IMG/VR virus record: IMGVR_UViG_3300037294_000266
Span: 62,001 to 126,000 of that record
Strand: one strand, 5' to 3'
Length of the DNA stretch: 64,000 bases
This document shows positions 1 through 64,000 of this stretch, one piece after another. Below the pieces are notes generated by a model. It was not told the DNA's origin. It saw only the letters and a list, made by a program, of their open reading frames with translations, and made no database searches. Numbering within the stretch: position 1 is the stretch's first letter; every line of letters begins with the position of its first letter. A program made the translations under genes and the position numbers.

Positions 1-777
1 GACCGACAGTGTAGATTTCTTCCAGAAAGGAGAACGCCCGTGGTATTTGTCAGGCTGAGGGAATGGAGCATAACCAGCTGGTATTTCCCCGGTACGATAA
101 CGGCCAAGTGATGTCTTTGAAACTTTAAGATAATCGGCTGCGGCTGCCGCTGTTAGCAGATCATCGTAGTCTGTTGCACCCCTAGTGAAATGAGTACTAC
201 ATAAAGAGACATCTTCGCGAATTGCTTCTTGCCATTGACGCATGACCGCTGCTCTTACTTTGTCTGATAGCAATGCAGTGGCGCGTCCAACGCGTTGATA
301 GAGATGCTCCATCAAACGTTCATAAGTGACAATAGTTCCTTCGTCGATAATGCTGCCATTGATTAACACTCCTGCCTGTGGCTTTCCAAGGGCACGGAGC
401 ATTGTTACGCTGTCTATCTTCATGGCAAGTTGGACGGATGTCTTAAACTCCATGATAAGCGTTTGATGTCCAGGAGGTCCAAAGACCTCGTGGTTGTCGC
501 CGTGAACACGCATGACCCCAGTGATTGCTTTGACCACCTTCAAATCGTGTTCCAGTGAACTAAGAATGCGTGACTGATCTTTCAAATCCACCAATCCTTC
601 AGGTGGGTGCTTAAGATCAAAGATAACTATCGTGGATGATGCATTAGTCAGGTAGTCGGAGCGGCTAAACGCGACGCGGTCGCCCAGTGATGATGGCTTG
701 TAGATGCACTCGACTATATCTTTTTCGTTATTGTAATAGTAACCATAGGGACGAGATATTTCTTCATTGATACACAT
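1..777 (-). CDS. Protein with C-terminal AlpA/excisionase-like HTH (partial, runs off window)
   Basis: Open frame from ATG 777 to base 1, absent from the ORF track because no stop is in the window. It ends DDLLTAAAAADYLKVSKTSLGRYRTGEIPAGYAPFPQPDKYHGRSPFWKKSTL, an HTH_17/AlpA pattern. Confidence 0.7.
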   Translation of the reverse strand, partial: MCINEEISRPYGYYYNNEKDIVECIYKPSSLGDRVAFSRSDYLTNASSTIVIFDLKHPPEGLVDLKDQSRILSSLEHDLKVVKAITGVMRVHGDNHEVFGPPGHQTLIMEFKTSVQLAMKIDSVTMLRALGKPQAGVLINGSIIDEGTIVTYERLMEHLYQRVGRATALLSDKVRAAVMRQWQEAIREDVSLCSTHFTRGATDYDDLLTAAAAADYLKVSKTSLGRYRTGEIPAGYAPFPQPDKYHGRSPFWKKSTLSV

Positions 778-807
778 GGGTTAATCTCTGATGGTAATAG
801 CACATGA

Positions 808-1056
808 CTATTGCGGGAACAATTCCACCATATCGCCAGCAAATGTTCGACACATCACGGACGTCACCGTGGTTGGATCGAGACCGTAGTCTTTCATGGC
901 AGCTGCAATAACAGTGCCACATGACCAGTCTGGGAATGCGGATACCTTAAATCGAAACCAGTAGTCTGTTTTATAGTGGTAGACGAAGTCTTCACCTCGC
1001 ACCACTATATCAAAACTAGCAGACGCTACCGGCACTACCGGTATCAGTTCTATCAT
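808..1056 (-). CDS. Hypothetical protein
   Basis: 82-aa ORF in a tightly packed co-oriented run. Confidence 0.55.
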   Translation of the reverse strand: MIELIPVVPVASASFDIVVRGEDFVYHYKTDYWFRFKVSAFPDWSCGTVIAAAMKDYGLDPTTVTSVMCRTFAGDMVELFPQ

Positions 1057-1438
1057 ACTTACTCCACCAAAGGTCAGGATCTTTAGTCATCAATAACCCC
1101 ACCTTCTTCATCCCGAACAGGTCGACTATTCTAACGAATGTACGATAAGTAATCAACGCGTCCAAGAGCAGAGTTTGCGGGATATCTCCCTTTGAGACTA
1201 TGTATTGTAAGTACATCCATACACGGTCTCGTTTGACATGACGACTCGAGTAAACGGCCTTGAAAGCAGCTTCTTCTACCGACATCGAACCTGCATGTTT
1301 GTACATACCATGAAGTGCTTTCCATGTCTCTGTCGTTTGTATATCGACTTCAAAAGCTTCGAATATGGCGTAGAGATCATGTTTAGCTCGATGGAAGAAC
1401 CAGATGTCTTTAAGATATTCACGGATACTTGAAAGCAT
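1016..1438 (-). CDS. Hypothetical protein
   Basis: 140-aa ORF with GGAG upstream. Confidence 0.65.
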   Translation of the reverse strand: MLSSIREYLKDIWFFHRAKHDLYAIFEAFEVDIQTTETWKALHGMYKHAGSMSVEEAAFKAVYSSRHVKRDRVWMYLQYIVSKGDIPQTLLLDALITYRTFVRIVDLFGMKKVGLLMTKDPDLWWSKYDRTDTGSAGSVC

Positions 1439-1447
1439 AAGTTTCTC

Positions 1448-1768
1448 CTAGAAGTAACATTCCTTACCTAGGTTGGAAAGGTCAGTGGTGTAAGGTTGGA
1501 ACTGGGAACTGCCAGGTCCTTCTGAACGCGGGGTGACACTGGCCAGGAAACCCATTGCCATCGGGAGCGCTGATTGAGGATTGAGGACAATTGCGTTAAT
1601 CAGCATTGCCTGGTCATCATACCCGTTGAGGTAGTATGCCTTGCCGATTTTGAATTTACTGATGTCAAGTTCAGTCAGTGCCTTGGCCTTCTTCAACTGG
1701 GCCTTTAACTGAGAGGTGATGGAGAACATACCACGGACATCAAGTACTTCTTCGTTGTCATCACTCAT
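1448..1768 (-). CDS. Hypothetical protein
   Basis: 106 aa, ATGA overlap with the upstream gene. Confidence 0.65.
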   Translation of the reverse strand: MSDDNEEVLDVRGMFSITSQLKAQLKKAKALTELDISKFKIGKAYYLNGYDDQAMLINAIVLNPQSALPMAMGFLASVTPRSEGPGSSQFQPYTTDLSNLGKECYF

Positions 1769-2394
1769 TTCTTTCTTCCTATTGGGAATTGACGTTTATC
1801 ACCGCGAACACGATGAGGGATTCGCTCACGCCGAGGTATCTTGACATTGGCGTCAAGGCCGAACACTTGATGAGTGAGTTCGTTATACATGTCGCCGTGC
1901 ATTCTTAGCAATTCGTCCAGATTATTCTTAGGGGGCTCATATGAATTGACGAGCACGATGTCCGGCAGTCCTTTGAGTAGTTCTATTAACCGCTGATGCA
2001 TCACATTACTTTTACCGCCGCCTGCGACAAGTACGCTTACAGGCGCCCTTACTGGGTTACGTGCAATGTGCTGCTTCAGCATACCGATGTACTCACGTGC
2101 TTGATAGTGAGTTAATTCGGGCACCAATGTGTCTACACAGTCGGAGTAACGAAGCCATGTGGATTCGTCAGTACCTGTGAAATCCCCGAGATTGTCTTCA
2201 ATCATTTCACGCCAAGGCTCGTATAGTCCTACCAACGGCGCAAATTGATTGAACGTGACCTGAGTACAGCCTTCACGGTAGTGGCGCTCTTGACGTTTCT
2301 GTTCAACGCTGGTTACGTCAACCACCCCTGCTGGGATTAGCTTCCATTTCCATTCAAGGAATTCTTCCAACCCCGTTCCTGGAAATGTATTCAT
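1765..2394 (-). CDS. Hypothetical protein
   Basis: 209 aa, ATGA overlap. Confidence 0.7.
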   Translation of the reverse strand: MNTFPGTGLEEFLEWKWKLIPAGVVDVTSVEQKRQERHYREGCTQVTFNQFAPLVGLYEPWREMIEDNLGDFTGTDESTWLRYSDCVDTLVPELTHYQAREYIGMLKQHIARNPVRAPVSVLVAGGGKSNVMHQRLIELLKGLPDIVLVNSYEPPKNNLDELLRMHGDMYNELTHQVFGLDANVKIPRRERIPHRVRGDKRQFPIGRKK

Positions 2395-2897
2395 ACCGCA
2401 TGTACTCGTTTGATAAGGAGCCAGCCTGCTTGCAAGGTCTGATCAAGTTCCGATGCATACAAATCCTTTTCAGACTGGGTGTACGTATGGTACTGGCTGC
2501 AGAACCGTCGATCGAGCATACGCTTGAGAGAATAGTCTCCCTGAGCGATCTCTACCTCAAGTTCTTTAGCATGCGGGCCGACCTGACCTTCGGCATCCTT
2601 GATGTGTTTATATTCGGCAAGGAGTTTAAGTCCCCAATCCAATGACAGTTCTTCCTCGCCACTGATGGTTTCGACCAGCTTGAGATCGATATCAGGAAGG
2701 ATGGTCGACATCAACGACAAATCACGCTCAGTGCTCAACTGATAACGGGATGGATGACCTGTACTGCGAGATTTAATTTCCATCTCATCAAAGACGACAC
2801 TAACTGCATCAAAAATAGCTTGCCTGTGGTCTTTGGTAATGGTAGTGAAATCCAAGCCATTGCCTTTGTAACTGAGGTCGTATATCAAGTAAGCCAT
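2391..2897 (-). CDS. Hypothetical protein
   Basis: 168 aa, operon-like packing. Confidence 0.7.
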   Translation of the reverse strand: MAYLIYDLSYKGNGLDFTTITKDHRQAIFDAVSVVFDEMEIKSRSTGHPSRYQLSTERDLSLMSTILPDIDLKLVETISGEEELSLDWGLKLLAEYKHIKDAEGQVGPHAKELEVEIAQGDYSLKRMLDRRFCSQYHTYTQSEKDLYASELDQTLQAGWLLIKRVHAV

Positions 2898-2907
2898 GCG
2901 TCATTCC

Positions 2908-3417
2908 CTATTCAATACGGTTCTTGGATTTAGACACGCGATCAAGCCATCCCTTACGATAGTCTCTCTGACGCTTCTTAACGAGACGCGAAGCTTCGCG
3001 CGGATCGTTTTGGATAGCCGCCAATTCAGTCCGACTGATGGCAAATTCACCAAGTAGTTCGCAGATTTGATTCTTGTCGAAGAACTCCTGCGAGGAGTCG
3101 TCAGGTCTGGCGTTACACTGGTCTCTCGTCACGCCGGTGAATTCCAAGAGAGCTTCGATCAACGATGATCCAATACCTTGCCTGCGATATTCTTCCGCTA
3201 CAAAAACCTGGACAAGCTTAGTGCGCTTGGTAAATGCAGCACATCCAACATACTTACCATCCACCATAGCGCCTACGATCCGATGTCGCCCGATATTGCC
3301 GCCATCCCAGACATCATCCAACGCTGAATGAAGAGGGCTCATGCGCCCTCTATTCAACTTAGCGTCTAGACAACCTGCGGCGATGGCTACCTGATCATTG
3401 TAAAGGATTTCCATCAA
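2908..3417 (-). CDS. GNAT-family acetyltransferase
   Basis: Acetyl-CoA motif A: VFVAEEYRRQGIGSSLIEAL. Confidence 0.85.
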   Translation of the reverse strand: MMEILYNDQVAIAAGCLDAKLNRGRMSPLHSALDDVWDGGNIGRHRIVGAMVDGKYVGCAAFTKRTKLVQVFVAEEYRRQGIGSSLIEALLEFTGVTRDQCNARPDDSSQEFFDKNQICELLGEFAISRTELAAIQNDPREASRLVKKRQRDYRKGWLDRVSKSKNRIE

Positions 3418-3430
3418 CTGCTCCTTGCCG

Positions 3431-4612
3431 TTAGGCTTTGGTCACTACGTACGTTTTCATAATCCGACCGCCTTCATCACGATTAACAACCACCTCAGGG
3501 ATCCATACACGCTCACCACTGGCCAATGTTCTCCAGTGTGCAATACGGGTGTGTTCACGAGGCGCGGCGTGTGTATCGCCCTGCCACGGCGTCTTACCTG
3601 CCTTTGGTTTACCGATCACATAACGGACTATGTTGAAACCGTCAGCCAATGCCGCTGGCGGCACAGGTATCGATTCATTACCAGGACCACGATATTGATT
3701 AGTTGTCTCAACCCCTTCACTTTCAAGTGCCTTTATAAGTCCAACCAAAGTCAGTACGTTGGCTCGTATTTGCTCTCTAGAGATGGACTGGTCATCGACC
3801 TTCGATGTGATGTCGAGTGGTTCACCTTCGTGTTTAATGATAAGTCCGGTACCAATGACGTTAACGTCATCGACAGCATCAACGGTAGCAAACTCAATGA
3901 AGACTTCATGATCATTGAGTTTGCTAACCACCATCACCTGCGGCGTTTTATCATCGCCCATCTTTAACATGAACTTAACGTACGGTAGTTTGAGGTCTAT
4001 TGGATCGTTCTCAATAGATAACTCGTGGGTAAATAACTCAGGATCCATGATGAAGATCGTTGGAATTGCTGCTACCTGGTCAGCGAGAGTTTGTTCTTTT
4101 ACAGGCGGAGCTCCATTGACCAGATAGTCTACAATGGATCGCATCGCTCCTCGATACAGATCGTCTTGATCAGACCAGCCGTCGATAGTGGCAATGTAGG
4201 GTTCTGGAATAGAGGGGAACTCAGAACGAACTCCGGTACCGGCGATACGAATTTTCCCGCTGTCTTTCTCAAGGAACTGGAACATCACAGCGCCGCAGGT
4301 ATGTAGTCGCACTACAACCTCTTTCACAATACCGCCGATGTTTACTTTGAAGACAGTAACTTCGGTAAGGTTCACTCGCCCCTTAGGAACAGATTCTTCT
4401 AGGTCTTCACGAGCTGTGAAACTAATGTTCTTGAGACCGTTGAGTGTTTTACGCAAGACTCCGATCTTATCTTTGAGAATCAGACGAGCTTTACGCCGAT
4501 CCCATTTCATGAGAATGGCGTCGTTCTGCTGTTGCCGGCGACTGAATGCTTCTTCACGACTAAGACTAGCGCCGGTGTTAAGATGTACCCGTTCGTGTAA
4601 TTGAATTTCCAC
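3431..4612 (-). CDS. Hypothetical phage protein, 393 aa
   Basis: Start revised to GTG 4612 behind GGAGG (4617-4621). C-terminal PREHTRIAHWRTLASGERVWIP motif recurs in uncharacterised phage proteins. Confidence 0.75.
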   Translation of the reverse strand: MEIQLHERVHLNTGASLSREEAFSRRQQQNDAILMKWDRRKARLILKDKIGVLRKTLNGLKNISFTAREDLEESVPKGRVNLTEVTVFKVNIGGIVKEVVVRLHTCGAVMFQFLEKDSGKIRIAGTGVRSEFPSIPEPYIATIDGWSDQDDLYRGAMRSIVDYLVNGAPPVKEQTLADQVAAIPTIFIMDPELFTHELSIENDPIDLKLPYVKFMLKMGDDKTPQVMVVSKLNDHEVFIEFATVDAVDDVNVIGTGLIIKHEGEPLDITSKVDDQSISREQIRANVLTLVGLIKALESEGVETTNQYRGPGNESIPVPPAALADGFNIVRYVIGKPKAGKTPWQGDTHAAPREHTRIAHWRTLASGERVWIPEVVVNRDEGGRIMKTYVVTKA

Positions 4613-4652
4613 GATGCCTCCATTATTCGGTTTGGTTATGCTATCATCGATA

Positions 4653-4659
4653 TAATGTA
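4653..4659 (-). promoter_or_regulatory. Candidate phage promoter motif TACATTA (representative copy)
   Basis: The same heptamer, behind an AT-rich tract, lies just upstream of minus-strand gene starts at 4653, 9968, 21798, 27369, 58890, 62193 and 62205. Confidence 0.5.
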
Positions 4660-4688
4660 CGACTAAAATAAAATGCAATCAGGTGATA

Positions 4689-4713
4689 GGAGAGGTGGGT
4701 TCCCCACCTCTCC
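4689..4713. terminator. Intergenic stem-loop
   Basis: GGAGAGGTGGG-TTC-CCCACCTCTCC, 11-bp perfect stem. Confidence 0.7.
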
Positions 4714-4721
4714 ATTATGGC

Positions 4722-5102
4722 CTATGCAAGCTTCTCGAGGCTATCAAGAAGCATATTGAATATCGCTTCCCAGCCATCGGGTAGCGTATGACGGTAACGA
4801 GAACTGTAATCGAGGAGATACATTCCAGGACTTTCTACCATGATGACGATATTGTCAGACGGTAGAGGTATTCTCACGTTAGGATCTAAACATGAAAGCG
4901 TCACCACCAATGAGCCCGGCATGCTCGCTTGATAATGTCGCCCGTTATGAATGGACTTACTCCCACTTGCCTTAAATGCATTCAATACGAACCAAATGCC
5001 TTCAGCTCTTTGAGAAAACGTAACTTCATCGGGGATGTTTGTTGGGTCGATGGCTAAGACCCGGAAAGCCATCTTGTCCTTTGGATCATCGATAGTCATC
5101 AC
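4722..5102 (-). CDS. Hypothetical protein
   Basis: 126 aa, GTGA overlap. Confidence 0.65.
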   Translation of the reverse strand: MMTIDDPKDKMAFRVLAIDPTNIPDEVTFSQRAEGIWFVLNAFKASGSKSIHNGRHYQASMPGSLVVTLSCLDPNVRIPLPSDNIVIMVESPGMYLLDYSSRYRHTLPDGWEAIFNMLLDSLEKLA

Positions 5103-5743
5103 GCCTCCCTATCAGTTACGTAGTCCAACATTGCGTCAAAGAACTTCTCAGCTTCAACCGCCCACGTCCGTTTACCGGCTTGGGTGAACAGCTCAGCATT
5201 GGATAGAAACACTCGCTGACCGGTGCACATTTCGTTATAACCGATGTTACGCCCTAAGGCAACTTGCATCTCAGAACGCAACGCTTCCAGCACAATGGCA
5301 GGATCGCCCGACATTGTAGTGTACAGGAGATCGGCATCTCGCAGTATCTTCTCAAGATGGTTCTTGGGAGGATTTACAAACGGGAACTGGGTACAGAAGA
5401 TTGCTGAATCGACTGCTTTGTAAACACAGTCTGGAAATTCAATAACCGACTTATCCATAAACGCCTTAGCATGCTCACGAGCCACTGTGACATTAACGTC
5501 ATCGGTTGTTTTACCAGCACTGTGGCCCCAGTCGTGTAATGATGCTGCGATCACGAGCACTGGTCCGATCCACTCTTCGGGTACAGCGACATCAGTTACG
5601 TGTTGTTTCTCCCTGGTCAATATCCAGCAGGCGATATCGCACACCTTGACCATGTGGACTGTGTTATGGTAGGGAGCTGATTTACTAGGGTTGCTTTTGA
5701 GTTCTTCGAGGAGCTCAGTGCTTAGGGTCTTACCGATATCCAT
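5099..5743 (-). CDS. HD-superfamily phosphohydrolase
   Basis: PYHNTVH...SLHDWGH...LRDADL. Start revised to 5743 (GGAG SD, no overlap). Confidence 0.85.
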   Translation of the reverse strand: MDIGKTLSTELLEELKSNPSKSAPYHNTVHMVKVCDIACWILTREKQHVTDVAVPEEWIGPVLVIAASLHDWGHSAGKTTDDVNVTVAREHAKAFMDKSVIEFPDCVYKAVDSAIFCTQFPFVNPPKNHLEKILRDADLLYTTMSGDPAIVLEALRSEMQVALGRNIGYNEMCTGQRVFLSNAELFTQAGKRTWAVEAEKFFDAMLDYVTDREA

Positions 5744-5759
5744 GTCATCTCCTTTATAA

Positions 5760-6113
5760 TCAATGGTATTTGAAAACCAATGGCAGTCGATAAGTGACTC
5801 TGACACCAGCGCCGTTGCAATAGGTGACATCGATACCTACTTCGCCAGCTTCACCGCTACCAGCTGCAAAGGTAATGCATATACCGGCATCATCAAGCAT
5901 GTCTTTAGCAAACGACCAGAAGTTACAGGCTCTCTGAGTGTTCACGTAGGCCATGTTGTCAGCAGGGAATAGCACTCGATGGATGTGTTGCGCAAGTCCA
6001 TCGATGCTGTTGTCGGCAACCAATGAAGCTTTTCCAGATTTATGAAGTCGCAGAAGAAATTCAAATAACGTCCTCTGCTCTCTGGTGAGAAACTCTACGT
6101 CAGACGTCATCAA
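5760..6113 (-). CDS. Hypothetical protein
   Basis: 117 aa in operon. Confidence 0.65.
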   Translation of the reverse strand: MMTSDVEFLTREQRTLFEFLLRLHKSGKASLVADNSIDGLAQHIHRVLFPADNMAYVNTQRACNFWSFAKDMLDDAGICITFAAGSGEAGEVGIDVTYCNGAGVRVTYRLPLVFKYH

Positions 6114-6304
6114 TAATGCCTCATCTTGCCATTACGGGCACGGTGGTAGAATGGTTGCGAGACCAGTTTGGGATTAGTGCGTTCGCCGTGATCAGCTTTG
6201 CTAGTACTGTTACGACGACGCATCTCTTCTTCAGAGGTGTCGTCAACGGCTTCGGGTTCGTAATAGTACATGTGTGAATAATTGAAGTCTCGTCCGGTAT
6301 TCAT
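6110..6304 (-). CDS. Hypothetical protein
   Basis: 64 aa, GGAGG SD. Confidence 0.65.
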   Translation of the reverse strand: MNTGRDFNYSHMYYYEPEAVDDTSEEEMRRRNSTSKADHGERTNPKLVSQPFYHRARNGKMRHY

Positions 6305-6313
6305 ACTGACCTC

Positions 6314-7027
6314 CTACTTACCGTCCTTTACAATGACCCACTTGTAAAAGCCGATGAATGAATTGATAGTGAACACTGTCCACATTACGACAATAGGCAT
6401 CGACCCTTCTCCATCAAGTGCAGGAAGCACCCACATGTAGATACAGAACAGATTGGCGGTTATCCAGAAGAACCACTGCTCAGCGTAATGTTTAACCATC
6501 AGCACAGTCCCAACTAGAGACAGTACGAGCATCGCTGCATCTGCGTAAGGATACGGATTGTCAGTATGGACTGCGAAATAATAGTGGACGATGCTGATGA
6601 AGAATACTGTCAGTCCACTGACTATAATCATCATACGACGAGTAAGAACATTGACTTTGACTTCGACGTCAAGACCATTAGACTCACCCATCGATTTATA
6701 CCACGTCCACCAGCCCCAGAACTGCGCACCAACGAACAATACGTTCAGAGATGCTGTACCGTACAACTTAGCATTGAACGCCACTACAGCCATGCCTACG
6801 ACGCCCACCATCCCCCAGTAGAAGTTGGACAAGCGACCCTTAGCGACTAACAGCACACAAACCACGTTAGCGATGGCCGTAACGATGTCGAGAGTGTTAC
6901 TTTCCATCAAGAGGGTGGACAGAATGATAGCGCCCACGGCTACTGCCAGCCACAGGCGATCCATGACACCCCAGCCTTTGAAGTCGCTCCAGATACTGTT
7001 CAGGCCTACTTGAATTGCTTCTTTCAT
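6314..7027 (-). CDS. pnuC: Nicotinamide riboside transporter PnuC
   Basis: Multi-TM protein with KGRLSNFYWG, GWWTW, PYADA and EQWFFWITAN motifs. Located next to nadR. Confidence 0.9.
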   Translation of the reverse strand: MKEAIQVGLNSIWSDFKGWGVMDRLWLAVAVGAIILSTLLMESNTLDIVTAIANVVCVLLVAKGRLSNFYWGMVGVVGMAVVAFNAKLYGTASLNVLFVGAQFWGWWTWYKSMGESNGLDVEVKVNVLTRRMMIIVSGLTVFFISIVHYYFAVHTDNPYPYADAAMLVLSLVGTVLMVKHYAEQWFFWITANLFCIYMWVLPALDGEGSMPIVVMWTVFTINSFIGFYKWVIVKDGK

Positions 7028-7185
7028 TTAGCGTTCCTGCCTTTAAGTGAAAGTTTCCGAATGCTTTCTCTCCATGCTAATTTCTTAGTTAGAGAGAAGT
7101 TCTGATATTTCCGACGCATCTTAATTTTGAAGCTAGGGTGTATGATTCGGAAAACATATTCTTTCTTCATGGTAAGATTTTTCAC
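7024..7185 (-). CDS. Small basic protein (53 aa) between nadR and pnuC
   Basis: GGAGG followed by GTG at 7185. Stop overlaps the pnuC ATG (ATGA). Below the ORF-track cutoff. Confidence 0.5.
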   Translation of the reverse strand: MKNLTMKKEYVFRIIHPSFKIKMRRKYQNFSLTKKLAWRESIRKLSLKGRNAK

Positions 7186-7208
7186 ACGACCTCCACGAAA
7201 TACAATGT

Positions 7209-8321
7209 TTAGATGTTGTAGTCGGACATGTAATCGTCGATGATCGAGACGGCTTCCATGTAACGCTTGTTGAAGTTATCAGACTCGATGGTGTAGGTAT
7301 ACTCCGGAGTCTGGTTAGGATATTCGACCAGCATGTTCTGGAACAGATCCCAGGTCTTGGTGCGGTTCGGATTGCTGCGCATGCCATCGTCTACCCACGG
7401 CACATTGTCTCGCAGAATGATAACCAGGTCGTAGTTTTCAGACCGGGCAATTGCCGAGACCACTGGATTCGAACAACCTTCGTAGAGTCTGTGGTAGAAC
7501 TCGGTGATTAATGCGTTCGTGTCAACCAGGCAAATTCGATTGGCAGACCGCATTGCTTTCTCTTCCAGGTGCTTATGACGATACGCAATCAACGGGTAGT
7601 CAGAACTACGCAACGTAGCCTCACTGCCAGCCAACTCAGTCTCGACATAGACACGACCGTACTCCTCTACCCATGAAGTATTGAAGTATTTGGCCAGTGC
7701 TCTTACCAAGGTGGTCTTGCCTGTGGATTCCGTACCGAGGATCACCACCTTGCGAGTGTAATCGCGGCGTACAATGGACGGCAGATACTCCCAATTGGCG
7801 TAAAGGTTTTCACGTACCTTGGTTGCTGAGATAGGCATGGTAGTACGATGGGCATCAACCACTTCATGGCTGACGTACGGGAGATACTTCTTGTAGTTCT
7901 CATCGTAGTCAACTTCACTGCTGAAGATAGCAGCTGTCCTGGCCGTACGTTGGAAACTCACTTCTACCTTTCGATTCTCGAGACATATTGGTGATTTATC
8001 CGCAGCCAAGTGACCGTTAATCAATTTACCTAACATCCCAGCGTACGCTTCCCAGCCATTGGGATACTGGGGGATTTCAGATTCATCGATTACAGCGACT
8101 TCGATGTGCTTGTCTTGTGCGAAGGTCTGCTGTAACCACCGCAGCCGGTTCTTCAATGCCAGGACTTCACGATCACGAGGCCGCTGGGAATCTACCCAAC
8201 GCTGATCGTGACTGAGTACCACAATGACTTTCTTAGCCTTGGTAGCTGCCTGGTTAATGAGCATGATGTGCCCACGAGTCAGTGGGGCAAACTTACCCAC
8301 CACAAATCCTAAATCGTACAT
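7209..8321 (-). CDS. nadR: NadR-type bifunctional NMN adenylyltransferase / nicotinamide riboside kinase (no repressor HTH)
   Basis: GKFAPLTRGH (HxGH-like), ISATKVR, P-loop GTESTGKTTL, DTN, VPWVDDGMR. Start at 8321 with GAGG SD. Confidence 0.92.
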   Translation of the reverse strand: MYDLGFVVGKFAPLTRGHIMLINQAATKAKKVIVVLSHDQRWVDSQRPRDREVLALKNRLRWLQQTFAQDKHIEVAVIDESEIPQYPNGWEAYAGMLGKLINGHLAADKSPICLENRKVEVSFQRTARTAAIFSSEVDYDENYKKYLPYVSHEVVDAHRTTMPISATKVRENLYANWEYLPSIVRRDYTRKVVILGTESTGKTTLVRALAKYFNTSWVEEYGRVYVETELAGSEATLRSSDYPLIAYRHKHLEEKAMRSANRICLVDTNALITEFYHRLYEGCSNPVVSAIARSENYDLVIILRDNVPWVDDGMRSNPNRTKTWDLFQNMLVEYPNQTPEYTYTIESDNFNKRYMEAVSIIDDYMSDYNI

Positions 8322-8373
8322 GCTAATTCCTCTGATGACATAGAGCACAGGGACGTCCCTGTGCTCTATGTAT

Positions 8374-8850
8374 TTATAACGTAGTGACAGTGATCTTTCC
8401 AATGTCTAACGTCGCTTCAAAATCACGATGCCAGAGTTTATGGAATTCGGCTTTCTTAGAAATCATGGAGAGTAAGTAACATGCATACGCACGCTCTGCA
8501 CTTCCCATGTCACTTCGCTCAATTCCAAACATGCCGTTATTGCGAGTCACAAGAACCGTTCTAAGGAATGTATTCCGTAACTCAAACGTAAGCTTTATGA
8601 CGTCGTGTTCGAGGAGCAGCGGTGAAATGTCCTGACCGTCCAAGTGCTTCCACATGGAATTCAAGACAGGACCTGCTCGACACACCTTACCTTTATATCC
8701 ACCCAACCAGGTCGATGCAATGTGCAGTTCGCTTAATAACACCTGCTCTGCTAGACGCCCTGGACTGTAGATACACTGACCACTTGGATCAAACCCAATG
8801 CATTTGAACACTCGGTTAAGTCGCTTGAAGAATTCTTCACGATCGTCCAT
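8374..8850 (-). CDS. Hypothetical protein
   Basis: Start revised to MDDREEFF. Confidence 0.65.
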   Translation of the reverse strand: MDDREEFFKRLNRVFKCIGFDPSGQCIYSPGRLAEQVLLSELHIASTWLGGYKGKVCRAGPVLNSMWKHLDGQDISPLLLEHDVIKLTFELRNTFLRTVLVTRNNGMFGIERSDMGSAERAYACYLLSMISKKAEFHKLWHRDFEATLDIGKITVTTL

Positions 8851-8851
8851 G

Positions 8852-9064
8852 TCAGGTCCTCGGGATCTTGACAACGATAATGACATCGTCGTCAGTGGTC
8901 TCCACGGTGGTAGTTGAACTCATCTCGAGACGCAGCTGAGCCAGGTTCATGGCAATGTTGCAGACGACATCGTGAGCGTCGGTCTGTTCTTCTAGACCAG
9001 CGTCCTCAATGAGAACTTCAACCAGTTCATCTACATTGCCATCGATGCACAGTACCGTACTCAT
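8852..9064 (-). CDS. Hypothetical acidic protein
   Basis: Start revised to the ATGA overlap. Confidence 0.6.
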   Translation of the reverse strand: MSTVLCIDGNVDELVEVLIEDAGLEEQTDAHDVVCNIAMNLAQLRLEMSSTTTVETTDDDVIIVVKIPRT

Positions 9065-9294
9065 GAATTCCATCCGTTTGGCAAGCATCGAGTAAGAGCC
9101 TGTTGAAATTCTCCATCTATCGCCAACGCATTGGCAATTTCAGTGAGTGTATCAAGAGAGCCAGGCATGTCCAGACCCCCTGCTACCATTTCAGGACCCG
9201 ATGATTTAATTACAGGGACTGTGACGCCGCAGGCTGGGAGGACACTGGCAACGGTTCCAATTCCAACCATTCTAAGAAAGTTTCTACGGTACAT
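9061..9294 (-). CDS. Small protein with twin-arginine signal and lipobox
   Basis: MYRRNFLRMVGIGTVASVLPAC: RRxFL motif, hydrophobic stretch, L-P-A-C. Confidence 0.6.
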   Translation of the reverse strand: MYRRNFLRMVGIGTVASVLPACGVTVPVIKSSGPEMVAGGLDMPGSLDTLTEIANALAIDGEFQQALTRCLPNGWNS

Positions 9295-9634
9295 GAATAA
9301 CCCCTTCGTTGTCAATGTTCACTTCATCGCCATACACAGATCCAACGATACCACGACAGAACCATACCAAGATACTGCCGGCGCGACCATCGACTTCATC
9401 ACGCCAGTTAGGCCCTAGTTGTTCGATAAGCCATGAGGTTGTCTCTCGCCAGTGCTTGTCAATCAACACCCCACATTGAGCCCAGTCACGATCGGGTCGG
9501 AAGTATTCTCGATGTCCGGCGACCATCACACGCTTGCCAATGCCATATTCTGGCGGGACAACAGTGAATGTGTAGCCGAGTGCTTTTGCAAGCATGATGC
9601 GCAATGGCAGGTCTTCTAAATCAGTTGTTTTCAT
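9284..9634 (-). CDS. DUF2591/NinX-like phage protein
   Basis: YFRPDRDWAQCGVLIDKH resembles the F-x-P-x-x-D-W-A-Q-G-G-P-I-I motif. Confidence 0.6.
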   Translation of the reverse strand: MKTTDLEDLPLRIMLAKALGYTFTVVPPEYGIGKRVMVAGHREYFRPDRDWAQCGVLIDKHWRETTSWLIEQLGPNWRDEVDGRAGSILVWFCRGIVGSVYGDEVNIDNEGVIHVP

Positions 9635-9939
9635 ATTGACGCCTCGTATCCAGCTGGTAGTTCGTCAATAATCTTGGCCATTGATAGAGCAGACATGGAA
9701 TAATTAGACTTAAAACCAATCAGTCTAACGATTACACGGTCTTCCAATGACAAGGCGATCACATGCATACCTACTTTGCGAACGCTAGGGGGGATGACGT
9801 GACAGACAACTCCATATAGGACAGGCGAATCAACGAAAGGATTGCTGTGTGGAGACAGACATTCAACAATCATCCCTTCGGTTATCGAAGTCTCATCATC
9901 TTTCCAGCTTTTTAATGTAGCTTCAACCAATGGATGCAC
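9631..9939 (-). CDS. Hypothetical protein
   Basis: 102 aa, GAGG SD, downstream of the TACATTA motif. Confidence 0.65.
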   Translation of the reverse strand: MHPLVEATLKSWKDDETSITEGMIVECLSPHSNPFVDSPVLYGVVCHVIPPSVRKVGMHVIALSLEDRVIVRLIGFKSNYSMSALSMAKIIDELPAGYEASI

Positions 9940-10003
9940 GTTATCACTCCTCGTCTATTCAATCGTATAATGTATCTTCAAAAGAAAATTCAGCGTAGGT
10001 AGA

Positions 10004-10027
10004 GTCAGAGGGATTTCTCCCTCTGAC
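10004..10027. terminator. Intergenic stem-loop
   Basis: GTCAGAGGGA-TTTC-TCCCTCTGAC. Confidence 0.7.
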
Positions 10028-10035
10028 ATGGCAGT

Positions 10036-10245
10036 TTACTTTGCTTTCAACTGTCGTTCGGCAAAGTCAAGAAACTTAAACCAACCGACTGCGACCATCG
10101 TAGTTACAAACAGAAATGCTTGAACCGAGATAAAACGCAACCATACCTTCACGTCGGCTGGTTCACTGGCACTTACTTCTACTTTAAAGTAGAGGATGGT
10201 GAACACAACGACCCAGATCAACAACAAAATAAATAGAATCAGCAT
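10036..10245 (-). CDS. Small two-TM membrane protein
   Basis: Two hydrophobic helices. GAGG SD before ATG 10245. Confidence 0.6.
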   Translation of the reverse strand: MLILFILLLIWVVVFTILYFKVEVSASEPADVKVWLRFISVQAFLFVTTMVAVGWFKFLDFAERQLKAK

Positions 10246-10262
10246 AACAGCCTCGTTATACA

Positions 10263-10288
10263 ACAGCCCTCCCATCAGGGAGGGCTGT
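10263..10288. terminator. Intergenic stem-loop
   Basis: ACAGCCCTCCC-ATCA-GGGAGGGCTGT. Confidence 0.7.
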
Positions 10289-10302
10289 ATTGTGCATGTT
10301 AA

Positions 10303-11182
10303 TTAACGAACTGCTTTGAGCGTACCGTTGATGCCACGGGCGATAGCGCGCTTGACTTCACGTGCTTGTTTCTTCTCGAGGCCGTCGGTGTAGGTTTCGT
10401 TGTAGACAACCGTGGCGTTCATGCAGTAGGTGTCAGGCTTACCCCCAGGTGCTGGTCTTGATGCCATTGGTCATCTTCTCAGTCAGTTCACATGTGTAGT
10501 ACAACGGATTACCTGCCAGGTCTTTGGTGTCACTGAACGAGGATTCGGCGATCTCACCAACCATCAACTTAGGACCGAAGTCAGTAGTGATGTCTTTGGT
10601 AATAAAACCAGGACGACCAACGTAAAGCATGCCAGCGATGTTAACGCGAACACCGGCCTTCATGGTGTAACCTTGAGCCACGGCTTCTGCCGCCAGGTAC
10701 CAGTCGTCAAATTCAACAGGGAGTACGTCCTTGTAGTCTTTGTCAACAGCGCGGAAGTTGTCAAGCGTTACTTCAGCACCCGAGCCGGAAACAATAGCAA
10801 CCTTCTTGCTGGAGTTTTCTTTAGAGGTCATGTCAGCGAAATCACTAACACCACCAGTACCGAAGATCCAGAAGACAGCTTCAACGTGTGCATTGGTGAC
10901 TGAGATACTGCGCGGCAGACCACGGGAGACAACAGCATCGCCCTGCATGATAGCCATGTAGCAGCTACCATCAGACATCAGCTCTGCGTTCTCGATAGAA
11001 CCGCCAGTGTTGATGACTTCCAGCTCACCACCGATCTTGCGAACAATGTCGCTACCGATTTGAGAACCCAGGGCCTCGTATGCACCACCTTCACCACCCG
11101 TACAGATAGTGAGTGGTTTCAGATCAGCCAATGCGACGTTCGCCATGAACATCGTGAATACAGCAAGCAACATCTTTTTCAT
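10303..11182 (-). CDS. TAXI/TRAP-type periplasmic solute-binding protein, with apparent frameshift near 10440
   Basis: Signal peptide, ICTGGEGGAY, TGGSIENAELM, AIMQGD. The frame stops at TGG GGG TAA (10439), but removing one G gives 46 more codons ending at TAA 10303, just before the hairpin. Confidence 0.75.
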
Positions 11183-11242
11183 GTTTTACTTCCTCGATTT
11201 AATGGGGTGTTGCGGTTTAAGTGAATCTAAGGGATTGACGCA

Positions 11243-11539
11243 TCAGACAGCAATTGGAGCAGAGATAGCAGCGTCGTGGACGTAATCAACCAGTTCGAAG
11301 TCATCAATGGTGAAACCGAAAATATCCTTAACATCAGGATTGATCTTCATCGTTGGCAGTGCATGCGGTGTACGGGTCAGTTGCAGATCAACCTGTTCCA
11401 CGTGGTTGCTGTAAATGTGGATGTCGCCACCCGTCCAGATGAACTCGCCAGGAACCATGTTAGTAGCCTGAGCCACCATCATGACCAGTAATGCGTAGCT
11501 GGCGATGTTAAACGGAACTCCCAAGAAGACGTCACAACT
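11243..11539 (-). CDS. thyA: Thymidylate synthase exon 2
   Basis: [18 protein letters not shown]...GDIHIYSNH...ISAPIAV. Confidence 0.95.
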
Positions 11540-12625
11540 CATTATATTCAGTTAGGTTCGTTAATCCTAACCCGCCTCTCAGTAGCAGGCAGCTGCATGT
11601 CGCCATGCAGAGTAGACTATATCACACTCCACTTCCATGTGGAGTCCTCCCATTTCGAGTCCACTTGGACCCTACAATACTCGGTTCGCCATTATCATCA
11701 ATGTGGCGCCTTTCTTTAGTCGTTGGGCCTTACCGTAGTCCGTATCCACTGTATTTTGGGTTCTTGCTTTTGATCCTGTAATGGATCGTAGGAACTGGAA
11801 TTCCTAACTGCCGGCCTGCCTCGGCCAGCGAAGGATAGACAACGCCATCTATAACCACACTGAGTGTGTTTGGCGGTATATTTCCTTTACGGGCTTCTGA
11901 CAACTTTGCGCGAGTTTCGAGGGTGTGACTACGGCCAAAGAACGGGTTACTTTCACCAGTCCTTGCAGATGCTATTTCAGAAAGTCGTTTTCGAGTCTCT
12001 TCTGATCTAACACTACCTGTAGCGTAACTGTTTCCTCGTTGAATATCGGATAAACGAGCAATGACTTCAGCAGTATGACTGCGCCCAAACATTCCGTTTG
12101 ATTCGCCTTGCCTTCCGTACACCTGTACTCGTTCTTCTTCCGTCATTCTTTCCAGCCGTAATCTAAGAGAATCACCTATCCGAGAAATTATATCTTCTCG
12201 ATCAGGATGTCTCGTTAGATTATCGCCACCGATAGCCTGCGTACCGATATTGAGGCACTTCTTATTAAAAGTACCGCGACGGATTAAATGATCTTCGCAC
12301 TTGTAAGCTTCTTCCCTAGAATCGTACTCTTGGATAGATGCTCGCATTTCATGGCCAGCGTCAAATAGCTGCTGAAGTAACTGGTTATGATGAGTCCCAT
12401 TATAGAGCTCTCGCTCATGCCGGTCTAATCGCTTGTCCAGTTCACCAGTGCTACCGACGTAGTAACTTCCAGTATTCAAATCAGTGATTACGTATGTGTA
12501 GTACATTGTCGTCTCCTTTGGATAGGAAACGGACTACGGCTTTAGCAACGGATTGTCTCTTAGAGAGTTCCCCGTTTTAGAGAGGTTTTCAAGATAGCTT
12601 ACGCTATCAGGGCGCAGTTTGATTT
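11540..12625 (-). mobile_element. Group I self-splicing intron (1086 nt) in thyA
   Basis: 5' exon ends in U with P1 GCGUA/UGCGC including the U.G pair. P-like AAAACGGGGAAC, Q-like AAUCCGUUGCU, R-like CCCAACGACUAAA, S-like GAUAUAGUCU, terminal G. Splicing restores LYQR|SCDVFLG. Confidence 0.93.
11730..12506 (-). CDS. Intron-encoded GIY-YIG homing endonuclease (I-TevI-like)
   Basis: YTYVI...YYVGST...R...H catalytic domain, three NUMOD3-like HT/S-x-E-T-R-x-K-L-S repeats and a C-terminal HTH. Flanked by the P6a arms GCCGTAGTCCGT / ACGGACTACGGT. Confidence 0.93.
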   Translation of the reverse strand: MYYTYVITDLNTGSYYVGSTGELDKRLDRHERELYNGTHHNQLLQQLFDAGHEMRASIQEYDSREEAYKCEDHLIRRGTFNKKCLNIGTQAIGGDNLTRHPDREDIISRIGDSLRLRLERMTEEERVQVYGRQGESNGMFGRSHTAEVIARLSDIQRGNSYATGSVRSEETRKRLSEIASARTGESNPFFGRSHTLETRAKLSEARKGNIPPNTLSVVIDGVVYPSLAEAGRQLGIPVPTIHYRIKSKNPKYSGYGLR

Positions 12626-13726
12626 ACGCTGGTAGAGCTGACAATAGAGACGCCGTTCTGGAACACCCAGTTCATTCAAGACCAGTGTTGCATTGACAAT
12701 TCCGCCCTGAGGGTCTTCACCTACTACGAAGCCTTTCTTCTTAGCAAGTTCTTGACGTTCTTCAAACGACAACGGAGCCGTGTAGAACTGGAACAGGCAG
12801 TGACATGGCGGTAAAGCCATCTGATCCACTTCAGCAGGGTTCCAGGCACTGACGATCAACCGCCGGCTGTCTGGGTTGTTCTTGAGCTGATTGATCAAGT
12901 TGGCGATCTGATCAATGGCCGGATTGATAACTTTAGCCACCCGCCGTTCTTTTGGAACGCCAAGACGATCGAAGGTTTCCGATAGGTTCTTCAACGCCTC
13001 GTTGCGCTCAGGACCGCTTGGTTTGACATACGCCTTACCAAGGAGTTCGAAGTAATCGTCGTGCTGATTGGCTTCGACACAGCGTTCGTAGATCGACAGG
13101 TTTTCACCCAACTTCACCATCTGAGGGTTTGGCCAAGAGCGCCACTGACTACCGTAGACAGGACCGAGTTCACCAGCGATCAGTTTCTTAGTTTCGATGC
13201 CGTAGAACTCAGCAATGTGCTTGTACGCATATGCCTGAGCCTGGGGTTCAGTCTCGTGATTGTCGAAGGCTTCTTTCTTACAGCGATTGTAGAAGTCCTC
13301 AGTCACAAGGAACAGTACGGCAGGATTGCTCTCAGGCCCTAGCATCTCAAATGAGATGTCGACTGGTTGATCGGCATGTTCGATTCCAGCCAGCCGGTCG
13401 GCTTTGAAGCGCTTTTTGATGCCGGTATGAAGTTCGGAAATGGTCAGATCTTGCCATTCTTCCGTACCTTCTTTGATCCACTCGTCCCAGATGGAGACGC
13501 CGTTTTCCTTCAGGTAACGGATGTTGGTCTCACCTTTAAGGAACCACAGGAGTTCGTGGATGATGGACTTCAGGTGGGTCTTCTTGGTCGTAACCAATGG
13601 AAATCCGTCAGACAGATCAAAACGCATCTGGTGACCGAAGATGGAGTACGTCCCTGTCCCGGTTCGGTCTTGCTTATACCTGCCGGTTTCACGGATGATG
13701 CGGAGGAGATCAAGATACTGTTTCAT
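12626..13726 (-). CDS. thyA: Thymidylate synthase exon 1
   Basis: DRTGTGT, FPLVTTKK, ELLWFL, LGPVYGSQWRSW, DSRRLIVSAWNP, LPPCH, LYQR. Spliced product is 465 aa. Confidence 0.95.
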
Positions 13727-13735
13727 GCTGTTTCC

Positions 13736-13972
13736 TTATTTGAAGAACACTTGGCATGAACGCCCGGTGAACTTGGCTTCGGTAAGGTAAATTTCATTAC
13801 CATTAACTTGCTTGGTCAAGACACGGCAAGCAGACGTTTCCATTACAACGGTGGGGTTATCAGGCACAGTCGTGACGCGTGTATCTACCACTTGTTTGTG
13901 CTGCATGAACGCGAAGAAAAGAGCCAGTACAACGACGATGACGATTAAGGCTGCCGTGACAACTGTTTTCAT
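13736..13972 (-). CDS. Small N-terminally anchored membrane protein
   Basis: N-terminal TM helix, ATGA overlap. Confidence 0.6.
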   Translation of the reverse strand: MKTVVTAALIVIVVVLALFFAFMQHKQVVDTRVTTVPDNPTVVMETSACRVLTKQVNGNEIYLTEAKFTGRSCQVFFK

Positions 13973-14319
13973 GATGTCTCCTCAACTGCACTTGGGTTGA
14001 AAGAGATGACGCCGGTAGGGCCAGCAATGTCACGCAGGTTCATGTACGTATCGACACTGAGCTGCACCAGAATGACATCGGTCAAGAACACGTTGCCGGT
14101 ATTCATCAGGGAGGTGACGTTGTCCTCAATCAGTCCATTGACTAAACGAGGTATTTTCTCGCCCAGCAGACCAACATCCTCACGGATAACATCAATCACC
14201 TCAGCTGAGATACGGATGAAATTCCAGAGTGATTTGAGATCACGACCGGTCTGAGTATCGTAATGGGCGATGATCTCATTAGCCTTAATCTTGTTAACTG
14301 CGATGATAACCTGCATCAA
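13969..14319 (-). CDS. Hypothetical protein
   Basis: 116 aa, ATGA overlap. Confidence 0.65.
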   Translation of the reverse strand: MMQVIIAVNKIKANEIIAHYDTQTGRDLKSLWNFIRISAEVIDVIREDVGLLGEKIPRLVNGLIEDNVTSLMNTGNVFLTDVILVQLSVDTYMNLRDIAGPTGVISFNPSAVEETS

Positions 14320-14663
14320 AGTTCTCCAGGTTCAAGATGATCGTCGCCGGTACTTTTCTCAGCACTGCGTCCGCTTGAATTGAGTCTGAAACGCTCGGCT
14401 GCTCCAGAGTCAATGAACTCCTTGTACTCGACCAGTTCTTTATAGCTGTTCTTCAAACCTTCCAGCCCACAGTAAATGATTTCACGGTGGCCTGAACCAA
14501 ATCCGGATTCGGAAGCACACCAGTCATCATCATTGTGTTTAACACCCCGGCCGATATCGGCAAACGAGACAGTCTTCCAGAGACCTCGTCCCGTTTCAAT
14601 AGCCAGGGCTGTAATGGCCGTTTTGAGTTCATCGACTGTTTCAGGGACTTTGCTCTCCATCAT
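14316..14663 (-). CDS. Hypothetical protein
   Basis: GGAGG SD, ATGA overlap. Confidence 0.65.
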   Translation of the reverse strand: MMESKVPETVDELKTAITALAIETGRGLWKTVSFADIGRGVKHNDDDWCASESGFGSGHREIIYCGLEGLKNSYKELVEYKEFIDSGAAERFRLNSSGRSAEKSTGDDHLEPGEL

Positions 14664-15088
14664 TCCCTCCAACGTGGCTTTCGAGCCAGTAAATCAATGA
14701 GCGCTTGATTCGGCTTGGCATCTGCATTATCAGTAAGAGCGGTAAGTCGATCAAACGCCTCGGGAGACAATTCGATCCGTTCGGCACGGATACTGAACAG
14801 AGTTAATTTATCCTCACGTTCTACTTCACGCTTCAGCAGCCGAGAAGCAATGTCACGCGCTTCCTTAGGAATGCCCACGGTATCTGGACGTTCGCCGGTT
14901 TGCCACGCTTCCTGATCGAGGAGATTTGGAGACTCTTGATGATTGTCGTACAGTACCGCCAGCATTGTATAAATACCGGTCGTAGCACGATCTTTAAGAA
15001 GGTCTTCAGGGAGGATGTACTGATCATCAACACCTTCAGATTTCAACTTGTTCTTGTACAATTGATACAGTTCAGAGAAATCACTCAT
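14660..15088 (-). CDS. Protein with C-terminal DUF1778/TacA-antitoxin-like segment
   Basis: C-terminus IELSPEAFDRLTALTDNADAKPNQALIDLLARKPRW fits the DUF1778 tail pattern. Start at the ATGA overlap, 15088. Confidence 0.6.
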   Translation of the reverse strand: MSDFSELYQLYKNKLKSEGVDDQYILPEDLLKDRATTGIYTMLAVLYDNHQESPNLLDQEAWQTGERPDTVGIPKEARDIASRLLKREVEREDKLTLFSIRAERIELSPEAFDRLTALTDNADAKPNQALIDLLARKPRWRE

Positions 15089-15318
15089 GCTACACCCCAC
15101 ATTTGCATCACACGTTCTACCAGTAAGTACATGGCATACGGCGGCATGATAACGGCAAACAGACACGACCAGAAACCCTTAGCCAGTACAATACCAGCGA
15201 GCCACCAGACGACAAAGATGAACAAGAATAACCCACCACCGCCAGTGACTCGTTCTACCCGGATGATGTTGGTGGTCTTGGCTGGAGCTTTGTTAGTTTC
15301 TTCGGTCATGTCACTCAC
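15085..15318 (-). CDS. Small two-TM membrane protein
   Basis: Hydrophobic segments GLFLFIFVVWWLAG and FAVIMPPYAMYLL. Confidence 0.65.
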   Translation of the reverse strand: MSDMTEETNKAPAKTTNIIRVERVTGGGGLFLFIFVVWWLAGIVLAKGFWSCLFAVIMPPYAMYLLVERVMQMWGVA

Positions 15319-15660
15319 TCAAAAATCTGAAATGAACGTGAAGTTATAGTCGTAAATGCGGAGACTATAACGCTTGTGATCCACTGTGTCCAGATCGAGG
15401 CCATACTTCTCACGCATGTACTGCATGTTACGCTCTCTGACCTCCTCAGACTCGTTCTCAGTAAGTTTCAGACCGTTGCGTATCGTACGGTAGAACGTGA
15501 AGAAGTCACGCGGGATTGGTGGCTCTGGAGGTCTTGCGTAGACTGGCTTATCGCGGCAATGTTCGACATAGGCTTTAATGGAAGGACATTCCTTCCAGTT
15601 TGAAAGGATAGTTGCTTCGTTATCAGGACGGACATTAATATCAAACACAGCAGACCTCAT
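15319..15660 (-). CDS. Hypothetical protein
   Basis: 113 aa. Confidence 0.65.
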   Translation of the reverse strand: MRSAVFDINVRPDNEATILSNWKECPSIKAYVEHCRDKPVYARPPEPPIPRDFFTFYRTIRNGLKLTENESEEVRERNMQYMREKYGLDLDTVDHKRYSLRIYDYNFTFISDF

Positions 15661-15709
15661 CTAGTGGCATGTCATAGTGACAGTTCATTCAAAATGACAT
15701 GACGACGGC

Positions 15710-15743
15710 ATATGGGAGAGCGGCACCTGCCGCTCTCCCATAT
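15710..15743. terminator. Intergenic stem-loop, 15-bp perfect stem
   Basis: ATATGGGAGAGCGGC-ACCT-GCCGCTCTCCCATAT. Confidence 0.75.
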
Positions 15744-15747
15744 TTAA

Positions 15748-16446
15748 TCAACCTACTTGTTCAAGAGAAGGCTGGTCGCAATGACCGACAGTGCCCACGT
15801 TAACAGGCATGCCCGCAGAAGCATAGGTCTTGCCGAAAACATTGTCCGTGTAGAACGGTTCACAGCGATACATGCGATCAACCGAATTGACACAATGGAT
15901 AGGGCGAACAAAACGAGCGAACTCGAAAGCCGTCAGATCGAATCGCTGTTGGATGGACAGGCGGTTATACGGCACGGGCGCTGGCACCGATGGCATGTTA
16001 CGCATGGCGATGTCCAACGTTTCAACCGCAGCGCAATCGTCTGGTAAATCCAGGGTGTCCAACCAATGCATTTCTCGGCAGCTCAGTTGAGTCACTGCAC
16101 GGTGCCGGTTCAATGCCGAGGAGATGTCATGAGGGGTGTGGAGCGAGATGAACATCAGATCGTTAGCTGACGTGTAAGCGCCTTCGTCCTTGCCACGTTC
16201 GGCGTCAACCGCAGCCATAGCCCGCCATAACGTGTTCCACGAGCCAGAAGGCCGGATGCGGAAGATCTTGACATGTTTGCCAGAGAGACCGACGGTCTTC
16301 TTGTTCAACTCACTCCCAGCAATCAGGAAGAACTCCTTAACGTTAGGGTTCTTCTCGATCACCTGAATAGCTTGTTCGTAGTCATTGACGAACACGATAG
16401 CGTGGCTCAGCAGTGACAGAGGGACTGTGCTATTAACATCTTTCAT
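15748..16446 (-). CDS. Hypothetical protein
   Basis: 232 aa, AGGA SD. Confidence 0.7.
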   Translation of the reverse strand: MKDVNSTVPLSLLSHAIVFVNDYEQAIQVIEKNPNVKEFFLIAGSELNKKTVGLSGKHVKIFRIRPSGSWNTLWRAMAAVDAERGKDEGAYTSANDLMFISLHTPHDISSALNRHRAVTQLSCREMHWLDTLDLPDDCAAVETLDIAMRNMPSVPAPVPYNRLSIQQRFDLTAFEFARFVRPIHCVNSVDRMYRCEPFYTDNVFGKTYASAGMPVNVGTVGHCDQPSLEQVG

Positions 16447-16487
16447 GAGGTTTCCTTACTTCTTTGGTTAGGTCAGGATTATTACAG

Positions 16488-16784
16488 CTAGAGTAATTCT
16501 GGGTCTACAGTACAGGTGCTATAAAATCCAAAGAGTATCTCAATGGATTCTACTAAGGTGTACGTGGTCGGAGTGACGTCTTTGATGTCAAGTCGCTCGA
16601 CCATTGCGTCCAATTTACGGCTGTATTCTTCCGTAATATCGGTCACGTATTTCAGTTGGATGGATTTCATGATCCGCCAAAGGGATTTGAACTCATTGAC
16701 TGCTCGATGCGACTTAGCTCGCTCAAGGTCATTGGTAAAACGTTCGAGATTATCAAACGTCTCCATCCATTTTATATTCAACAT
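16488..16784 (-). CDS. Hypothetical protein
   Basis: 98 aa, GTG start behind AGGAG. Confidence 0.6.
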   Translation of the reverse strand: MLNIKWMETFDNLERFTNDLERAKSHRAVNEFKSLWRIMKSIQLKYVTDITEEYSRKLDAMVERLDIKDVTPTTYTLVESIEILFGFYSTCTVDPELL

Positions 16785-16785
16785 G

Positions 16786-17271
16786 TCACTGTCTCCTAAC
16801 TAACTGCAATTCGGCTTGAGCAGGCTGTGCTGCGACCTCAGCTAAGACCGGACTGTCTTTATCAAGGATCTGTGCTTCTACATCTGATTTTCTACGACGC
16901 ATCATGCCACCTGAGTAAATGACTGGCGGCACAGAGATCAAGTTCAACTGACCATCTGTCATCGCGCCACCGGCATTAGCAGCGATCACATAGCGAATGG
17001 AGCTGTACGGGATGAACATGACATGATGACAGGCATCGAACCTGACAGCGATTGTAAGTTCTTCTGCGCCGAAATCAAGTTGCGTGGTGAACCCAGGAGC
17101 AACACAGATAATGAAGTCCGTGTCGTCTTCCCGACTGATTGCATTGAGCACCCCGTCTACTAACAGCGCGTTATCAACTACTAGACAGGCACGTGCGTGA
17201 CGTTCTGTAAAGTAATCAATTGCTGCTCGGATGAGGTGTTTGGCCCAAGTAGTGGGCGGGGAATGGTCCAT
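16786..17271 (-). CDS. sspB: SspB-like ClpXP adaptor homologue
   Basis: KHLIRAAIDYF / CLVVD / IICVAPGFTTQLDFGAEELTIAVRF / IPYSSIRYV align by eye with E. coli SspB (PYLLRAFYEWL / HLVVD / LNIAPRAVGNLELANDEVRFNARF / VPLAAVLAI). C-terminal LQLVRRQ resembles the XB motif LRVVK. Confidence 0.7.
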   Translation of the reverse strand: MDHSPPTTWAKHLIRAAIDYFTERHARACLVVDNALLVDGVLNAISREDDTDFIICVAPGFTTQLDFGAEELTIAVRFDACHHVMFIPYSSIRYVIAANAGGAMTDGQLNLISVPPVIYSGGMMRRRKSDVEAQILDKDSPVLAEVAAQPAQAELQLVRRQ

Positions 17272-17318
17272 GGACAGTACCTGTAAGTAGTTACGGATTG
17301 TGCCATAGGATCACTCGA

Positions 17319-18050
17319 TCACTCGTCTTCTAGGCACTCTGTGTCGAAGAACACCACCCCGGTCTCTTCATCTAACAAAAGGTTGAGGTTGGTAAGGTGC
17401 GAATTCCCACTGACTAGTTGAAAGGCCTGAACCAAGATAAAGTCCACGATGCCAGTTTCAACATCGACGACATCAATAGGACCTTGAACAAGTACCGTGT
17501 AGGCTTGACCATTGATACGCAACAGTCGGTTGATCATAGGGGCGGTGTAATCAGCACTGGCCAGACTGACCAGATCAGAACGATACGGTGTGTTGAACAG
17601 CATGGCGTAGATACGGTGGGTCAACGACCCTAGCAAAGCGTTTGTCGGGACCAGCATGTGCATGTCAACGTCCTTAAAGCTAAGGCACTGAACATGTTCA
17701 GCCTGACCAGCGATAGCCTTAAGTTCTGCGGTGAGGGCGGCATCTAACTGGATATCAACCGATGTACTGACGAGCAACAGGTCTTTGTTGAACGTCATGA
17801 CTGTACAAAACTTCCCGCCATTGTAATCAGACAACGGGATACAGCTGACCACAGTCATCATGTCGCCATCTAGCTTGACGTTAGGTACGTCAATGCCATG
17901 TTCCACCAATCGCCAAGCAGCAAGCAGAACTGCGTATGCGTCAGCCACTTCTGGTGCTTCGTGGATATCGATGGTGTATTCGATACGAATATCAATAGCC
18001 AGTTTATTCAATACAGCAGCCAAAGCCATTGTTGTATTTCGATTCGACAT
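17319..18050 (-). CDS. Hypothetical protein
   Basis: 243 aa, AGGA SD. Confidence 0.7.
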   Translation of the reverse strand: MSNRNTTMALAAVLNKLAIDIRIEYTIDIHEAPEVADAYAVLLAAWRLVEHGIDVPNVKLDGDMMTVVSCIPLSDYNGGKFCTVMTFNKDLLLVSTSVDIQLDAALTAELKAIAGQAEHVQCLSFKDVDMHMLVPTNALLGSLTHRIYAMLFNTPYRSDLVSLASADYTAPMINRLLRINGQAYTVLVQGPIDVVDVETGIVDFILVQAFQLVSGNSHLTNLNLLLDEETGVVFFDTECLEDE

Positions 18051-18102
18051 GATAGATCCTTGTTTGTCTTCATAAGACTCGGTGAAAGGTTTTTTATTTA
18101 AG

Positions 18103-18351
18103 TCAAGTGACTGACACTTTATCTTTCCACTCTAAGAACAGGAACAGTCCGTAAACGATGTAAATAAAGAGAACTGGATAAAGTAAGCCACAGTCCTTAA
18201 AATGCTTAAAGAGGGGTTTACTCTCTACGTCACAGTCAATCTCTATCCAGTTCTTTGGAGGCGGATAAGCCTGATTGCGGACAACCACCATGATACTTAT
18301 CAGGATGATTAACGATAACAATAGAAGAACAATTACCTGCACGAGGGTCAT
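18103..18351 (-). CDS. Small membrane protein
   Basis: Two hydrophobic helices. Confidence 0.6.
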   Translation of the reverse strand: MTLVQVIVLLLLSLIILISIMVVVRNQAYPPPKNWIEIDCDVESKPLFKHFKDCGLLYPVLFIYIVYGLFLFLEWKDKVSVT

Positions 18352-18830
18352 TATGGCGCCTTAATGAAAATAGGTTTATCGAAAGCAAACACAGACTGGA
18401 TGTCCCGACGTGTGTTTGGTAAAGGGAGTGTGTACGGCTTGACCGTCTCGAGGAATTTTGGGTCTACTGTCATCACTTCAGGCATTGGTACATTAGTCCC
18501 ATAACCTGCGTTTGGTTCTATGGCCGCAAGTACCCTCTGATGTTCTTCTTCTTTAGCTGCCAGTTCTCGTTGGGCTTGCTCGATAGCTGCATCGACTTCT
18601 ACTTTATACTGACCTGAGAACACTCCTAATTCCAAATAGAAGTTGGCAGCCGACAGACGTTTTTCTGCGGTAGGCACTTCCATTAACTTGTCAATCAATC
18701 GGGTTTGACGATCGAATTGTTTCTGTTCCATCTCAGCACGCCAGCGAAGAGAGTTGTCTGCAATGCTAGTGAGCGCTGTGATGAGGACAGGAATTACAGC
18801 AATGGCGATGTGCTTACCGGTGATTTCCAT
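18351..18830 (-). CDS. Membrane-anchored coiled-coil protein
   Basis: N-terminal TM followed by a helical charged segment. Confidence 0.65.
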   Translation of the reverse strand: MEITGKHIAIAVIPVLITALTSIADNSLRWRAEMEQKQFDRQTRLIDKLMEVPTAEKRLSAANFYLELGVFSGQYKVEVDAAIEQAQRELAAKEEEHQRVLAAIEPNAGYGTNVPMPEVMTVDPKFLETVKPYTLPLPNTRRDIQSVFAFDKPIFIKAP

Positions 18831-18885
18831 GACAAATGCCCTATGTGATTATTCACATGATGGGACATAGTTTCACAGGCCTTCT

Positions 18886-19482
18886 TTAGATGACGATGTC
18901 ATCGGCCTCAGCCTTATAGGTCACAATGAGATTGGACAGTGGGTTAACAAGGATGTCGCCGTTAATGACCTGCTCCTTAGCCACCCGTCCCATCACCGTA
19001 CCTAGCTGAGCTACCATCTCATCAACGACTTGGTTGTTATCGCCTTTGACTTCAAAGGCCCATACAAACTCGCCTTTAATTGTGGCAGGGAACTTAAAGT
19101 CCTTAGTGTCCAACTTCATGTCAATGTGAGGTTGGTCAAGTAAGATGACGATCTTGCCCACGATACTTGAACACAGTGACATCATTGGGTCGGTGGGGTT
19201 GTGACTGATGAAGTCATCCTGTTTGATAAGGAAGCTCACGTAAATCGACGGAAGGCCTTCTTTCGCAAAGGCGTAATAAATGATCTCTTCATCTACCACG
19301 GTATACGGGACGACATGTACTGCAAGTGGACGATAGCCAACTGGACATTCAGGTGCGATGTCCAGGAAGTCCATGATGACCGTGTCCAACATGTATTCGT
19401 TGGTGTCGTCTTTCTTGAAAGCCAGACGATCGATCTTTGCACTTACATCAGGAGAGTCGAGGACAAACAGAGGTAGATTCAT
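18886..19482 (-). CDS. Hypothetical protein
   Basis: 198 aa, TAATG coupling. Confidence 0.7.
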   Translation of the reverse strand: MNLPLFVLDSPDVSAKIDRLAFKKDDTNEYMLDTVIMDFLDIAPECPVGYRPLAVHVVPYTVVDEEIIYYAFAKEGLPSIYVSFLIKQDDFISHNPTDPMMSLCSSIVGKIVILLDQPHIDMKLDTKDFKFPATIKGEFVWAFEVKGDNNQVVDEMVAQLGTVMGRVAKEQVINGDILVNPLSNLIVTYKAEADDIVI

Positions 19483-20162
19483 TAGTTGCTCCGTGGTTTC
19501 TTGTTGACTCGCATGCCCACGATACGCCGCATTCTAGCAGCAAACTCTGGGGATGCGCCATCAGCATCTAGGTTATCAAGATCAGCAAACACATTCATCG
19601 TAACGCCTTTGCGGACGTAGTAGTTAGTGCCTGGATATTTGGTCATGCCTTCAGTGTCACCACACGCCATCTCGATGATACGCGGTTCTCCTGAGAAACC
19701 GAACTGGGGGAACAGTACTACTTTCCCGTAGAAAGAACCCTTATCGTGTTCCTGCATCCAGTTATTGCACGCATCATGCTGGATAATCATTTCCTGTTCT
19801 GGATCCCATTTGGTACCTTCAGTCAACCAATTGTCACGGGTATCAAGTTTCACCGGATAGACTTCCAAACCATCCTTGCCGGTGAACAACATTCCGTGAT
19901 TACCGTCTTCGATAAACTGTTCAACAAGAATAGCACAGTCACGGATCTTGTTGATACACGACCACATGTACTTCACAGGATCGTCTGCACGGAAGATATC
20001 GCGACACAGGCGCTTTTGGATATCGCTGGTGACTTCACCGTAAAGCCGCGATGCCAGCTTCTTAACCTTTTTAGGGTTTGGGTTCTTGATGCCTTCGAAG
20101 ATGTCTAGGATAGCGGACTCTTCTTTAAGGTTATCGTATTCTGCTGGCTGGATAGGATCCAT
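19482..20162 (-). CDS. Hypothetical protein
   Basis: 226 aa, AGGAG SD. Confidence 0.75.
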   Translation of the reverse strand: MDPIQPAEYDNLKEESAILDIFEGIKNPNPKKVKKLASRLYGEVTSDIQKRLCRDIFRADDPVKYMWSCINKIRDCAILVEQFIEDGNHGMLFTGKDGLEVYPVKLDTRDNWLTEGTKWDPEQEMIIQHDACNNWMQEHDKGSFYGKVVLFPQFGFSGEPRIIEMACGDTEGMTKYPGTNYYVRKGVTMNVFADLDNLDADGASPEFAARMRRIVGMRVNKKPRSN

Positions 20163-20193
20163 TATAAACTCCTGGGTATGAACTTGTTAAACG

Positions 20194-20216
20194 ATGAGGG
20201 AGCGTTGCTCCCTCAT
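20194..20216. terminator. Intergenic stem-loop
   Basis: ATGAGGGAGC-GTT-GCTCCCTCAT. Confidence 0.7.
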
Positions 20217-20225
20217 TATGCCGAC

Positions 20226-20897
20226 TTAGTTAAACCAACGACGGAACGCTGCGCTGACAGATTCCTTCAACAAATCTGAATGAATGGAATCCATTGTCGG
20301 TGCAATGAAATTCTTGATGAAATAATCACCCATTACATCAGGCGCATGCGCCATCGAGGTTCTGATGATGGTCTCGGCTTGTTCTGGCACAATGCGGCAA
20401 GGCGAACAGAAGTACTTGGTGGTGATCTGACTTCCACCAGCGTGTGCACCGAACTGATTCTTGTTGCTGTGCATGGCCCACTGTGTGAAGATGCCGTCGA
20501 CAACGAAGTATGTACCGCCCAAGACACTGAGGAGATCGAACAGTTCATCACAGTCAAGATCGGTGTCGTTGACGCCTGATGCATAGCGCTCTACGTCGAA
20601 CAAACGACTGATCGGAACAATCCCTTCTTCAACAGCCAAGACACGGAACGCTGTAACGAGTTCGTCAAAGACCATGTCGTAAGCATCCTGACAACCCACC
20701 GGCAGAAGCCGCTCGGGGAACGTATCGGACAGAGCATCGCAGAGGATGGTGGCTTCGCCTTCACTTTGAACGAGATCCCAGACATTAGGATCTTCCGTCT
20801 TTTCCATACCGAGCACTTCCGTCAACTCTTCGAGGAGTTCGCGGTTGGTAACGTTGGAGAAGTAGACGCGATGGTGAGTGGTTTGGCTTGTGTGCAT
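20226..20897 (-). CDS. Hypothetical protein
   Basis: 223 aa, GGGG SD. Confidence 0.75.
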   Translation of the reverse strand: MHTSQTTHHRVYFSNVTNRELLEELTEVLGMEKTEDPNVWDLVQSEGEATILCDALSDTFPERLLPVGCQDAYDMVFDELVTAFRVLAVEEGIVPISRLFDVERYASGVNDTDLDCDELFDLLSVLGGTYFVVDGIFTQWAMHSNKNQFGAHAGGSQITTKYFCSPCRIVPEQAETIIRTSMAHAPDVMGDYFIKNFIAPTMDSIHSDLLKESVSAAFRRWFN

Positions 20898-20916
20898 TGT
20901 AAATCCCCTTAAATAA

Positions 20917-21363
20917 TCAATGACGGGTTGGTTTCATGTACTTGGCGTAATACTCGGAAATAGAATCCCAGTCTGTCGAATGGAAGATAAGATTAACGCT
21001 TTTCTTACCGATCAGGATAAACGACAACTCGTTAACCTTTTTATAGGCTGTCGAGGTGGTGTCGAAAATGATATCTGACTGCGGATGTGCCAGGAGGCTT
21101 ACTGCTGCCAGATACCCTAGGTCAGATACGATGTGCTTTATCTCGCTATAACTGACTTCGACATAGTCAGACCCTATCATTACGTCACGACCGACCGAGT
21201 TCCAAAGCTCAACCTTATCACTCTCCATGGAGAATGCAAATTCCAAATATCCGTCTTCTGGAGTACCGGCTTCTTTGACCAAATGAAGGGTGGCAGTCTG
21301 GTTAGCTGCAAGGCTTTTAATACAGAACTCAACCGCCACGTCGATGTCTTTAAACTCACTCAT
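20917..21363 (-). CDS. Hypothetical protein
   Basis: Start revised to MSEFKD. Confidence 0.65.
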   Translation of the reverse strand: MSEFKDIDVAVEFCIKSLAANQTATLHLVKEAGTPEDGYLEFAFSMESDKVELWNSVGRDVMIGSDYVEVSYSEIKHIVSDLGYLAAVSLLAHPQSDIIFDTTSTAYKKVNELSFILIGKKSVNLIFHSTDWDSISEYYAKYMKPTRH

Positions 21364-21373
21364 CGAATCACCT

Positions 21374-21769
21374 TTAGAACTTGTGAATGAGATATTGTTC
21401 AACGACGTCTTTTGCTTCGTGGATCGTCAATAACTCAATCGACTCACGTAGTTCTCGAACAGCACTGACCACTCGGCCGGCTTCAGCATGCGTTCGCCAG
21501 TTAGGGATGGGCTTAGCTGACTCAAACTCACGGACGTACAGGACGCTGGCAAGGGACTGGAGTTTCTTAACAGCTTTACCAGCCTTCACGTTTAAAAGCC
21601 CACCGGCCTCAAGAATGCTGACGTTGGCGTGGGTTTTGAAATCGACCACTAGATCGAAATCATTGATGGTCATGAGAGAAGCTACCAGTTCTTCAATCTC
21701 ATTGAGTTTCTCGTCCACCACTTTCAATTTAGTGGAGAGTAATTTAGCTTTATCAATTAGAGCAGCCAT
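21374..21769 (-). CDS. Protein with C-terminal ribosomal L7/L12-CTD-like motif
   Basis: RVVSAVRELRESIELLTIHEAKDVVEQ resembles K-I-x-A-I-K-x-x-R-x-x-T-G-x-x-L-K-E-A-K-D-x-V-E. Confidence 0.5.
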   Translation of the reverse strand: MAALIDKAKLLSTKLKVVDEKLNEIEELVASLMTINDFDLVVDFKTHANVSILEAGGLLNVKAGKAVKKLQSLASVLYVREFESAKPIPNWRTHAEAGRVVSAVRELRESIELLTIHEAKDVVEQYLIHKF

Positions 21770-21811
21770 GATGAATCCCCTTGGATGTATACTTAGGTAA
21801 TGTACTGTTAT

Positions 21812-22129
21812 TCAGAATTTCAGATCGAATTGCACGGTTAGCTGATGAGCCAGCCAATCGGCCCTGTCACACGCCCGGCGATCTACGTACGACAGGTCGC
21901 CATAGCCCGACACACTGTAACCAATAAGCTGTGCGAACTGCTGGTGCTCTTCTTGAGTATAACGATTAAGTGCTATCTCATTAAGGCCATAGCCGTTAAG
22001 TTTACTGACCTCTAACACATCCCTGACGATTCGGTTGTCGAGGAAACGAATATGGCCATTAGAATCAAGATAGACGGGCTGGATAGGGGGTTCGTCACCC
22101 TCGTAAAGGATTACCATTTCACCGGACAT
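21812..22129 (-). CDS. Conserved phage hypothetical protein
   Basis: QP...G.IRF..N.IV...LNEIA...QFAQLIGYSVSGY pattern. Confidence 0.7.
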   Translation of the reverse strand: MSGEMVILYEGDEPPIQPVYLDSNGHIRFLDNRIVRDVLEVSKLNGYGLNEIALNRYTQEEHQQFAQLIGYSVSGYGDLSYVDRRACDRADWLAHQLTVQFDLKF

Positions 22130-22628
22130 AATTAATCACCTCTGTGGCATAACGACCACCTGTCTCTTTCATTACCTTACGGTGTTCTTCCAACCAGTCA
22201 GTGGCTGAAGCTGCCTCTGATTTACGTCGTTTAGGGCAGGTGTAGTTAGTAGTGACGTAGGTTATCTGCCACGAACCACCAAGGTCGATTTCTTCACCCG
22301 TACTTTCAAACACAGACTTGAGTGATGAATAAACGACTCCCGTGGCGAAATCAATACTGATCTCCAAGGTATGGATATACCCAGGAGTTCTAATCGTTCG
22401 ACTTACCGGCCCTTCTTTAAGGATCATTGCAGGAGTGAGTTCGATGGCCTGTCCTGCTATCGTTATAAACTTAACCATCGGACTTTGTTCAACACGTTCA
22501 CGTATCTTTAAACGTCCATCATCCGCATCCTGAAGCGCCGCTATATCGGCCGCAGATGTGGATTGTGATGCTTTATTGGCATATTGAGAAGATATAACAA
22601 GTGAAAGCATATTGAGCTTCATGTACAC
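22119..22628 (-). CDS. Hypothetical protein
   Basis: 169 aa, GAGGTG SD. Confidence 0.65.
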   Translation of the reverse strand: MYMKLNMLSLVISSQYANKASQSTSAADIAALQDADDGRLKIRERVEQSPMVKFITIAGQAIELTPAMILKEGPVSRTIRTPGYIHTLEISIDFATGVVYSSLKSVFESTGEEIDLGGSWQITYVTTNYTCPKRRKSEAASATDWLEEHRKVMKETGGRYATEVINYVR

Positions 22629-22643
22629 CTCACATCGGGCAAA

Positions 22644-22668
22644 AGAGTGGTGGGATTCCCACCACTCT
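22644..22668. terminator. Intergenic stem-loop after tmk
   Basis: AGAGTGGTGGG-ATT-CCCACCACTCT. Confidence 0.7.
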
Positions 22669-22672
22669 ATCT

Positions 22673-23356
22673 TTAGACAACAGGTCTTGCACGCATGACA
22701 GCATCGATATTCATCAGATGAGGTATTAGCTGAGCCTTTACCTGTTCTTCATTGACTTCCGCATTGATCAGTACGTAGCGTTCTTTGTTAGCCCACGCAA
22801 AGTCACGATACAGGTTACGGGTCTTATAATGGAAGTCAGAACCCATTTTGTCGAAATGATTCAACTTACTGGATTCACCACGCAACGCCAAGCGCTTACG
22901 AAAAACCTCAGGATCGCCATCGAGAACAATGGTCAGGTCTGGTACGATTCCGTCGAATGCCAGGTTGTGCATCTCACGCAGCTTAATGATGTCAAGTCCA
23001 CGACCAGCACCCTGGTAACAGAACGTACTGTCACAGAATCGATCAGTGATAACCAGACTACCTTCGGCAAGACGCGGCTTCACCATGTTGTCAAGATGCA
23101 GTGCACGAGCCACCATGAACAACAGTGTTTCTGCCATCGGGGAGATTGGCTCAGAAAGACTTTCACGATCGGCAAGAATGTACTTCTCACGAATCTGTTC
23201 AGCCAAAGGAGTACCGCCTGGTTCACGGGTCATGACAGGAACGATTCCCACAGAAGAAAAATACTCCTGCATGAAGTCTCGCATGGTGGTCTTACCAGAA
23301 CCGTCGGCACCTTCCAGACACAAGAAGAAACCTTTGTTTTTAGGTGTTGAAGACAT
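22673..23356 (-). CDS. tmk: Thymidylate (dTMP) kinase
   Basis: LEGADGSGKTT, TREPGGTPLAEQIRE, ITDRFCDSTFCYQGAGRG, PDLTIVLD. Confidence 0.95.
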   Translation of the reverse strand: MSSTPKNKGFFLCLEGADGSGKTTMRDFMQEYFSSVGIVPVMTREPGGTPLAEQIREKYILADRESLSEPISPMAETLLFMVARALHLDNMVKPRLAEGSLVITDRFCDSTFCYQGAGRGLDIIKLREMHNLAFDGIVPDLTIVLDGDPEVFRKRLALRGESSKLNHFDKMGSDFHYKTRNLYRDFAWANKERYVLINAEVNEEQVKAQLIPHLMNIDAVMRARPVV

Positions 23357-23449
23357 GCATGTCCCTTTTATAAATGGCGAGTCGTCTTTGGTAACGTTCG
23401 TAGGGCCAAAGCCACGCGCCAGGGCAGTTGCTCGATTCATTCGCATGAG

Positions 23450-23668
23450 TTAGCCTTTCTGAGGTTCGTTATCCTGAGACGTATCTTCAGGACTGAGATT
23501 GAATAATTGAGTCAGCGACATACCGCCTGGCCGCTTGACCTCCTTGACTTCGCAAACGACGCCTTGATCACCGTAACGATCGGTGGTCTTAAAACCAGGA
23601 GTCCGACACATCGAGGTCATGCTACTATGGCCAGATTTTAAAACGACTCCAGCATTTTCATTCAGCAT
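23450..23668 (-). CDS. Small hypothetical protein (72 aa)
   Basis: GAGG SD before ATG 23668. The longer ORF-track start overlaps the neighbouring gene. Confidence 0.55.
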   Translation of the reverse strand: MLNENAGVVLKSGHSSMTSMCRTPGFKTTDRYGDQGVVCEVKEVKRPGGMSLTQLFNLSPEDTSQDNEPQKG

Positions 23669-24176
23669 GATCGACCTCTTTGAATTCCAACGACAGTACG
23701 TTATCCACAATCTCTTGCAACTGCGGATTCGATTTGACACGGTATGTGAACTGACCGCTCTGGATACCGTCCGTCTTACAGACCCATTCAATAATTCGCT
23801 GCCCAGGCTTAGGGTCTTGGACGATTTCAACAATCGGTTCCCAGATCGAGTACTTCTGGTACTTGAAATTGCGATAGCGGGCCCACTGTACGAACGCTCT
23901 GCTTTTATAGCAGTCGTCTTCACCATCACCGTGGATCAGATCCACGATATTCACGATGCCAGCCGAGACTTTCATCATTCGGAAGAAGTTATCATCGAAC
24001 GACATCTGACTGATATGAAAGTTAGGTTCTTCCTTTGGACTGTGGCCCCAGGCTTTCCACCAGATACCTCGGAAGAAATCCTTCACCGGCAGCCAAGTGT
24101 TGACAAACTTGATTACCAGATAACATTGAAAGAAATGTCTGATGGCGTGCTGAACTTCTTGACTGATAGTGCTCAT
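23658..24176 (-). CDS. Hypothetical protein
   Basis: 172 aa. Confidence 0.7.
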   Translation of the reverse strand: MSTISQEVQHAIRHFFQCYLVIKFVNTWLPVKDFFRGIWWKAWGHSPKEEPNFHISQMSFDDNFFRMMKVSAGIVNIVDLIHGDGEDDCYKSRAFVQWARYRNFKYQKYSIWEPIVEIVQDPKPGQRIIEWVCKTDGIQSGQFTYRVKSNPQLQEIVDNVLSLEFKEVDHAE

Positions 24177-24178
24177 GG

Positions 24179-24808
24179 CTACTCCAGTGTTGGAATGGGT
24201 ATGTTTCGCTTGGTTAGTTGGACCTCGACCCAGGATTTGAACTTGTCACGTTCTTCTTCCAGATACAGGTTTACTCTTTTGACATTGTTCATGATGGCAA
24301 TTTGCACGGCAGTGTTTGTACCGCCTTTAACCAGACCTTTCTTGCCCACCGGTTTAGCGTAGAACAACACTACCCACACCGGATGAATTAAAGTCTCGCT
24401 CAGCACCTGCATTGGATTGCGGCTATGTAGACCGATGCCCGATGCAAACAACCCTTCAAATGAACCACGAGCCCTGAAAGCCATAGCTTTTGATTCTTCA
24501 TGGGTTTCGTAACGTTCTGCTTCATGACAACCAATGACGGGATCGTGAGGAAGACCCCGCTGGTTCTTGAGACCGGTGTAGTAGATCTGTGCAGGAGGCA
24601 TGTCTACCGCTTTACCAGTTAAGTAGCCACTGAGAAAGAAGAAGTCGGCACCTTCGGCATCTCCAGTACTAAGTACCCCACCTAAGAGGGCCATGCATCG
24701 ACCGGCCCAGATAAGAAAGGGGACGTGCTCAACAGGAACTTCTCGAGAACCTACGCCACACCAACGGAAATGCCACTTGAAGCCCATGCTCTTCCACAAA
24801 TCAGTCAT
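24179..24808 (-). CDS. SLOG-superfamily (DprA/YpsA-like) nucleotide-binding protein
   Basis: CGVGSREVP...LSTGDAEGAD...VLFYAKP...GGTNTAVQIA. Confidence 0.75.
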   Translation of the reverse strand: MTDLWKSMGFKWHFRWCGVGSREVPVEHVPFLIWAGRCMALLGGVLSTGDAEGADFFFLSGYLTGKAVDMPPAQIYYTGLKNQRGLPHDPVIGCHEAERYETHEESKAMAFRARGSFEGLFASGIGLHSRNPMQVLSETLIHPVWVVLFYAKPVGKKGLVKGGTNTAVQIAIMNNVKRVNLYLEEERDKFKSWVEVQLTKRNIPIPTLE

Positions 24809-25421
24809 GCCAACTCACTTTAGCCAGGTTCATGTAGCGTTTCATGCCGTCCTTAAATAGATCGGCACAGCCATTATTCGCACCAACAAGCGCCATCTTG
24901 AATTCAAGTAAAGCCTGTCGCTGCTGCCGCAATGCTACTTCGGCGACTGCACCGCCAGTTCCAACGCAGTACAGTGGACATAGTGCTTTCTTAAACACCA
25001 TTCCATTCTTTCTTTCATATTCGTGAACAGCTACAAGCGAACTGTACATGGACATGTAAGGAAGAAGAACGTCTGTAAACTGAGTGGGTACAAACATGGT
25101 TGGCGTGTAGACAAATCCACGTCCGTTGACCACGACCACTTCAGCGCGTCCTACAGGCATCATGCCGAAGTATTTGGTAGCGATCATCTGACGTATAGTA
25201 GTTTCAACCTCACTACCATAGACATCAACCACGCCCTGATCGAACCCTCCAGTCATGTGACCAAAACTATTGCCAGGGCAGAACACCAGATCAAAACGGT
25301 TCAGACTTTCACGGACCTCATCGTCGTCCTTTAAGAACACTGAAATGAAGTCCACCGAATCGTCCACTATGGCAAACTTAATTTGAGAGCGATCGTGGAC
25401 AACGAAAGACATGCGTTCCAT
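24801..25421 (-). CDS. Macro domain (ADP-ribose-binding/hydrolase) protein
   Basis: VFCPGNSFGHMTGGFDQGV...PTMFVP...CVGTGG. Confidence 0.8.
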   Translation of the reverse strand: MERMSFVVHDRSQIKFAIVDDSVDFISVFLKDDDEVRESLNRFDLVFCPGNSFGHMTGGFDQGVVDVYGSEVETTIRQMIATKYFGMMPVGRAEVVVVNGRGFVYTPTMFVPTQFTDVLLPYMSMYSSLVAVHEYERKNGMVFKKALCPLYCVGTGGAVAEVALRQQRQALLEFKMALVGANNGCADLFKDGMKRYMNLAKVSWHD

Positions 25422-25984
25422 TAAACGTCACCGTCTAACATAGCGCGCATGGCGCACAGATCAGGCATGGCCAGATCCATGGTAGTGATGATGCCGGCGT
25501 AATGTTTGATCTTGTCGTAATGGGCCATCTCAAATGGAATGCCTACGAACTTGTCGTAAAGTACCGATTTTAACGACTGGCTGTCAATCACGTCATCCAC
25601 GTGATCAGGGTCGACAATATTGCGCAGGGTCATAGGGACGATCAGATGACCGTCGAAGACTGTGCCGCGAGAGATGCTGTTAAAAGCCATTCGCAGATGA
25701 CCGGGAATAGGTGGGATGTTCATCTGACCGGTATCGCCCTGTTCCGACTGGTAATGTGCAGCCATCACATGGTAACTATCTAACCACCAGATAAATAGGT
25801 TACGGTTCTCGACCGAGTTTGGATCGGCCATCTCAACGAAACCCTTGCCACCATGATCAAGACGATAACGAGTCTCTGTTGAGATCACGTAGTAGATATT
25901 GTCATGGGTGATCTGGCCAGCTTGAAAAGCTTCTTCCAAGGCAGCCCGATCTTCGTAATTGATTTCTGGTTTGTAGTTGAGCAT
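25421..25984 (-). CDS. Hypothetical protein
   Basis: 187 aa, TAATG coupling. Confidence 0.7.
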   Translation of the reverse strand: MLNYKPEINYEDRAALEEAFQAGQITHDNIYYVISTETRYRLDHGGKGFVEMADPNSVENRNLFIWWLDSYHVMAAHYQSEQGDTGQMNIPPIPGHLRMAFNSISRGTVFDGHLIVPMTLRNIVDPDHVDDVIDSQSLKSVLYDKFVGIPFEMAHYDKIKHYAGIITTMDLAMPDLCAMRAMLDGDV

Positions 25985-25987
25985 TAC

Positions 25988-26179
25988 TTATCCCCTGTGC
26001 ATGATTTCAGCGAGGCCTTTACGGGCGACACTGAGTCGGTAATGAGCCGGTTGTCCAGCCACTTGGTAATGGACGCCTTTCTTTAGTTGCCCGGCATCAT
26101 GGGCGCGTTCTAGAGCAATCTTACTCTGGAACAGAATGGGTTGAGTCTTCATATTTTCTTTGGATTCGTTAATACACAC
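25988..26179 (-). CDS. Hypothetical protein
   Basis: 63 aa. Confidence 0.55.
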   Translation of the reverse strand: MCINESKENMKTQPILFQSKIALERAHDAGQLKKGVHYQVAGQPAHYRLSVARKGLAEIMHRG

Positions 26180-26223
26180 TATCTTGCCGATAGGTTTGTT
26201 TTTACAGATTGTAGGACTGACAG

Positions 26224-26254
26224 CATACAGGGAGGGCAGAACCCTCCCTGTATG
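26224..26254. terminator. Intergenic stem-loop of the CATACAGGGAGGG family
   Basis: CATACAGGGAGGG-CAGAA-CCCTCCCTGTATG. Confidence 0.75.
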
Positions 26255-26260
26255 TGCCGA

Positions 26261-26599
26261 CTAGACCGCTTTGTAAAACTTCAAGAACTTGGCCAGTGAG
26301 ATACTCTGGCTGTGCTTGTCGCTGGGCTGGTCTTTGTACAACGCTACATCCTTACGGATCTCGATCAGGTAGACCTGAGTTGTCTGGCCATTACGGACCG
26401 TCTTGTACCAGCTGTTGAGCTCACCGGTGAAGGCAAGAGGTTCAGGCTGGACTTGAGGAGGACGACGGGTGATCTCAGGCGCAGCAATTTCAACCAGCCG
26501 ACCAAGCGACTGGAAACTATCGGCACGTTGACCACGACCTTTAGATTGAAACTCGTCATTACGACTGGAGCATGGCGTTGTCATGGATTGTTGGCTCAT
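26261..26599 (-). CDS. Hypothetical protein
   Basis: 112 aa. Confidence 0.6.
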   Translation of the reverse strand: MSQQSMTTPCSSRNDEFQSKGRGQRADSFQSLGRLVEIAAPEITRRPPQVQPEPLAFTGELNSWYKTVRNGQTTQVYLIEIRKDVALYKDQPSDKHSQSISLAKFLKFYKAV

Positions 26600-27329
26600 T
26601 TACAGTTCCTTTACTCTTTGAGTTTTGGTTTTCTGTTGAAGGTGGTTTAAGTTCTGGAAGGTGTCGCATGAAGGAATTAGAACCGAAGATAGGGTTGGAT
26701 GTCAGGTCGACTCGTTCCACCATTACTGCGATCTCACTCATGTGTAAGGCGATATCAGACTGAAGTGCCAGTCGAAGACGCTCTATATCCTCATCACTGA
26801 TCAGCGTGTGCTGTCCATCGGGTATAACACAGAGTCTTAAGACCCCTAGGTAATCCCCTTTTAAATCAATAAGGTTGGCTGAAATGTAGAAGGGTGCTTC
26901 TATCCCGAACATAACAGTCAACATTTGCTGTTGATGATTAAGTATCGCAAACGACTTATGCGTGTAGCGGTGCGTAAGTTTCTCTTCCCAGAAGAACTCT
27001 GGGTTGATATCAAAGCGATACTCGTTAAGTAAACGTGCGGCAGGCCTCCTAGCAGCTCCGAAGTGCACCGATACCTCAGCACCGACATGAAGCAATCGCT
27101 TCCCTGCCAAATACTCTATAAACGCCGGTAGGGCGTTCTCAGTATAGATGTCTTTACCAGACCTGTTAGTCTTTTCACAGAACGTAGCCATCTCCTTACT
27201 TAAATCAATATCTGAGATAGCTACGACTGTGATTCTCCTCGGACGATCAGGGACGTTGTCGTCGAAGGTGAAAGTTATCAATTCTCCTGCTTTAACGAGT
27301 ACCAGTCCCAGTGTGTGTTTACCGGGCAT
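26559..27329 (-). CDS. Hypothetical protein
   Basis: 256 aa, downstream of TACATTA at 27369. Confidence 0.7.
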   Translation of the reverse strand: MPGKHTLGLVLVKAGELITFTFDDNVPDRPRRITVVAISDIDLSKEMATFCEKTNRSGKDIYTENALPAFIEYLAGKRLLHVGAEVSVHFGAARRPAARLLNEYRFDINPEFFWEEKLTHRYTHKSFAILNHQQQMLTVMFGIEAPFYISANLIDLKGDYLGVLRLCVIPDGQHTLISDEDIERLRLALQSDIALHMSEIAVMVERVDLTSNPIFGSNSFMRHLPELKPPSTENQNSKSKGTVNEPTIHDNAMLQS

Positions 27330-27384
27330 AAAGGCGAACCTCGGGTTGAGGGATGGGTATTCAAGTGATAATGTACTGTTGAAA

Positions 27385-28752
27385 TTATTTCTGTTCGTTA
27401 ACGAACGATGAATATTCAGGCGCTGTACGGTCTACCATCACCACCACTTCTGTAGTGACTTGGTGAATGCGCTGATGCATGCCTGTACCTGACAGTGCTG
27501 ATAAACCGTGCGTGTGCACAACAACACCATAAAGGAACTTGACTTCGTTGTTAACAAGGAATCCTACTTCACACTGCATTCCTGGAATAATGAGATCAGG
27601 GTCACTGTTCTCCCAGTGCATGGTAACGTAAGCTCCGTTACGTGCCGAGATCTTAGAGGCTTCTTGGAAAGCATTGGATGACGACACATCTTGGCTGACA
27701 CGCGTCATGGTAGGACCACGTCGAGCGACTGCGTCATACTCGTTTGCGTTGTTAGTTCTTTTTGCCACGGCTTTGTTATTACTGATTTCGAGGAATCCTT
27801 CCATCGCATTATCAGTGTTAGCAAACCGCGCTCCGTTACCGAGGTTAAGTAACATAGCCTCAGAGGGATCAGAACGACTCATGCCGCCCGTGATGAGGAT
27901 ATTGACAGTCTTGTCTACCTTACGCCACGTGCGTTCGATACCACGCGTTCTGGAACTGGGGGCGATGATGAACATCAATGTCCGTTCTGAGACATCGAAC
28001 AACTTGTAGTTATATAGAGGCCATACATACCAGAAGCCCTTCTGGAAATAACAACCAATGTCTGCTGTGTAGATCCCACCAAACTGGGTCTGCAACATCC
28101 CTGCCAGCGCAACCAGTGGAGTGCCATGTGGAATTACCAAATGGGCTCGTTTAGTTTTATTGTTCGGCGGGATAGCGTTGACTCCCAAGACAGCGTTTTC
28201 AATATCTGTCTTATAGTCAAGTGCCGTTTTATGCAGCAGCGATATAAGTACCTCAAACGGAACCGAATCTCTGAATACACCGCCCACTAACGTAGATCGA
28301 ATGAGTGCAAAGACTTCATCTTGCAATTGGACCGTGACAGTCTTGAGTCCCATGAGGTCAGCGGTATATTCACTCGCCACCTCTGGCCCGGAACTCATCA
28401 TAGCGCCTTCAGATTCCATGGGAAGGAACGCATCGAAGGTTTGCTCTAAGATGACATGTCCCGAATCCATTCCAGCCGAGTTGAGTTTTGTTCTCACCAC
28501 GGTGATCTTGAGATTCTCTTTAAACGGGGCGACCTGATGAAGATACTTGCCCCAAGGTACGACCAACTTTATCTGGATCTCGTCACCAGCCGCATTGCGA
28601 TAGTCACGAATCCAATCAACACTCACCACCGACATGGCTTCCAACGTACCCTTTTCAGTAACGAAGGTTGCAGTGTACTTGTAATAAGCCTCGGTACCTA
28701 ACTGGGTGATCAATGCTGCTTCAGCACCCAGTGGTGTGTTTTGGAATTCCAT
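27385..28752 (-). CDS. Virion structural protein (phiKZ gp101-like; possible tail/baseplate hub)
   Basis: 455 aa. Position at the end of the gp82-gp101-like syntenic block. Function is inferred. Confidence 0.65.
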   Translation of the reverse strand: MEFQNTPLGAEAALITQLGTEAYYKYTATFVTEKGTLEAMSVVSVDWIRDYRNAAGDEIQIKLVVPWGKYLHQVAPFKENLKITVVRTKLNSAGMDSGHVILEQTFDAFLPMESEGAMMSSGPEVASEYTADLMGLKTVTVQLQDEVFALIRSTLVGGVFRDSVPFEVLISLLHKTALDYKTDIENAVLGVNAIPPNNKTKRAHLVIPHGTPLVALAGMLQTQFGGIYTADIGCYFQKGFWYVWPLYNYKLFDVSERTLMFIIAPSSRTRGIERTWRKVDKTVNILITGGMSRSDPSEAMLLNLGNGARFANTDNAMEGFLEISNNKAVAKRTNNANEYDAVARRGPTMTRVSQDVSSSNAFQEASKISARNGAYVTMHWENSDPDLIIPGMQCEVGFLVNNEVKFLYGVVVHTHGLSALSGTGMHQRIHQVTTEVVVMVDRTAPEYSSFVNEQK

Positions 28753-28769
28753 AGGACACTCTCATGTAG

Positions 28770-29360
28770 TTAACGGCCTTTCTTACGTTCCGCTAACATT
28801 TGCTCAATTGAGTTCATGGCAGCGCCAGTGTCTTCGACAATAGCCCCGACACCCGTCGGATTGAACAGCTCAGCAATCCCTTCACCCATACCGAACAAAG
28901 CAGACACTCGTTTCAGATGAGGGACGTCCTGTACTTTTGGCTTGAACCCTTTAACCTGATTTTGGATCGTCTGACAATAATCCGACATCAGGTAGAGTGA
29001 TTCGAGAGGAGCGTTCTTTACGTTCGGATCGTTATTGACATGGCGCGCCCAGAAATGAAGGTGTGCAGTAAGGACTTCGTAGATTGTCACGAGATCCTTA
29101 CCATCGCGCATCTTAATGTCCGCCCCTTTTTCATAGAGGCGTAAGATGTCTTCAATTGTCCCGCCGATGTCAACGTATTCATTCATCACGGCTTGGTTCA
29201 ATGCTTTAGAACCTGTATCGAGATGACCGACTGTTTTGTTGTACTCTTTCGAATACCGATAATAGCCGGGTATAGCGTACAAATACGTCTTGTTGAAGAT
29301 ATGCTTACGCACAGCTTCTGGACTGCTTAGATCAACAGTCGAGGCGGGAACTTGGCTCAC
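28770..29360 (-). CDS. Conserved phiKZ-like protein (gp100-like)
   Basis: 196 aa, synteny. Confidence 0.6.
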   Translation of the reverse strand: MSQVPASTVDLSSPEAVRKHIFNKTYLYAIPGYYRYSKEYNKTVGHLDTGSKALNQAVMNEYVDIGGTIEDILRLYEKGADIKMRDGKDLVTIYEVLTAHLHFWARHVNNDPNVKNAPLESLYLMSDYCQTIQNQVKGFKPKVQDVPHLKRVSALFGMGEGIAELFNPTGVGAIVEDTGAAMNSIEQMLAERKKGR

Positions 29361-30754
29361 TTGATTCTCCTCCGGTACACGCGCAGCAGGGTGAACAGAA
29401 TCGGGAAGTAATAGAACCTCTCGACGTTATCCCAGCGCGGGGCACCTTTACATAGGTCGTCCAACATCTTGATGTCAATCGCTTGGCCCTTAAGAGCAGC
29501 CATCGTCAATGTTTCAAGCTTGGACAGTTTGGTTTCGGGCGTGTGTAAGTAGAAGTCTTCACTAAGAACATAGAAGTCGTCTACCGTCACCTGCTTAATC
29601 TGAGGGGCACGATCGGGCGATACAGCCTGATAAATCTCAAGCGTTGGATCCATTACCAGATCAGTGCGGCACAGTCGATTCAATTCACGGAACCGAGCAT
29701 GACCACGCACTAACTTGTTAAGACTTGGATCTAACGGAGGACAATACCCTGAATCTACATAGGTAGGGGACATGTCAGGATAAATAACTGCCCTCACGCC
29801 CGTGTAGTAAATGCTGTTCAATGTAGGACGTCCATTGAAGAAACACCCTACCCCAACAATACCTGCATGATGGATACTCATGCTCAGCATAGCGTGGTCC
29901 ATCGATTCCAGACAGTTCCAGAACGTGAACTCGTACATCGCCTGATCGCCCTGGACGTTGAACTCTGTCAGGTGGCGCATCATTGGATGATCGTCGGTGG
30001 TCAGGATGGTCTTGATATACCGAATCAGGAATGGATCGTACGTTGTCATTGGCTGATTCGGAATCAACAGTGTCTTCAGGTCACGGGAATAGAAGTCGTG
30101 GAAGTAAAGAGTAATCAAACGCCCGTAATGTTCCTTCAGGTTATTGATACTCTCGGTCTGATCTTCCGACAGCATTGGATCACTGCCAGACTCTAAGAAG
30201 TCTTTATGGAACACTGACGTCTGTTGAGTCTTTGCTTCTAGCTCTGCACGTAACTCAGCAGAACTCAGTCGGGTTACGATGTATTCAATCTCGTAGACCG
30301 CTGAATTGTAGTGAGAAAGCTTACGCGTGCTGGTGACAGTCAATAATCCTTCACGTCCATCACCGATATCAGCCAAGAACACTTCACCTTCAGTCGGAAC
30401 CACTACGCCATAGACGTTAGCCGTGCCTGTGATAGAGAAGTCCTTGGTATCTCCATCCTGAGATGACGACAGCGGAGACGTGACCTTCAGTTCAAGTCCT
30501 TTGATCTGATGATACTGTTGATACACGGGATGTAGTGCTGATTCGAATGGACGGGAGTCGTCGTCCTTGCCACGAATACGTGAGAAGTAGTCGACGTCCC
30601 ATGCCTGACCAGCCACGTAGGTAGTCAGGATGTCCAAGCGTACGGCTGACGTATCGACAACAGCACTGGAATACGACTTAGGTTGTACCGTTACAGGTTT
30701 GACAACAGGTTCTTTTACCGTGGTGTCTATGTTACCGTGTTGTGGGACTGGCAT
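29357..30754 (-). CDS. Virion structural protein (gp99-like)
   Basis: 465 aa, synteny. Confidence 0.65.
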   Translation of the reverse strand: MPVPQHGNIDTTVKEPVVKPVTVQPKSYSSAVVDTSAVRLDILTTYVAGQAWDVDYFSRIRGKDDDSRPFESALHPVYQQYHQIKGLELKVTSPLSSSQDGDTKDFSITGTANVYGVVVPTEGEVFLADIGDGREGLLTVTSTRKLSHYNSAVYEIEYIVTRLSSAELRAELEAKTQQTSVFHKDFLESGSDPMLSEDQTESINNLKEHYGRLITLYFHDFYSRDLKTLLIPNQPMTTYDPFLIRYIKTILTTDDHPMMRHLTEFNVQGDQAMYEFTFWNCLESMDHAMLSMSIHHAGIVGVGCFFNGRPTLNSIYYTGVRAVIYPDMSPTYVDSGYCPPLDPSLNKLVRGHARFRELNRLCRTDLVMDPTLEIYQAVSPDRAPQIKQVTVDDFYVLSEDFYLHTPETKLSKLETLTMAALKGQAIDIKMLDDLCKGAPRWDNVERFYYFPILFTLLRVYRRRIK

Positions 30755-30756
30755 GG

Positions 30757-32388
30757 CTACACCTTATTTCGTTTGAGTGCGACAATGGTAAGGATCTCGA
30801 CGTATGGCACGTCCATACGGAAACCAAAGTTGTCGTCATTATCAAGCCAAGTATCGCTAGGGTAGCGATTGTTGTTGTTAGTTCCGGTGGGTGTATCGAC
30901 TCCACCATATTGCTGATGGCGCATCCAACCGAAGAACCGCTTGATGTACGAGATACTCAACTTACCGTCTTCAGTCATGTGATTCTGATACGCATCCTCC
31001 ACATCAAGGCGGTTGACCACAGATTGGAAGAGCTTCAGTGCCACGATACCATTCTCATGAAGATCCATGAGTGCCTGTTCGGTATACTTCTCGATCTCTG
31101 TACAGAAACTGAGACGCATGTGGTACGACTGGCGAAGATCAACTGGTTCGGTTGTCTCGACTGTAAAGGCGGTAGGTGTCAACTTGATAGACAGTACACC
31201 ATCAGCGACAGGTTCTTTCCCACGGTAGATACCGAAGTGGAACGGAGACTGTCCTAACGTTACCATCTTAGATCCCTGAGCTCGCATGAACGCCATGACA
31301 TCTTCAGAGAAGTTGGCTCCTTGAATATCGGCTTCATCCAACGCTAAGACCATGTTCTTCTGACTGAACACCACCATCCAGTTAATGAGAGATGTGGTGT
31401 AAGGCCGTACCGAGTCAGGAATCCATTCGTCGTATTCAGGAATGCACTGACCACCTAGCGCTTTACGTGGTATTCGAGCAAGAAGGTCAAAGTGATCCAG
31501 CGCAAACCGGTAATCACTCTTATACGTCGGGAGTGCCAATGGGTCTTCTGTACGCTCACGCAATACAATGAAGTCTGGTGCGATGAGTTGGTTGTGTACA
31601 ATCTGAGGATAAACCACATTCAAGCTAACAGGCTTGTGATAACTGAACTTGTAATTGAATTGAACAAGGTAGCTAGGGCCGCTCTCGTTCTTCTCTTCCT
31701 CTATTGGCAACTCGAAATCAAACCACCCTTGAATACCGACTTGTTTCTCGCCGATTACAAGGAGTGTATTCCGGTCGTCTCCACCCTGAGTGGTCAAGAC
31801 TTTTGCACGTTTGGTGTAATGTAGCTGAAGATAATCGCCTAGCTTGTCACCATACCCTGCCTGAGCCTCTCTAAGCTCGTACACGTGCTTTAAGAGCATT
31901 GAGCAGAAGTCTGGTACCGGGAAGTGGTAATCGGCCTCGTGGAGGTGTGCCTGGCGGTTGTCAGCCATTCGTACTTTTACGTCGTCACGCCATACAGCAG
32001 CTTCTTGTTTCGACTTAGCGCGGTAGGTAAAGTTAAGCTCCATCTCTGTAGCACTGTAGATCGGCTTGATGTGAATGCCGATGTTAGGGTCTGCAAAGAT
32101 AGGTTGGGCATATGGGTGTCTGACTTCAGCGTTGATTACTTCGGAGTCGACATACGTTTCACGGAACGAGACAATGACACGTCCATCATGAATCAGGCGC
32201 AGATCGGGAGTGTTGAGGTCGCCGATCTCTGTACCAGGTTGTGCGGCTTTCTGTTGTTCACCACGGATCTCAACTCGAGTTGTCTTATCGAGACTAGTGA
32301 TGTGGATTATTTTGTCAATTACCGATTTGGCAACTGGGCGAGATACCGAATCCAAGGTATTCTCGATAGGGATCAGAAGGTTGGGCAT
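30757..32388 (-). CDS. Virion structural protein (gp98-like)
   Basis: 543 aa, two TATG motifs upstream, synteny. Confidence 0.65.
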   Translation of the reverse strand: MPNLLIPIENTLDSVSRPVAKSVIDKIIHITSLDKTTRVEIRGEQQKAAQPGTEIGDLNTPDLRLIHDGRVIVSFRETYVDSEVINAEVRHPYAQPIFADPNIGIHIKPIYSATEMELNFTYRAKSKQEAAVWRDDVKVRMADNRQAHLHEADYHFPVPDFCSMLLKHVYELREAQAGYGDKLGDYLQLHYTKRAKVLTTQGGDDRNTLLVIGEKQVGIQGWFDFELPIEEEKNESGPSYLVQFNYKFSYHKPVSLNVVYPQIVHNQLIAPDFIVLRERTEDPLALPTYKSDYRFALDHFDLLARIPRKALGGQCIPEYDEWIPDSVRPYTTSLINWMVVFSQKNMVLALDEADIQGANFSEDVMAFMRAQGSKMVTLGQSPFHFGIYRGKEPVADGVLSIKLTPTAFTVETTEPVDLRQSYHMRLSFCTEIEKYTEQALMDLHENGIVALKLFQSVVNRLDVEDAYQNHMTEDGKLSISYIKRFFGWMRHQQYGGVDTPTGTNNNNRYPSDTWLDNDDNFGFRMDVPYVEILTIVALKRNKV

Positions 32389-32434
32389 TGGGGTGCTCCC
32401 CGGTTGATGAACTTCGTCATAAAATCGGCATAAA

Positions 32435-32454
32435 GAGGAGGCCGAGACCTCCTC
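32435..32454. terminator. Intergenic stem-loop
   Basis: GAGGAGG-CCGAGA-CCTCCTC. Confidence 0.6.
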
Positions 32455-32460
32455 CGTATG

Positions 32461-33876
32461 TTAACGGTTGACTGCCACGTAACCTTTCAACTGTTCTTCG
32501 AGATTGTACAAGGTACCGTCGATGAAACGGAAGTAAGGCGCACGCAGGCTCTCGACACTGTAGTAGGCTTTGTCGAGGAAGGTGAACATTGCAGTTACAC
32601 CCACATCAAACCCACGCCACAGTTCGTTGCTCATGTGACTGAACTCAACGTTACTAACCATCGCCCACAACCGCTCATAAACTTCAGACGCTTCGTACCA
32701 CGCCTGACACAGTTCATTGTAGTAATCGAAATCACTCGCTGCGGCGTCACCAAGAATATCGGCCAATTCATTAGTGACTTCACTAAGAGCTGCCACATTT
32801 GCGTAACGGGTGTCGCACATGCCGTTCAGTCGAGGCTTACTTGGAGTAGCTGGCATTTCAACCAAGGTAACCAGTTCCATGATCCACTCGACATCACGGT
32901 AGCGGCTACGGTAGCCAACCGCTCCATCAAAGAATGTCAAGCCAGCGATTTCCTTAAGGCCATTTGCGATCTTAGCCGCCGGAAGAGGAGCGCCCACCTC
33001 TTTAAACAACTTGTGAAGTGCATCAGACGCTGAGATCTCATCACGCATGGTGAGGATGTTGGCAATCGAATCTGCAAGGGCATCCGAACGCTTGACAGCG
33101 TCTGGGTGGATCTCGGTGATAGCCTTCTTGAGAAGCCCAATCACTTTCTGGCCTGATGATTTAACAGCAGCGCTAGAGATTTCAACCGCCTTGCCATCAA
33201 AGTACATCTGCCCGACCATCCGACCGTCAAGACGCATTCCTTTAGCAGGAACACCGTAGTCAGCAGGGAGATTGGTGATGCGAGCTGTGATTGCAGCCAG
33301 GCGCTTATCGAACATGGCACGGGAATGAATGCCACGACGCATGGCAATTGTCATGTTCTGGAATTTCTCCTTGATCCACGTCTTCAATCGGCTCAGAAGA
33401 GTCTTCAGGAAGTCACCCAGACCTTCCATAGAAGCACTGGTCAACTGACCGTCTTCAGCTACCAGTACTGGTGGGGTGCAGTCACCCGCTTGCTGAGCAA
33501 TGTTGGCAAGAGCTGTGTTAGCCATGGCCACATCGCCCGCGTCCAGACTTTCCATGGAGGTGATTACACCTGCCATTTCCATACCGGCCGAGATGTTCTG
33601 GATGGTACCTGAGATCTCACTGAGATCACGACGCATGGCAGCGTGTTCTTCTTCGTTCTTGACGATGTAGTCTGTGCAGACTTCACGACAGGCTTCTTCG
33701 CTATTATAGCGTTCGGCTGTGACGTGTTCAAGGACCTCAGCAGAAATGGTATCTGCAGTGATTACCGTCAGGCCTTCGACAGGACCTGGGGTTTCTTCAG
33801 CCACACCGACTTCACTGGAAAGTGCGCGGAGATCCTGCAATGATTCTTGCAGAATGGATTCGAGACTCGATTTCAT
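32461..33876 (-). CDS. Internal head / inner-body family protein (phiKZ gp93-97-like)
   Basis: Acidic propeptide with SLE and SME sites, then GLGDFLKTLLSRLKTWI helix. Confidence 0.75.
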   Translation of the reverse strand: MKSSLESILQESLQDLRALSSEVGVAEETPGPVEGLTVITADTISAEVLEHVTAERYNSEEACREVCTDYIVKNEEEHAAMRRDLSEISGTIQNISAGMEMAGVITSMESLDAGDVAMANTALANIAQQAGDCTPPVLVAEDGQLTSASMEGLGDFLKTLLSRLKTWIKEKFQNMTIAMRRGIHSRAMFDKRLAAITARITNLPADYGVPAKGMRLDGRMVGQMYFDGKAVEISSAAVKSSGQKVIGLLKKAITEIHPDAVKRSDALADSIANILTMRDEISASDALHKLFKEVGAPLPAAKIANGLKEIAGLTFFDGAVGYRSRYRDVEWIMELVTLVEMPATPSKPRLNGMCDTRYANVAALSEVTNELADILGDAAASDFDYYNELCQAWYEASEVYERLWAMVSNVEFSHMSNELWRGFDVGVTAMFTFLDKAYYSVESLRAPYFRFIDGTLYNLEEQLKGYVAVNR

Positions 33877-33888
33877 GCCAGCACCTAT

Positions 33889-35148
33889 TTATTGATTATG
33901 AAGTGACTTACGAGCGTAAGTCAACAGATTGCGAGAAACGGTTAGCAGGTTGGTAGTCATCTGATCTACCGGACCAATAGCCATGTTTGCGTACGACCGT
34001 ACAAAACGAATGGTGCTCTGATCAAACGTATCACCGCCATCCAGAATGTTCTGATATCGTTCGCCAGCACGCAGGACGTTCTTGATCTGACTTTCAATGC
34101 GGTTGAATGCCATGACACGTTCCTGGGCATCAATCATGTCGAGAATTTCTACGACACGCTTACCAATGAGTTCTACCTGCTGACCGGAAGCTGTCTTCAC
34201 AATGCCACTCAGCGTGTTGCTGACGTTGACATTGGACATGGAGAACTTAACGCCCGTGGTGCGGAGCGCTTGTGCAAAAGCAATCGGATCAGACTCTAGC
34301 CCATCGCGTGCATCTGACTCGATTGTCAGGAAGAACATCGTCCAGCCACCAATGATCGGCGGAGCAGCCAGAACAAGACGGTTACCAAAGCGAGAGTCGC
34401 GATACGCCATGGCACGCATCTTAGATGCGATAGTGGTCACTGGAGAATCGTTGAACACACCGCAGACTTCTGAAAGGAGTTCTCGACTCACTTTACCACT
34501 GCCAAGCGCCCGTTCAAACTTCTTACCCATCTCAAGCATTGCAGGACCGTAACTTGAGGTCATTGCTTTGTATTGCTCAAGGGCTGCACTGACAGCACGA
34601 ATGATACTGTCAGGATCGCCTAAGGTATTAGAACCAACGATGAATGATTTGATCTCAATGCCAAGCTGCACATCTTGGTTCTTAATACTTGTGTTACGTC
34701 GAACTGCCCCATGCTTCTGGATATGTTCGGCTGAGAGGCGTAACTGTCCCCGATAGGTCGATACACTTGCCCAGAAGTTCTTTACGAACTGTACGATGGA
34801 AAGCACCATCGAGACAATGCGCTTCCACAGTTCACGGGTGAGGTCTTTGAGCGACTCTGTAGAAACAATACCTTGCTCGTGAGACTCAAGCGATGGGATG
34901 ATGTCATTTACAGTGATGCCAGTGCCCGAGACAAGGTTCTCGAAGCTGACCTTAATGGCTTGTTTGTGACCTGGAGAGACGACTTCATTACTGTCCAGGT
35001 GTGCGATCAGAGATTCCAAAGAATCTGCTGCATCTAAAAGGGACTCCATCTGAACCTTGGCATCGGTCAAATCACGATGAGCTTCCAGTACGTTGAATAG
35101 TCCCTCGTTCTCGAGGCCTGTAAGTTCAGGCAGTTGTTCATCAGACAT
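33889..35148 (-). CDS. Internal head / inner-body family protein
   Basis: SLE and STE sites, LWKRIVSMV helix, C-terminal LLTYARKSL. Confidence 0.75.
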   Translation of the reverse strand: MSDEQLPELTGLENEGLFNVLEAHRDLTDAKVQMESLLDAADSLESLIAHLDSNEVVSPGHKQAIKVSFENLVSGTGITVNDIIPSLESHEQGIVSTESLKDLTRELWKRIVSMVLSIVQFVKNFWASVSTYRGQLRLSAEHIQKHGAVRRNTSIKNQDVQLGIEIKSFIVGSNTLGDPDSIIRAVSAALEQYKAMTSSYGPAMLEMGKKFERALGSGKVSRELLSEVCGVFNDSPVTTIASKMRAMAYRDSRFGNRLVLAAPPIIGGWTMFFLTIESDARDGLESDPIAFAQALRTTGVKFSMSNVNVSNTLSGIVKTASGQQVELIGKRVVEILDMIDAQERVMAFNRIESQIKNVLRAGERYQNILDGGDTFDQSTIRFVRSYANMAIGPVDQMTTNLLTVSRNLLTYARKSLHNQ

Positions 35149-35215
35149 GGCAGATGCTCGTGTTAGAGATTGAGTTTATAATTCACCATAGAATTCGGTG
35201 AAACGAATAAAATAA

Positions 35216-35245
35216 ACATCAGCCCGGAATGAACCGGGCTGATGT
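35216..35245. terminator. Intergenic stem-loop
   Basis: ACATCAGCCCGG-AATGAA-CCGGGCTGATGT. Confidence 0.75.
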
Positions 35246-35278
35246 ATTCATTACAACAACTATCCGACCGGGGGTCGA

Positions 35279-36511
35279 TTAGTTGTAAGCAGCCATCGCT
35301 TTCTTAGCGAAGCCGAACGATGCTTTAGCAGCGTTAGCTGCGTAGGACATGTAGGCTGGGCCCAGGCCGCTGGACATGCGGTAGATCGATTTGAACTGCT
35401 TCAAGCTGTCGCGATAAGAAGCAGCTTCTTCTTTATCGTAATCGGCAGTCTTGACCAGCTTGTCTTGAGCAGCGATAAACGCGTCGAGTTCTTTCTGAAG
35501 CGCTTTGAAGTGCTTCTTATCGAACTCAGCGATCATGCGGCCGACGGCGATGATTTCGTTGGCGATAGCTTTAATTTCGTTCTTATTAGGAACGGCAACT
35601 TCGCTTTCTTTGCCATCGAATTCAGCAGCAGTATTCAACTTGAACACGTTTGCAGTGGTGTCGAATGCGATCATGCGGCCGCCAGGGAGTTTTACGTCCA
35701 TTGGAATGCCTGGGAATACTTTCTTGCCGTATTCAACGCCTTCTTCGAAACCGGCAGTCGCCGAACCCGACATGAAGCGACCGGCCAAGGCTTTGACTTC
35801 GCTTGCAGCATGGCTGGTGGCAGCCGATACTTTTACGCCGTTGGTCAGGATGTCTTTCAGCTTGCCGGCTACAGAGCCTTCAACCTTGCCATCAATGTGC
35901 AGGTACTTACCAGCACCGCCCATCGATACTTTCTTGTCGCCAGGCTCGCCAGACAGGCTGTTAGCCGAAGACTTCAGCTGGTTGCCAGCAACCATCAGGG
36001 CTTCGCCAGATTTGCCGATGGTCTGGATGAACTTAACCACGGCCTGGTAGGCAGACGTGATTGCATTCTTGACAGCATTCCAGATCTTGGCCAGAAGGTC
36101 TTTGGCGCCTTGCATGGCTTCCAAAGAAGCTTGCAGTTTGTCGCCAGTGCCGCCGAAGGATTCAACGGAAACGCTGTACTGGCTGCCATCGATAGGCAGA
36201 CGGCGAACGGCGTTAACCATGGCGCGGCCATGAACGTCAGCAGCCTGAGGATTCATGCCGCCGTCAGCGATGGCAGATTCCAGAGAAGCGATCAGAGATT
36301 CCAGGCTTTCAGCAGCGCCTTCCAGATCTTCAACAGCGTCATCGTGTTCTTCAACACTGTCAGCGCCGTCACGAACTTCTTCGAGGATCTCGTCGATCGC
36401 TACGGTGGTTTCTTCGGTGACCGGGTTCAGTTCAGCAGTTTCGCCTTCACCGTCCAAGGACTCCAAGGACGAGATGGCCAGTGCAGAGGCGAGAATAGAG
36501 TTACGCATCAT
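35279..36511 (-). CDS. Major internal head protein (phiKZ_IP family, gp93-like)
   Basis: Several SLE/SVE sites, LAKIWNAVKNAI helix, C-terminal FAKKAMAAY, strongly biased codons. Start revised to 36511. Confidence 0.8.
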   Translation of the reverse strand: MMRNSILASALAISSLESLDGEGETAELNPVTEETTVAIDEILEEVRDGADSVEEHDDAVEDLEGAAESLESLIASLESAIADGGMNPQAADVHGRAMVNAVRRLPIDGSQYSVSVESFGGTGDKLQASLEAMQGAKDLLAKIWNAVKNAITSAYQAVVKFIQTIGKSGEALMVAGNQLKSSANSLSGEPGDKKVSMGGAGKYLHIDGKVEGSVAGKLKDILTNGVKVSAATSHAASEVKALAGRFMSGSATAGFEEGVEYGKKVFPGIPMDVKLPGGRMIAFDTTANVFKLNTAAEFDGKESEVAVPNKNEIKAIANEIIAVGRMIAEFDKKHFKALQKELDAFIAAQDKLVKTADYDKEEAASYRDSLKQFKSIYRMSSGLGPAYMSYAANAAKASFGFAKKAMAAYN

Positions 36512-36544
36512 TATCTTGTTGCTCCGTGTTTGCAAACAAAGGAA

Positions 36545-36580
36545 GAGATAAGGGTTCACCTAGGACGGAGCCCTTATCTC
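36545..36580. terminator. Intergenic stem-loop followed by a TATG motif on the minus strand
   Basis: GAGATAAGGGTTC...GAGCCCTTATCTC. Confidence 0.65.
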
Positions 36581-36610
36581 GCACACCATAGGTGTAATTT
36601 TACAGAGCAC

Positions 36611-37138
36611 CTAAGCGGCGTCTGAACGCTCGTGCCAGCCGTCTGGCAATGACCCTGCAATCAAGTGCAGACACACTACCAGATCAGTCAGACCGTCTTC
36701 ACGACCTAGCCAGGCTGAGATAATCTCGCCCTTGGATGCAGTGAACATCCAGCCGTAATCGTTCTCGCGGACCAACTTGCCAGCATCAACCGAAATCCGA
36801 TCTTTAGGATGGAACACCATCAGATCACGGTAGTTTTCAAGCGCCAGGGCTCGAGTCTTACCGTTGATAAAGTTGAGCGTGGAAATGGAGAAGTTCAATA
36901 CCCAGTTCGACTGAAGTTCTTTCAACTGATTAAGCAGAATGAACTGACCGGAACGGGTGAACAGTACTTGCTTCGCAGCTACGACAACATCTTCGAGATA
37001 ATCGAAATCATGCTCGAACCCATTGATGCTCTCCATGCGATGGTAGAGCTTGTCAATGAGGGGAAGGTCGATGAAACCTTCTGGATGTTGGGACGTGGTG
37101 TCCAAGATGAAGCCGCGATGAGTTTTAATCACGCTCAT
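36611..37138 (-). CDS. Conserved phiKZ-like protein (gp91-like)
   Basis: 175 aa, synteny. Confidence 0.6.
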   Translation of the reverse strand: MSVIKTHRGFILDTTSQHPEGFIDLPLIDKLYHRMESINGFEHDFDYLEDVVVAAKQVLFTRSGQFILLNQLKELQSNWVLNFSISTLNFINGKTRALALENYRDLMVFHPKDRISVDAGKLVRENDYGWMFTASKGEIISAWLGREDGLTDLVVCLHLIAGSLPDGWHERSDAA

Positions 37139-38022
37139 CCGTACTTAGCCTCCATCTTAGCGATCTTCTCGGCTGTCTGGTTCAAGAACCGCTCGTACTT
37201 GCCGATGGTACTTTCCAACTGGGCATCGCTCTTGCCTTCTGCTTGAAGACGGAGTTGTTCGATACGCAACTGGATAGAACGAGCATCTTCTTTCAGACGA
37301 TCGTATTTAGCGACTTGCATCTGAGCACGCCAAATACCAATAGCCATGGCCACATCGCTGACGATAGGTACAAAGTTATTCTTCAGAGGGTCGAGTTTAG
37401 CCAGACCCACCTGAGGAGCAATGACCTTGTCGTCGTCTTCACCGATACTGATCTCAGGTATCGATTCGATGAGGGAGGCAATTTCACGAGAAGGGCGCGA
37501 GAAGGTTTGCAGCAAGGTAATGAACGCACGGCGGTTATCTTTAAGCCATGCCAGCTCAGGCCGAGGACGTTCTTGGCCTTCTGGATGTTCTTTAGATACC
37601 AGTGACGCTTCTGCCACAAGGATATAATGGAGCAACTGCATCGAGTAGTTGACCACGAAGTCCATGTAACCTAACGTACGTAGGAGTTCTGCACGACGGT
37701 AGGTAATGCCTTCTATCACGATGTCCTTACCGTAACTCTTCTCGACGATAGCGCCTAAGAGTTCTGCGGTAATGGACATGTTCGCCAGCACCTGACGAAT
37801 GTAGCCAAAAGCTGTCATGCGCGGTGGAAGACGGACGCCCTTGCTAAGGTCGGATTCGAAGTCCTTGCCTGCTTTCGACTTGAGGGTCGGAAGACCTGTC
37901 TCAGCATTCATGAACGTTTCGATTGCCTTCTGCAGACCTTGTGTAAAGATACGCATACGTTCTTTCAGTTCGTCCTTGGTGAAGGACGCCGCCAGCTGAC
38001 GGACGTAGTCGAGGATTCGCAT
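37135..38022 (-). CDS. Virion head protein (gp90-like)
   Basis: 295 aa, helical with C-terminal coiled coil, synteny. Confidence 0.65.
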   Translation of the reverse strand: MRILDYVRQLAASFTKDELKERMRIFTQGLQKAIETFMNAETGLPTLKSKAGKDFESDLSKGVRLPPRMTAFGYIRQVLANMSITAELLGAIVEKSYGKDIVIEGITYRRAELLRTLGYMDFVVNYSMQLLHYILVAEASLVSKEHPEGQERPRPELAWLKDNRRAFITLLQTFSRPSREIASLIESIPEISIGEDDDKVIAPQVGLAKLDPLKNNFVPIVSDVAMAIGIWRAQMQVAKYDRLKEDARSIQLRIEQLRLQAEGKSDAQLESTIGKYERFLNQTAEKIAKMEAKYG

Positions 38023-38049
38023 GTTCCTAGTTCCTTAATTGGGGAGTGA

Positions 38050-39408
38050 TCAGATACGGCCTGGGGCGCGCCCGAGCTGATAAGACTTGAGGATTTCCAT
38101 CATCTCTTTACTGTCAGACTTGCCAGCAGTACGGATGTCCTTTGCAGTCAGCTTGGTCGGCATTTCGATACCGCGCGTATAGATGACCAGAGATTCCCAA
38201 TCAGGATCTACAACAGCCAGCAACATCGAGTAGGTGTGACCGAAGATGCCTTGACGTACCTTGAAGTTCTCCAGCTTGCCGCCAATGCGCCGCTCAAGCT
38301 CTTGAGCAGTCAGTGTGTCGATTACAATCAACGCACTGGCAGTGGCCAGTGACGGGCCTTGAGTCAAGATCTCAGCAGTGGCGTTACGACGAGCACGAGA
38401 ATAGACAGCCTTGTAATAACCAGACTCGTCTTTCATCATTGCCGCACGGTGTGCGTCGACACGGTCCATCTGGAGAACGAAGTCAGACCAGAAACCGATC
38501 TCACCAGCACGCCATGCACGATAACGACTACCAAAGGTAGCATCTGAACCACCAACGGCCAAAGTCTGAATCATGGAGTCAGATGGCATCGTGGCCACCC
38601 GCAGACGAATGGTCACTGGGACAACGGCTTCTTTGCCATCTTCGCTGATCGTTACATCGATGACGTTACCGACAGCCAGGTTCACAGCCTTCTCGACATA
38701 CTTGGCAGCAGAAGTTACACCGGTGCCGTTGTTACTGTAATTCGCTTTCTTGAACTCGGCATCAAGTTCCTTAGCCAGCTTGGCGGCTTCGGCGCCTGTG
38801 CTCTTCTTGATGTTCTCGTAATCACGGGTCAGCTTTTCCTTAAGCTTCTCATCGGTGATCTTGGCCAAGGCTTCTTCAGGCGTTAGCGCTTCCATGGAAG
38901 CAGTGCGCTCAAGCAGTTCTTGTTCAGCAACGATCTCGTCAATGAAAGGAAGGCCGAATGATTCCATGGATGTGATCAGCTTCTCAGAAGCAGTCAGTGC
39001 ATCCATGGTGGCGTTGCCCAGATCGCGATCTGTGGCGAACTTATCAAGACGCCGACCGACCGAAATGCCGTTGATTTTGGTGTCAAGAGAAACAGCCAGC
39101 AACCAATAACCAGTGAACATGTTGTACATGCTGTAAACGACGTCTTGGATGAACGGAGTGTTCAAAGAACGCTTGTCCATTAAAAGAATCGGTTCAACAC
39201 GGGCAGATTGTGTGAAGCGTACAAGGTCGCCTTGATTACTGGCCGCCAAAACTTCCTTGGTCTTTTGGATTACTTCACCTGCTGCTTGCTTGCCAATTTT
39301 CTCGGCAATGGCAGAGATGACCTGCGGAGCGTATTTGGCAAGAAGACTGCCACCGGCGATAATTAACGAGCCGGTGATAAGACCTTCTTGCGAGACTTGT
39401 TTGTTCAT
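38050..39408 (-). CDS. Virion head protein (gp89-like)
   Basis: 452 aa, SME sites, synteny. Confidence 0.65.
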   Translation of the reverse strand: MNKQVSQEGLITGSLIIAGGSLLAKYAPQVISAIAEKIGKQAAGEVIQKTKEVLAASNQGDLVRFTQSARVEPILLMDKRSLNTPFIQDVVYSMYNMFTGYWLLAVSLDTKINGISVGRRLDKFATDRDLGNATMDALTASEKLITSMESFGLPFIDEIVAEQELLERTASMEALTPEEALAKITDEKLKEKLTRDYENIKKSTGAEAAKLAKELDAEFKKANYSNNGTGVTSAAKYVEKAVNLAVGNVIDVTISEDGKEAVVPVTIRLRVATMPSDSMIQTLAVGGSDATFGSRYRAWRAGEIGFWSDFVLQMDRVDAHRAAMMKDESGYYKAVYSRARRNATAEILTQGPSLATASALIVIDTLTAQELERRIGGKLENFKVRQGIFGHTYSMLLAVVDPDWESLVIYTRGIEMPTKLTAKDIRTAGKSDSKEMMEILKSYQLGRAPGRI

Positions 39409-39437
39409 GTAAAATTCCCTTCAGAGGCGTGTAAGGA

Positions 39438-40559
39438 ATGGCTGATTATAAACTGATGAAAGAGGTGCTAGACACCATTGCCAAAGGCGGGGGCTTCGAC
39501 AGCGATGACGCATTGATGCGTCGTTTGACCCGTGAACAAGGCATGGGTGCCCTAGGGGCTCGGTTTCACGACTTGCTCGGCGGATACAACCGTACACAAC
39601 AAGGTTCTGCGGTACCAGCTAACACAGACATGCAGGGTTTGACGTTTTTCTCACGCCCAAATTTGAACCTGTCATACGATAACATCATGGCCATGCGTCA
39701 GTTGTCTGTAATGGCTAGTAATAAGCCCACTTCATACAACCGAATCATCCGTCGGATGCTCTGGCCTGACAGTATAGATAGTGACATTTCAGGCGATAAT
39801 AACATCTTCGACAACCGTCAAGCGTTTATGCCGTTACTCAGTAACTGCTTAACTAACATGTCGGGTTGGCCAGACCTTACGCTCCATGCATACAGCACAA
39901 ACGAGGGGATGGCCAAAGAAGTCTGGATGATGAACGACTCCATTGCAGAGATCAATGGTAGATTTACGCTGGACTGCACATTCGAAAACACCTTAGGCGA
40001 TCCTATATCATTCACGCTTTTTGCGTGGCTTCTATATATCGGCGGTGTCTACATGGGCACTAAGATCCAGCCAGCCGGGTACTCTATTGTCCAACGTGAA
40101 GTCGATTACATGACACGGATCTACCGGTTTGTTACAGACTGGTCAGGTCGCTATATTCAGAAGTGGGCTTCGTGTGGTGCTGCGTTCCCTGTCGGCCTTT
40201 CTATCGGTACGTCGTTTAACTATTCCCGTGAGACGCCGTACAACGAAAACAACAAACAAGTGCAAGCTTCGTTTGAATGTGTAGTAGCAGAATACAATGA
40301 CCCCATTACGTTATGGGAGTTCAACAAATTAGTGGTGATCTTTAACCCTGACATGGGTGACGGTAAGCGTGAGAAGACGATGGTGCATGTCTCCCCAGAA
40401 GAACGTAAGCTGTTTAACTATAAAGGTTTCCCGTGGATCAATCTTCAAGGTGATCCTGAACTGCAATGGTGGGTAGACAAGTCTGAATATGACGCTGTCA
40501 GTAAAGGGAAGTTGATTCTTCCAACCACCCTCAGTTCCACTCAGGTATCGCAACTATAA
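39438..40559 (+). CDS. Virion structural protein (gp88-like)
   Basis: 373 aa, divergent pair with the next gene, as recalled for phiKZ-like genomes. Confidence 0.65.
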   Translation: MADYKLMKEVLDTIAKGGGFDSDDALMRRLTREQGMGALGARFHDLLGGYNRTQQGSAVPANTDMQGLTFFSRPNLNLSYDNIMAMRQLSVMASNKPTSYNRIIRRMLWPDSIDSDISGDNNIFDNRQAFMPLLSNCLTNMSGWPDLTLHAYSTNEGMAKEVWMMNDSIAEINGRFTLDCTFENTLGDPISFTLFAWLLYIGGVYMGTKIQPAGYSIVQREVDYMTRIYRFVTDWSGRYIQKWASCGAAFPVGLSIGTSFNYSRETPYNENNKQVQASFECVVAEYNDPITLWEFNKLVVIFNPDMGDGKREKTMVHVSPEERKLFNYKGFPWINLQGDPELQWWVDKSEYDAVSKGKLILPTTLSSTQVSQL

Positions 40560-40573
40560 CACTGGAGTCTGTA

Positions 40574-43495
40574 ATGGCAAGAGCAGAACTTGATGCCTTG
40601 ATTGAGGCAGCAAAACTCAACCCGATGGCAGTGCAGCGGGCGGGTATCGAATACCTACAGCGCGTCACCAACGGTGAAGTCGAAGTCGTTGACCCAAGTA
40701 ACGCTTTCGTCTATCTGATGGAGTTTGCATCTACCCTGTTCAGTAACGGCCGGCGTAAAGCTGAGTTCTTGAACCGGGTTCAATATCCAGAACAAGCAAT
40801 GACTCGCAGTGATCTGTATCGCCACATGAGCGATGTGGATTATATCAACGTCTTCGGTTCTCCATCTGTGACCAAACTACTCATCTGTCCGAGTAAGAGT
40901 GAGGTCATGGATAAGGCGGTCGATACAGGTGTGGGCGGTATTCGTAAACTGGTCATCCCTCGTCACACCGAGATTCGTGCAGGCGATGTGCCGTTTACTT
41001 TACAATATCCGATTGAAATTCGAGTACTGGCGCACGGTGGTCTTCAGATCGTTTACGATAACGATCGTCCTTCGCCACTGATGGCTCTTGAAACCAACCA
41101 AGTCGATTGGTCTCTCGAGAACTACAACATCGGTAATGAAGAGTTCATCCAGATGGAAGTACCTGTACAGCAGGTCGCCATCAAAAGTTACACAGCAGCC
41201 CTCACTGCGGCTAAGGTATTCAGTAAGACGTACGCTATAAGCGACCAATTCCATTACTGTCGTGTCTATACCTCGTTGGGCAATGGTCAGTGGGAAGAGA
41301 TCAGAACCACTCATAGTGAACAGATCTTTGATCCAGCCACTCCTACAGCGGTTCTTAAGCTGACCGATGCTGGATTGAATGTATCGATCCCTCAGATCTA
41401 CTACAGCACAAACCTTGTCAACAAGTCAATCCGTGTCGATGTATATACCACTCGTGGTGTATTAGAACTGGCATTGAACGGTTACAGCGCTGATATGTTC
41501 ACTGCGACGTTCGCTGACTTCGACAACGATGACAACGGCAAGTACACGTCACCAGCCTCACGCATCACGTCAATCTACATGATGGCATCCAAGCCAGCTA
41601 CGGGTGGCAGTAATGCTATCAGCTTTGATAAGTTGAAAGAACGTGCGGTGAATAACGCCCTTGGTCCAATCGAGGTCCCAATCACCAACGTCCAGATCCA
41701 GACACAGTTAGATCAATTGACTGATTCGGGGTTCAGCTGCGTTCTGGTGATCGACAATACAACCCGGCGTCTTTACTCTGCCAGTCGTGAGCTACCCGCA
41801 CCGTTTGTGAAAGAAGTCTCCACAGGTGCCGGTGCTAACGTAGTGACTCTGAGTAAGTCAATTGCTCAGATCTTGGCTGAAGCCGATGTCATGGACAATG
41901 GTCAACGTATCACGGTAATGCCAACCACTCTGTATCGTGATAACGGCGGCTACCTGTCGATCGTCGATGCAGAGACTCGAGACGCGATGTTGCGTATGCC
42001 GAGCGATCTGCTGGTTGATCAGGTTACTAATGGCAACTACTTCTACACGCCTTTCCATTATGTCTACGATACTAACGACGGTGTGTTCACTGTGCGTCCG
42101 TATTACTTCGGAGACCCGACTGTAAGTAATCGGTTCTTCGTAACAGACAACGGCACCATGGGTGTGGGCGTGACGTCGAACAGTCATGTGTTTGAACGGA
42201 CTCCGACAGGCTGGGTAGTTCGGGTCATGACGAACAGCACTGATGCCATGAAAGATCTGGACGACGACGCGCTTGTTGCACAGCTAGCGTACATTCCTCC
42301 AGGCGAGATCAGTCGAGTTTACCTTAATGGTTCGCTCTATGGCCGTGACCCTAAGTCTAAGGAATGGATCTTTGAGTTCCGTTTCGATTCGACATGGGAT
42401 GTGGACAGCACTCATCACGTTTATCTGGATGGTTTTGAAGGCGAGGGGATTTCTCCTCACCCTTATCCAGCGTCGATGAACACTGTGTTCGACATCTTCT
42501 ACGGCGTAGAGACTGCTCAGGTCGAAGCGGGTGAGCGTACCAGCATTGATGACAACATGGGCATGTTCATGTACCCGAATAGCCTTGCTGGTCTGTATCA
42601 TGAACAGGTGACACTCAAGTTAGGTGAATCTCTTGAAGGTCTCTGGGCACGGGCTCGTTCAACTGCTGGTGAAGAACAGTACATGCGGTATGAGGAAGAC
42701 ATTCCTAGCCGTTATACCGCTAACGTTCCAGAGTTGAATGACGAGACGGGTGCGGTGGTTGTGGATTACGATGGCGATGGTAAGCCGTACGTTGTTTACA
42801 AGCATCGGGTCGGTGACATCATGACAGATCCTGAAACTGAGCATGAAATCATCCTGCATCGTGCAGGTACCATCATGTATCAGAATGGCGAACCTATCGT
42901 CAAGACGCCTCGTGCGGTTCTGCGACAGGTTGAACTCTGTCTTCTTGACGGTGCTTACTACTTTGTAACCAACGATACTGATGTTGCCTACCGGGAAACC
43001 GTCCCGCAACAGATTGTAGAGTGGGTTAACATCACTCTTGCTCCGATCCGTAAGAAGCTCTTGGAGAACACCACTCTGTGGTTCCATCCTAAGGCCACTG
43101 TGGGTCTGATCAAAGCAATCGTTGATGGTAGCTTAGCAATGACGATGCAAGCTGCTCAGCACCTTGAGGTGGAGTATTTCGTCGATGCTAACGTCTACCG
43201 TAACGAAGCCCTTAAAGAAGAAATTCGTAAAAGCACCCGCAAGACAATCACCGCTGCATTTAAAGCACTTCAAGTAAGCCGCGATGGATTACAAAGCGAA
43301 CTGAAAGATGTGATGGGTGATGATGTAATGTCTGTCTCTGTGAGTAATCTCGGAGGCGTGAGTAATTACAGCGTCATTACCATGGCAGATGAGTCTTCTC
43401 GTCTGTGTATCGGTAAGAAGCTTGTAGCACTGCCGAACGCAACGTTCGGTGTTGAAGACAGTATAGACATCGTCTTCTCGAAACATTCATCGTGA
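40574..43495 (+). CDS. Large virion structural protein (gp87-like; possible baseplate component)
   Basis: 973 aa, beta-rich, synteny. Confidence 0.7.
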   Translation: MARAELDALIEAAKLNPMAVQRAGIEYLQRVTNGEVEVVDPSNAFVYLMEFASTLFSNGRRKAEFLNRVQYPEQAMTRSDLYRHMSDVDYINVFGSPSVTKLLICPSKSEVMDKAVDTGVGGIRKLVIPRHTEIRAGDVPFTLQYPIEIRVLAHGGLQIVYDNDRPSPLMALETNQVDWSLENYNIGNEEFIQMEVPVQQVAIKSYTAALTAAKVFSKTYAISDQFHYCRVYTSLGNGQWEEIRTTHSEQIFDPATPTAVLKLTDAGLNVSIPQIYYSTNLVNKSIRVDVYTTRGVLELALNGYSADMFTATFADFDNDDNGKYTSPASRITSIYMMASKPATGGSNAISFDKLKERAVNNALGPIEVPITNVQIQTQLDQLTDSGFSCVLVIDNTTRRLYSASRELPAPFVKEVSTGAGANVVTLSKSIAQILAEADVMDNGQRITVMPTTLYRDNGGYLSIVDAETRDAMLRMPSDLLVDQVTNGNYFYTPFHYVYDTNDGVFTVRPYYFGDPTVSNRFFVTDNGTMGVGVTSNSHVFERTPTGWVVRVMTNSTDAMKDLDDDALVAQLAYIPPGEISRVYLNGSLYGRDPKSKEWIFEFRFDSTWDVDSTHHVYLDGFEGEGISPHPYPASMNTVFDIFYGVETAQVEAGERTSIDDNMGMFMYPNSLAGLYHEQVTLKLGESLEGLWARARSTAGEEQYMRYEEDIPSRYTANVPELNDETGAVVVDYDGDGKPYVVYKHRVGDIMTDPETEHEIILHRAGTIMYQNGEPIVKTPRAVLRQVELCLLDGAYYFVTNDTDVAYRETVPQQIVEWVNITLAPIRKKLLENTTLWFHPKATVGLIKAIVDGSLAMTMQAAQHLEVEYFVDANVYRNEALKEEIRKSTRKTITAAFKALQVSRDGLQSELKDVMGDDVMSVSVSNLGGVSNYSVITMADESSRLCIGKKLVALPNATFGVEDSIDIVFSKHSS

Positions 43496-43498
43496 CAG

Positions 43499-43530
43499 CA
43501 TACAGGGAGGGCCTAGGCCCTCCCTGTATG
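43499..43530. terminator. Stem-loop between convergent genes (CATACAGGGAGGG family)
   Basis: CATACAGGGAGGGC-CTAG-GCCCTCCCTGTATG. Confidence 0.75.
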
Positions 43531-43533
43531 TCG

Positions 43534-44736
43534 TTATGCTTTAACAACCCCTGCTTCAATAAGGGTCTTTGACATTTTGGTAGTTGTCGTTATGAAGACA
43601 CTGACCAGCACTTGGAGATTGTACAACACGTTAACTACTTCACGCTGAACTGTTAGATCGCCCGTTACTTTGTCAAGTACTTCTTTTGTGGCAGCTTTGT
43701 CTGTCGCTTTCTTTTCAAGACTGTCCACTGACTTATTGGCCATGACAAGCGCACTGTTAACCTTAGAGGTCATCTTGCCAGCTATGCCTTTAGGGATCGT
43801 TGCCAATGTAGCCTGATAACGTCCAATGGTGCTGACCGCTTCGAATTCTTTATGGCTTACTGGGAGGTTGATCAGTGCACGCGCATCGAATGCAATGTCG
43901 GTACTGCCAATGCCAATCGAAGTGATCGTGCGGGCCGAGTTAGATTCGTTCGGAATCACTTCGGCGATTTCTTTCACGATCGGTAACAGTTGCTCTAACG
44001 TAACCGCCTCACCTGCATCAAGATACACGTCGCAGAACTTCACTACGTTATATGTCAACCCTCGGATCATAGAGCCTCTGATCATGTGGTAGATAAACAT
44101 ATTGGATTTAACGTAAACCAAACTTTCTTTTCGTTCGAACGAAGGGAATGGTTCTGGTGTGAAGTGTTCAGCATTTGAAAGCTCTGGTTTGATGAGATCC
44201 AAGTTGGTTTTCGATACCACCTTTTGGTTGAACTCATCTGCAGCTTTGGCTTTTGGCAGGTTTGCACGGAAGGTAGCAGAGAAAGATTTGATCTTACTCC
44301 TTATCCACGCAATGATTTTTCGAATGGTCGCCACGACAGAAGTCAACGCTCTTGAGAAAATACTTTCCATGGAAACGTCAAAGTTGACTTTGGAAGGCAT
44401 CTCGGTAAAGCTGTTGATTGGAGTGCTGGCGAACATGTCGTCGAAGCCTTCCATTGACGCTGTCATTGCATGGAGAGACTGGGCATCCACACGAGAAATA
44501 GAACCAGACTCTCGGATATTTCCCAACACTGCCAGTAGGGATTCAAGACTAGGAGAAATCCCCAATTCTTCTAATGTATCTGGGGGTAGGAGAGACAGTT
44601 CACCATCAACGCGGTCGATCTCTTCAACCAGTTCTTCAAACGACGCTGACTCAATACGTGTAACTTCTTCAGGTGATAAGCATGCAGCAATCTCGTTGAT
44701 ATCTAGGATTGCTCCTGACTCAGAAATCATGGTCAT
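43534..44736 (-). CDS. Internal head protein (gp86-like)
   Basis: SFE, SLE and SME sites, then IRKIIAWIRSKIK helix. Confidence 0.7.
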   Translation of the reverse strand: MTMISESGAILDINEIAACLSPEEVTRIESASFEELVEEIDRVDGELSLLPPDTLEELGISPSLESLLAVLGNIRESGSISRVDAQSLHAMTASMEGFDDMFASTPINSFTEMPSKVNFDVSMESIFSRALTSVVATIRKIIAWIRSKIKSFSATFRANLPKAKAADEFNQKVVSKTNLDLIKPELSNAEHFTPEPFPSFERKESLVYVKSNMFIYHMIRGSMIRGLTYNVVKFCDVYLDAGEAVTLEQLLPIVKEIAEVIPNESNSARTITSIGIGSTDIAFDARALINLPVSHKEFEAVSTIGRYQATLATIPKGIAGKMTSKVNSALVMANKSVDSLEKKATDKAATKEVLDKVTGDLTVQREVVNVLYNLQVLVSVFITTTTKMSKTLIEAGVVKA

Positions 44737-44752
44737 TTTAATTCCTCATAAC

Positions 44753-44774
44753 GCGAGGGAGCGGACTCCCTCGC
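44753..44774. terminator. Intergenic stem-loop
   Basis: GCGAGGGAG-CGGA-CTCCCTCGC. Confidence 0.7.
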
Positions 44775-44783
44775 TGTATAGAT

Positions 44784-45215
44784 TTAGACAATGAAACGAC
44801 GGACGAATTCGGTCAGTTCACTACGAAGAAGACCACCCATGCCTGTCTGTAGGACGTTGGCATGCACTGCACTTACCGAAGCCTGGAATGCTGGCCGGCT
44901 CAACTGCGCGCAGATGTCTTCAACAGACAGTAGACGCGGCTCGTAAGCGACGGTGTAACGATTCTTGTAGACATCGACCACCATGGTGTACACGACGTTT
45001 ACTGCGAATGGATACATCTCGTTCAGTTCGCCAATGACGCGCTTGGCATTATCAGAATGGAACTGTTCAAAATGAGCGACAATGCTTTCCACTTTGCCGC
45101 TTGGCAGATCAAACGCGTAACCGAGTTCGATGGCGATGGCAACTTCCAGTGCAGGTTTACGCGACTGTGCTTCTGGAATCGTGTCCAGCAGTTGGATCAA
45201 GCGAGAGATGTTCAT
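44784..45215 (-). CDS. Conserved phiKZ-like virion protein
   Basis: 143 aa, synteny. Confidence 0.6.
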   Translation of the reverse strand: MNISRLIQLLDTIPEAQSRKPALEVAIAIELGYAFDLPSGKVESIVAHFEQFHSDNAKRVIGELNEMYPFAVNVVYTMVVDVYKNRYTVAYEPRLLSVEDICAQLSRPAFQASVSAVHANVLQTGMGGLLRSELTEFVRRFIV

Positions 45216-45217
45216 GG

Positions 45218-46549
45218 TTACACCGTTTGGGTCTGGAGTTTGTTGGAGAGTTCGAAAAGCCGGTTGTTGACCAAGCTCTCTAATTGACGTTGGAACTTCT
45301 GCTGAGCAGGATGTCCGGTCATGATCCCAAGAAGGAAATCGCCGATCAGTGACGGACCAAAGAAACTACTGGTAGTCAATGACTTCAGCACTTCGTCGAT
45401 GGCTTCGATCTGAGCAATAATTTCAGTACGCTGCCGGACTGACAGATTCTGATCTTTAGACGACGAGATCAATTCACGACGCATCGCTTCATACCGCTTA
45501 GGAATCGGATCGTAGATGCCATTGTCGTAATCGGCAAGCAGTGACGTAAGAACAAACAGACTACCTGCTAGGATAAGTGGAATGCCGCCGCCTATAGCAG
45601 ACAGTCCGATGGTGACCGCTCCGATGTAGATGCCACCTGCCCCTAAGAACAATTTAAGATAACCGTAAAGGGAGGCCATCGTGTTGGCAAACCGGCCACG
45701 ATACTCTTTGAAGTAGACTGGATAAGCGCGATACATGAAGTCGAGAGCTTCGACAATATACTGGCCGCCGCCATGTCGAGCAACGAATTGGTCTGCCGAG
45801 AACTCAAATGCACGGCGATCGTAAAACTTGGTGCCGAGTTCAGAACGAATGCTCTCAACCATACCTGCCATGACGATCTGCTGAATCAACAACGGATCAG
45901 TCGAGCGGTTGATTTCGCCAAGGTCGCGCAGGCGCCAACCTGTTTTCTGTTCAGCAACCTTAACGATCTCCTGGATGATCTTGTCATCCCCTCCTTCATG
46001 CTGACGACGAGTGATTTCAGCCACCACGACGTTAGACAGCACAAAGTTACCCAGGTAGCGAAGGTAGGTAAAGCCGTGACCGATTTCATGCAGTGCCACG
46101 GCTGCGATGTGTTTACCAGTGATTTCACGCATGTCAGGATCGGTGAAGAACTCAGTTGCTACAAACACATCCACTGGGATTTCACTGTAGATGCCAGATA
46201 CCTTACCTTTCTTAACATCGACGATGCCTTTGAAAAGCTCCTGTTCTGACACAGGACGGCCGAAACGCTGTACCTTGGTAGCCAGTTCGTCTGGACGCAT
46301 TGGTGAAGCGATATCAGCCTGTGGTGGGATCACGTAAGCGTTCGGTCCGCCACAACGGACGAAGTGGAAGTTGAAGTGCATCCCAGTGTGTTTCTTGGCG
46401 ATCTTGTGGAGGGCAGCTGAGGCTTTGTTGAAGACGTCCTTAGTAGGAGTCTGGATACAAGCATCGTACTGTGCAGCCATTTCACTGAGGAGCGTAGAGT
46501 CCCGTTGGAAGTCAATGGCTTCCATCGATGCTGTAAGGGCTTTATTCAT
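45218..46549 (-). CDS. Virion head protein with zincin metalloprotease motif
   Basis: N-terminal ASME site, ALHEIGHGF (HExxH) and EFSADQF. Start revised to 46549. Confidence 0.7.
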   Translation of the reverse strand: MNKALTASMEAIDFQRDSTLLSEMAAQYDACIQTPTKDVFNKASAALHKIAKKHTGMHFNFHFVRCGGPNAYVIPPQADIASPMRPDELATKVQRFGRPVSEQELFKGIVDVKKGKVSGIYSEIPVDVFVATEFFTDPDMREITGKHIAAVALHEIGHGFTYLRYLGNFVLSNVVVAEITRRQHEGGDDKIIQEIVKVAEQKTGWRLRDLGEINRSTDPLLIQQIVMAGMVESIRSELGTKFYDRRAFEFSADQFVARHGGGQYIVEALDFMYRAYPVYFKEYRGRFANTMASLYGYLKLFLGAGGIYIGAVTIGLSAIGGGIPLILAGSLFVLTSLLADYDNGIYDPIPKRYEAMRRELISSSKDQNLSVRQRTEIIAQIEAIDEVLKSLTTSSFFGPSLIGDFLLGIMTGHPAQQKFQRQLESLVNNRLFELSNKLQTQTV

Positions 46550-46678
46550 GACAAAGTCTCTTAAATTAATTACTGTCGGACAAATCCAATCATAGTGATT
46601 AGCGTAAATTCTTACCAAGTTTAGGTATTACTTTGTATAAGGACTGCGGTCAGCCAGAATCAATAGTGAGACATACCA

Positions 46679-48403
46679 ATGACTACTGTTAAGAAAACGC
46701 CTCTATTTGATAAAGAGGATGTACTCGGCCTTGAGTGTAAACATGCCGTTTATACCGAAAGTACTCGTAATGATACAGACGATCTCCTGACCGTAAAGGA
46801 GCTCGTCCACCTTAAAGATGGACGGAAGGTTCCACGCCTCCGGTTCTACAAGAACCGTCCACGTCCATTCTGGATCACGAAAGAAAAGTACAAGAACCAC
46901 ACTGACAAAAAAGAAGTAGAGTACGAAGACAAGTTAGTGAAGGTCGAGTGTCAGCAACGTGAACTTAACAGACAGATTGTTAAGCGCCTTGGTTATGGCA
47001 ACCCTAAGCAGCAGTTACGTACTCTGTGTCGCGACCCATTCATCTACGGTGCTGACATCAGTCCAGCTACTCTCCTCAAGAACCAGTATCAGGAGAAATG
47101 GCCTGGTCTCTTCCATTCCAATAGCGTAGCGGTACTCGATACCGAGACTGACATGTGGAATGAGAATGGTGGTAAGGACATCATCATTTCTACAGTCACT
47201 CTGAAGAACAAGGCCATCGTTACAATCCTCGACACCTGGATTGCCGGCATTCCTGATGCTGAGAATCAGATCCTTGAGGCGCTTGATAAGAACCTAGGTC
47301 ATATCACTAAGCCACGTGGTATCGAGTTCGAGATCAAGATCATGAAGTCTCCTGGGGCTATGGTCAAGGAATGTATCGACAAGTGTCACGAATGGATGCC
47401 TGACTTTGTGACGTTCTGGAACATGGACTTCGACATGACGGTGATGCTCAGAGCGCTAGAAGCAGAAGGCTATAACTTAGCTGATGTCTTCAGTGCACCT
47501 GAAGTACCACCTGAATATCGTTACATGCGTTATAAGCGCGGTCCTGACCAGAAGATCAAAGCAGACGGCAAGGCTGAGAACCTGGCATGGTACGACAAAT
47601 GGCACGTGGTAGAGACACCATCCAGTCATTTCTGGATTGATGCGGCTGCTGTCTACCGGAACATCCGTCGAGCTAAGGGTAAGGAGCCCAGTTACTCTCT
47701 TGACAACATTTTAAAGAAGAACCTGGGCGAAGAGTGGGGTAAACTCTACTTCCCCACAGGCGACTCCACAGCGCCTTCTGGCAGTGTCGAGTGGCACCAA
47801 CAAATGCAGAAGTACTTTAAAGTCAATTACGTCGTATACAACGTCTACGACTGCATTGGTGTTGAGTTGCTTGATGAAAAGGTAACTGACCTGAATACTC
47901 AAATCGGGATCCTGTCAGGCAGTTCTGAGTACAATGTGTTTAACTCTAACCCTAAGCGTAACGTCAGTGCGTTTTACTTTGACATGCTTAAGGAAGGGCT
48001 GATTGCAGGAACGTTGTCGGATCAGATGGAGACTGAGCTTGATAAGTCTCTACTCGGGAAGGAAGATTGGATCGTAACACTCTCTACGCACAACGTAGTG
48101 CCTAACGGCGTGTTCATGGTTCGTGATCTACCATCGGTTCGTTCATTTGTACGACGGTACACATCAGACGCTGACATCGGTTCGACTTACCCTAACGGTG
48201 AGATCATCATGAACCTGTCTAAGATGACGACCATGTACGAAGTATGTCGTATAGAAGGCGTGACGTCCAGTAAGCAACGACTCATCGGCGTTAACCTTAC
48301 GGGCGGGCCTGTGAACGCCATTGAGATCCTCATGGATACCATGAAGGCTCCTGATCCATTCGTACTGTTAGAAGATTATCGTAAAGAACTTGCAGCTGCT
48401 TAA
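46679..48403 (+). CDS. Split family-B DNA polymerase subunit with 3'-5' exonuclease (phiKZ gp82-like)
   Basis: ExoI LDTETD, ExoII FWNMDFD, ExoIII YNVYDC, motif A DADIGSTYP, NLSKMT. Motif C is absent and is expected in a separate subunit. Confidence 0.85.
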   Translation: MTTVKKTPLFDKEDVLGLECKHAVYTESTRNDTDDLLTVKELVHLKDGRKVPRLRFYKNRPRPFWITKEKYKNHTDKKEVEYEDKLVKVECQQRELNRQIVKRLGYGNPKQQLRTLCRDPFIYGADISPATLLKNQYQEKWPGLFHSNSVAVLDTETDMWNENGGKDIIISTVTLKNKAIVTILDTWIAGIPDAENQILEALDKNLGHITKPRGIEFEIKIMKSPGAMVKECIDKCHEWMPDFVTFWNMDFDMTVMLRALEAEGYNLADVFSAPEVPPEYRYMRYKRGPDQKIKADGKAENLAWYDKWHVVETPSSHFWIDAAAVYRNIRRAKGKEPSYSLDNILKKNLGEEWGKLYFPTGDSTAPSGSVEWHQQMQKYFKVNYVVYNVYDCIGVELLDEKVTDLNTQIGILSGSSEYNVFNSNPKRNVSAFYFDMLKEGLIAGTLSDQMETELDKSLLGKEDWIVTLSTHNVVPNGVFMVRDLPSVRSFVRRYTSDADIGSTYPNGEIIMNLSKMTTMYEVCRIEGVTSSKQRLIGVNLTGGPVNAIEILMDTMKAPDPFVLLEDYRKELAAA

Positions 48404-48428
48404 ACAAATAAAAAATGTTTGACAAAGA

Positions 48429-48465
48429 AGACCACTATACCGACATGTAGCCGGTATAGTGGTCT
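48429..48465. terminator. Stem-loop between convergent genes
   Basis: AGACCACTATACCG...CGGTATAGTGGTCT, 14 bp. Confidence 0.75.
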
Positions 48466-48479
48466 CTATGTTGGTTTCA

Positions 48480-48701
48480 TTAGAACATTGTTCTTAACAC
48501 GTCGAACAGCCAGGATGCTTTCTGCGAATAAACGTCCCATCTCATCAGTACCTTAAATAGCCCGAATGACACTCGCCATTTGTTATCGACAAGTAGTTTA
48601 ACCATTCTCTTTACTAACGGTGTTTTCTGCTTCTTTCTTACCTCCCTTTTCTTTTTGTTATGTCTGTTGTTTCTATTGTGTAGCTTGTTTTTATTTTTCA
48701 T
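48480..48701 (-). CDS. Small highly basic protein
   Basis: Lys/Arg/Asn-rich N-terminus, AGGGA SD. Confidence 0.55.
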   Translation of the reverse strand: MKNKNKLHNRNNRHNKKKREVRKKQKTPLVKRMVKLLVDNKWRVSFGLFKVLMRWDVYSQKASWLFDVLRTMF

Positions 48702-48822
48702 AGTTAAGTCCCTGTTAAGGCGAGGACAATCGTCCCCAACCCGGTTAATTAGTCATTGAATCTCGCAATGAGATCGGGGTTGACTTAGACCCTCTCTTAA
48801 TTTAACATACTAGAGGAGTATG

Positions 48823-49197
48823 TCAACGACCATTCGTCGAATGAAGCTTATTCATGAGCAGCATACGGTCTTCTCGTGAGATGAGTACGACCTGCATCCC
48901 AAGTTCAGGATAGCGGTATGTGGCTACTTGCGTTTCAATCTGTCGAGTGCCATCGGTCAATATAACATCACATTTAAATGAAGTCGTATAGAAGAAAGCC
49001 CCTGTTGTGATGACGGTTACAATCGCTGCTGTAACACTTACAGTGGTTATAACCGATTCACGGCGGTTTGGATAGATATACAATGCAATCAGCATAGAAA
49101 CAATGATGATGATCACTGCAATGATAAACAGTCCCACTGCCCTACCGTCAAGCATTGGAATACAGGAGAAATCCAGTAATGTGAAATACTTACTCAT
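48823..49197 (-). CDS. Two-TM membrane protein
   Basis: Two hydrophobic helices. Confidence 0.65.
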   Translation of the reverse strand: MSKYFTLLDFSCIPMLDGRAVGLFIIAVIIIIVSMLIALYIYPNRRESVITTVSVTAAIVTVITTGAFFYTTSFKCDVILTDGTRQIETQVATYRYPELGMQVVLISREDRMLLMNKLHSTNGR

Positions 49198-49490
49198 TTG
49201 ATATCTCCCTCAAAGCTATCAAGTTTACGCTGCCGGCGACAAATCGCCGTCTTAGTCTTACGTGACGCGTTGTTGTAACGACGACGGTTGTTGACAGGAT
49301 CTTCGTTGTACTTCAATGCCGACTTAATGATCGCCAGACCTCGGCGAACATATTCGATGTCATTGAGAGGACGGTGTTTGAAAAGAAATGATTTGGTGGC
49401 AGACCGCGACACCACTTCAGGTTCTTGATGTGCAGTGATGTCATACGCATGCTCAATTGGTTTTGCAAACATTTCGCTATCGATGTCCAT
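49194..49490 (-). CDS. Hypothetical basic protein
   Basis: 98 aa, AGGA SD. Confidence 0.6.
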   Translation of the reverse strand: MDIDSEMFAKPIEHAYDITAHQEPEVVSRSATKSFLFKHRPLNDIEYVRRGLAIIKSALKYNEDPVNNRRRYNNASRKTKTAICRRQRKLDSFEGDIK

Positions 49491-49520
49491 GGCAGTTCCT
49501 TAACTCTAAACAAAATAAGA

Positions 49521-49540
49521 AGAGGGGCCGGAGCCCCTCT
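49521..49540. terminator. Intergenic stem-loop
   Basis: AGAGGGGC-CGGA-GCCCCTCT. Confidence 0.65.
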
Positions 49541-49542
49541 CA

Positions 49543-49866
49543 TTAAGCAACCATCAAACGTTCCATTGTGGTGTCTAAGACATCACAGGCAGCCTCAATA
49601 AGGTCTTCAAACCCTATCTCCAGCTCCTTCCAGGTATCCAACTGCAGAATGCACAGTTCAGTAACCCGCTCCCCAATAACACGCGCTTCCACCAAACCCA
49701 CACCGAACATACTGTAACGCACGATCCCTTCATCGCGCATTACTTCGATATGGAAGCAATGTCCTGTAGCTGAGAATGCCGTGTCATCAATGACATTAGA
49801 CATTACCAGCTTGTTAAGACATGCTGCTAGGATTTGGTTGAGCTTTCGCTTGTTATCTACTTTCAT
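49543..49866 (-). CDS. Hypothetical protein
   Basis: 107 aa. Confidence 0.65.
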   Translation of the reverse strand: MKVDNKRKLNQILAACLNKLVMSNVIDDTAFSATGHCFHIEVMRDEGIVRYSMFGVGLVEARVIGERVTELCILQLDTWKELEIGFEDLIEAACDVLDTTMERLMVA

Positions 49867-49938
49867 GTACTACCCCTGGTTATCAATTCGTTATTGTTGG
49901 ACTTTGTCCGTATTATTAGTGTGAAACGTATTGCTTGA

Positions 49939-50346
49939 TTAGAACTCGGTGCGAGACTTAAGCGATGTTGGTACGTCTTCAAAGAAAGACTCGATGTATT
50001 TCCTCGAGATACATTCACCGTCTTTGAATCTCGCAAGGATGGCGATGCTGTGGGTAACTGTAACCTCACCGATCTTAGACAACTCTTGAGCGATCTGATA
50101 AACGTGATCTTGGAACTCCGCCCAGAACGTGATATCATAATGCCCGCCATCTGGACGAGGGACTTCTAAATTGATGCTCAGTTGGTGGTAGAACGGTCTT
50201 ACAGCAGAGTATGGAATGATCTCGACGCCCTTGTCCATGAGACTGTTAAGTCTATCGATAGTGCCAGCAAGACCATATAAACCCTTGACGCGAGTCATTA
50301 CAAGACTGCCGTAATTTACGTCGTCAATAACTGTATTCGTTTCCAT
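49939..50346 (-). CDS. Hypothetical protein
   Basis: Start revised to METNT (GGAG SD). Confidence 0.65.
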   Translation of the reverse strand: METNTVIDDVNYGSLVMTRVKGLYGLAGTIDRLNSLMDKGVEIIPYSAVRPFYHQLSINLEVPRPDGGHYDITFWAEFQDHVYQIAQELSKIGEVTVTHSIAILARFKDGECISRKYIESFFEDVPTSLKSRTEF

Positions 50347-50425
50347 GCAAAGATCTCCAATGATCAGGGTTATGGTTGTTTGATCACCCTTATCATGTAC
50401 TGTCAAAATAAATTCGAATCAGTAT

Positions 50426-50454
50426 ACAGGAGGAGGGCACTGCCCTCCTCCTGT
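50426..50454. terminator. Intergenic stem-loop
   Basis: ACAGGAGGAGGGC-ACT-GCCCTCCTCCTGT. Confidence 0.75.
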
Positions 50455-50465
50455 GATATGTACCA

Positions 50466-51020
50466 CTACCACCTGAACGATGCAGGAAGGCTCTCTGTGG
50501 AGACCTCAGGTACTTTAGTGCCTGTATCCCTGATCATCTTAGAGAGATTCTTCTCTCGTTGTTTATCATCAAACAATGTCGACGAATCCCAACCCCATTG
50601 TAAAAGACCTTGACGCTGTTTAGCATGGCAATTGTCATCACTGAGTCGGCATGAACTTTTCACCTGACCCATGTGCCTAGCAACGAAACTCTTCCAACGT
50701 GCCACCTGCTTGTCATCTTCTTTCCCAAGTCTACGACCGAGATAGTAGAGACAGTACCAGTGGAACCAGCCTCCCTTGTCAGTCATGATCCATCCGTTCT
50801 CTTTCCATACTGACAAGGGCTGACGTGACTTGACTTTATAATGGTTGAGTTCTACATCAGGAGGATCGTTTGGCCCCACTACCTTTGGAAGTTTCTTCCA
50901 AGATGCAGGAATGCCTTTGATGATATTGATGTACTTGCCTTCAAACACTCCAAGCTTAAGCATCTCTTCTGGAGTATATGATGGTGTGAATTCTGGATGC
51001 CATTGCTTTGCTGAAGGCAT
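50466..51020 (-). CDS. Conserved protein of unknown function
   Basis: FTPSYTPEEMLKLGVFEGKY, GWFHWYCLYYLGRR, RQGLLQWGWD. C-terminal VSTESLPASFRW. Confidence 0.75.
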   Translation of the reverse strand: MPSAKQWHPEFTPSYTPEEMLKLGVFEGKYINIIKGIPASWKKLPKVVGPNDPPDVELNHYKVKSRQPLSVWKENGWIMTDKGGWFHWYCLYYLGRRLGKEDDKQVARWKSFVARHMGQVKSSCRLSDDNCHAKQRQGLLQWGWDSSTLFDDKQREKNLSKMIRDTGTKVPEVSTESLPASFRW

Positions 51021-51059
51021 GTTATGCCGTCCTATGGGTAGGAGTGCGTATATTGGTGA

Positions 51060-51977
51060 TTACGGCGTGTACTCAGATAGGCCATTGTTGACGCCAACTT
51101 CCGTGACTCCACCGAAAACATACATTTTGTTACCGTAAACCACAGCTGCCATTGAATGGTGGGTATTTGGACCGGCTGGTTTATCTACTATATCCCATGC
51201 ATTCGTAACGGGATCGTATACGTAGATAATAGTGGCAGTTACAGAGCCGCCTCCATAAACATATAACTTACCGTTTATCGAAAAGGCGGTGTGGTACTGT
51301 AGGGCGTTTGGCATGCCTGCTAAATCGGTCCATTTATTCGTGAGTGGATCATACATGGACAATCCGTACACGACGCTTCCCGTACTATTTCGACCACCGG
51401 TCACGTACATCTTATCACCGACTACCGCAGCGGCATGGTAACGACGTGGAGTACTTGAGGCGAGAGCCTTCCAAGTGTCGGTAGCGGGGGTGTATTCGTA
51501 CAGCGATCCTAATGCGTTGCCGGCATTACCAGCACCGCCGTAAACATATAACTTACCGTTGATAGCCACTGCGGAATGAGATTGTACTCCTACCGGGTAC
51601 GGGTTCTTAGTAGTCCAGGTATCCGATGATGGGTCGTAGACATCAAGACCGTTGGAAGTGCCGTATCCGTTATAACCGCCGAGAACATAAATCTTGTTAT
51701 TGATTGTACAGGCGGTGTGACGTATTCTTTTTAAAGCTGACTTTCTTCCACGCCACGTACCGTTAAGAAAATTGTATTCATAATGTAAATCTAGGACGGG
51801 TCCATTCACTGTACTCGACCCTCCGTAAACGTAGATACAATCTTCGGAAACGGCTGCTGAATACCAATGACTTTTAAATGACGTTGGAGCACTGCTTTTA
51901 GATATCCATGTACTAATCGCAACCGATAACTTACTTCGTTCAAAAGCGTGAGCTGCAGGTAATAGACTGGCTAACAT
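51060..51977 (-). CDS. Kelch-repeat beta-propeller protein
   Basis: Six repeats of the form H-x-A-x-x-x-N-G-K-I/L-Y-V-x-GG...Y-D-P-x-T-x-x-W. Confidence 0.92.
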   Translation of the reverse strand: MLASLLPAAHAFERSKLSVAISTWISKSSAPTSFKSHWYSAAVSEDCIYVYGGSSTVNGPVLDLHYEYNFLNGTWRGRKSALKRIRHTACTINNKIYVLGGYNGYGTSNGLDVYDPSSDTWTTKNPYPVGVQSHSAVAINGKLYVYGGAGNAGNALGSLYEYTPATDTWKALASSTPRRYHAAAVVGDKMYVTGGRNSTGSVVYGLSMYDPLTNKWTDLAGMPNALQYHTAFSINGKLYVYGGGSVTATIIYVYDPVTNAWDIVDKPAGPNTHHSMAAVVYGNKMYVFGGVTEVGVNNGLSEYTP

Positions 51978-52053
51978 AGAATCCTCGACATTTAACTAAA
52001 TGGGGTTGGTTGAATGTAGTTATTCAAAGAATACCGATAAAACGTTTAGACAA

Positions 52054-52077
52054 AAGAAAGGGATATCTCCCTTTCTT
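52054..52077. terminator. Intergenic stem-loop
   Basis: AAGAAAGGGA-TATC-TCCCTTTCTT. Confidence 0.65.
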
Positions 52078-52191
52078 AAACTAGGTATATTTTTCAATGA
52101 CGCCGGGTCGATGTGCGGAGCGCTCGATTGAATTTGTTTCCATTCGGAACAATACCGAATTCTATGACAGCCTCTTGGGAGGGTAAGTTAA

Positions 52192-52545
52192 ATGAATCGG
52201 ATTGCAGATATGATTAAGTGGATGATGGATAATTGGAAGCCAGCGTGCGCTCTGATCTATACGATCATTTGCGTGTTTGACTTTGTTGTGTTTCCATGTT
52301 GGGTGGGCTGGCATCGCATGCCTGTCAGTGAATTCCTTGTAACCACTCAGGGGATTGACGTGACCTTAAAGACAAACATCTTCGAATACCTCTACCGAGC
52401 GTACAGTCCGTACACTTTGTCAGGGGGCGGGCTGTTCCATCTTAGTTTCGGTGCTTTGCTGACAGGTGTGGCCATTACAGCCAAAGCCAAAGTTATCTCA
52501 GACAGACGGGCTCCAGAGACTGACAACGAACAAGAAAAGAAATAG
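52192..52545 (+). CDS. Holin-like membrane protein (3TM family)
   Basis: WKPACALIYTIICVFDFVVFP...PYTLSGGGLFHLSFGALL, TATG upstream, GGAGGG SD. Confidence 0.6.
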   Translation: MNRIADMIKWMMDNWKPACALIYTIICVFDFVVFPCWVGWHRMPVSEFLVTTQGIDVTLKTNIFEYLYRAYSPYTLSGGGLFHLSFGALLTGVAITAKAKVISDRRAPETDNEQEKK

Positions 52546-52553
52546 CCAACATA

Positions 52554-52585
52554 CATAGAGAGGAGGCGTTGGCCTCCTCTCTATG
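52554..52585. terminator. Stem-loop between convergent genes
   Basis: CATAGAGAGGAGG-CGTTGG-CCTCCTCTCTATG. Confidence 0.75.
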
Positions 52586-52599
52586 TTGCATGCAAGAGG

Positions 52600-53061
52600 T
52601 CACGAAGAATGAGATGTCAATTCAAACTCACGATAATCCTGGAACATTAAGTCCACATCACTTGCGTTATATAGTCTTCCACATGCCACGGTGGTTTTGA
52701 TGAGTAGATAGTCAACCGCGAATGTGTGGGTGTGTTTAATACCCTTCTCGCGAACAAACTGACAATTGAATTCGTTCAGCCCGATGTTACTGATTTCAAC
52801 ATGACCCCAGAAGGATTGTTTTGCATACAGTGCTTTGTTACTCACTATCATGCGCTTAGAAGGTTCGACACGCACTGCAGATACTTCAGTGTAGAGAGAC
52901 ACCTCTACATCACCACCATATCCCAACTTTGCAATGTACATACAACGACCTACAAGTCGATGCAAACCGGGTGTGATAGTGACCAGCTCATTGATGCGAG
53001 TGTTTATCTTAGTCAGTAAACGACTGCGAAGCTTTTGACGATGAGGGCGGGTTGTTTTCAC
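52600..53061 (-). CDS. Hypothetical protein
   Basis: 153 aa, GTG start. Confidence 0.55.
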   Translation of the reverse strand: MKTTRPHRQKLRSRLLTKINTRINELVTITPGLHRLVGRCMYIAKLGYGGDVEVSLYTEVSAVRVEPSKRMIVSNKALYAKQSFWGHVEISNIGLNEFNCQFVREKGIKHTHTFAVDYLLIKTTVACGRLYNASDVDLMFQDYREFELTSHSS

Positions 53062-53296
53062 GACGATATCCTTTATATTGCGACAATGAAATCATTGTCG
53101 AGGCGGCATAACACCCTACTGGATTTCTCCAGTAGGGTGACAGAGGCTTATTTCGGTTACTGCTTCAACCGTGTCACGTGCTGCGGCGGGTATTGCAACC
53201 AGATCGTACAACAGTCCATCAGGATATTACACATCGAACCATTCCCAGGATGAACCTCCAGGACGGCTAGCCTCTCCATGGTGCGGTGAGGGCGTG

Positions 53297-53512
53297 TCAG
53301 GTTTCGGAACGAGGGGCGAAGGCCATGTCAAGTCCTTCCCAAGCACCGACTGCATTGGAGGTGTCAATATAACCAGAAGGACCTCGTGCACCACAGTTGG
53401 TACATTCAACCTGATGTCCAGGCATTAAGCCTTCTACCTCAGGAGTGAGTCCTTTACTAAGAACACGAATAATACTTTCTTTGCACCAAGGGCACGGGGT
53501 CTTTGACTTCAT
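53297..53512 (-). CDS. Lar-family (restriction alleviation-like) zinc-finger protein
   Basis: CPWC...VECTNCGARGP...AVGAW, GGAG SD. Confidence 0.65.
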   Translation of the reverse strand: MKSKTPCPWCKESIIRVLSKGLTPEVEGLMPGHQVECTNCGARGPSGYIDTSNAVGAWEGLDMAFAPRSET

Positions 53513-53543
53513 GGGTATACTCCAGTTGATAAATCATCCACAC

Positions 53544-53612
53544 AAGCGGAACCTAAGCTCACACCAAGCCCGAAGGCTATTACAGACAGTGCAATGCGTT
53601 CATATACCGCTT
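53544..53612 (-). ncRNA. Small multibranch structured element with cUUCGg tetraloop
   Basis: Closing stem AAGCGG/CCGCTT, internal ATTGCA/TGTAAT and AGCC-TTCG-GGCT. Confidence 0.4.
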
Positions 53613-53661
53613 CCTACCTTTGATCCCAGCACGTTAGGGAGGCAGCACTAAAATAGTCTTT

Positions 53662-53810
53662 TGGTTCGTGTCGCGATGATATTAGATTCCATAGGCCGGT
53701 CGTAATGAGAGAGACTCTCGTTACTCCTTACTAAGCAGACAGACAGTTTCTCAGGCTGTTCCGTCTACGTTTCTCATCTTGAGCCTCGCCGTTGAGTACG
53801 GCTCTCGGAA
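53662..53810 (-). ncRNA. Three-hairpin structured element ending in CCA
   Basis: GCCGT/ACGGC, AGAC..ACAG/CTGT..GTCT, GTAA-GAGAG/CTCTC-TTAC. The 3' end reads GAACCA. Confidence 0.4.
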
Positions 53811-53812
53811 AT

Positions 53813-53995
53813 TGGCGGGAAATTGAGGATTTGAACCCCCTTCTCCAGACGTCTTTTCTTACCGTTCGGATTCCTGATTAACCCACTGGTCAGGTGGGAT
53901 TTCGCTTGGCCTCAGAACCACCTGAGACGAGCTACTGCCCTATGCACCGATAAGAGTACCGCCTGTCGCATTAAACATGTCTATGCTAAGATCCC
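53813..53995 (-). ncRNA. 183-nt tRNA-like RNA with pseudoknot-containing domain replacing the anticodon arm
   Basis: Acceptor GGGA/TCCC with G-CCA end, D-stem GCAT/ATGC, T-loop TTCAAAT, extended stem CAGGCG/CGTCTG and TCTTATCG/CGGTAAGA, pseudoknot CCCAC/GTGGG with CCTGA/TCAGG. The first G is the G of a TATG motif. Confidence 0.7.
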
Positions 53996-54005
53996 ATAAC
54001 TGTTA

Positions 54006-54194
54006 TCAAAGACTGCTCAAGTAATTATCTCGTCTTTCGACGAACGCCTGATGGGTCTTTGATGTCTTAACCATTTCGTTGATAACAAAGGTAATGTCGT
54101 CAACTGCATCCTTACCCTGCTCTTTGAACACGCGATCGAGAATAGCATCGCGCTGAGCTAAGGTAAGTCGTTTGTGTGTTTCAATGGGTATCAT
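54006..54194 (-). CDS. Hypothetical protein
   Basis: 62 aa, GAGG SD. Confidence 0.6.
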   Translation of the reverse strand: MIPIETHKRLTLAQRDAILDRVFKEQGKDAVDDITFVINEMVKTSKTHQAFVERRDNYLSSL

Positions 54195-54206
54195 GCTAAC
54201 CTCTAG

Positions 54207-54653
54207 TTAAAGGCCGCACCAACCAACTTTAGTGCCGCCAGAATAAGGGACTGCGAGTCCTCGAGCAATAAGCTCATCTCCAACGACTCTGCCGTCTACG
54301 ACCACAGTGGCCAGTAAGCGAAAGTACTTATCACGATCGAGGTTGGTCAGTGTCACTCGTTTACCATTGGCAATCATTTCACCGACAGCGTCACGAGCTT
54401 TTATGGCCAGTATTTTCTCTGCATCACGTTCAGCCTTTGTGGCACAGTCACTCCGCATCTCTGGTGTATCGATGCCATTTACTCTGACTGACAACCGATC
54501 TCCAAAGACATCAGGCAGGTACGGAATCTGGACAGTGAGTGTGTCACCATCGTAGATACTGACAACGTCCTCAGGAATGAGTTTTATCTCTTCAAGAGGA
54601 TACGCTTGAACGGTGCCACATGCCAGCAGAAAACTAAGAAGTAAAATACGCAT
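54207..54653 (-). CDS. Secreted thermonuclease (SNase family)
   Basis: Signal peptide, YDGDT, VRVNGIDTPE, DKYFRLLA, LIARGLA. Confidence 0.9.
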   Translation of the reverse strand: MRILLLSFLLACGTVQAYPLEEIKLIPEDVVSIYDGDTLTVQIPYLPDVFGDRLSVRVNGIDTPEMRSDCATKAERDAEKILAIKARDAVGEMIANGKRVTLTNLDRDKYFRLLATVVVDGRVVGDELIARGLAVPYSGGTKVGWCGL

Positions 54654-54797
54654 GATGACTCCAGGTCAATGACAGTTAATTCATAGTCATTGACCTGTAA
54701 AGGGGTGAGTGATGAGTTTACCAAACTAGGTGGTCACCCGCGCAACGGAGACCTCATCAACTCGATCAACACTGTCCATGGCAGGACAGAGTTAAAA

Positions 54798-54885
54798 TGG
54801 CGGAAGCGGTGAGATTCGAACTCACGGACCCCGAAGAGTCGACAGTTTTCAAGACTGTAGGATTCAACCGCTCTCCCACGCTTCC
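54798..54885 (-). tRNA. trnS: tRNA-Ser(UGA)
   Basis: Complete type II cloverleaf GGAAGCG...ACAGTCT-TGA-AAACTGT...long variable arm...GTTCGAATC...CGCTTCC-G-CCA. Confidence 0.97.
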
Positions 54886-54890
54886 AATAC

Positions 54891-54963
54891 AGGTGCTGAT
54901 ACCGGGAATCGAACCCGAGTCCTCCGTCACCAACAGGTGCGCCTTCTCTGCGCCACTATCTAC
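54891..54963 (-). ncRNA. Degenerate tRNA-like element (intact T-arm, weak anticodon arm, ACCT end)
   Basis: D-stem GCGC/GCGC, T-arm TCGGG-TTCGATT-CCCGG, acceptor 6/7 bp. Confidence 0.6.
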
Positions 54964-54965
54964 CA

Positions 54966-55039
54966 AGTAGATAGACAGGACTTTAACCTGCGACCTCCTG
55001 TCTCGTTTACCGGGACACTACCAGCTGAGCTATAACGGC
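54966..55039 (-). ncRNA. Degenerate tRNA-like element with non-matching acceptor strands
   Basis: TAGCTCAGCTGGTAG D-region, T-arm GCAGG-TTAAAGT-CCTGT. Its 3' strand CTATCTAC pairs with the next element rather than its own 5' end. Confidence 0.55.
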
Positions 55040-55044
55040 GAAAT

Positions 55045-55133
55045 AGGCGGAGAGCCACCTTAGACTTCCTGATGTGCCCGACGGGAGAGCACGGAAGTAA
55101 CGGGTTAGATTAGCACCCTCCAAGGGGCTCTCC
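55045..55133 (-). ncRNA. Y-shaped RNA with long acceptor-like stem and G-CCT tail
   Basis: GGAGAGCC/GGCTCTCC plus CCTTGG/CTAAGG, hairpins GGGT/ACCC and ACTTCC-GTGC/GCAC-GGAAGT. Confidence 0.55.
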
Positions 55134-55137
55134 TGTT

Positions 55138-55258
55138 TGGTCCAAGTATCCGGGTTCGAACCGGTGGAGTATAACATCCGATCGACGTGCGACCATAGTC
55201 GCGTTCGTCATCAGACATCACTCCCAGAGCCACCTCCCAAACCCGATCATAATCTTGG
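55138..55258 (-). ncRNA. 121-nt tRNA-like RNA with long irregular stem replacing the anticodon arm
   Basis: Acceptor CCAAG/CTTGG with A-CCA end, T-arm CCGG-TTCGAAC-CCGG, about 24-bp interrupted stem capped by GCGAC-TATG-GTCGC. Confidence 0.7.
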
Positions 55259-55440
55259 GACTAAGGCCGAATTACACGGCGAGCACGGATCTCTGTACTT
55301 GTACACTAGGCGCGAGCGTTTACGACCATCGAGTTCTTTTGCTTCCGAACGCTAAAGGTAAGGGGCCTCGACGTCATCTACTCGCATTAATCGGTTCTCT
55401 CACTGCGGATCTCTACATATATCAGCAGTGTTAATATTTT

Positions 55441-56691
55441 TTAATTGGTTATTACAGTACACCCACGGCTTATTAAAGTGTTTTTAGACGCTATACCGTT
55501 TGCAGAAGGTGCAGCGCTGGTTCCAGTTATTGTAATGTTTTCATTAGTAAATAACGTGGTCCCATTAGTTCCGTCTAATGAAGCAAATTGTGCAAGAAGA
55601 GCATCGACAGAAACAGCTGATAGTGGACAGTTGATATAAACCGATCCATTGACTTCTTTTAAACTATTGCTTAATTTAAATATAGTGAGTCCAGTCAGCG
55701 TAGGCCCGAGACTTATAGCATTGCCGTCAGTTAGGTTACAGCCTATTTTCTCTAACGAACTAAAGGTTAAATTTGTTATAGCTGGTGCTGTTGAAATACT
55801 TAGCCTTCCTTTAATTTGAGTTAAATTAGGAAGACTGACGGTTGTACATGCAGCCAATTCGTTTATACTGAAATTACCTTCTACAGTGGTCAAGCCGGCA
55901 AAGTTAACCGTGGTGCACCCAGCTAAGGTGTTTAACGAAAAGTTACCGTATACCGTAATCAATGAAGGGACGGAGATTATTGCAAAGGCTACATTACTTG
56001 CTATGTTAAAATTACCAACCACCACAGTCAATAGCGGACAAGATAAACTTGTTAGACCAGCCAGGTTAGAGGTAGAGAAACCACCCATTACAACCTTTAA
56101 CTCTGGAAAATTAAGAAAGGATAATGCAACCAATCCACTAATCGACAAGGTCCCTGTAAGGCCTTGTAAATTACTGAACGTTAAAGTCGTTATATCCACG
56201 TTAGCACTTGGAACGACTAACGTGGAAGCCCAAATGCCTGAATAGTCCGGAGTCACAACACTATTTATAGCGGTCGGGGGAGGTGTCAGGATAGCTGTAA
56301 TTGGTTCAGCCACCACTCCTACTGTTGAATAATCTAAAATAAATAAAGTACCGATTGGTGTACCGCCTAAACTAAACCAATCATCCCCATTAAATCCTTC
56401 GAACCATGTGAAATCGGTATTAAACCTAAAATGTCCGCCCTCGGTTACAATGGGGCGGTTTAGTGTAGAACCTACTGAAAACCATTTAACTAAAAAGTCT
56501 AATTTAATTTTATCATCAGACGACATAAAACCGTTTTCTAAAAGGTTTACAATGGCGTGAGCGAGACTTCCAGATTCAAGATGACTTAATAGTGCTGGAG
56601 GTATCAGATCTTGCTTTTTATCAACCCTGGCTATGAGACGTGTCATCAATTTGTTAAATTCTTTTACCATTGTTTCGATGACAGTTGTCAT
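55441..56691 (-). CDS. AT-rich L-domain/LRR-like beta-solenoid protein (possible tail appendage or receptor-binding protein)
   Basis: About 23-aa repeats (F/L-P-x-L-x-x-V-x-G-x-F-x-I), C-cap AAPSANGIASKNTLISRGCTVITN. Start revised to 56691. Confidence 0.75.
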   Translation of the reverse strand: MTTVIETMVKEFNKLMTRLIARVDKKQDLIPPALLSHLESGSLAHAIVNLLENGFMSSDDKIKLDFLVKWFSVGSTLNRPIVTEGGHFRFNTDFTWFEGFNGDDWFSLGGTPIGTLFILDYSTVGVVAEPITAILTPPPTAINSVVTPDYSGIWASTLVVPSANVDITTLTFSNLQGLTGTLSISGLVALSFLNFPELKVVMGGFSTSNLAGLTSLSCPLLTVVVGNFNIASNVAFAIISVPSLITVYGNFSLNTLAGCTTVNFAGLTTVEGNFSINELAACTTVSLPNLTQIKGRLSISTAPAITNLTFSSLEKIGCNLTDGNAISLGPTLTGLTIFKLSNSLKEVNGSVYINCPLSAVSVDALLAQFASLDGTNGTTLFTNENITITGTSAAPSANGIASKNTLISRGCTVITN

Positions 56692-56721
56692 ATATAAATT
56701 TCCTGTGCTCATTTTGTGGAT

Positions 56722-56763
56722 GTAACATCCGATCAGAGTAATGGTACTCTGATCGGATGTTAC
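56722..56763. terminator. 19-bp perfect stem-loop
   Basis: GTAACATCCGATCAGAGTA-ATGG-TACTCTGATCGGATGTTAC. Confidence 0.7.
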
Positions 56764-56820
56764 GTCGAGCGCGGATCTTTATACGAGTCATGTCATCTAC
56801 TCACATTGACTTTATAGCCT

Positions 56821-57090
56821 TTAACAGCCTAATGAGCAGATCTCTTCGTTACCTACAACTATCTTGACCAAAGGTCGCTCTCCAGACGCATCGAGCTTTA
56901 CGTCGATGTCGTATTCATGGAAACCAGCCTTCTGGTCTTCGAGGGCTTCGTTCATTGCATGACGAGTGCGTTCATCAATAAGGACATCGCCAGTCTCCGA
57001 TAATGCATGGAGGGTGGCTCTTACTCTTAGAACTACCGCATCTACAATGGACTTGTCTGCGGGACGGTAGATATCAAGCTTCTTACTCAT
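56821..57090 (-). CDS. Hypothetical protein
   Basis: 89 aa, GAGG SD. Confidence 0.65.
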   Translation of the reverse strand: MSKKLDIYRPADKSIVDAVVLRVRATLHALSETGDVLIDERTRHAMNEALEDQKAGFHEYDIDVKLDASGERPLVKIVVGNEEICSLGC

Positions 57091-57250
57091 ACCACTTCCT
57101 CAGACATAAATAACTACACGTTAGCTTCCATTGACCCACAGGCTTTTTCCGTCATCCAGGATCTCTCCTACACTGACGCCTATCCACAGGATTCACCTTA
57201 CGAGGGTTACTTTGGTTTGTGCTGTCATCGCTCGCGTGTATCGCAGTGCA

Positions 57251-57397
57251 CTACGATTCTTTACCGAATATCCTATCCATTGCCAGACGAAGTCTTTCTT
57301 CATCTTCTGGGGTAGGAGTAGGAAGGGGCTTTCCAGGGCAGGCGTGAATGCCACAGATATTACATATCGGACAACACTGCCTTTCGTCTTCTAACAT
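57251..57397 (-). CDS. Small Cys-rich protein (48 aa)
   Basis: MLEDERQCCPICNICGIHAC. The SD GGGGG is supplied by the 3' acceptor strand of the upstream tRNA-like element. Confidence 0.5.
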   Translation of the reverse strand: MLEDERQCCPICNICGIHACPGKPLPTPTPEDEERLRLAMDRIFGKES

Positions 57398-57491
57398 GAT
57401 ACCCCCTACAGGATTCGAACCCATGCTCGCGCAGTATCCGAATGCGAATTTGGACACTACCCAGCTCTAACCAACTGAGACTTAAAGAGGC
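57397..57491 (-). ncRNA. tRNA-like RNA with 7-bp anticodon stem and 12-nt loop
   Basis: Acceptor GCCTCTT/AGGGGGT, CTCAGTTGGTTAGAG D-arm, AGTGTCC/GGATACT, T-loop TTCGAAT, A-TCA end. Confidence 0.65.
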
Positions 57492-57504
57492 TTAACAGAA
57501 ATCG

Positions 57505-57825
57505 TGGGTTGATGACCTGAAGCGGTCTTAGATGTTTTCACATCACCCGTCAACCTACTGGGCTTGCCGTTACCATTTCGCCCGAATGGTCAAGGGGATC
57601 TGTCATACGCTTCTAGATCTTGGGCAGGGCGGTGACTAAACAGTTCTATTGTTCAGACACATCCTTCTCGGGGTGCGGCTTTGGACTTCCCTGATCGCAC
57701 GTCTCCAATAGACTAGAGGATGCGGTCGTAGGGTTTCAGATAAGAGATCAGACTGTGCAGTCCGGTGCCTAGGTGAGTAGGGCACTGTCTTGATCAATCA
57801 TTCCCCAGCTGGTTGAGGGGGAATT
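57505..57825 (-). ncRNA. Run of structured non-coding elements
   Basis: GGTTGA/TCAACC junction with GATGT-GAAA-ACATC and GACC/GGTC, plus ACCATT/AATGGT, GTGCC/GGCAC, GACTG/CAGTC and ATTCCCC/GGGGAAT. No ORF of 60 aa or more in the track. Confidence 0.5.
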
Positions 57826-57828
57826 AAA

Positions 57829-57910
57829 CACCTCTAGCGAGTCTCGAAGTCGCACACCGTCGATTAGAATGGCTACCAATCGACTGTCCTACCAATTGGA
57901 CGATAGAGGT
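57829..57910 (-). ncRNA. tRNA-like RNA with 7-bp anticodon stem and 12-nt loop
   Basis: Perfect acceptor ACCTCTA/TAGAGGT, D-arm GTCC-AATTGGTA-GGAC, GTCGATT/AATCGAC, T-loop TTCGAGA. No encoded CCA. Confidence 0.75.
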
Positions 57911-57924
57911 ATAAACGCTGTATG

Positions 57925-58050
57925 TAAGTATGATGGGATTCAAACCCACGTACGCTTTGGTATAGCCAATGGACTGGCACCTCGGCGTTCTAGTCCAACC
58001 GTCCGCGTTACCGGACATTTCACCCTTAAGCCAGGCTCAGGAACATACTC
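57925..58050 (-). ncRNA. 126-nt tRNA-like RNA with three hairpins between the D- and T-arms
   Basis: Acceptor GAGTATG/CATACTT, D-stem CCT/AGG, hairpins GTCC/GGAC, GGACT/AGTCC and TTGG/CCAA, T-arm GTGGG-TTTGAAT-CCCAT. Confidence 0.7.
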
Positions 58051-58060
58051 ACACACAAAC

Positions 58061-58148
58061 AGGTGGCAGCCGACCGAGTTCCCCCGATCCGATCCAGTAT
58101 GGGTTCGAAAACGCACTAAGGCAATCGACGTACTGAACTTAAGCTACC
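58061..58148 (-). ncRNA. Degenerate tRNA-like element (acceptor, long arm, T-like arm, ACCT end)
   Basis: GGTAGCT/GGCTGCC, TTCAGTA/TACTGGA, GATCG/CGGTC. Confidence 0.5.
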
Positions 58149-58157
58149 ATTGTAACG

Positions 58158-58270
58158 TCGAGAACGCGGGCCGGCGCCGCGTATGGCTGCCTCATTGGGC
58201 TGCCGATCATAGTGCGCGCTGCCACTAGGGCTGCCGCTGATCCGGTGCGGAGACGAACCCGCGTTCTCGA
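58158..58270. ncRNA. Multibranch hairpin with 13-bp closing stem and four GGCAGC motifs
   Basis: TCGAGAACGCGGG/CCCGCGTTCTCGA. GCTGCC on the + strand at 58186, 58199, 58218 and 58230. Confidence 0.65.
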
Positions 58271-58321
58271 ACTCTTACACGATTGTTAATCGTGATTAAA
58301 ATGGCGATTTGGCGTAATTAT

Positions 58322-58858
58322 TTAAGCTGTCGTATAGCGTTTACCGGAGTGTATGTTCTCTACAACACCCCTACTAATTCCAAACATTCTGGCTATTTCA
58401 CGCTGAGAATGTTTACCCTTTAATGAGAGAACTCTATTCGCCTCTTCTTGAGTAAGAACAGCATTATGACTATCGGCTCCGCGACGTTGTTTCAATAAAC
58501 CATTTTCTTTTGCATGGTCCATATTACCTTGCCGAGTAGTCCACTCTAATTGAGTGTAACCATTTTTGGCTTTATCGCAGAAAACATGATTGACTTCAAG
58601 ATCATCACTTTCTCTTCCAACAAAGGCTTTGGCAACCTGTACATGGATTTTTATACAGATGTTCTTACCCTTCCTACCACCTATTTTACTAGCATGGGTC
58701 AGGTAGCCATTATGATTCAATGTCTGAGACAGTATTTTACCTGTCCTGCGACTTCTCAAGGTGCCTTTCGAACCAATATCAAAGTGTTCTGGATAATCCG
58801 GACACGGAACAAATATTTCATCTTCGTCGTCAAGTGTCCAGCCAACTAATTTACTCAT
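58322..58858 (-). CDS. Free-standing NUMOD4-HNH homing endonuclease with C-terminal HTH
   Basis: IGSKGTLRS, IHVQVAKAF, EVNHVFCDKAKN...LEWTTRQGNMDHA, SQREIARMFGISRG. Start at 58858 with GGAGG. Confidence 0.85.
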   Translation of the reverse strand: MSKLVGWTLDDEDEIFVPCPDYPEHFDIGSKGTLRSRRTGKILSQTLNHNGYLTHASKIGGRKGKNICIKIHVQVAKAFVGRESDDLEVNHVFCDKAKNGYTQLEWTTRQGNMDHAKENGLLKQRRGADSHNAVLTQEEANRVLSLKGKHSQREIARMFGISRGVVENIHSGKRYTTA

Positions 58859-58865
58859 GTTGACC

Positions 58866-58889
58866 TCCATCTGTTTATTGTCAGATGGA
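58866..58889 (-). promoter_or_regulatory. Hairpin occluding the HNH ribosome-binding site
   Basis: TCCATCTG-ACAATAAA-CAGATGGA overlaps GGAGG, with TACATTA immediately upstream. Confidence 0.6.
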
Positions 58890-58912
58890 TAATGTATGAT
58901 CTAAAGAAAAGG

Positions 58913-58949
58913 AACAGCCAGCTACTCTACCTGTCTGAGCTATCATGGA
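58913..58949 (-). pseudogene. 5' half of tRNA-Asn(GUU), truncated right after the anticodon
   Basis: TCCATGA-TA-GCTC-AGACAGGTA-GAGT-A-GCTGG-CT-GTT, then unrelated HNH leader sequence. No matching 3' half (CCAGC...TCATGGA) found. Confidence 0.75.
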
Positions 58950-58957
58950 ATTAAATT

Positions 58958-59203
58958 GTGTAGCGCTGAGGACTTTCACCTCTCCTTTTCATGTCAGAGT
59001 TTAGTCGGACACGGAACACAACGCCACCTATGTTCAGAGTAATCGCCTGTCAGGACGGAATCCACCTTCATGGTGCGCGATGCGCACCATTGCTGACAGA
59101 CTATTGCTACAACGGAACGGAGACCAGTCCTATTCAGAACCGATAAGACAGCCGTGAAGAAGTCTCGTCCGTTCTGCCTTTGCAGCAAATTCTTCTAGGC
59201 ATA
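58958..59203 (-). ncRNA. Long-hairpin structured element(s) plus decayed tRNA-like tail
   Basis: TTGCTGCA/TGTAGCAA-closed hairpin, GTCTGTCAG/CTGACAGGC enclosing ATGGTGCGC/GCGCACCAT, T-like GAGG-TGAAAGT-CCTC. TATG at 59200-59203. Confidence 0.5.
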
Positions 59204-59223
59204 CAATACAGAGAATCAGTTAT

Positions 59224-59382
59224 TTAACACACCATCTCTGGAACTGGGATATCTTGTTCTTTACAGAATCGCTCAAGGTTAGCCTGAGCCAGTTGAAACT
59301 TCAAGACAGCTTTTAGAGTCTTCTGTCGGTTATCTTCAGAAGGACATCCTCTTAGTACAGCAACCTTAATCGTCTTGATCAT
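59224..59382 (-). CDS. Small hypothetical protein (52 aa)
   Basis: MIKTIKVAVLRG..., below the track cutoff. Confidence 0.4.
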   Translation of the reverse strand: MIKTIKVAVLRGCPSEDNRQKTLKAVLKFQLAQANLERFCKEQDIPVPEMVC

Positions 59383-59537
59383 GACCGATACCTCACGATG
59401 GGTACATTCTCCTCATCTGCACCTAGGACACGTGCCATTCTGGACGGGCTAGGATACAGATGAGGGGCTATCATCGCATCCAACATGGGACGCAAGTGTT
59501 TCACATATTGTACGCTAACAATGTTATTTTTTACAAG

Positions 59538-59969
59538 TCATTGTTCTTGGTTCAACACGTCGACAACCGAACCGAGCATATGAGCTGTCTTCAGATCAAT
59601 GATACCGCGCTGGAAGGATGAGTTGGCATGGTCGTGCCGATAACCCTCAATGGAGCTCAACACGGTACATAGCGTGTAAGAACGAATACGTCCTTCTCCA
59701 CACTGAATGTAGATCGCTTCCGCACCTGCCTTACGCTGTTCTTCACAGAACGCAACGAGCTGTTCACCTTTATCCTTAGTGAACAGTCGCTCTGCAGCTA
59801 CGTCGTTATGGAAGTGATCGCCTGGAAAGAAGCTAAGGCGAAGGACAGGACGGTTGGCTTCGTTAGGTATTTCGATATGGCTGGAGTAGACATCACCAAT
59901 ACTTACGATAGGGACATCCTTAGGAATGTCCTTTATGCGGTCTTTGCCGACATTGAGTAAACGGGTCAT
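59538..59969 (-). CDS. Protein-tyrosine/dual-specificity phosphatase-like protein
   Basis: IVSIGD...LRLSF...IYIQCGEGRIRS (CX5R P-loop). Confidence 0.7.
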   Translation of the reverse strand: MTRLLNVGKDRIKDIPKDVPIVSIGDVYSSHIEIPNEANRPVLRLSFFPGDHFHNDVAAERLFTKDKGEQLVAFCEEQRKAGAEAIYIQCGEGRIRSYTLCTVLSSIEGYRHDHANSSFQRGIIDLKTAHMLGSVVDVLNQEQ

Positions 59970-61090
59970 TCGTTTTCTTCCTTTACAGGGATGGGGATGT
60001 ACCATTCCGCATCGGGGAATAGTCCGTTCATGTACACTTCAACAGCATCTTTGACAGTGTTGAGGATGGATATTGGGAGTTGTCGTTCGCTTACATTCAC
60101 TCCATGAAGTTCGATGGTCTCAAACGTCAAGGGTGTTTTGTCACGCGCCCAGGAGTTCTTCATCTTCAATTCATTCATACGCTCCCAACTATTCCAGTCG
60201 GTATCGTTCGTAGAAATGGAGACGTGACCACCATCGAATTTAATCTGTCTGCCGTAGCCAGAACGAGAACGGTCGTTGAAATGATACATGCCTTTATTAA
60301 GGGCCGCAATCACTCGATCAGAATGGACTTTGCCAGCAGCGATCTCGAGCAGTGCGGATGGAGAGAACGAGCGACGTGATTGGTTATGCGCCGAGCTTAG
60401 TATGGTATCGACAGTTTCATCAACCATCAATTCTTCAGCCAGTACATCGAGGACGCTTTGGGCGAGGTACTTGTTAGTAAGGGACACGAACGCGTCTTCG
60501 ACATGATGGCAGAGATGTGCTGAATGGTATTGGAAATTGTTGTTATAAAGCGCATGACTGCGTTCGATCGATCCGGTAAGATCCCACCAACACTCTGGAG
60601 TATAGATGCGGTAACTGACCTTATCGATATATGACATACCTTCACTGGAAGAGGATTTAGGAGTCAATTCAATGTCGATGATCAACGACCCAGAATGAAT
60701 GACCTTTATCATCTTGCCATCAGTATCAAAGTCACCCGTCGGCCATAGCTTCATTAACATCTGACTCCATCGGCACATGGCGTAGATCAGATGTTCTTCA
60801 TCGATGACAGGGAGGACTTTAACAGCTAGGTTGTCAAGATTACCTTCGACGGTTTGGCCGAGGTATTTACACGCATTACGCAAAGCCGTTGACTGGATGC
60901 CACGACCGCTCAAAATAGTACCTTCATGACTAGTGGTAATCATGCCGATGTTCGCCATGGCGTTGTCAGCGATCTGGCGGAATTCATTTCTCACCATCTC
61001 CGGCAACGCGGCGTTGTTAGACAACTGACTGAGACCAGATGCAATCATATCCAAAGTCTGTCTGATGTGAAGCATGTTCATAGTGTCCAT
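59966..61090 (-). CDS. Hypothetical protein
   Basis: 374 aa after start revision. Confidence 0.7.
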   Translation of the reverse strand: MDTMNMLHIRQTLDMIASGLSQLSNNAALPEMVRNEFRQIADNAMANIGMITTSHEGTILSGRGIQSTALRNACKYLGQTVEGNLDNLAVKVLPVIDEEHLIYAMCRWSQMLMKLWPTGDFDTDGKMIKVIHSGSLIIDIELTPKSSSSEGMSYIDKVSYRIYTPECWWDLTGSIERSHALYNNNFQYHSAHLCHHVEDAFVSLTNKYLAQSVLDVLAEELMVDETVDTILSSAHNQSRRSFSPSALLEIAAGKVHSDRVIAALNKGMYHFNDRSRSGYGRQIKFDGGHVSISTNDTDWNSWERMNELKMKNSWARDKTPLTFETIELHGVNVSERQLPISILNTVKDAVEVYMNGLFPDAEWYIPIPVKEENE

Positions 61091-61095
61091 ACGAA

Positions 61096-61539
61096 CTATC
61101 TCTTCTGTAAGACGGTGATAAACCGTCGATCGTGGTAAGGGAAGATGGCTTTGTAAACCAGACTGATGTCTTTGTCCCAACTAAGACCGCCATTGCCACA
61201 ACCCATAGGGGGTAGGGCGATTGTTCCCATCTGAGGATGACGATTGGCAAGTACGGCCAATCGATTGATGTTGTGGATAACTAAGCCCCGTGGAGACTTT
61301 TGCTTCCAGTCTAATTTGGTAGGTATGAGGAGATAAAGTACTCCATCATGCTTGTACGTGATAAACTGTCCCGGTTCGATCGTCGAGTACATCTTCTTGT
61401 AATGTTTGTAGAGCCCTGGAATGTTATCACGGGCTGATTTTGCCACGCCGGCGCCCATTGCCCCTACAAGGTTAATTGTGATGACTTTAGTATCTGCTTT
61501 GACGGACAGGATGTCGTTGTATTCGAACTCTAGAGACAT
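61096..61539 (-). CDS. DarG/OARD1-like macro domain protein
   Basis: INLVGAMGAGVA, IPTKLDWKQKS, TIALPPMGCGNGGLSW. Confidence 0.8.
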   Translation of the reverse strand: MSLEFEYNDILSVKADTKVITINLVGAMGAGVAKSARDNIPGLYKHYKKMYSTIEPGQFITYKHDGVLYLLIPTKLDWKQKSPRGLVIHNINRLAVLANRHPQMGTIALPPMGCGNGGLSWDKDISLVYKAIFPYHDRRFITVLQKR

Positions 61540-61558
61540 GTATAACTCCAGGATGAAA

Positions 61559-62167
61559 CTAATCCATGAGGTCGAGACCTACCAGCGCCATTGGTAAGTC
61601 GGCATTCTTGGTTACGACCACCTTTGCCGTCTTGTTAACGTATTTGATAGATTCTACGTCACCGCCGGACAGGGGGTCTAGCTGCAAGACAGTTGACATT
61701 ACCTGTGTCAGACTGATCTTAGGGAATATAGTCATGACCGCTTTAGCAAACTTACTGCCAGTGCCTGTCATGAAAGGGAACTCTTCAATCTTACTGACAC
61801 GGGTGTTGTGCTCAGAGAGATTGATCGAATAGCTACCTGCCTCTGTGATAACAATCACATTCACTGTCTTATCGAATGACAGCGGCATTAGTTTCTGTGC
61901 ATCTGTCATGATTTCAACAGGACACTTCCCAGATTCGATCATGGCGTATACGCGACGCGATTGAGCTTTGTTGCCAGCAGCAGTCATGGCAATGATCTTA
62001 CTGCCTTTGTAGCTGCATGGTTTTTCAGGAACGTGGATCTTCGATGACGCTGTTACCTCTCGCACGTTCGTGCCAGAACAATCCGCGCATTTGTGAGAAG
62101 CCTTCAAATCCAACGAAGCCTGACCGTCTGTGATCAACATGTCTTTTGTTAGAATAACTGTGGTCAT
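61559..62167 (-). CDS. HslV/proteasome-beta-like Ntn peptidase
   Basis: N-terminal MTT, D at position 14, K, AAG, TGTG, and DPLSGG. CxxC insertion. Confidence 0.7.
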   Translation of the reverse strand: MTTVILTKDMLITDGQASLDLKASHKCADCSGTNVREVTASSKIHVPEKPCSYKGSKIIAMTAAGNKAQSRRVYAMIESGKCPVEIMTDAQKLMPLSFDKTVNVIVITEAGSYSINLSEHNTRVSKIEEFPFMTGTGSKFAKAVMTIFPKISLTQVMSTVLQLDPLSGGDVESIKYVNKTAKVVVTKNADLPMALVGLDLMD

Positions 62168-62233
62168 TACAATGTAGTCCGTTTGGATTGTTTAATGTAC
62201 CTTATAATGTAGTTCCATGCAAAAGTGGAATAA

Positions 62234-62256
62234 AGAGGGGGCCGAAGCCCCCTTTC
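62234..62256 (-). terminator. Stem-loop with cUUCGg loop and T-rich tail
   Basis: Minus strand GGGGGC-TTCG-GCCCCC followed by TCTTTATT. Confidence 0.75.
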
Positions 62257-62678
62257 TATTTCTTACCGCCAGTGGCCCCATCCATTAAGTTCTGAACAGC
62301 GGTGTCTTCCTTGGTCGATACAGTATCGCATCGTTTAAGGACGGCATCTGCTCGATCTCGCGGCAACTTGAGGAACTCGCTAAACGACATGCCTGTGAAT
62401 TTAAGTACGTTGGCAACCAAGTACCGTTCAAGGTAGACGTCATACGCGTCGACAGCTACAACATCTTCAGGGTCATGCATGGCAACAGAAGCAAAGTTAG
62501 ATTCACCAAACTTACTGTTGCTATAGATCCCGAAGTAATCGTCGTAACATTCTATCGCAACGATCTGGGCAGGAATACTGGTCAGTAATGCATCAGACTC
62601 GGCCAGTACAGTGTCAAGGATCGAAGGTTCATCAGACTCAAGTTGTCTGGTGCCGAAAGGGCGGTCACTGACATGCAT
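62256..62678 (-). CDS. Conserved phiKZ-like protein
   Basis: Start revised to avoid overlap. Motif GMSFSEFLKLPRD. Confidence 0.6.
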   Translation of the reverse strand: MHVSDRPFGTRQLESDEPSILDTVLAESDALLTSIPAQIVAIECYDDYFGIYSNSKFGESNFASVAMHDPEDVVAVDAYDVYLERYLVANVLKFTGMSFSEFLKLPRDRADAVLKRCDTVSTKEDTAVQNLMDGATGGKK

Positions 62679-62692
62679 GCCAATCGGCAAGT

Positions 62693-64000
62693 TTACACGG
62701 CCGCGCCTTCGACTAGGCTGATCTTCAGCACGGCTAGGGTGAAAAAAACGTAGCCTATGTCGATCGGGATGAGGTGAGGATGCGACTGGTCTTCCGGCTC
62801 CTGCTGGCATGACGGACAGGCAGACTTTGGCAGACCAACGTAGCTTACCGTTGTCTTACGCACCCATTCAATGATACGCTTCGTCAACGCCAGAGAGATC
62901 TCTGGGTCTTCAGTCAACATATCGAGCATCCGATCTTTGTTCTGAAGGTCTTCGATGATACGCGGCTGACTGTCAGGATCGGTGGTGTGTTCAAACTGCT
63001 TGATCCAGTGACTATGTTGCCGCAGACCGCTGATAGCACCAGAACGCATGATGTGACGGACACGTTCCATGTCGGACAGGCGGGCGCCGAAGGCATTGCT
63101 GGTAGCCTTAGAGATACCGTCTACCCACATGTGACCTGCATCGATCTGATCTGCCAATGATGGAACGGCCAATACAGCTACCAGTCCACGCCCAAGATCA
63201 ACACGTTCTTCAAAGAACGTAAAGTCAGCTTGATATTCTGCCAGTTGCAGCGCTGTCTTCTTGTCCTTACGGTTCGCCATCATGCGCGCTTGTTTCTCAG
63301 TGATCTTGTCCCGGTCGGTGAAGCCCATCCGAGCAAAGTTGAGAAGCAATTCGTCCATGTGCTCGCACTTGTCCGTGTTGGCAACGCATGGCTGACGGAA
63401 GGGGTAACCGTCAGGATACATCGCAGTAACCAGACCCAGGCACATCTGTTGGTAATCACGGTTACGGATCACGCCAAGCAGTTCTTCAACAGCATCGCTG
63501 GTCTCGAGCTTATACGTAGTCGAGATAACGTGTTCCAATACGAACCGCATGTAGAGTTCGACCGTGTACACTTCGACGTTCGAGAAGACCATGCCATTAG
63601 TCGAGCGACCAAGATTCATCTTCTCAAGGCGAGCGCGTTGATCGAAGTCCAGGAGTTCTTGTACCGTCGGTGCTTTGACCGAGATCCAGATGCCTGTGTT
63701 CCAGAGAGGGACTTGGATAACAGTGCCTTGACCAAACGTGGCGCGGATGGCCATGATTGGGTCGGACATCGTTTCTACTTTAAAACGCCCGATGCCGAGG
63801 CGGCTGGTATCATGCTGAACTGCCTGATGCCAGTTGCCTGTTTTATCGATGTCGTCGAAATAGACGTCTTGCCAGATCTGAGTCAGGCTGCGGGACAGTG
63901 AGACCAAACGTCTGTCGCTGTTGGACAGTTTCTCGATAGCGGAGTCGTCGAGATCGACCAGGCCGCGTGCTTGCAGAATGGATTCGAGTTCGTCGATGTC
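62693..64000 (-). CDS. Conserved phiKZ-like core protein with C-terminal CxxC (partial, start outside window)
   Basis: Frame is open to the window edge (DIDELESILQARG...). Motifs VPLWNTGIWISVKAP and CPSC. Confidence 0.7.
   Translation of the reverse strand, partial: DIDELESILQARGLVDLDDSAIEKLSNSDRRLVSLSRSLTQIWQDVYFDDIDKTGNWHQAVQHDTSRLGIGRFKVETMSDPIMAIRATFGQGTVIQVPLWNTGIWISVKAPTVQELLDFDQRARLEKMNLGRSTNGMVFSNVEVYTVELYMRFVLEHVISTTYKLETSDAVEELLGVIRNRDYQQMCLGLVTAMYPDGYPFRQPCVANTDKCEHMDELLLNFARMGFTDRDKITEKQARMMANRKDKKTALQLAEYQADFTFFEERVDLGRGLVAVLAVPSLADQIDAGHMWVDGISKATSNAFGARLSDMERVRHIMRSGAISGLRQHSHWIKQFEHTTDPDSQPRIIEDLQNKDRMLDMLTEDPEISLALTKRIIEWVRKTTVSYVGLPKSACPSCQQEPEDQSHPHLIPIDIGYVFFTLAVLKISLVEGAAV

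Follow-up and report, generated by a model that had tools for sequence, protein, structure and literature searches.

The window analysed here is a stretch of 64,000 nucleotides, corresponding to bases 62001-126000 of a 266,646-bp virus record. The DNA polymerase of the phage shows 81% identity to that of Pseudomonas phage pPa_SNUABM_DT01 (DT01) and about 41% to those of the PA7-type jumbo phages, and the phage is therefore a phiKZ-like jumbo phage. The minus strand is the strand of its genes and of every feature discussed below. Within its tRNA cluster, the 5' part of a tRNA-Asn gene is followed by a cassette containing an HNH endonuclease gene, a promoter-like region and a hairpin, and then by the last bases of the same tRNA. 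The components of the locus are listed in Table 1.

Table 1. Features of the interrupted tRNA-Asn locus, in the direction of transcription.
Feature	Position in window	Strand	Basis
tRNA-Asn 5' fragment, nt 1-37 through the anticodon GUU; dead remnant	58913-58949	-	Read directly; match to sibling
Whole inserted cassette, 607 nt, missing from the HNH-less allele	58306-58912	-	Contigs of runs X2, X4 and X5; alignment with L023 and L025
Putative T-rich upstream promoter element, CCTTTTCTTT	58903-58912	-	Kept at the 5' edge of the cassettes of L010, L019 and L020
TACATTAT box, -10-like element of a putative phage-type promoter	58889-58896	-	Recurrence in the genome; homologous cassettes
Hairpin CCATCTG-ACAATAAA-CAGATGG, overlapping the Shine-Dalgarno sequence	58867-58888	-	RNAfold
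Shine-Dalgarno sequence GGAGG, 5 nt ahead of the start codon	58864-58868	-	Read directly; kept in homologous cassettes
Putative HNH homing endonuclease gene; the 178-aa product contains NUMOD4, HNH and C-terminal helix-turn-helix regions	58322-58858	-	Profile and structure matches
3' cassette tail, 16 nt, with the first CGCCA (58314-58310)	58306-58321	-	Missing from the HNH-less allele
GCCA, discriminator G73 plus CCA; sole surviving 3' piece of tRNA-Asn	58302-58305	-	Intact sibling allele

The tRNA-Asn fragment, read from 58949 to 58913, is composed of a 7-nt acceptor strand, U8, a canonical D arm (stem GCTC/GAGT, loop AG..GGTA), the 5' strand of the anticodon stem and C-U-G-U-U. Neither ARAGORN nor Rfam calls it as a tRNA; with 100% identity, however, it matches nt 1-37 of the tRNA-Asn that ARAGORN calls in two sibling contigs, L023 and L025, described below. 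Base 58912 opens the T-rich tract, and the complementary strand of the anticodon stem is absent after it. At the other end of the cassette the motif CGCCA occurs in two copies, the first of which belongs to the cassette itself, and the last four bases of the second (58306-58302) form the tRNA end. An earlier note, made from the letters of this DNA, had described a tRNA-Asn half that ends at the anticodon GUU with an HNH cassette next to it, and a CGCCA remnant near 58302; both descriptions are borne out by the minus-strand reading and by the intact sibling allele, in which GCCA is the discriminator followed by CCA.

The endonuclease gene begins at the ATG at 58858 and not at 58870, yielding a protein of 178 residues, as in P0001 and all homologues, and its stop codon occupies 58324-58322. 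It is present as a single copy in the genome. Its membership in the HNH/NUMOD family follows from a Pfam NUMOD4 match (E = 1.2e-7, 32.3 bits against a cut-off of 23.4), from PHROG 59, 'HNH endonuclease' (E = 4.7e-29), and from its best match among solved structures, I-HmuI (1U3E; E = 2.7e-6, residues 25-178); the Pfam HNH_3 match is weak (15.9 bits, below the cut-off of 24.8). Ten residues are invariant in 10 homologues of 35-68% identity (N94, H95, K100, N103, L108, E109, W110, T112, N116 and H119), and in the alignment with I-HmuI, H95 corresponds to the catalytic His and N116 to the metal-binding Asn. The motif NH...N...LEW...N..H, regarded in the earlier note as slightly divergent, is invariant in the homologues and is a trait of the family rather than a sign of decay. 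The dN values range from 0.24 to 0.53 and synonymous sites are saturated, so that only a dN far below dS can be stated. With the motif invariant across the family and dN far below dS, the ORF, which is under purifying selection, looks functional.

The state of the locus before and after the arrival of the cassette can be compared directly. A search of public sequencing runs revealed, besides the probable source sample, one sediment sample from a different study in which 42% of the words of the stretch occur. Its phage is 94-99% identical to the window, as judged from a comparison of its contigs with the latter, and the contigs of runs X2, X4 and X5 skip the cassette (58306-58912, 607 nt) and have 36 other letters instead. 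The sibling contigs L023 and L025, which were retrieved via a flanking 52-aa protein, carry a normal tRNA-Asn(gtt) at the syntenic place according to ARAGORN (L023:5434-5510 and L025:3819-3895). A three-way alignment of the window with L023 and L025 shows that the first 37 nt of tRNA-Asn are identical; the 36 nt that follow (L023:5471-5506) complete a canonical tRNA-Asn, starting with AA of the anticodon loop and the 3' side of the anticodon stem, continuing with the variable loop and a canonical T arm, and ending with the acceptor's 3' strand. In both sibling contigs the intact acceptor stem is followed by GCCATTTTAATCACG, which is identical to the window from 58305 downward, and the comparison of the contigs with the window also ends the junction at 58305. 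In the only tRNA-Asn gene of the phage, the 607-nt cassette thus stands where nt 37-72 would otherwise be. The comparison with relatives possessing an intact tRNA-Asn, which the earlier note had suggested, therefore reveals a presence/absence polymorphism (607 versus 36 nt) at a single locus between otherwise near-identical genomes. Since the 36 nt sit at the place of the cassette and GCCA follows them directly, the 3' exon was deleted and not displaced. A separate candidate, the sequence GCCATTTTAA as the leftover of a former tRNA-Ser site, was rejected, for the intact allele shows it to be tRNA-Asn's own end and trailer.

The flanks of the insertion are identical between the window and its HNH-less siblings for about 155 nt on each side, and the flanks thus bear no co-conversion tract that would mark a homing event. 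No microhomology is seen at the junctions in the three-way alignment. Both observations would argue against recent homing from a diverged donor.

The HNH allele itself is represented by two assemblies, which possibly derive from one sample, and the contigs give no allele frequencies. As the record is derived from a metagenome, and the identical contig from Logan (L017, run X1) may share its source sample, the junction could in principle be an assembly chimera of a phage whose real tRNA-Asn is intact. We consider this highly improbable: two assemblers agree over 6,179 identical bases that span both junctions, unrelated samples show the same succession of a tRNA 5' fragment, a T-rich/TACATTA promoter and an HNH gene, and the genome offers no second site that could have supplied the 36 nt or the HNH gene to a false join. 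In a separate observation outside the window, the two ends of the record (G000:C1, approximately 1-230 and 266420-266646) have one sequence in common, with a TACATTAT box inside it (at 55 and 266472). This is either a repeat at the termini or, for a circularly permuted genome, an overlap left by assembly.

The position of the break, in the anticodon loop just after U, is the classic site of group I introns in bacterial tRNA genes, the HNH ORF is of a type associated with introns (I-HmuI), and a strongly structured region lies downstream of the ORF. These features would suit a tRNA-Asn intron (group I, or a split or permuted tRNA) whose 3' half lies elsewhere and is spliced in cis or in trans to the 5' half, one of the outcomes that, according to the earlier note, would refute its reading. 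The evidence leaves this explanation with almost no probability. Rfam gives no match to a group I ribozyme over 1.9 kb, either at the gathering threshold or even at E = 10, and the intron mode of ARAGORN finds nothing at the locus. In the 6 kb scanned downstream there is no acceptor-pairing strand preceded by a T arm, and a scan of the whole 266,646-bp genome found no T-arm-like hairpin with a complementary acceptor strand. When the intact sibling tRNA was compared with the genome by blastn-short, only nt 1-37 were found, the 3' half giving chance matches of up to 13 nt. The intact allele, moreover, places the 36 nt exactly at the cassette site, with GCCA directly after. The GC-rich structured RNA that follows the ORF was examined as a possible intron core and rejected, as it is found in phages around an intact tRNA-Asn, upstream of the gene in DT01 and downstream of it in the HNH-less siblings; the structured region is thus present in phages that have no HNH gene. 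Since the genome lacks a 3' half and a group I ribozyme was not found, splicing is excluded, and the tRNA-Asn gene has been destroyed rather than split. The HNH ORF is not fused to any host ORF and has no self-splicing intron or intein around it, i.e., it is free-standing.

The 5' edge of the cassette consists of CCTTTTCTTT and, further downstream, the TACATTAT box. The box occurs 19 times in the genome, all copies being on the minus (coding) strand, compared to about 5 (4.8) expected per strand; about 11 of the 19 copies lie 26-97 nt upstream of an ORF start with a Shine-Dalgarno sequence, and most of the copies are preceded, about 10-25 nt upstream, by a T-rich tract. This consensus was derived here from the phage itself and not from the literature. 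A corresponding motif, TA[CT]ATTA[CT], is found at the same place in all eight homologous cassettes. The early promoters of phiKZ contain an extended -10 box with a T-rich motif upstream of -19 (PMC8244752), and their motif is centred near -10 (PMC7598289). The same architecture, an AT-rich, -10-like box with an upstream T-rich tract, repeated on the coding strand, is found in the present phage. Given this recurrence and the published phiKZ architecture, CCTTTTCTTT and TACATTAT most likely form a promoter of the phage's own type. The TACATTA motif to which the earlier note had drawn attention is accordingly part of the recurrent box of the phage.

Between the box and the start codon, RNAfold predicts a hairpin with a 7-bp stem (-9.8 kcal/mol, z = -4.3 compared to shuffled sequences), the 3' arm of which covers two of the five Shine-Dalgarno bases, namely the first two G residues of GGAGG. 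The box ends one base before the 5' arm of this hairpin, and a motif centre near -10 would put +1 at about 58882, the last base of the arm. Among the homologous cassettes, that of L019 has an identical 7-bp stem. In L014 and L015, helices are formed from unrelated sequences at the same place, beside the Shine-Dalgarno sequence, that of L015 being weak, and weaker or alternative pairings occupy the position in L010, L020, L018 and L021. The previously proposed hairpin at the ribosome-binding site is thus present, with comparable pairings in homologous cassettes of different sequence.

Just upstream of the tRNA region, the sequence ATTGTATG (59200-59215, minus strand) contains a TATG motif, such as has been reported for the late promoters of phiKZ; in L025 its distance to the tRNA-Asn downstream is only about 40 nt. 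This sequence is a candidate source of transcripts that read through into the HNH cassette.

Relatives of the HNH protein were found by a word search, in metagenome assemblies only. No relatives were obtained by blastn of the locus against the phage collection, by tblastn with both flanking proteins or by IMG/VR scans in which the HNH protein and the two flanking proteins served as queries. The homologues, which are 52-68% identical to the protein of the window, are located in the tRNA clusters of other phages, and in five of the eight contexts the gene is beside or inside tRNA-Asn. The nearest relative is only 68% identical, so that no relative found qualifies as the donor, a point against the homing interpretation given below. 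In L010-L013 the order is tRNA-Tyr, cassette, 114 nt and an intact tRNA-Asn, and in L020 a structured leader RNA, the cassette, 10 nt and an intact tRNA-Asn. In L015 and L016, tRNA-Asp is followed by an HNH gene, the stop codon of which falls within a tRNA-Asn that is intact, and L014 has a tRNA-Asn 5' fragment of about 30 nt, the cassette and a second, unusual tRNA-Asn. Other tRNA genes are involved in the remaining contexts: L021 and L022 contain a tRNA-Ser 5' fragment that ends in the anticodon loop, the cassette and the last 8-9 nt of tRNA-Ser, and in L019 a tRNA-Thr-like gene cut in its T loop precedes the cassette. Two homologues have independently replaced the segment of a tRNA that extends from the anticodon loop to the acceptor. 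The Logan contigs L018 and L019 represent one relative with two HNH cassettes of this family in tandem, about 540 nt apart, and between them are a homologue of window 55042-55147 and a truncated tRNA-Thr-like gene.

The DNA homology between the window and the other cassettes begins at 58913-58917, at the junction, and ends at the stop codon. It is therefore the promoter and the ORF that constitute the mobile unit, and this unit lives in tRNA clusters, most often at tRNA-Asn.

The distribution of the homologues bears on the identity of the target. The cassette may be mobile, or once mobile, and have landed in tRNA-Asn illegitimately, its enzyme having a target elsewhere (a neighbouring intergenic site, or generic tRNA-gene motifs) or having been domesticated, as a nickase for replication or packaging or for the exclusion of competitors. 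Homologues are also found at tRNA-Ser and tRNA-Thr, as well as in the interval from tRNA-Tyr to tRNA-Asn, three of them coexist with an intact adjacent tRNA-Asn, and the junctions in the window are devoid of microhomology, all of which would fit such a history; so would relaxed cutting at many tRNA genes, given the deletions and patchy conversion in the phage's other tRNA genes, and T4 SegB, too, cuts many tRNA genes weakly (PMC2330249). Set against this are the occurrence of tRNA-Asn in five of the eight distinct contexts and the loss from the carrier genome of exactly the 3' half of tRNA-Asn. In addition, the intact tRNA-Asn beside the HNH gene in L010 and L020 has an unusual 52:62 pair in its T arm (TGTTCGAATCA and AGTTCGAACCT, respectively), as opposed to the canonical GGTTCGA(A/G)TCC of the HNH-less alleles (L023, L025 and DT01). 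This difference would fit immunity of the target site; the sequences are few, and it is a lead only. On balance, we judge a target other than tRNA-Asn, or a domesticated enzyme, to be rather unlikely.

The surroundings of the locus exhibit several further peculiarities. Three tRNA-like genes with enlarged anticodon loops are located in the window (57829-57910, about 57925-58044 and about 57400-57493, all on the minus strand) and another in L010 (4731-4838). They have normal acceptor, D and T arms and an anticodon loop of 12-16 nt in the window and 39 nt in L010. ARAGORN misses them; the first scores 41.5 bits with the Rfam tRNA model and the second is weakly tRNA-Sec-like, at 19 bits. These genes may be decayed, may carry short insertions that can be removed, or may be tRNA mimics that do not decode. 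The region with the two adjacent ones (window 57821-58060) is occupied by unrelated sequence in the HNH-less siblings, 243 nt in L023 and about 140 nt in L025, and L025 is also without a structured stretch of 214 nt upstream of tRNA-Asn (window 58972-59185). The tRNA cluster is a mosaic made up of swapped cassettes.

A structured RNA in which four GGCAGCC-like boxes lie within a helix of 13-14 bp is found at window 58158-58271 (minus strand) and at L002:13233-13345, as well as in L010 (about 3735-3835) and upstream of the L020 HNH gene. The sequence of the helix differs between the phages and its pairing is kept; the element always adjoins the first tRNAs of the cluster, and in the window a complementary GGCTGYC box lies near it (58075-58058). 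No Rfam family matches this element, and a pattern scan returned two chance matches in coding sequence and one unrelated pair of contigs.

Other tRNA genes of the phage have been altered as well. Compared to L023:8774-8995, the window has a 205-nt deletion at 55023-55039 (minus strand) by which tRNA-Thr(tgt) and the tRNA-like gene that comes next are fused at their D arms. The tRNA-Thr(tgt) gene, intact in the sibling, has therefore also been lost, via recombination between conserved D-arm sequences. The tRNA-Ser(tga) gene (window 54798-54885, minus strand) differs in patches from that of the sibling, in the D arm, anticodon stem, variable arm and T stem, within identical surrounding DNA, and this looks like gene conversion from another tRNA-Ser allele.

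Taken as a whole, the element is probably a free-standing HNH homing endonuclease cassette, not borne by an intron, in the tRNA cluster of a phiKZ-like jumbo phage, which would cut the tRNA-Asn gene of related phages and be regulated by its hairpin; we hold this interpretation with good confidence. Among homing endonucleases of phage tRNA clusters it is a clean example, and an ordinary one. During co-infection, we infer, the enzyme would nick or cut the intact tRNA-Asn gene of HNH-less relatives, the cut site likely being inside the 36 bp that are missing from the carrier genome, perhaps in the T-arm DNA as for SegB. Recombinational repair would then copy the cassette into the cut genome, and the carrier would be immune because the 36 bp of target are gone. 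Transcripts that read through from upstream would fold the hairpin and hide the ribosome-binding site; those begun about 7 nt past TACATTAT would be without its 5' arm and, with the Shine-Dalgarno sequence free, could be translated. The phage would now depend on the tRNA-Asn of its host. One point against this interpretation is that in three relatives the tRNA-Asn next to the HNH gene is intact; these alleles would have to be resistant, or else the target would not be simply any tRNA-Asn gene. Against its regulatory part, the hairpin of the window and that of L019 are strong, but those of L015, L020 and L021 are weak.

A broader and more speculative proposal, which we consider doubtful, is that this HNH clade overwrites, time after time and in different tRNA genes, the part that runs from the anticodon loop up to the 3' acceptor strand (of tRNA-Asn here, the anticodon arm of tRNA-Asn in L014, and tRNA-Ser in L021 and L022) and thereby drives the erosion of tRNA arrays. 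If true, the geometry of recognition or repair would be tied to the architecture of tRNA genes, e.g., through cuts at two conserved positions of the tDNA or through recognition of structure. In that case, the enzyme would actively promote the erosion and shuffling that tRNA arrays show in this lineage of nucleus-forming jumbo phages, examples being the fusion of tRNA-Thr, the exchanged tRNA-like cassettes and the patches in tRNA-Ser.

At this locus, a homing endonuclease of a phiKZ-like jumbo phage can be seen as a natural before/after pair, with junctions exact to the base, which makes the target, the mechanism of immunity and the control by promoter and hairpin directly testable. The locus also shows that such elements can cost a phage a tRNA gene, and a consensus for the promoters of this phage was defined as a by-product.

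Comparable genes are known from other phages. An unannotated, full-length homologue of the HNH protein (32% identity over 99% of its length) is encoded in Raoultella phage Ro1 (MG250486, 83551-84096, equivalent to L009:1501-2046). Like the gene of the window it is located in a tRNA array, between tRNA-Gly and tRNA-Glu; unlike the latter, it is a distant relative whose neighbouring tRNAs are intact, save for a small overlap with the annotated end of tRNA-Gly. Phage T5, which is of a type unrelated to the phage of the window, reportedly has endonuclease ORFs embedded in its tRNA cluster. I-HmuI of Bacillus phage SPO1 (1U3E) has the same order of an N-terminal DNA-binding region, an HNH motif and a C-terminal helix-turn-helix. 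Its gene, however, is inside a group I intron of the DNA polymerase gene, whereas that of the window has no intron; the Asp that precedes the catalytic His in I-HmuI is Asn (N94) across the window family, and the Asn of 'NLRW' is variable (xLEW).

Internal promoters combined with hairpins that sequester the ribosome-binding site are described for I-TevI, I-TevII, I-TevIII and segB of T4 and for mobE of Aeh1 (PMC2988022). The mobE genes of Aeh1 and T4 are, like that of the window, free-standing HNH genes that disrupt or border a host gene and have such a hairpin (PMC2790892, PMC2988022). They reside in ribonucleotide reductase genes, which are functional as split genes, whereas the tRNA of the window is destroyed.

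The closest worked-out case is T4 SegB, a GIY-YIG enzyme that is free-standing in the T4 tRNA cluster and preferentially cuts the gene for tRNA-Asn in phages that lack segB; it recognises the conserved T-arm motif GGTTCRANTCC, with weak cutting of many further tRNA genes (PMC2330249). As in the window, the gene is free-standing in a phage tRNA cluster and missing from close relatives, and its promoter and RBS-hiding hairpin (PMC2988022) form an arrangement that resembles the one proposed for the cassette of the window. The two differ in nuclease family, GIY-YIG as opposed to HNH, and in lineage, T-even as opposed to phiKZ-like. In addition, segB lies between tRNA genes, with the gain or loss of neighbouring tRNA genes, whereas the cassette of the window overwrote half of tRNA-Asn itself. 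The theme represented by SegB, an endonuclease of the tRNA cluster with a tRNA-Asn target, would thus extend to another nuclease family and another phage lineage.
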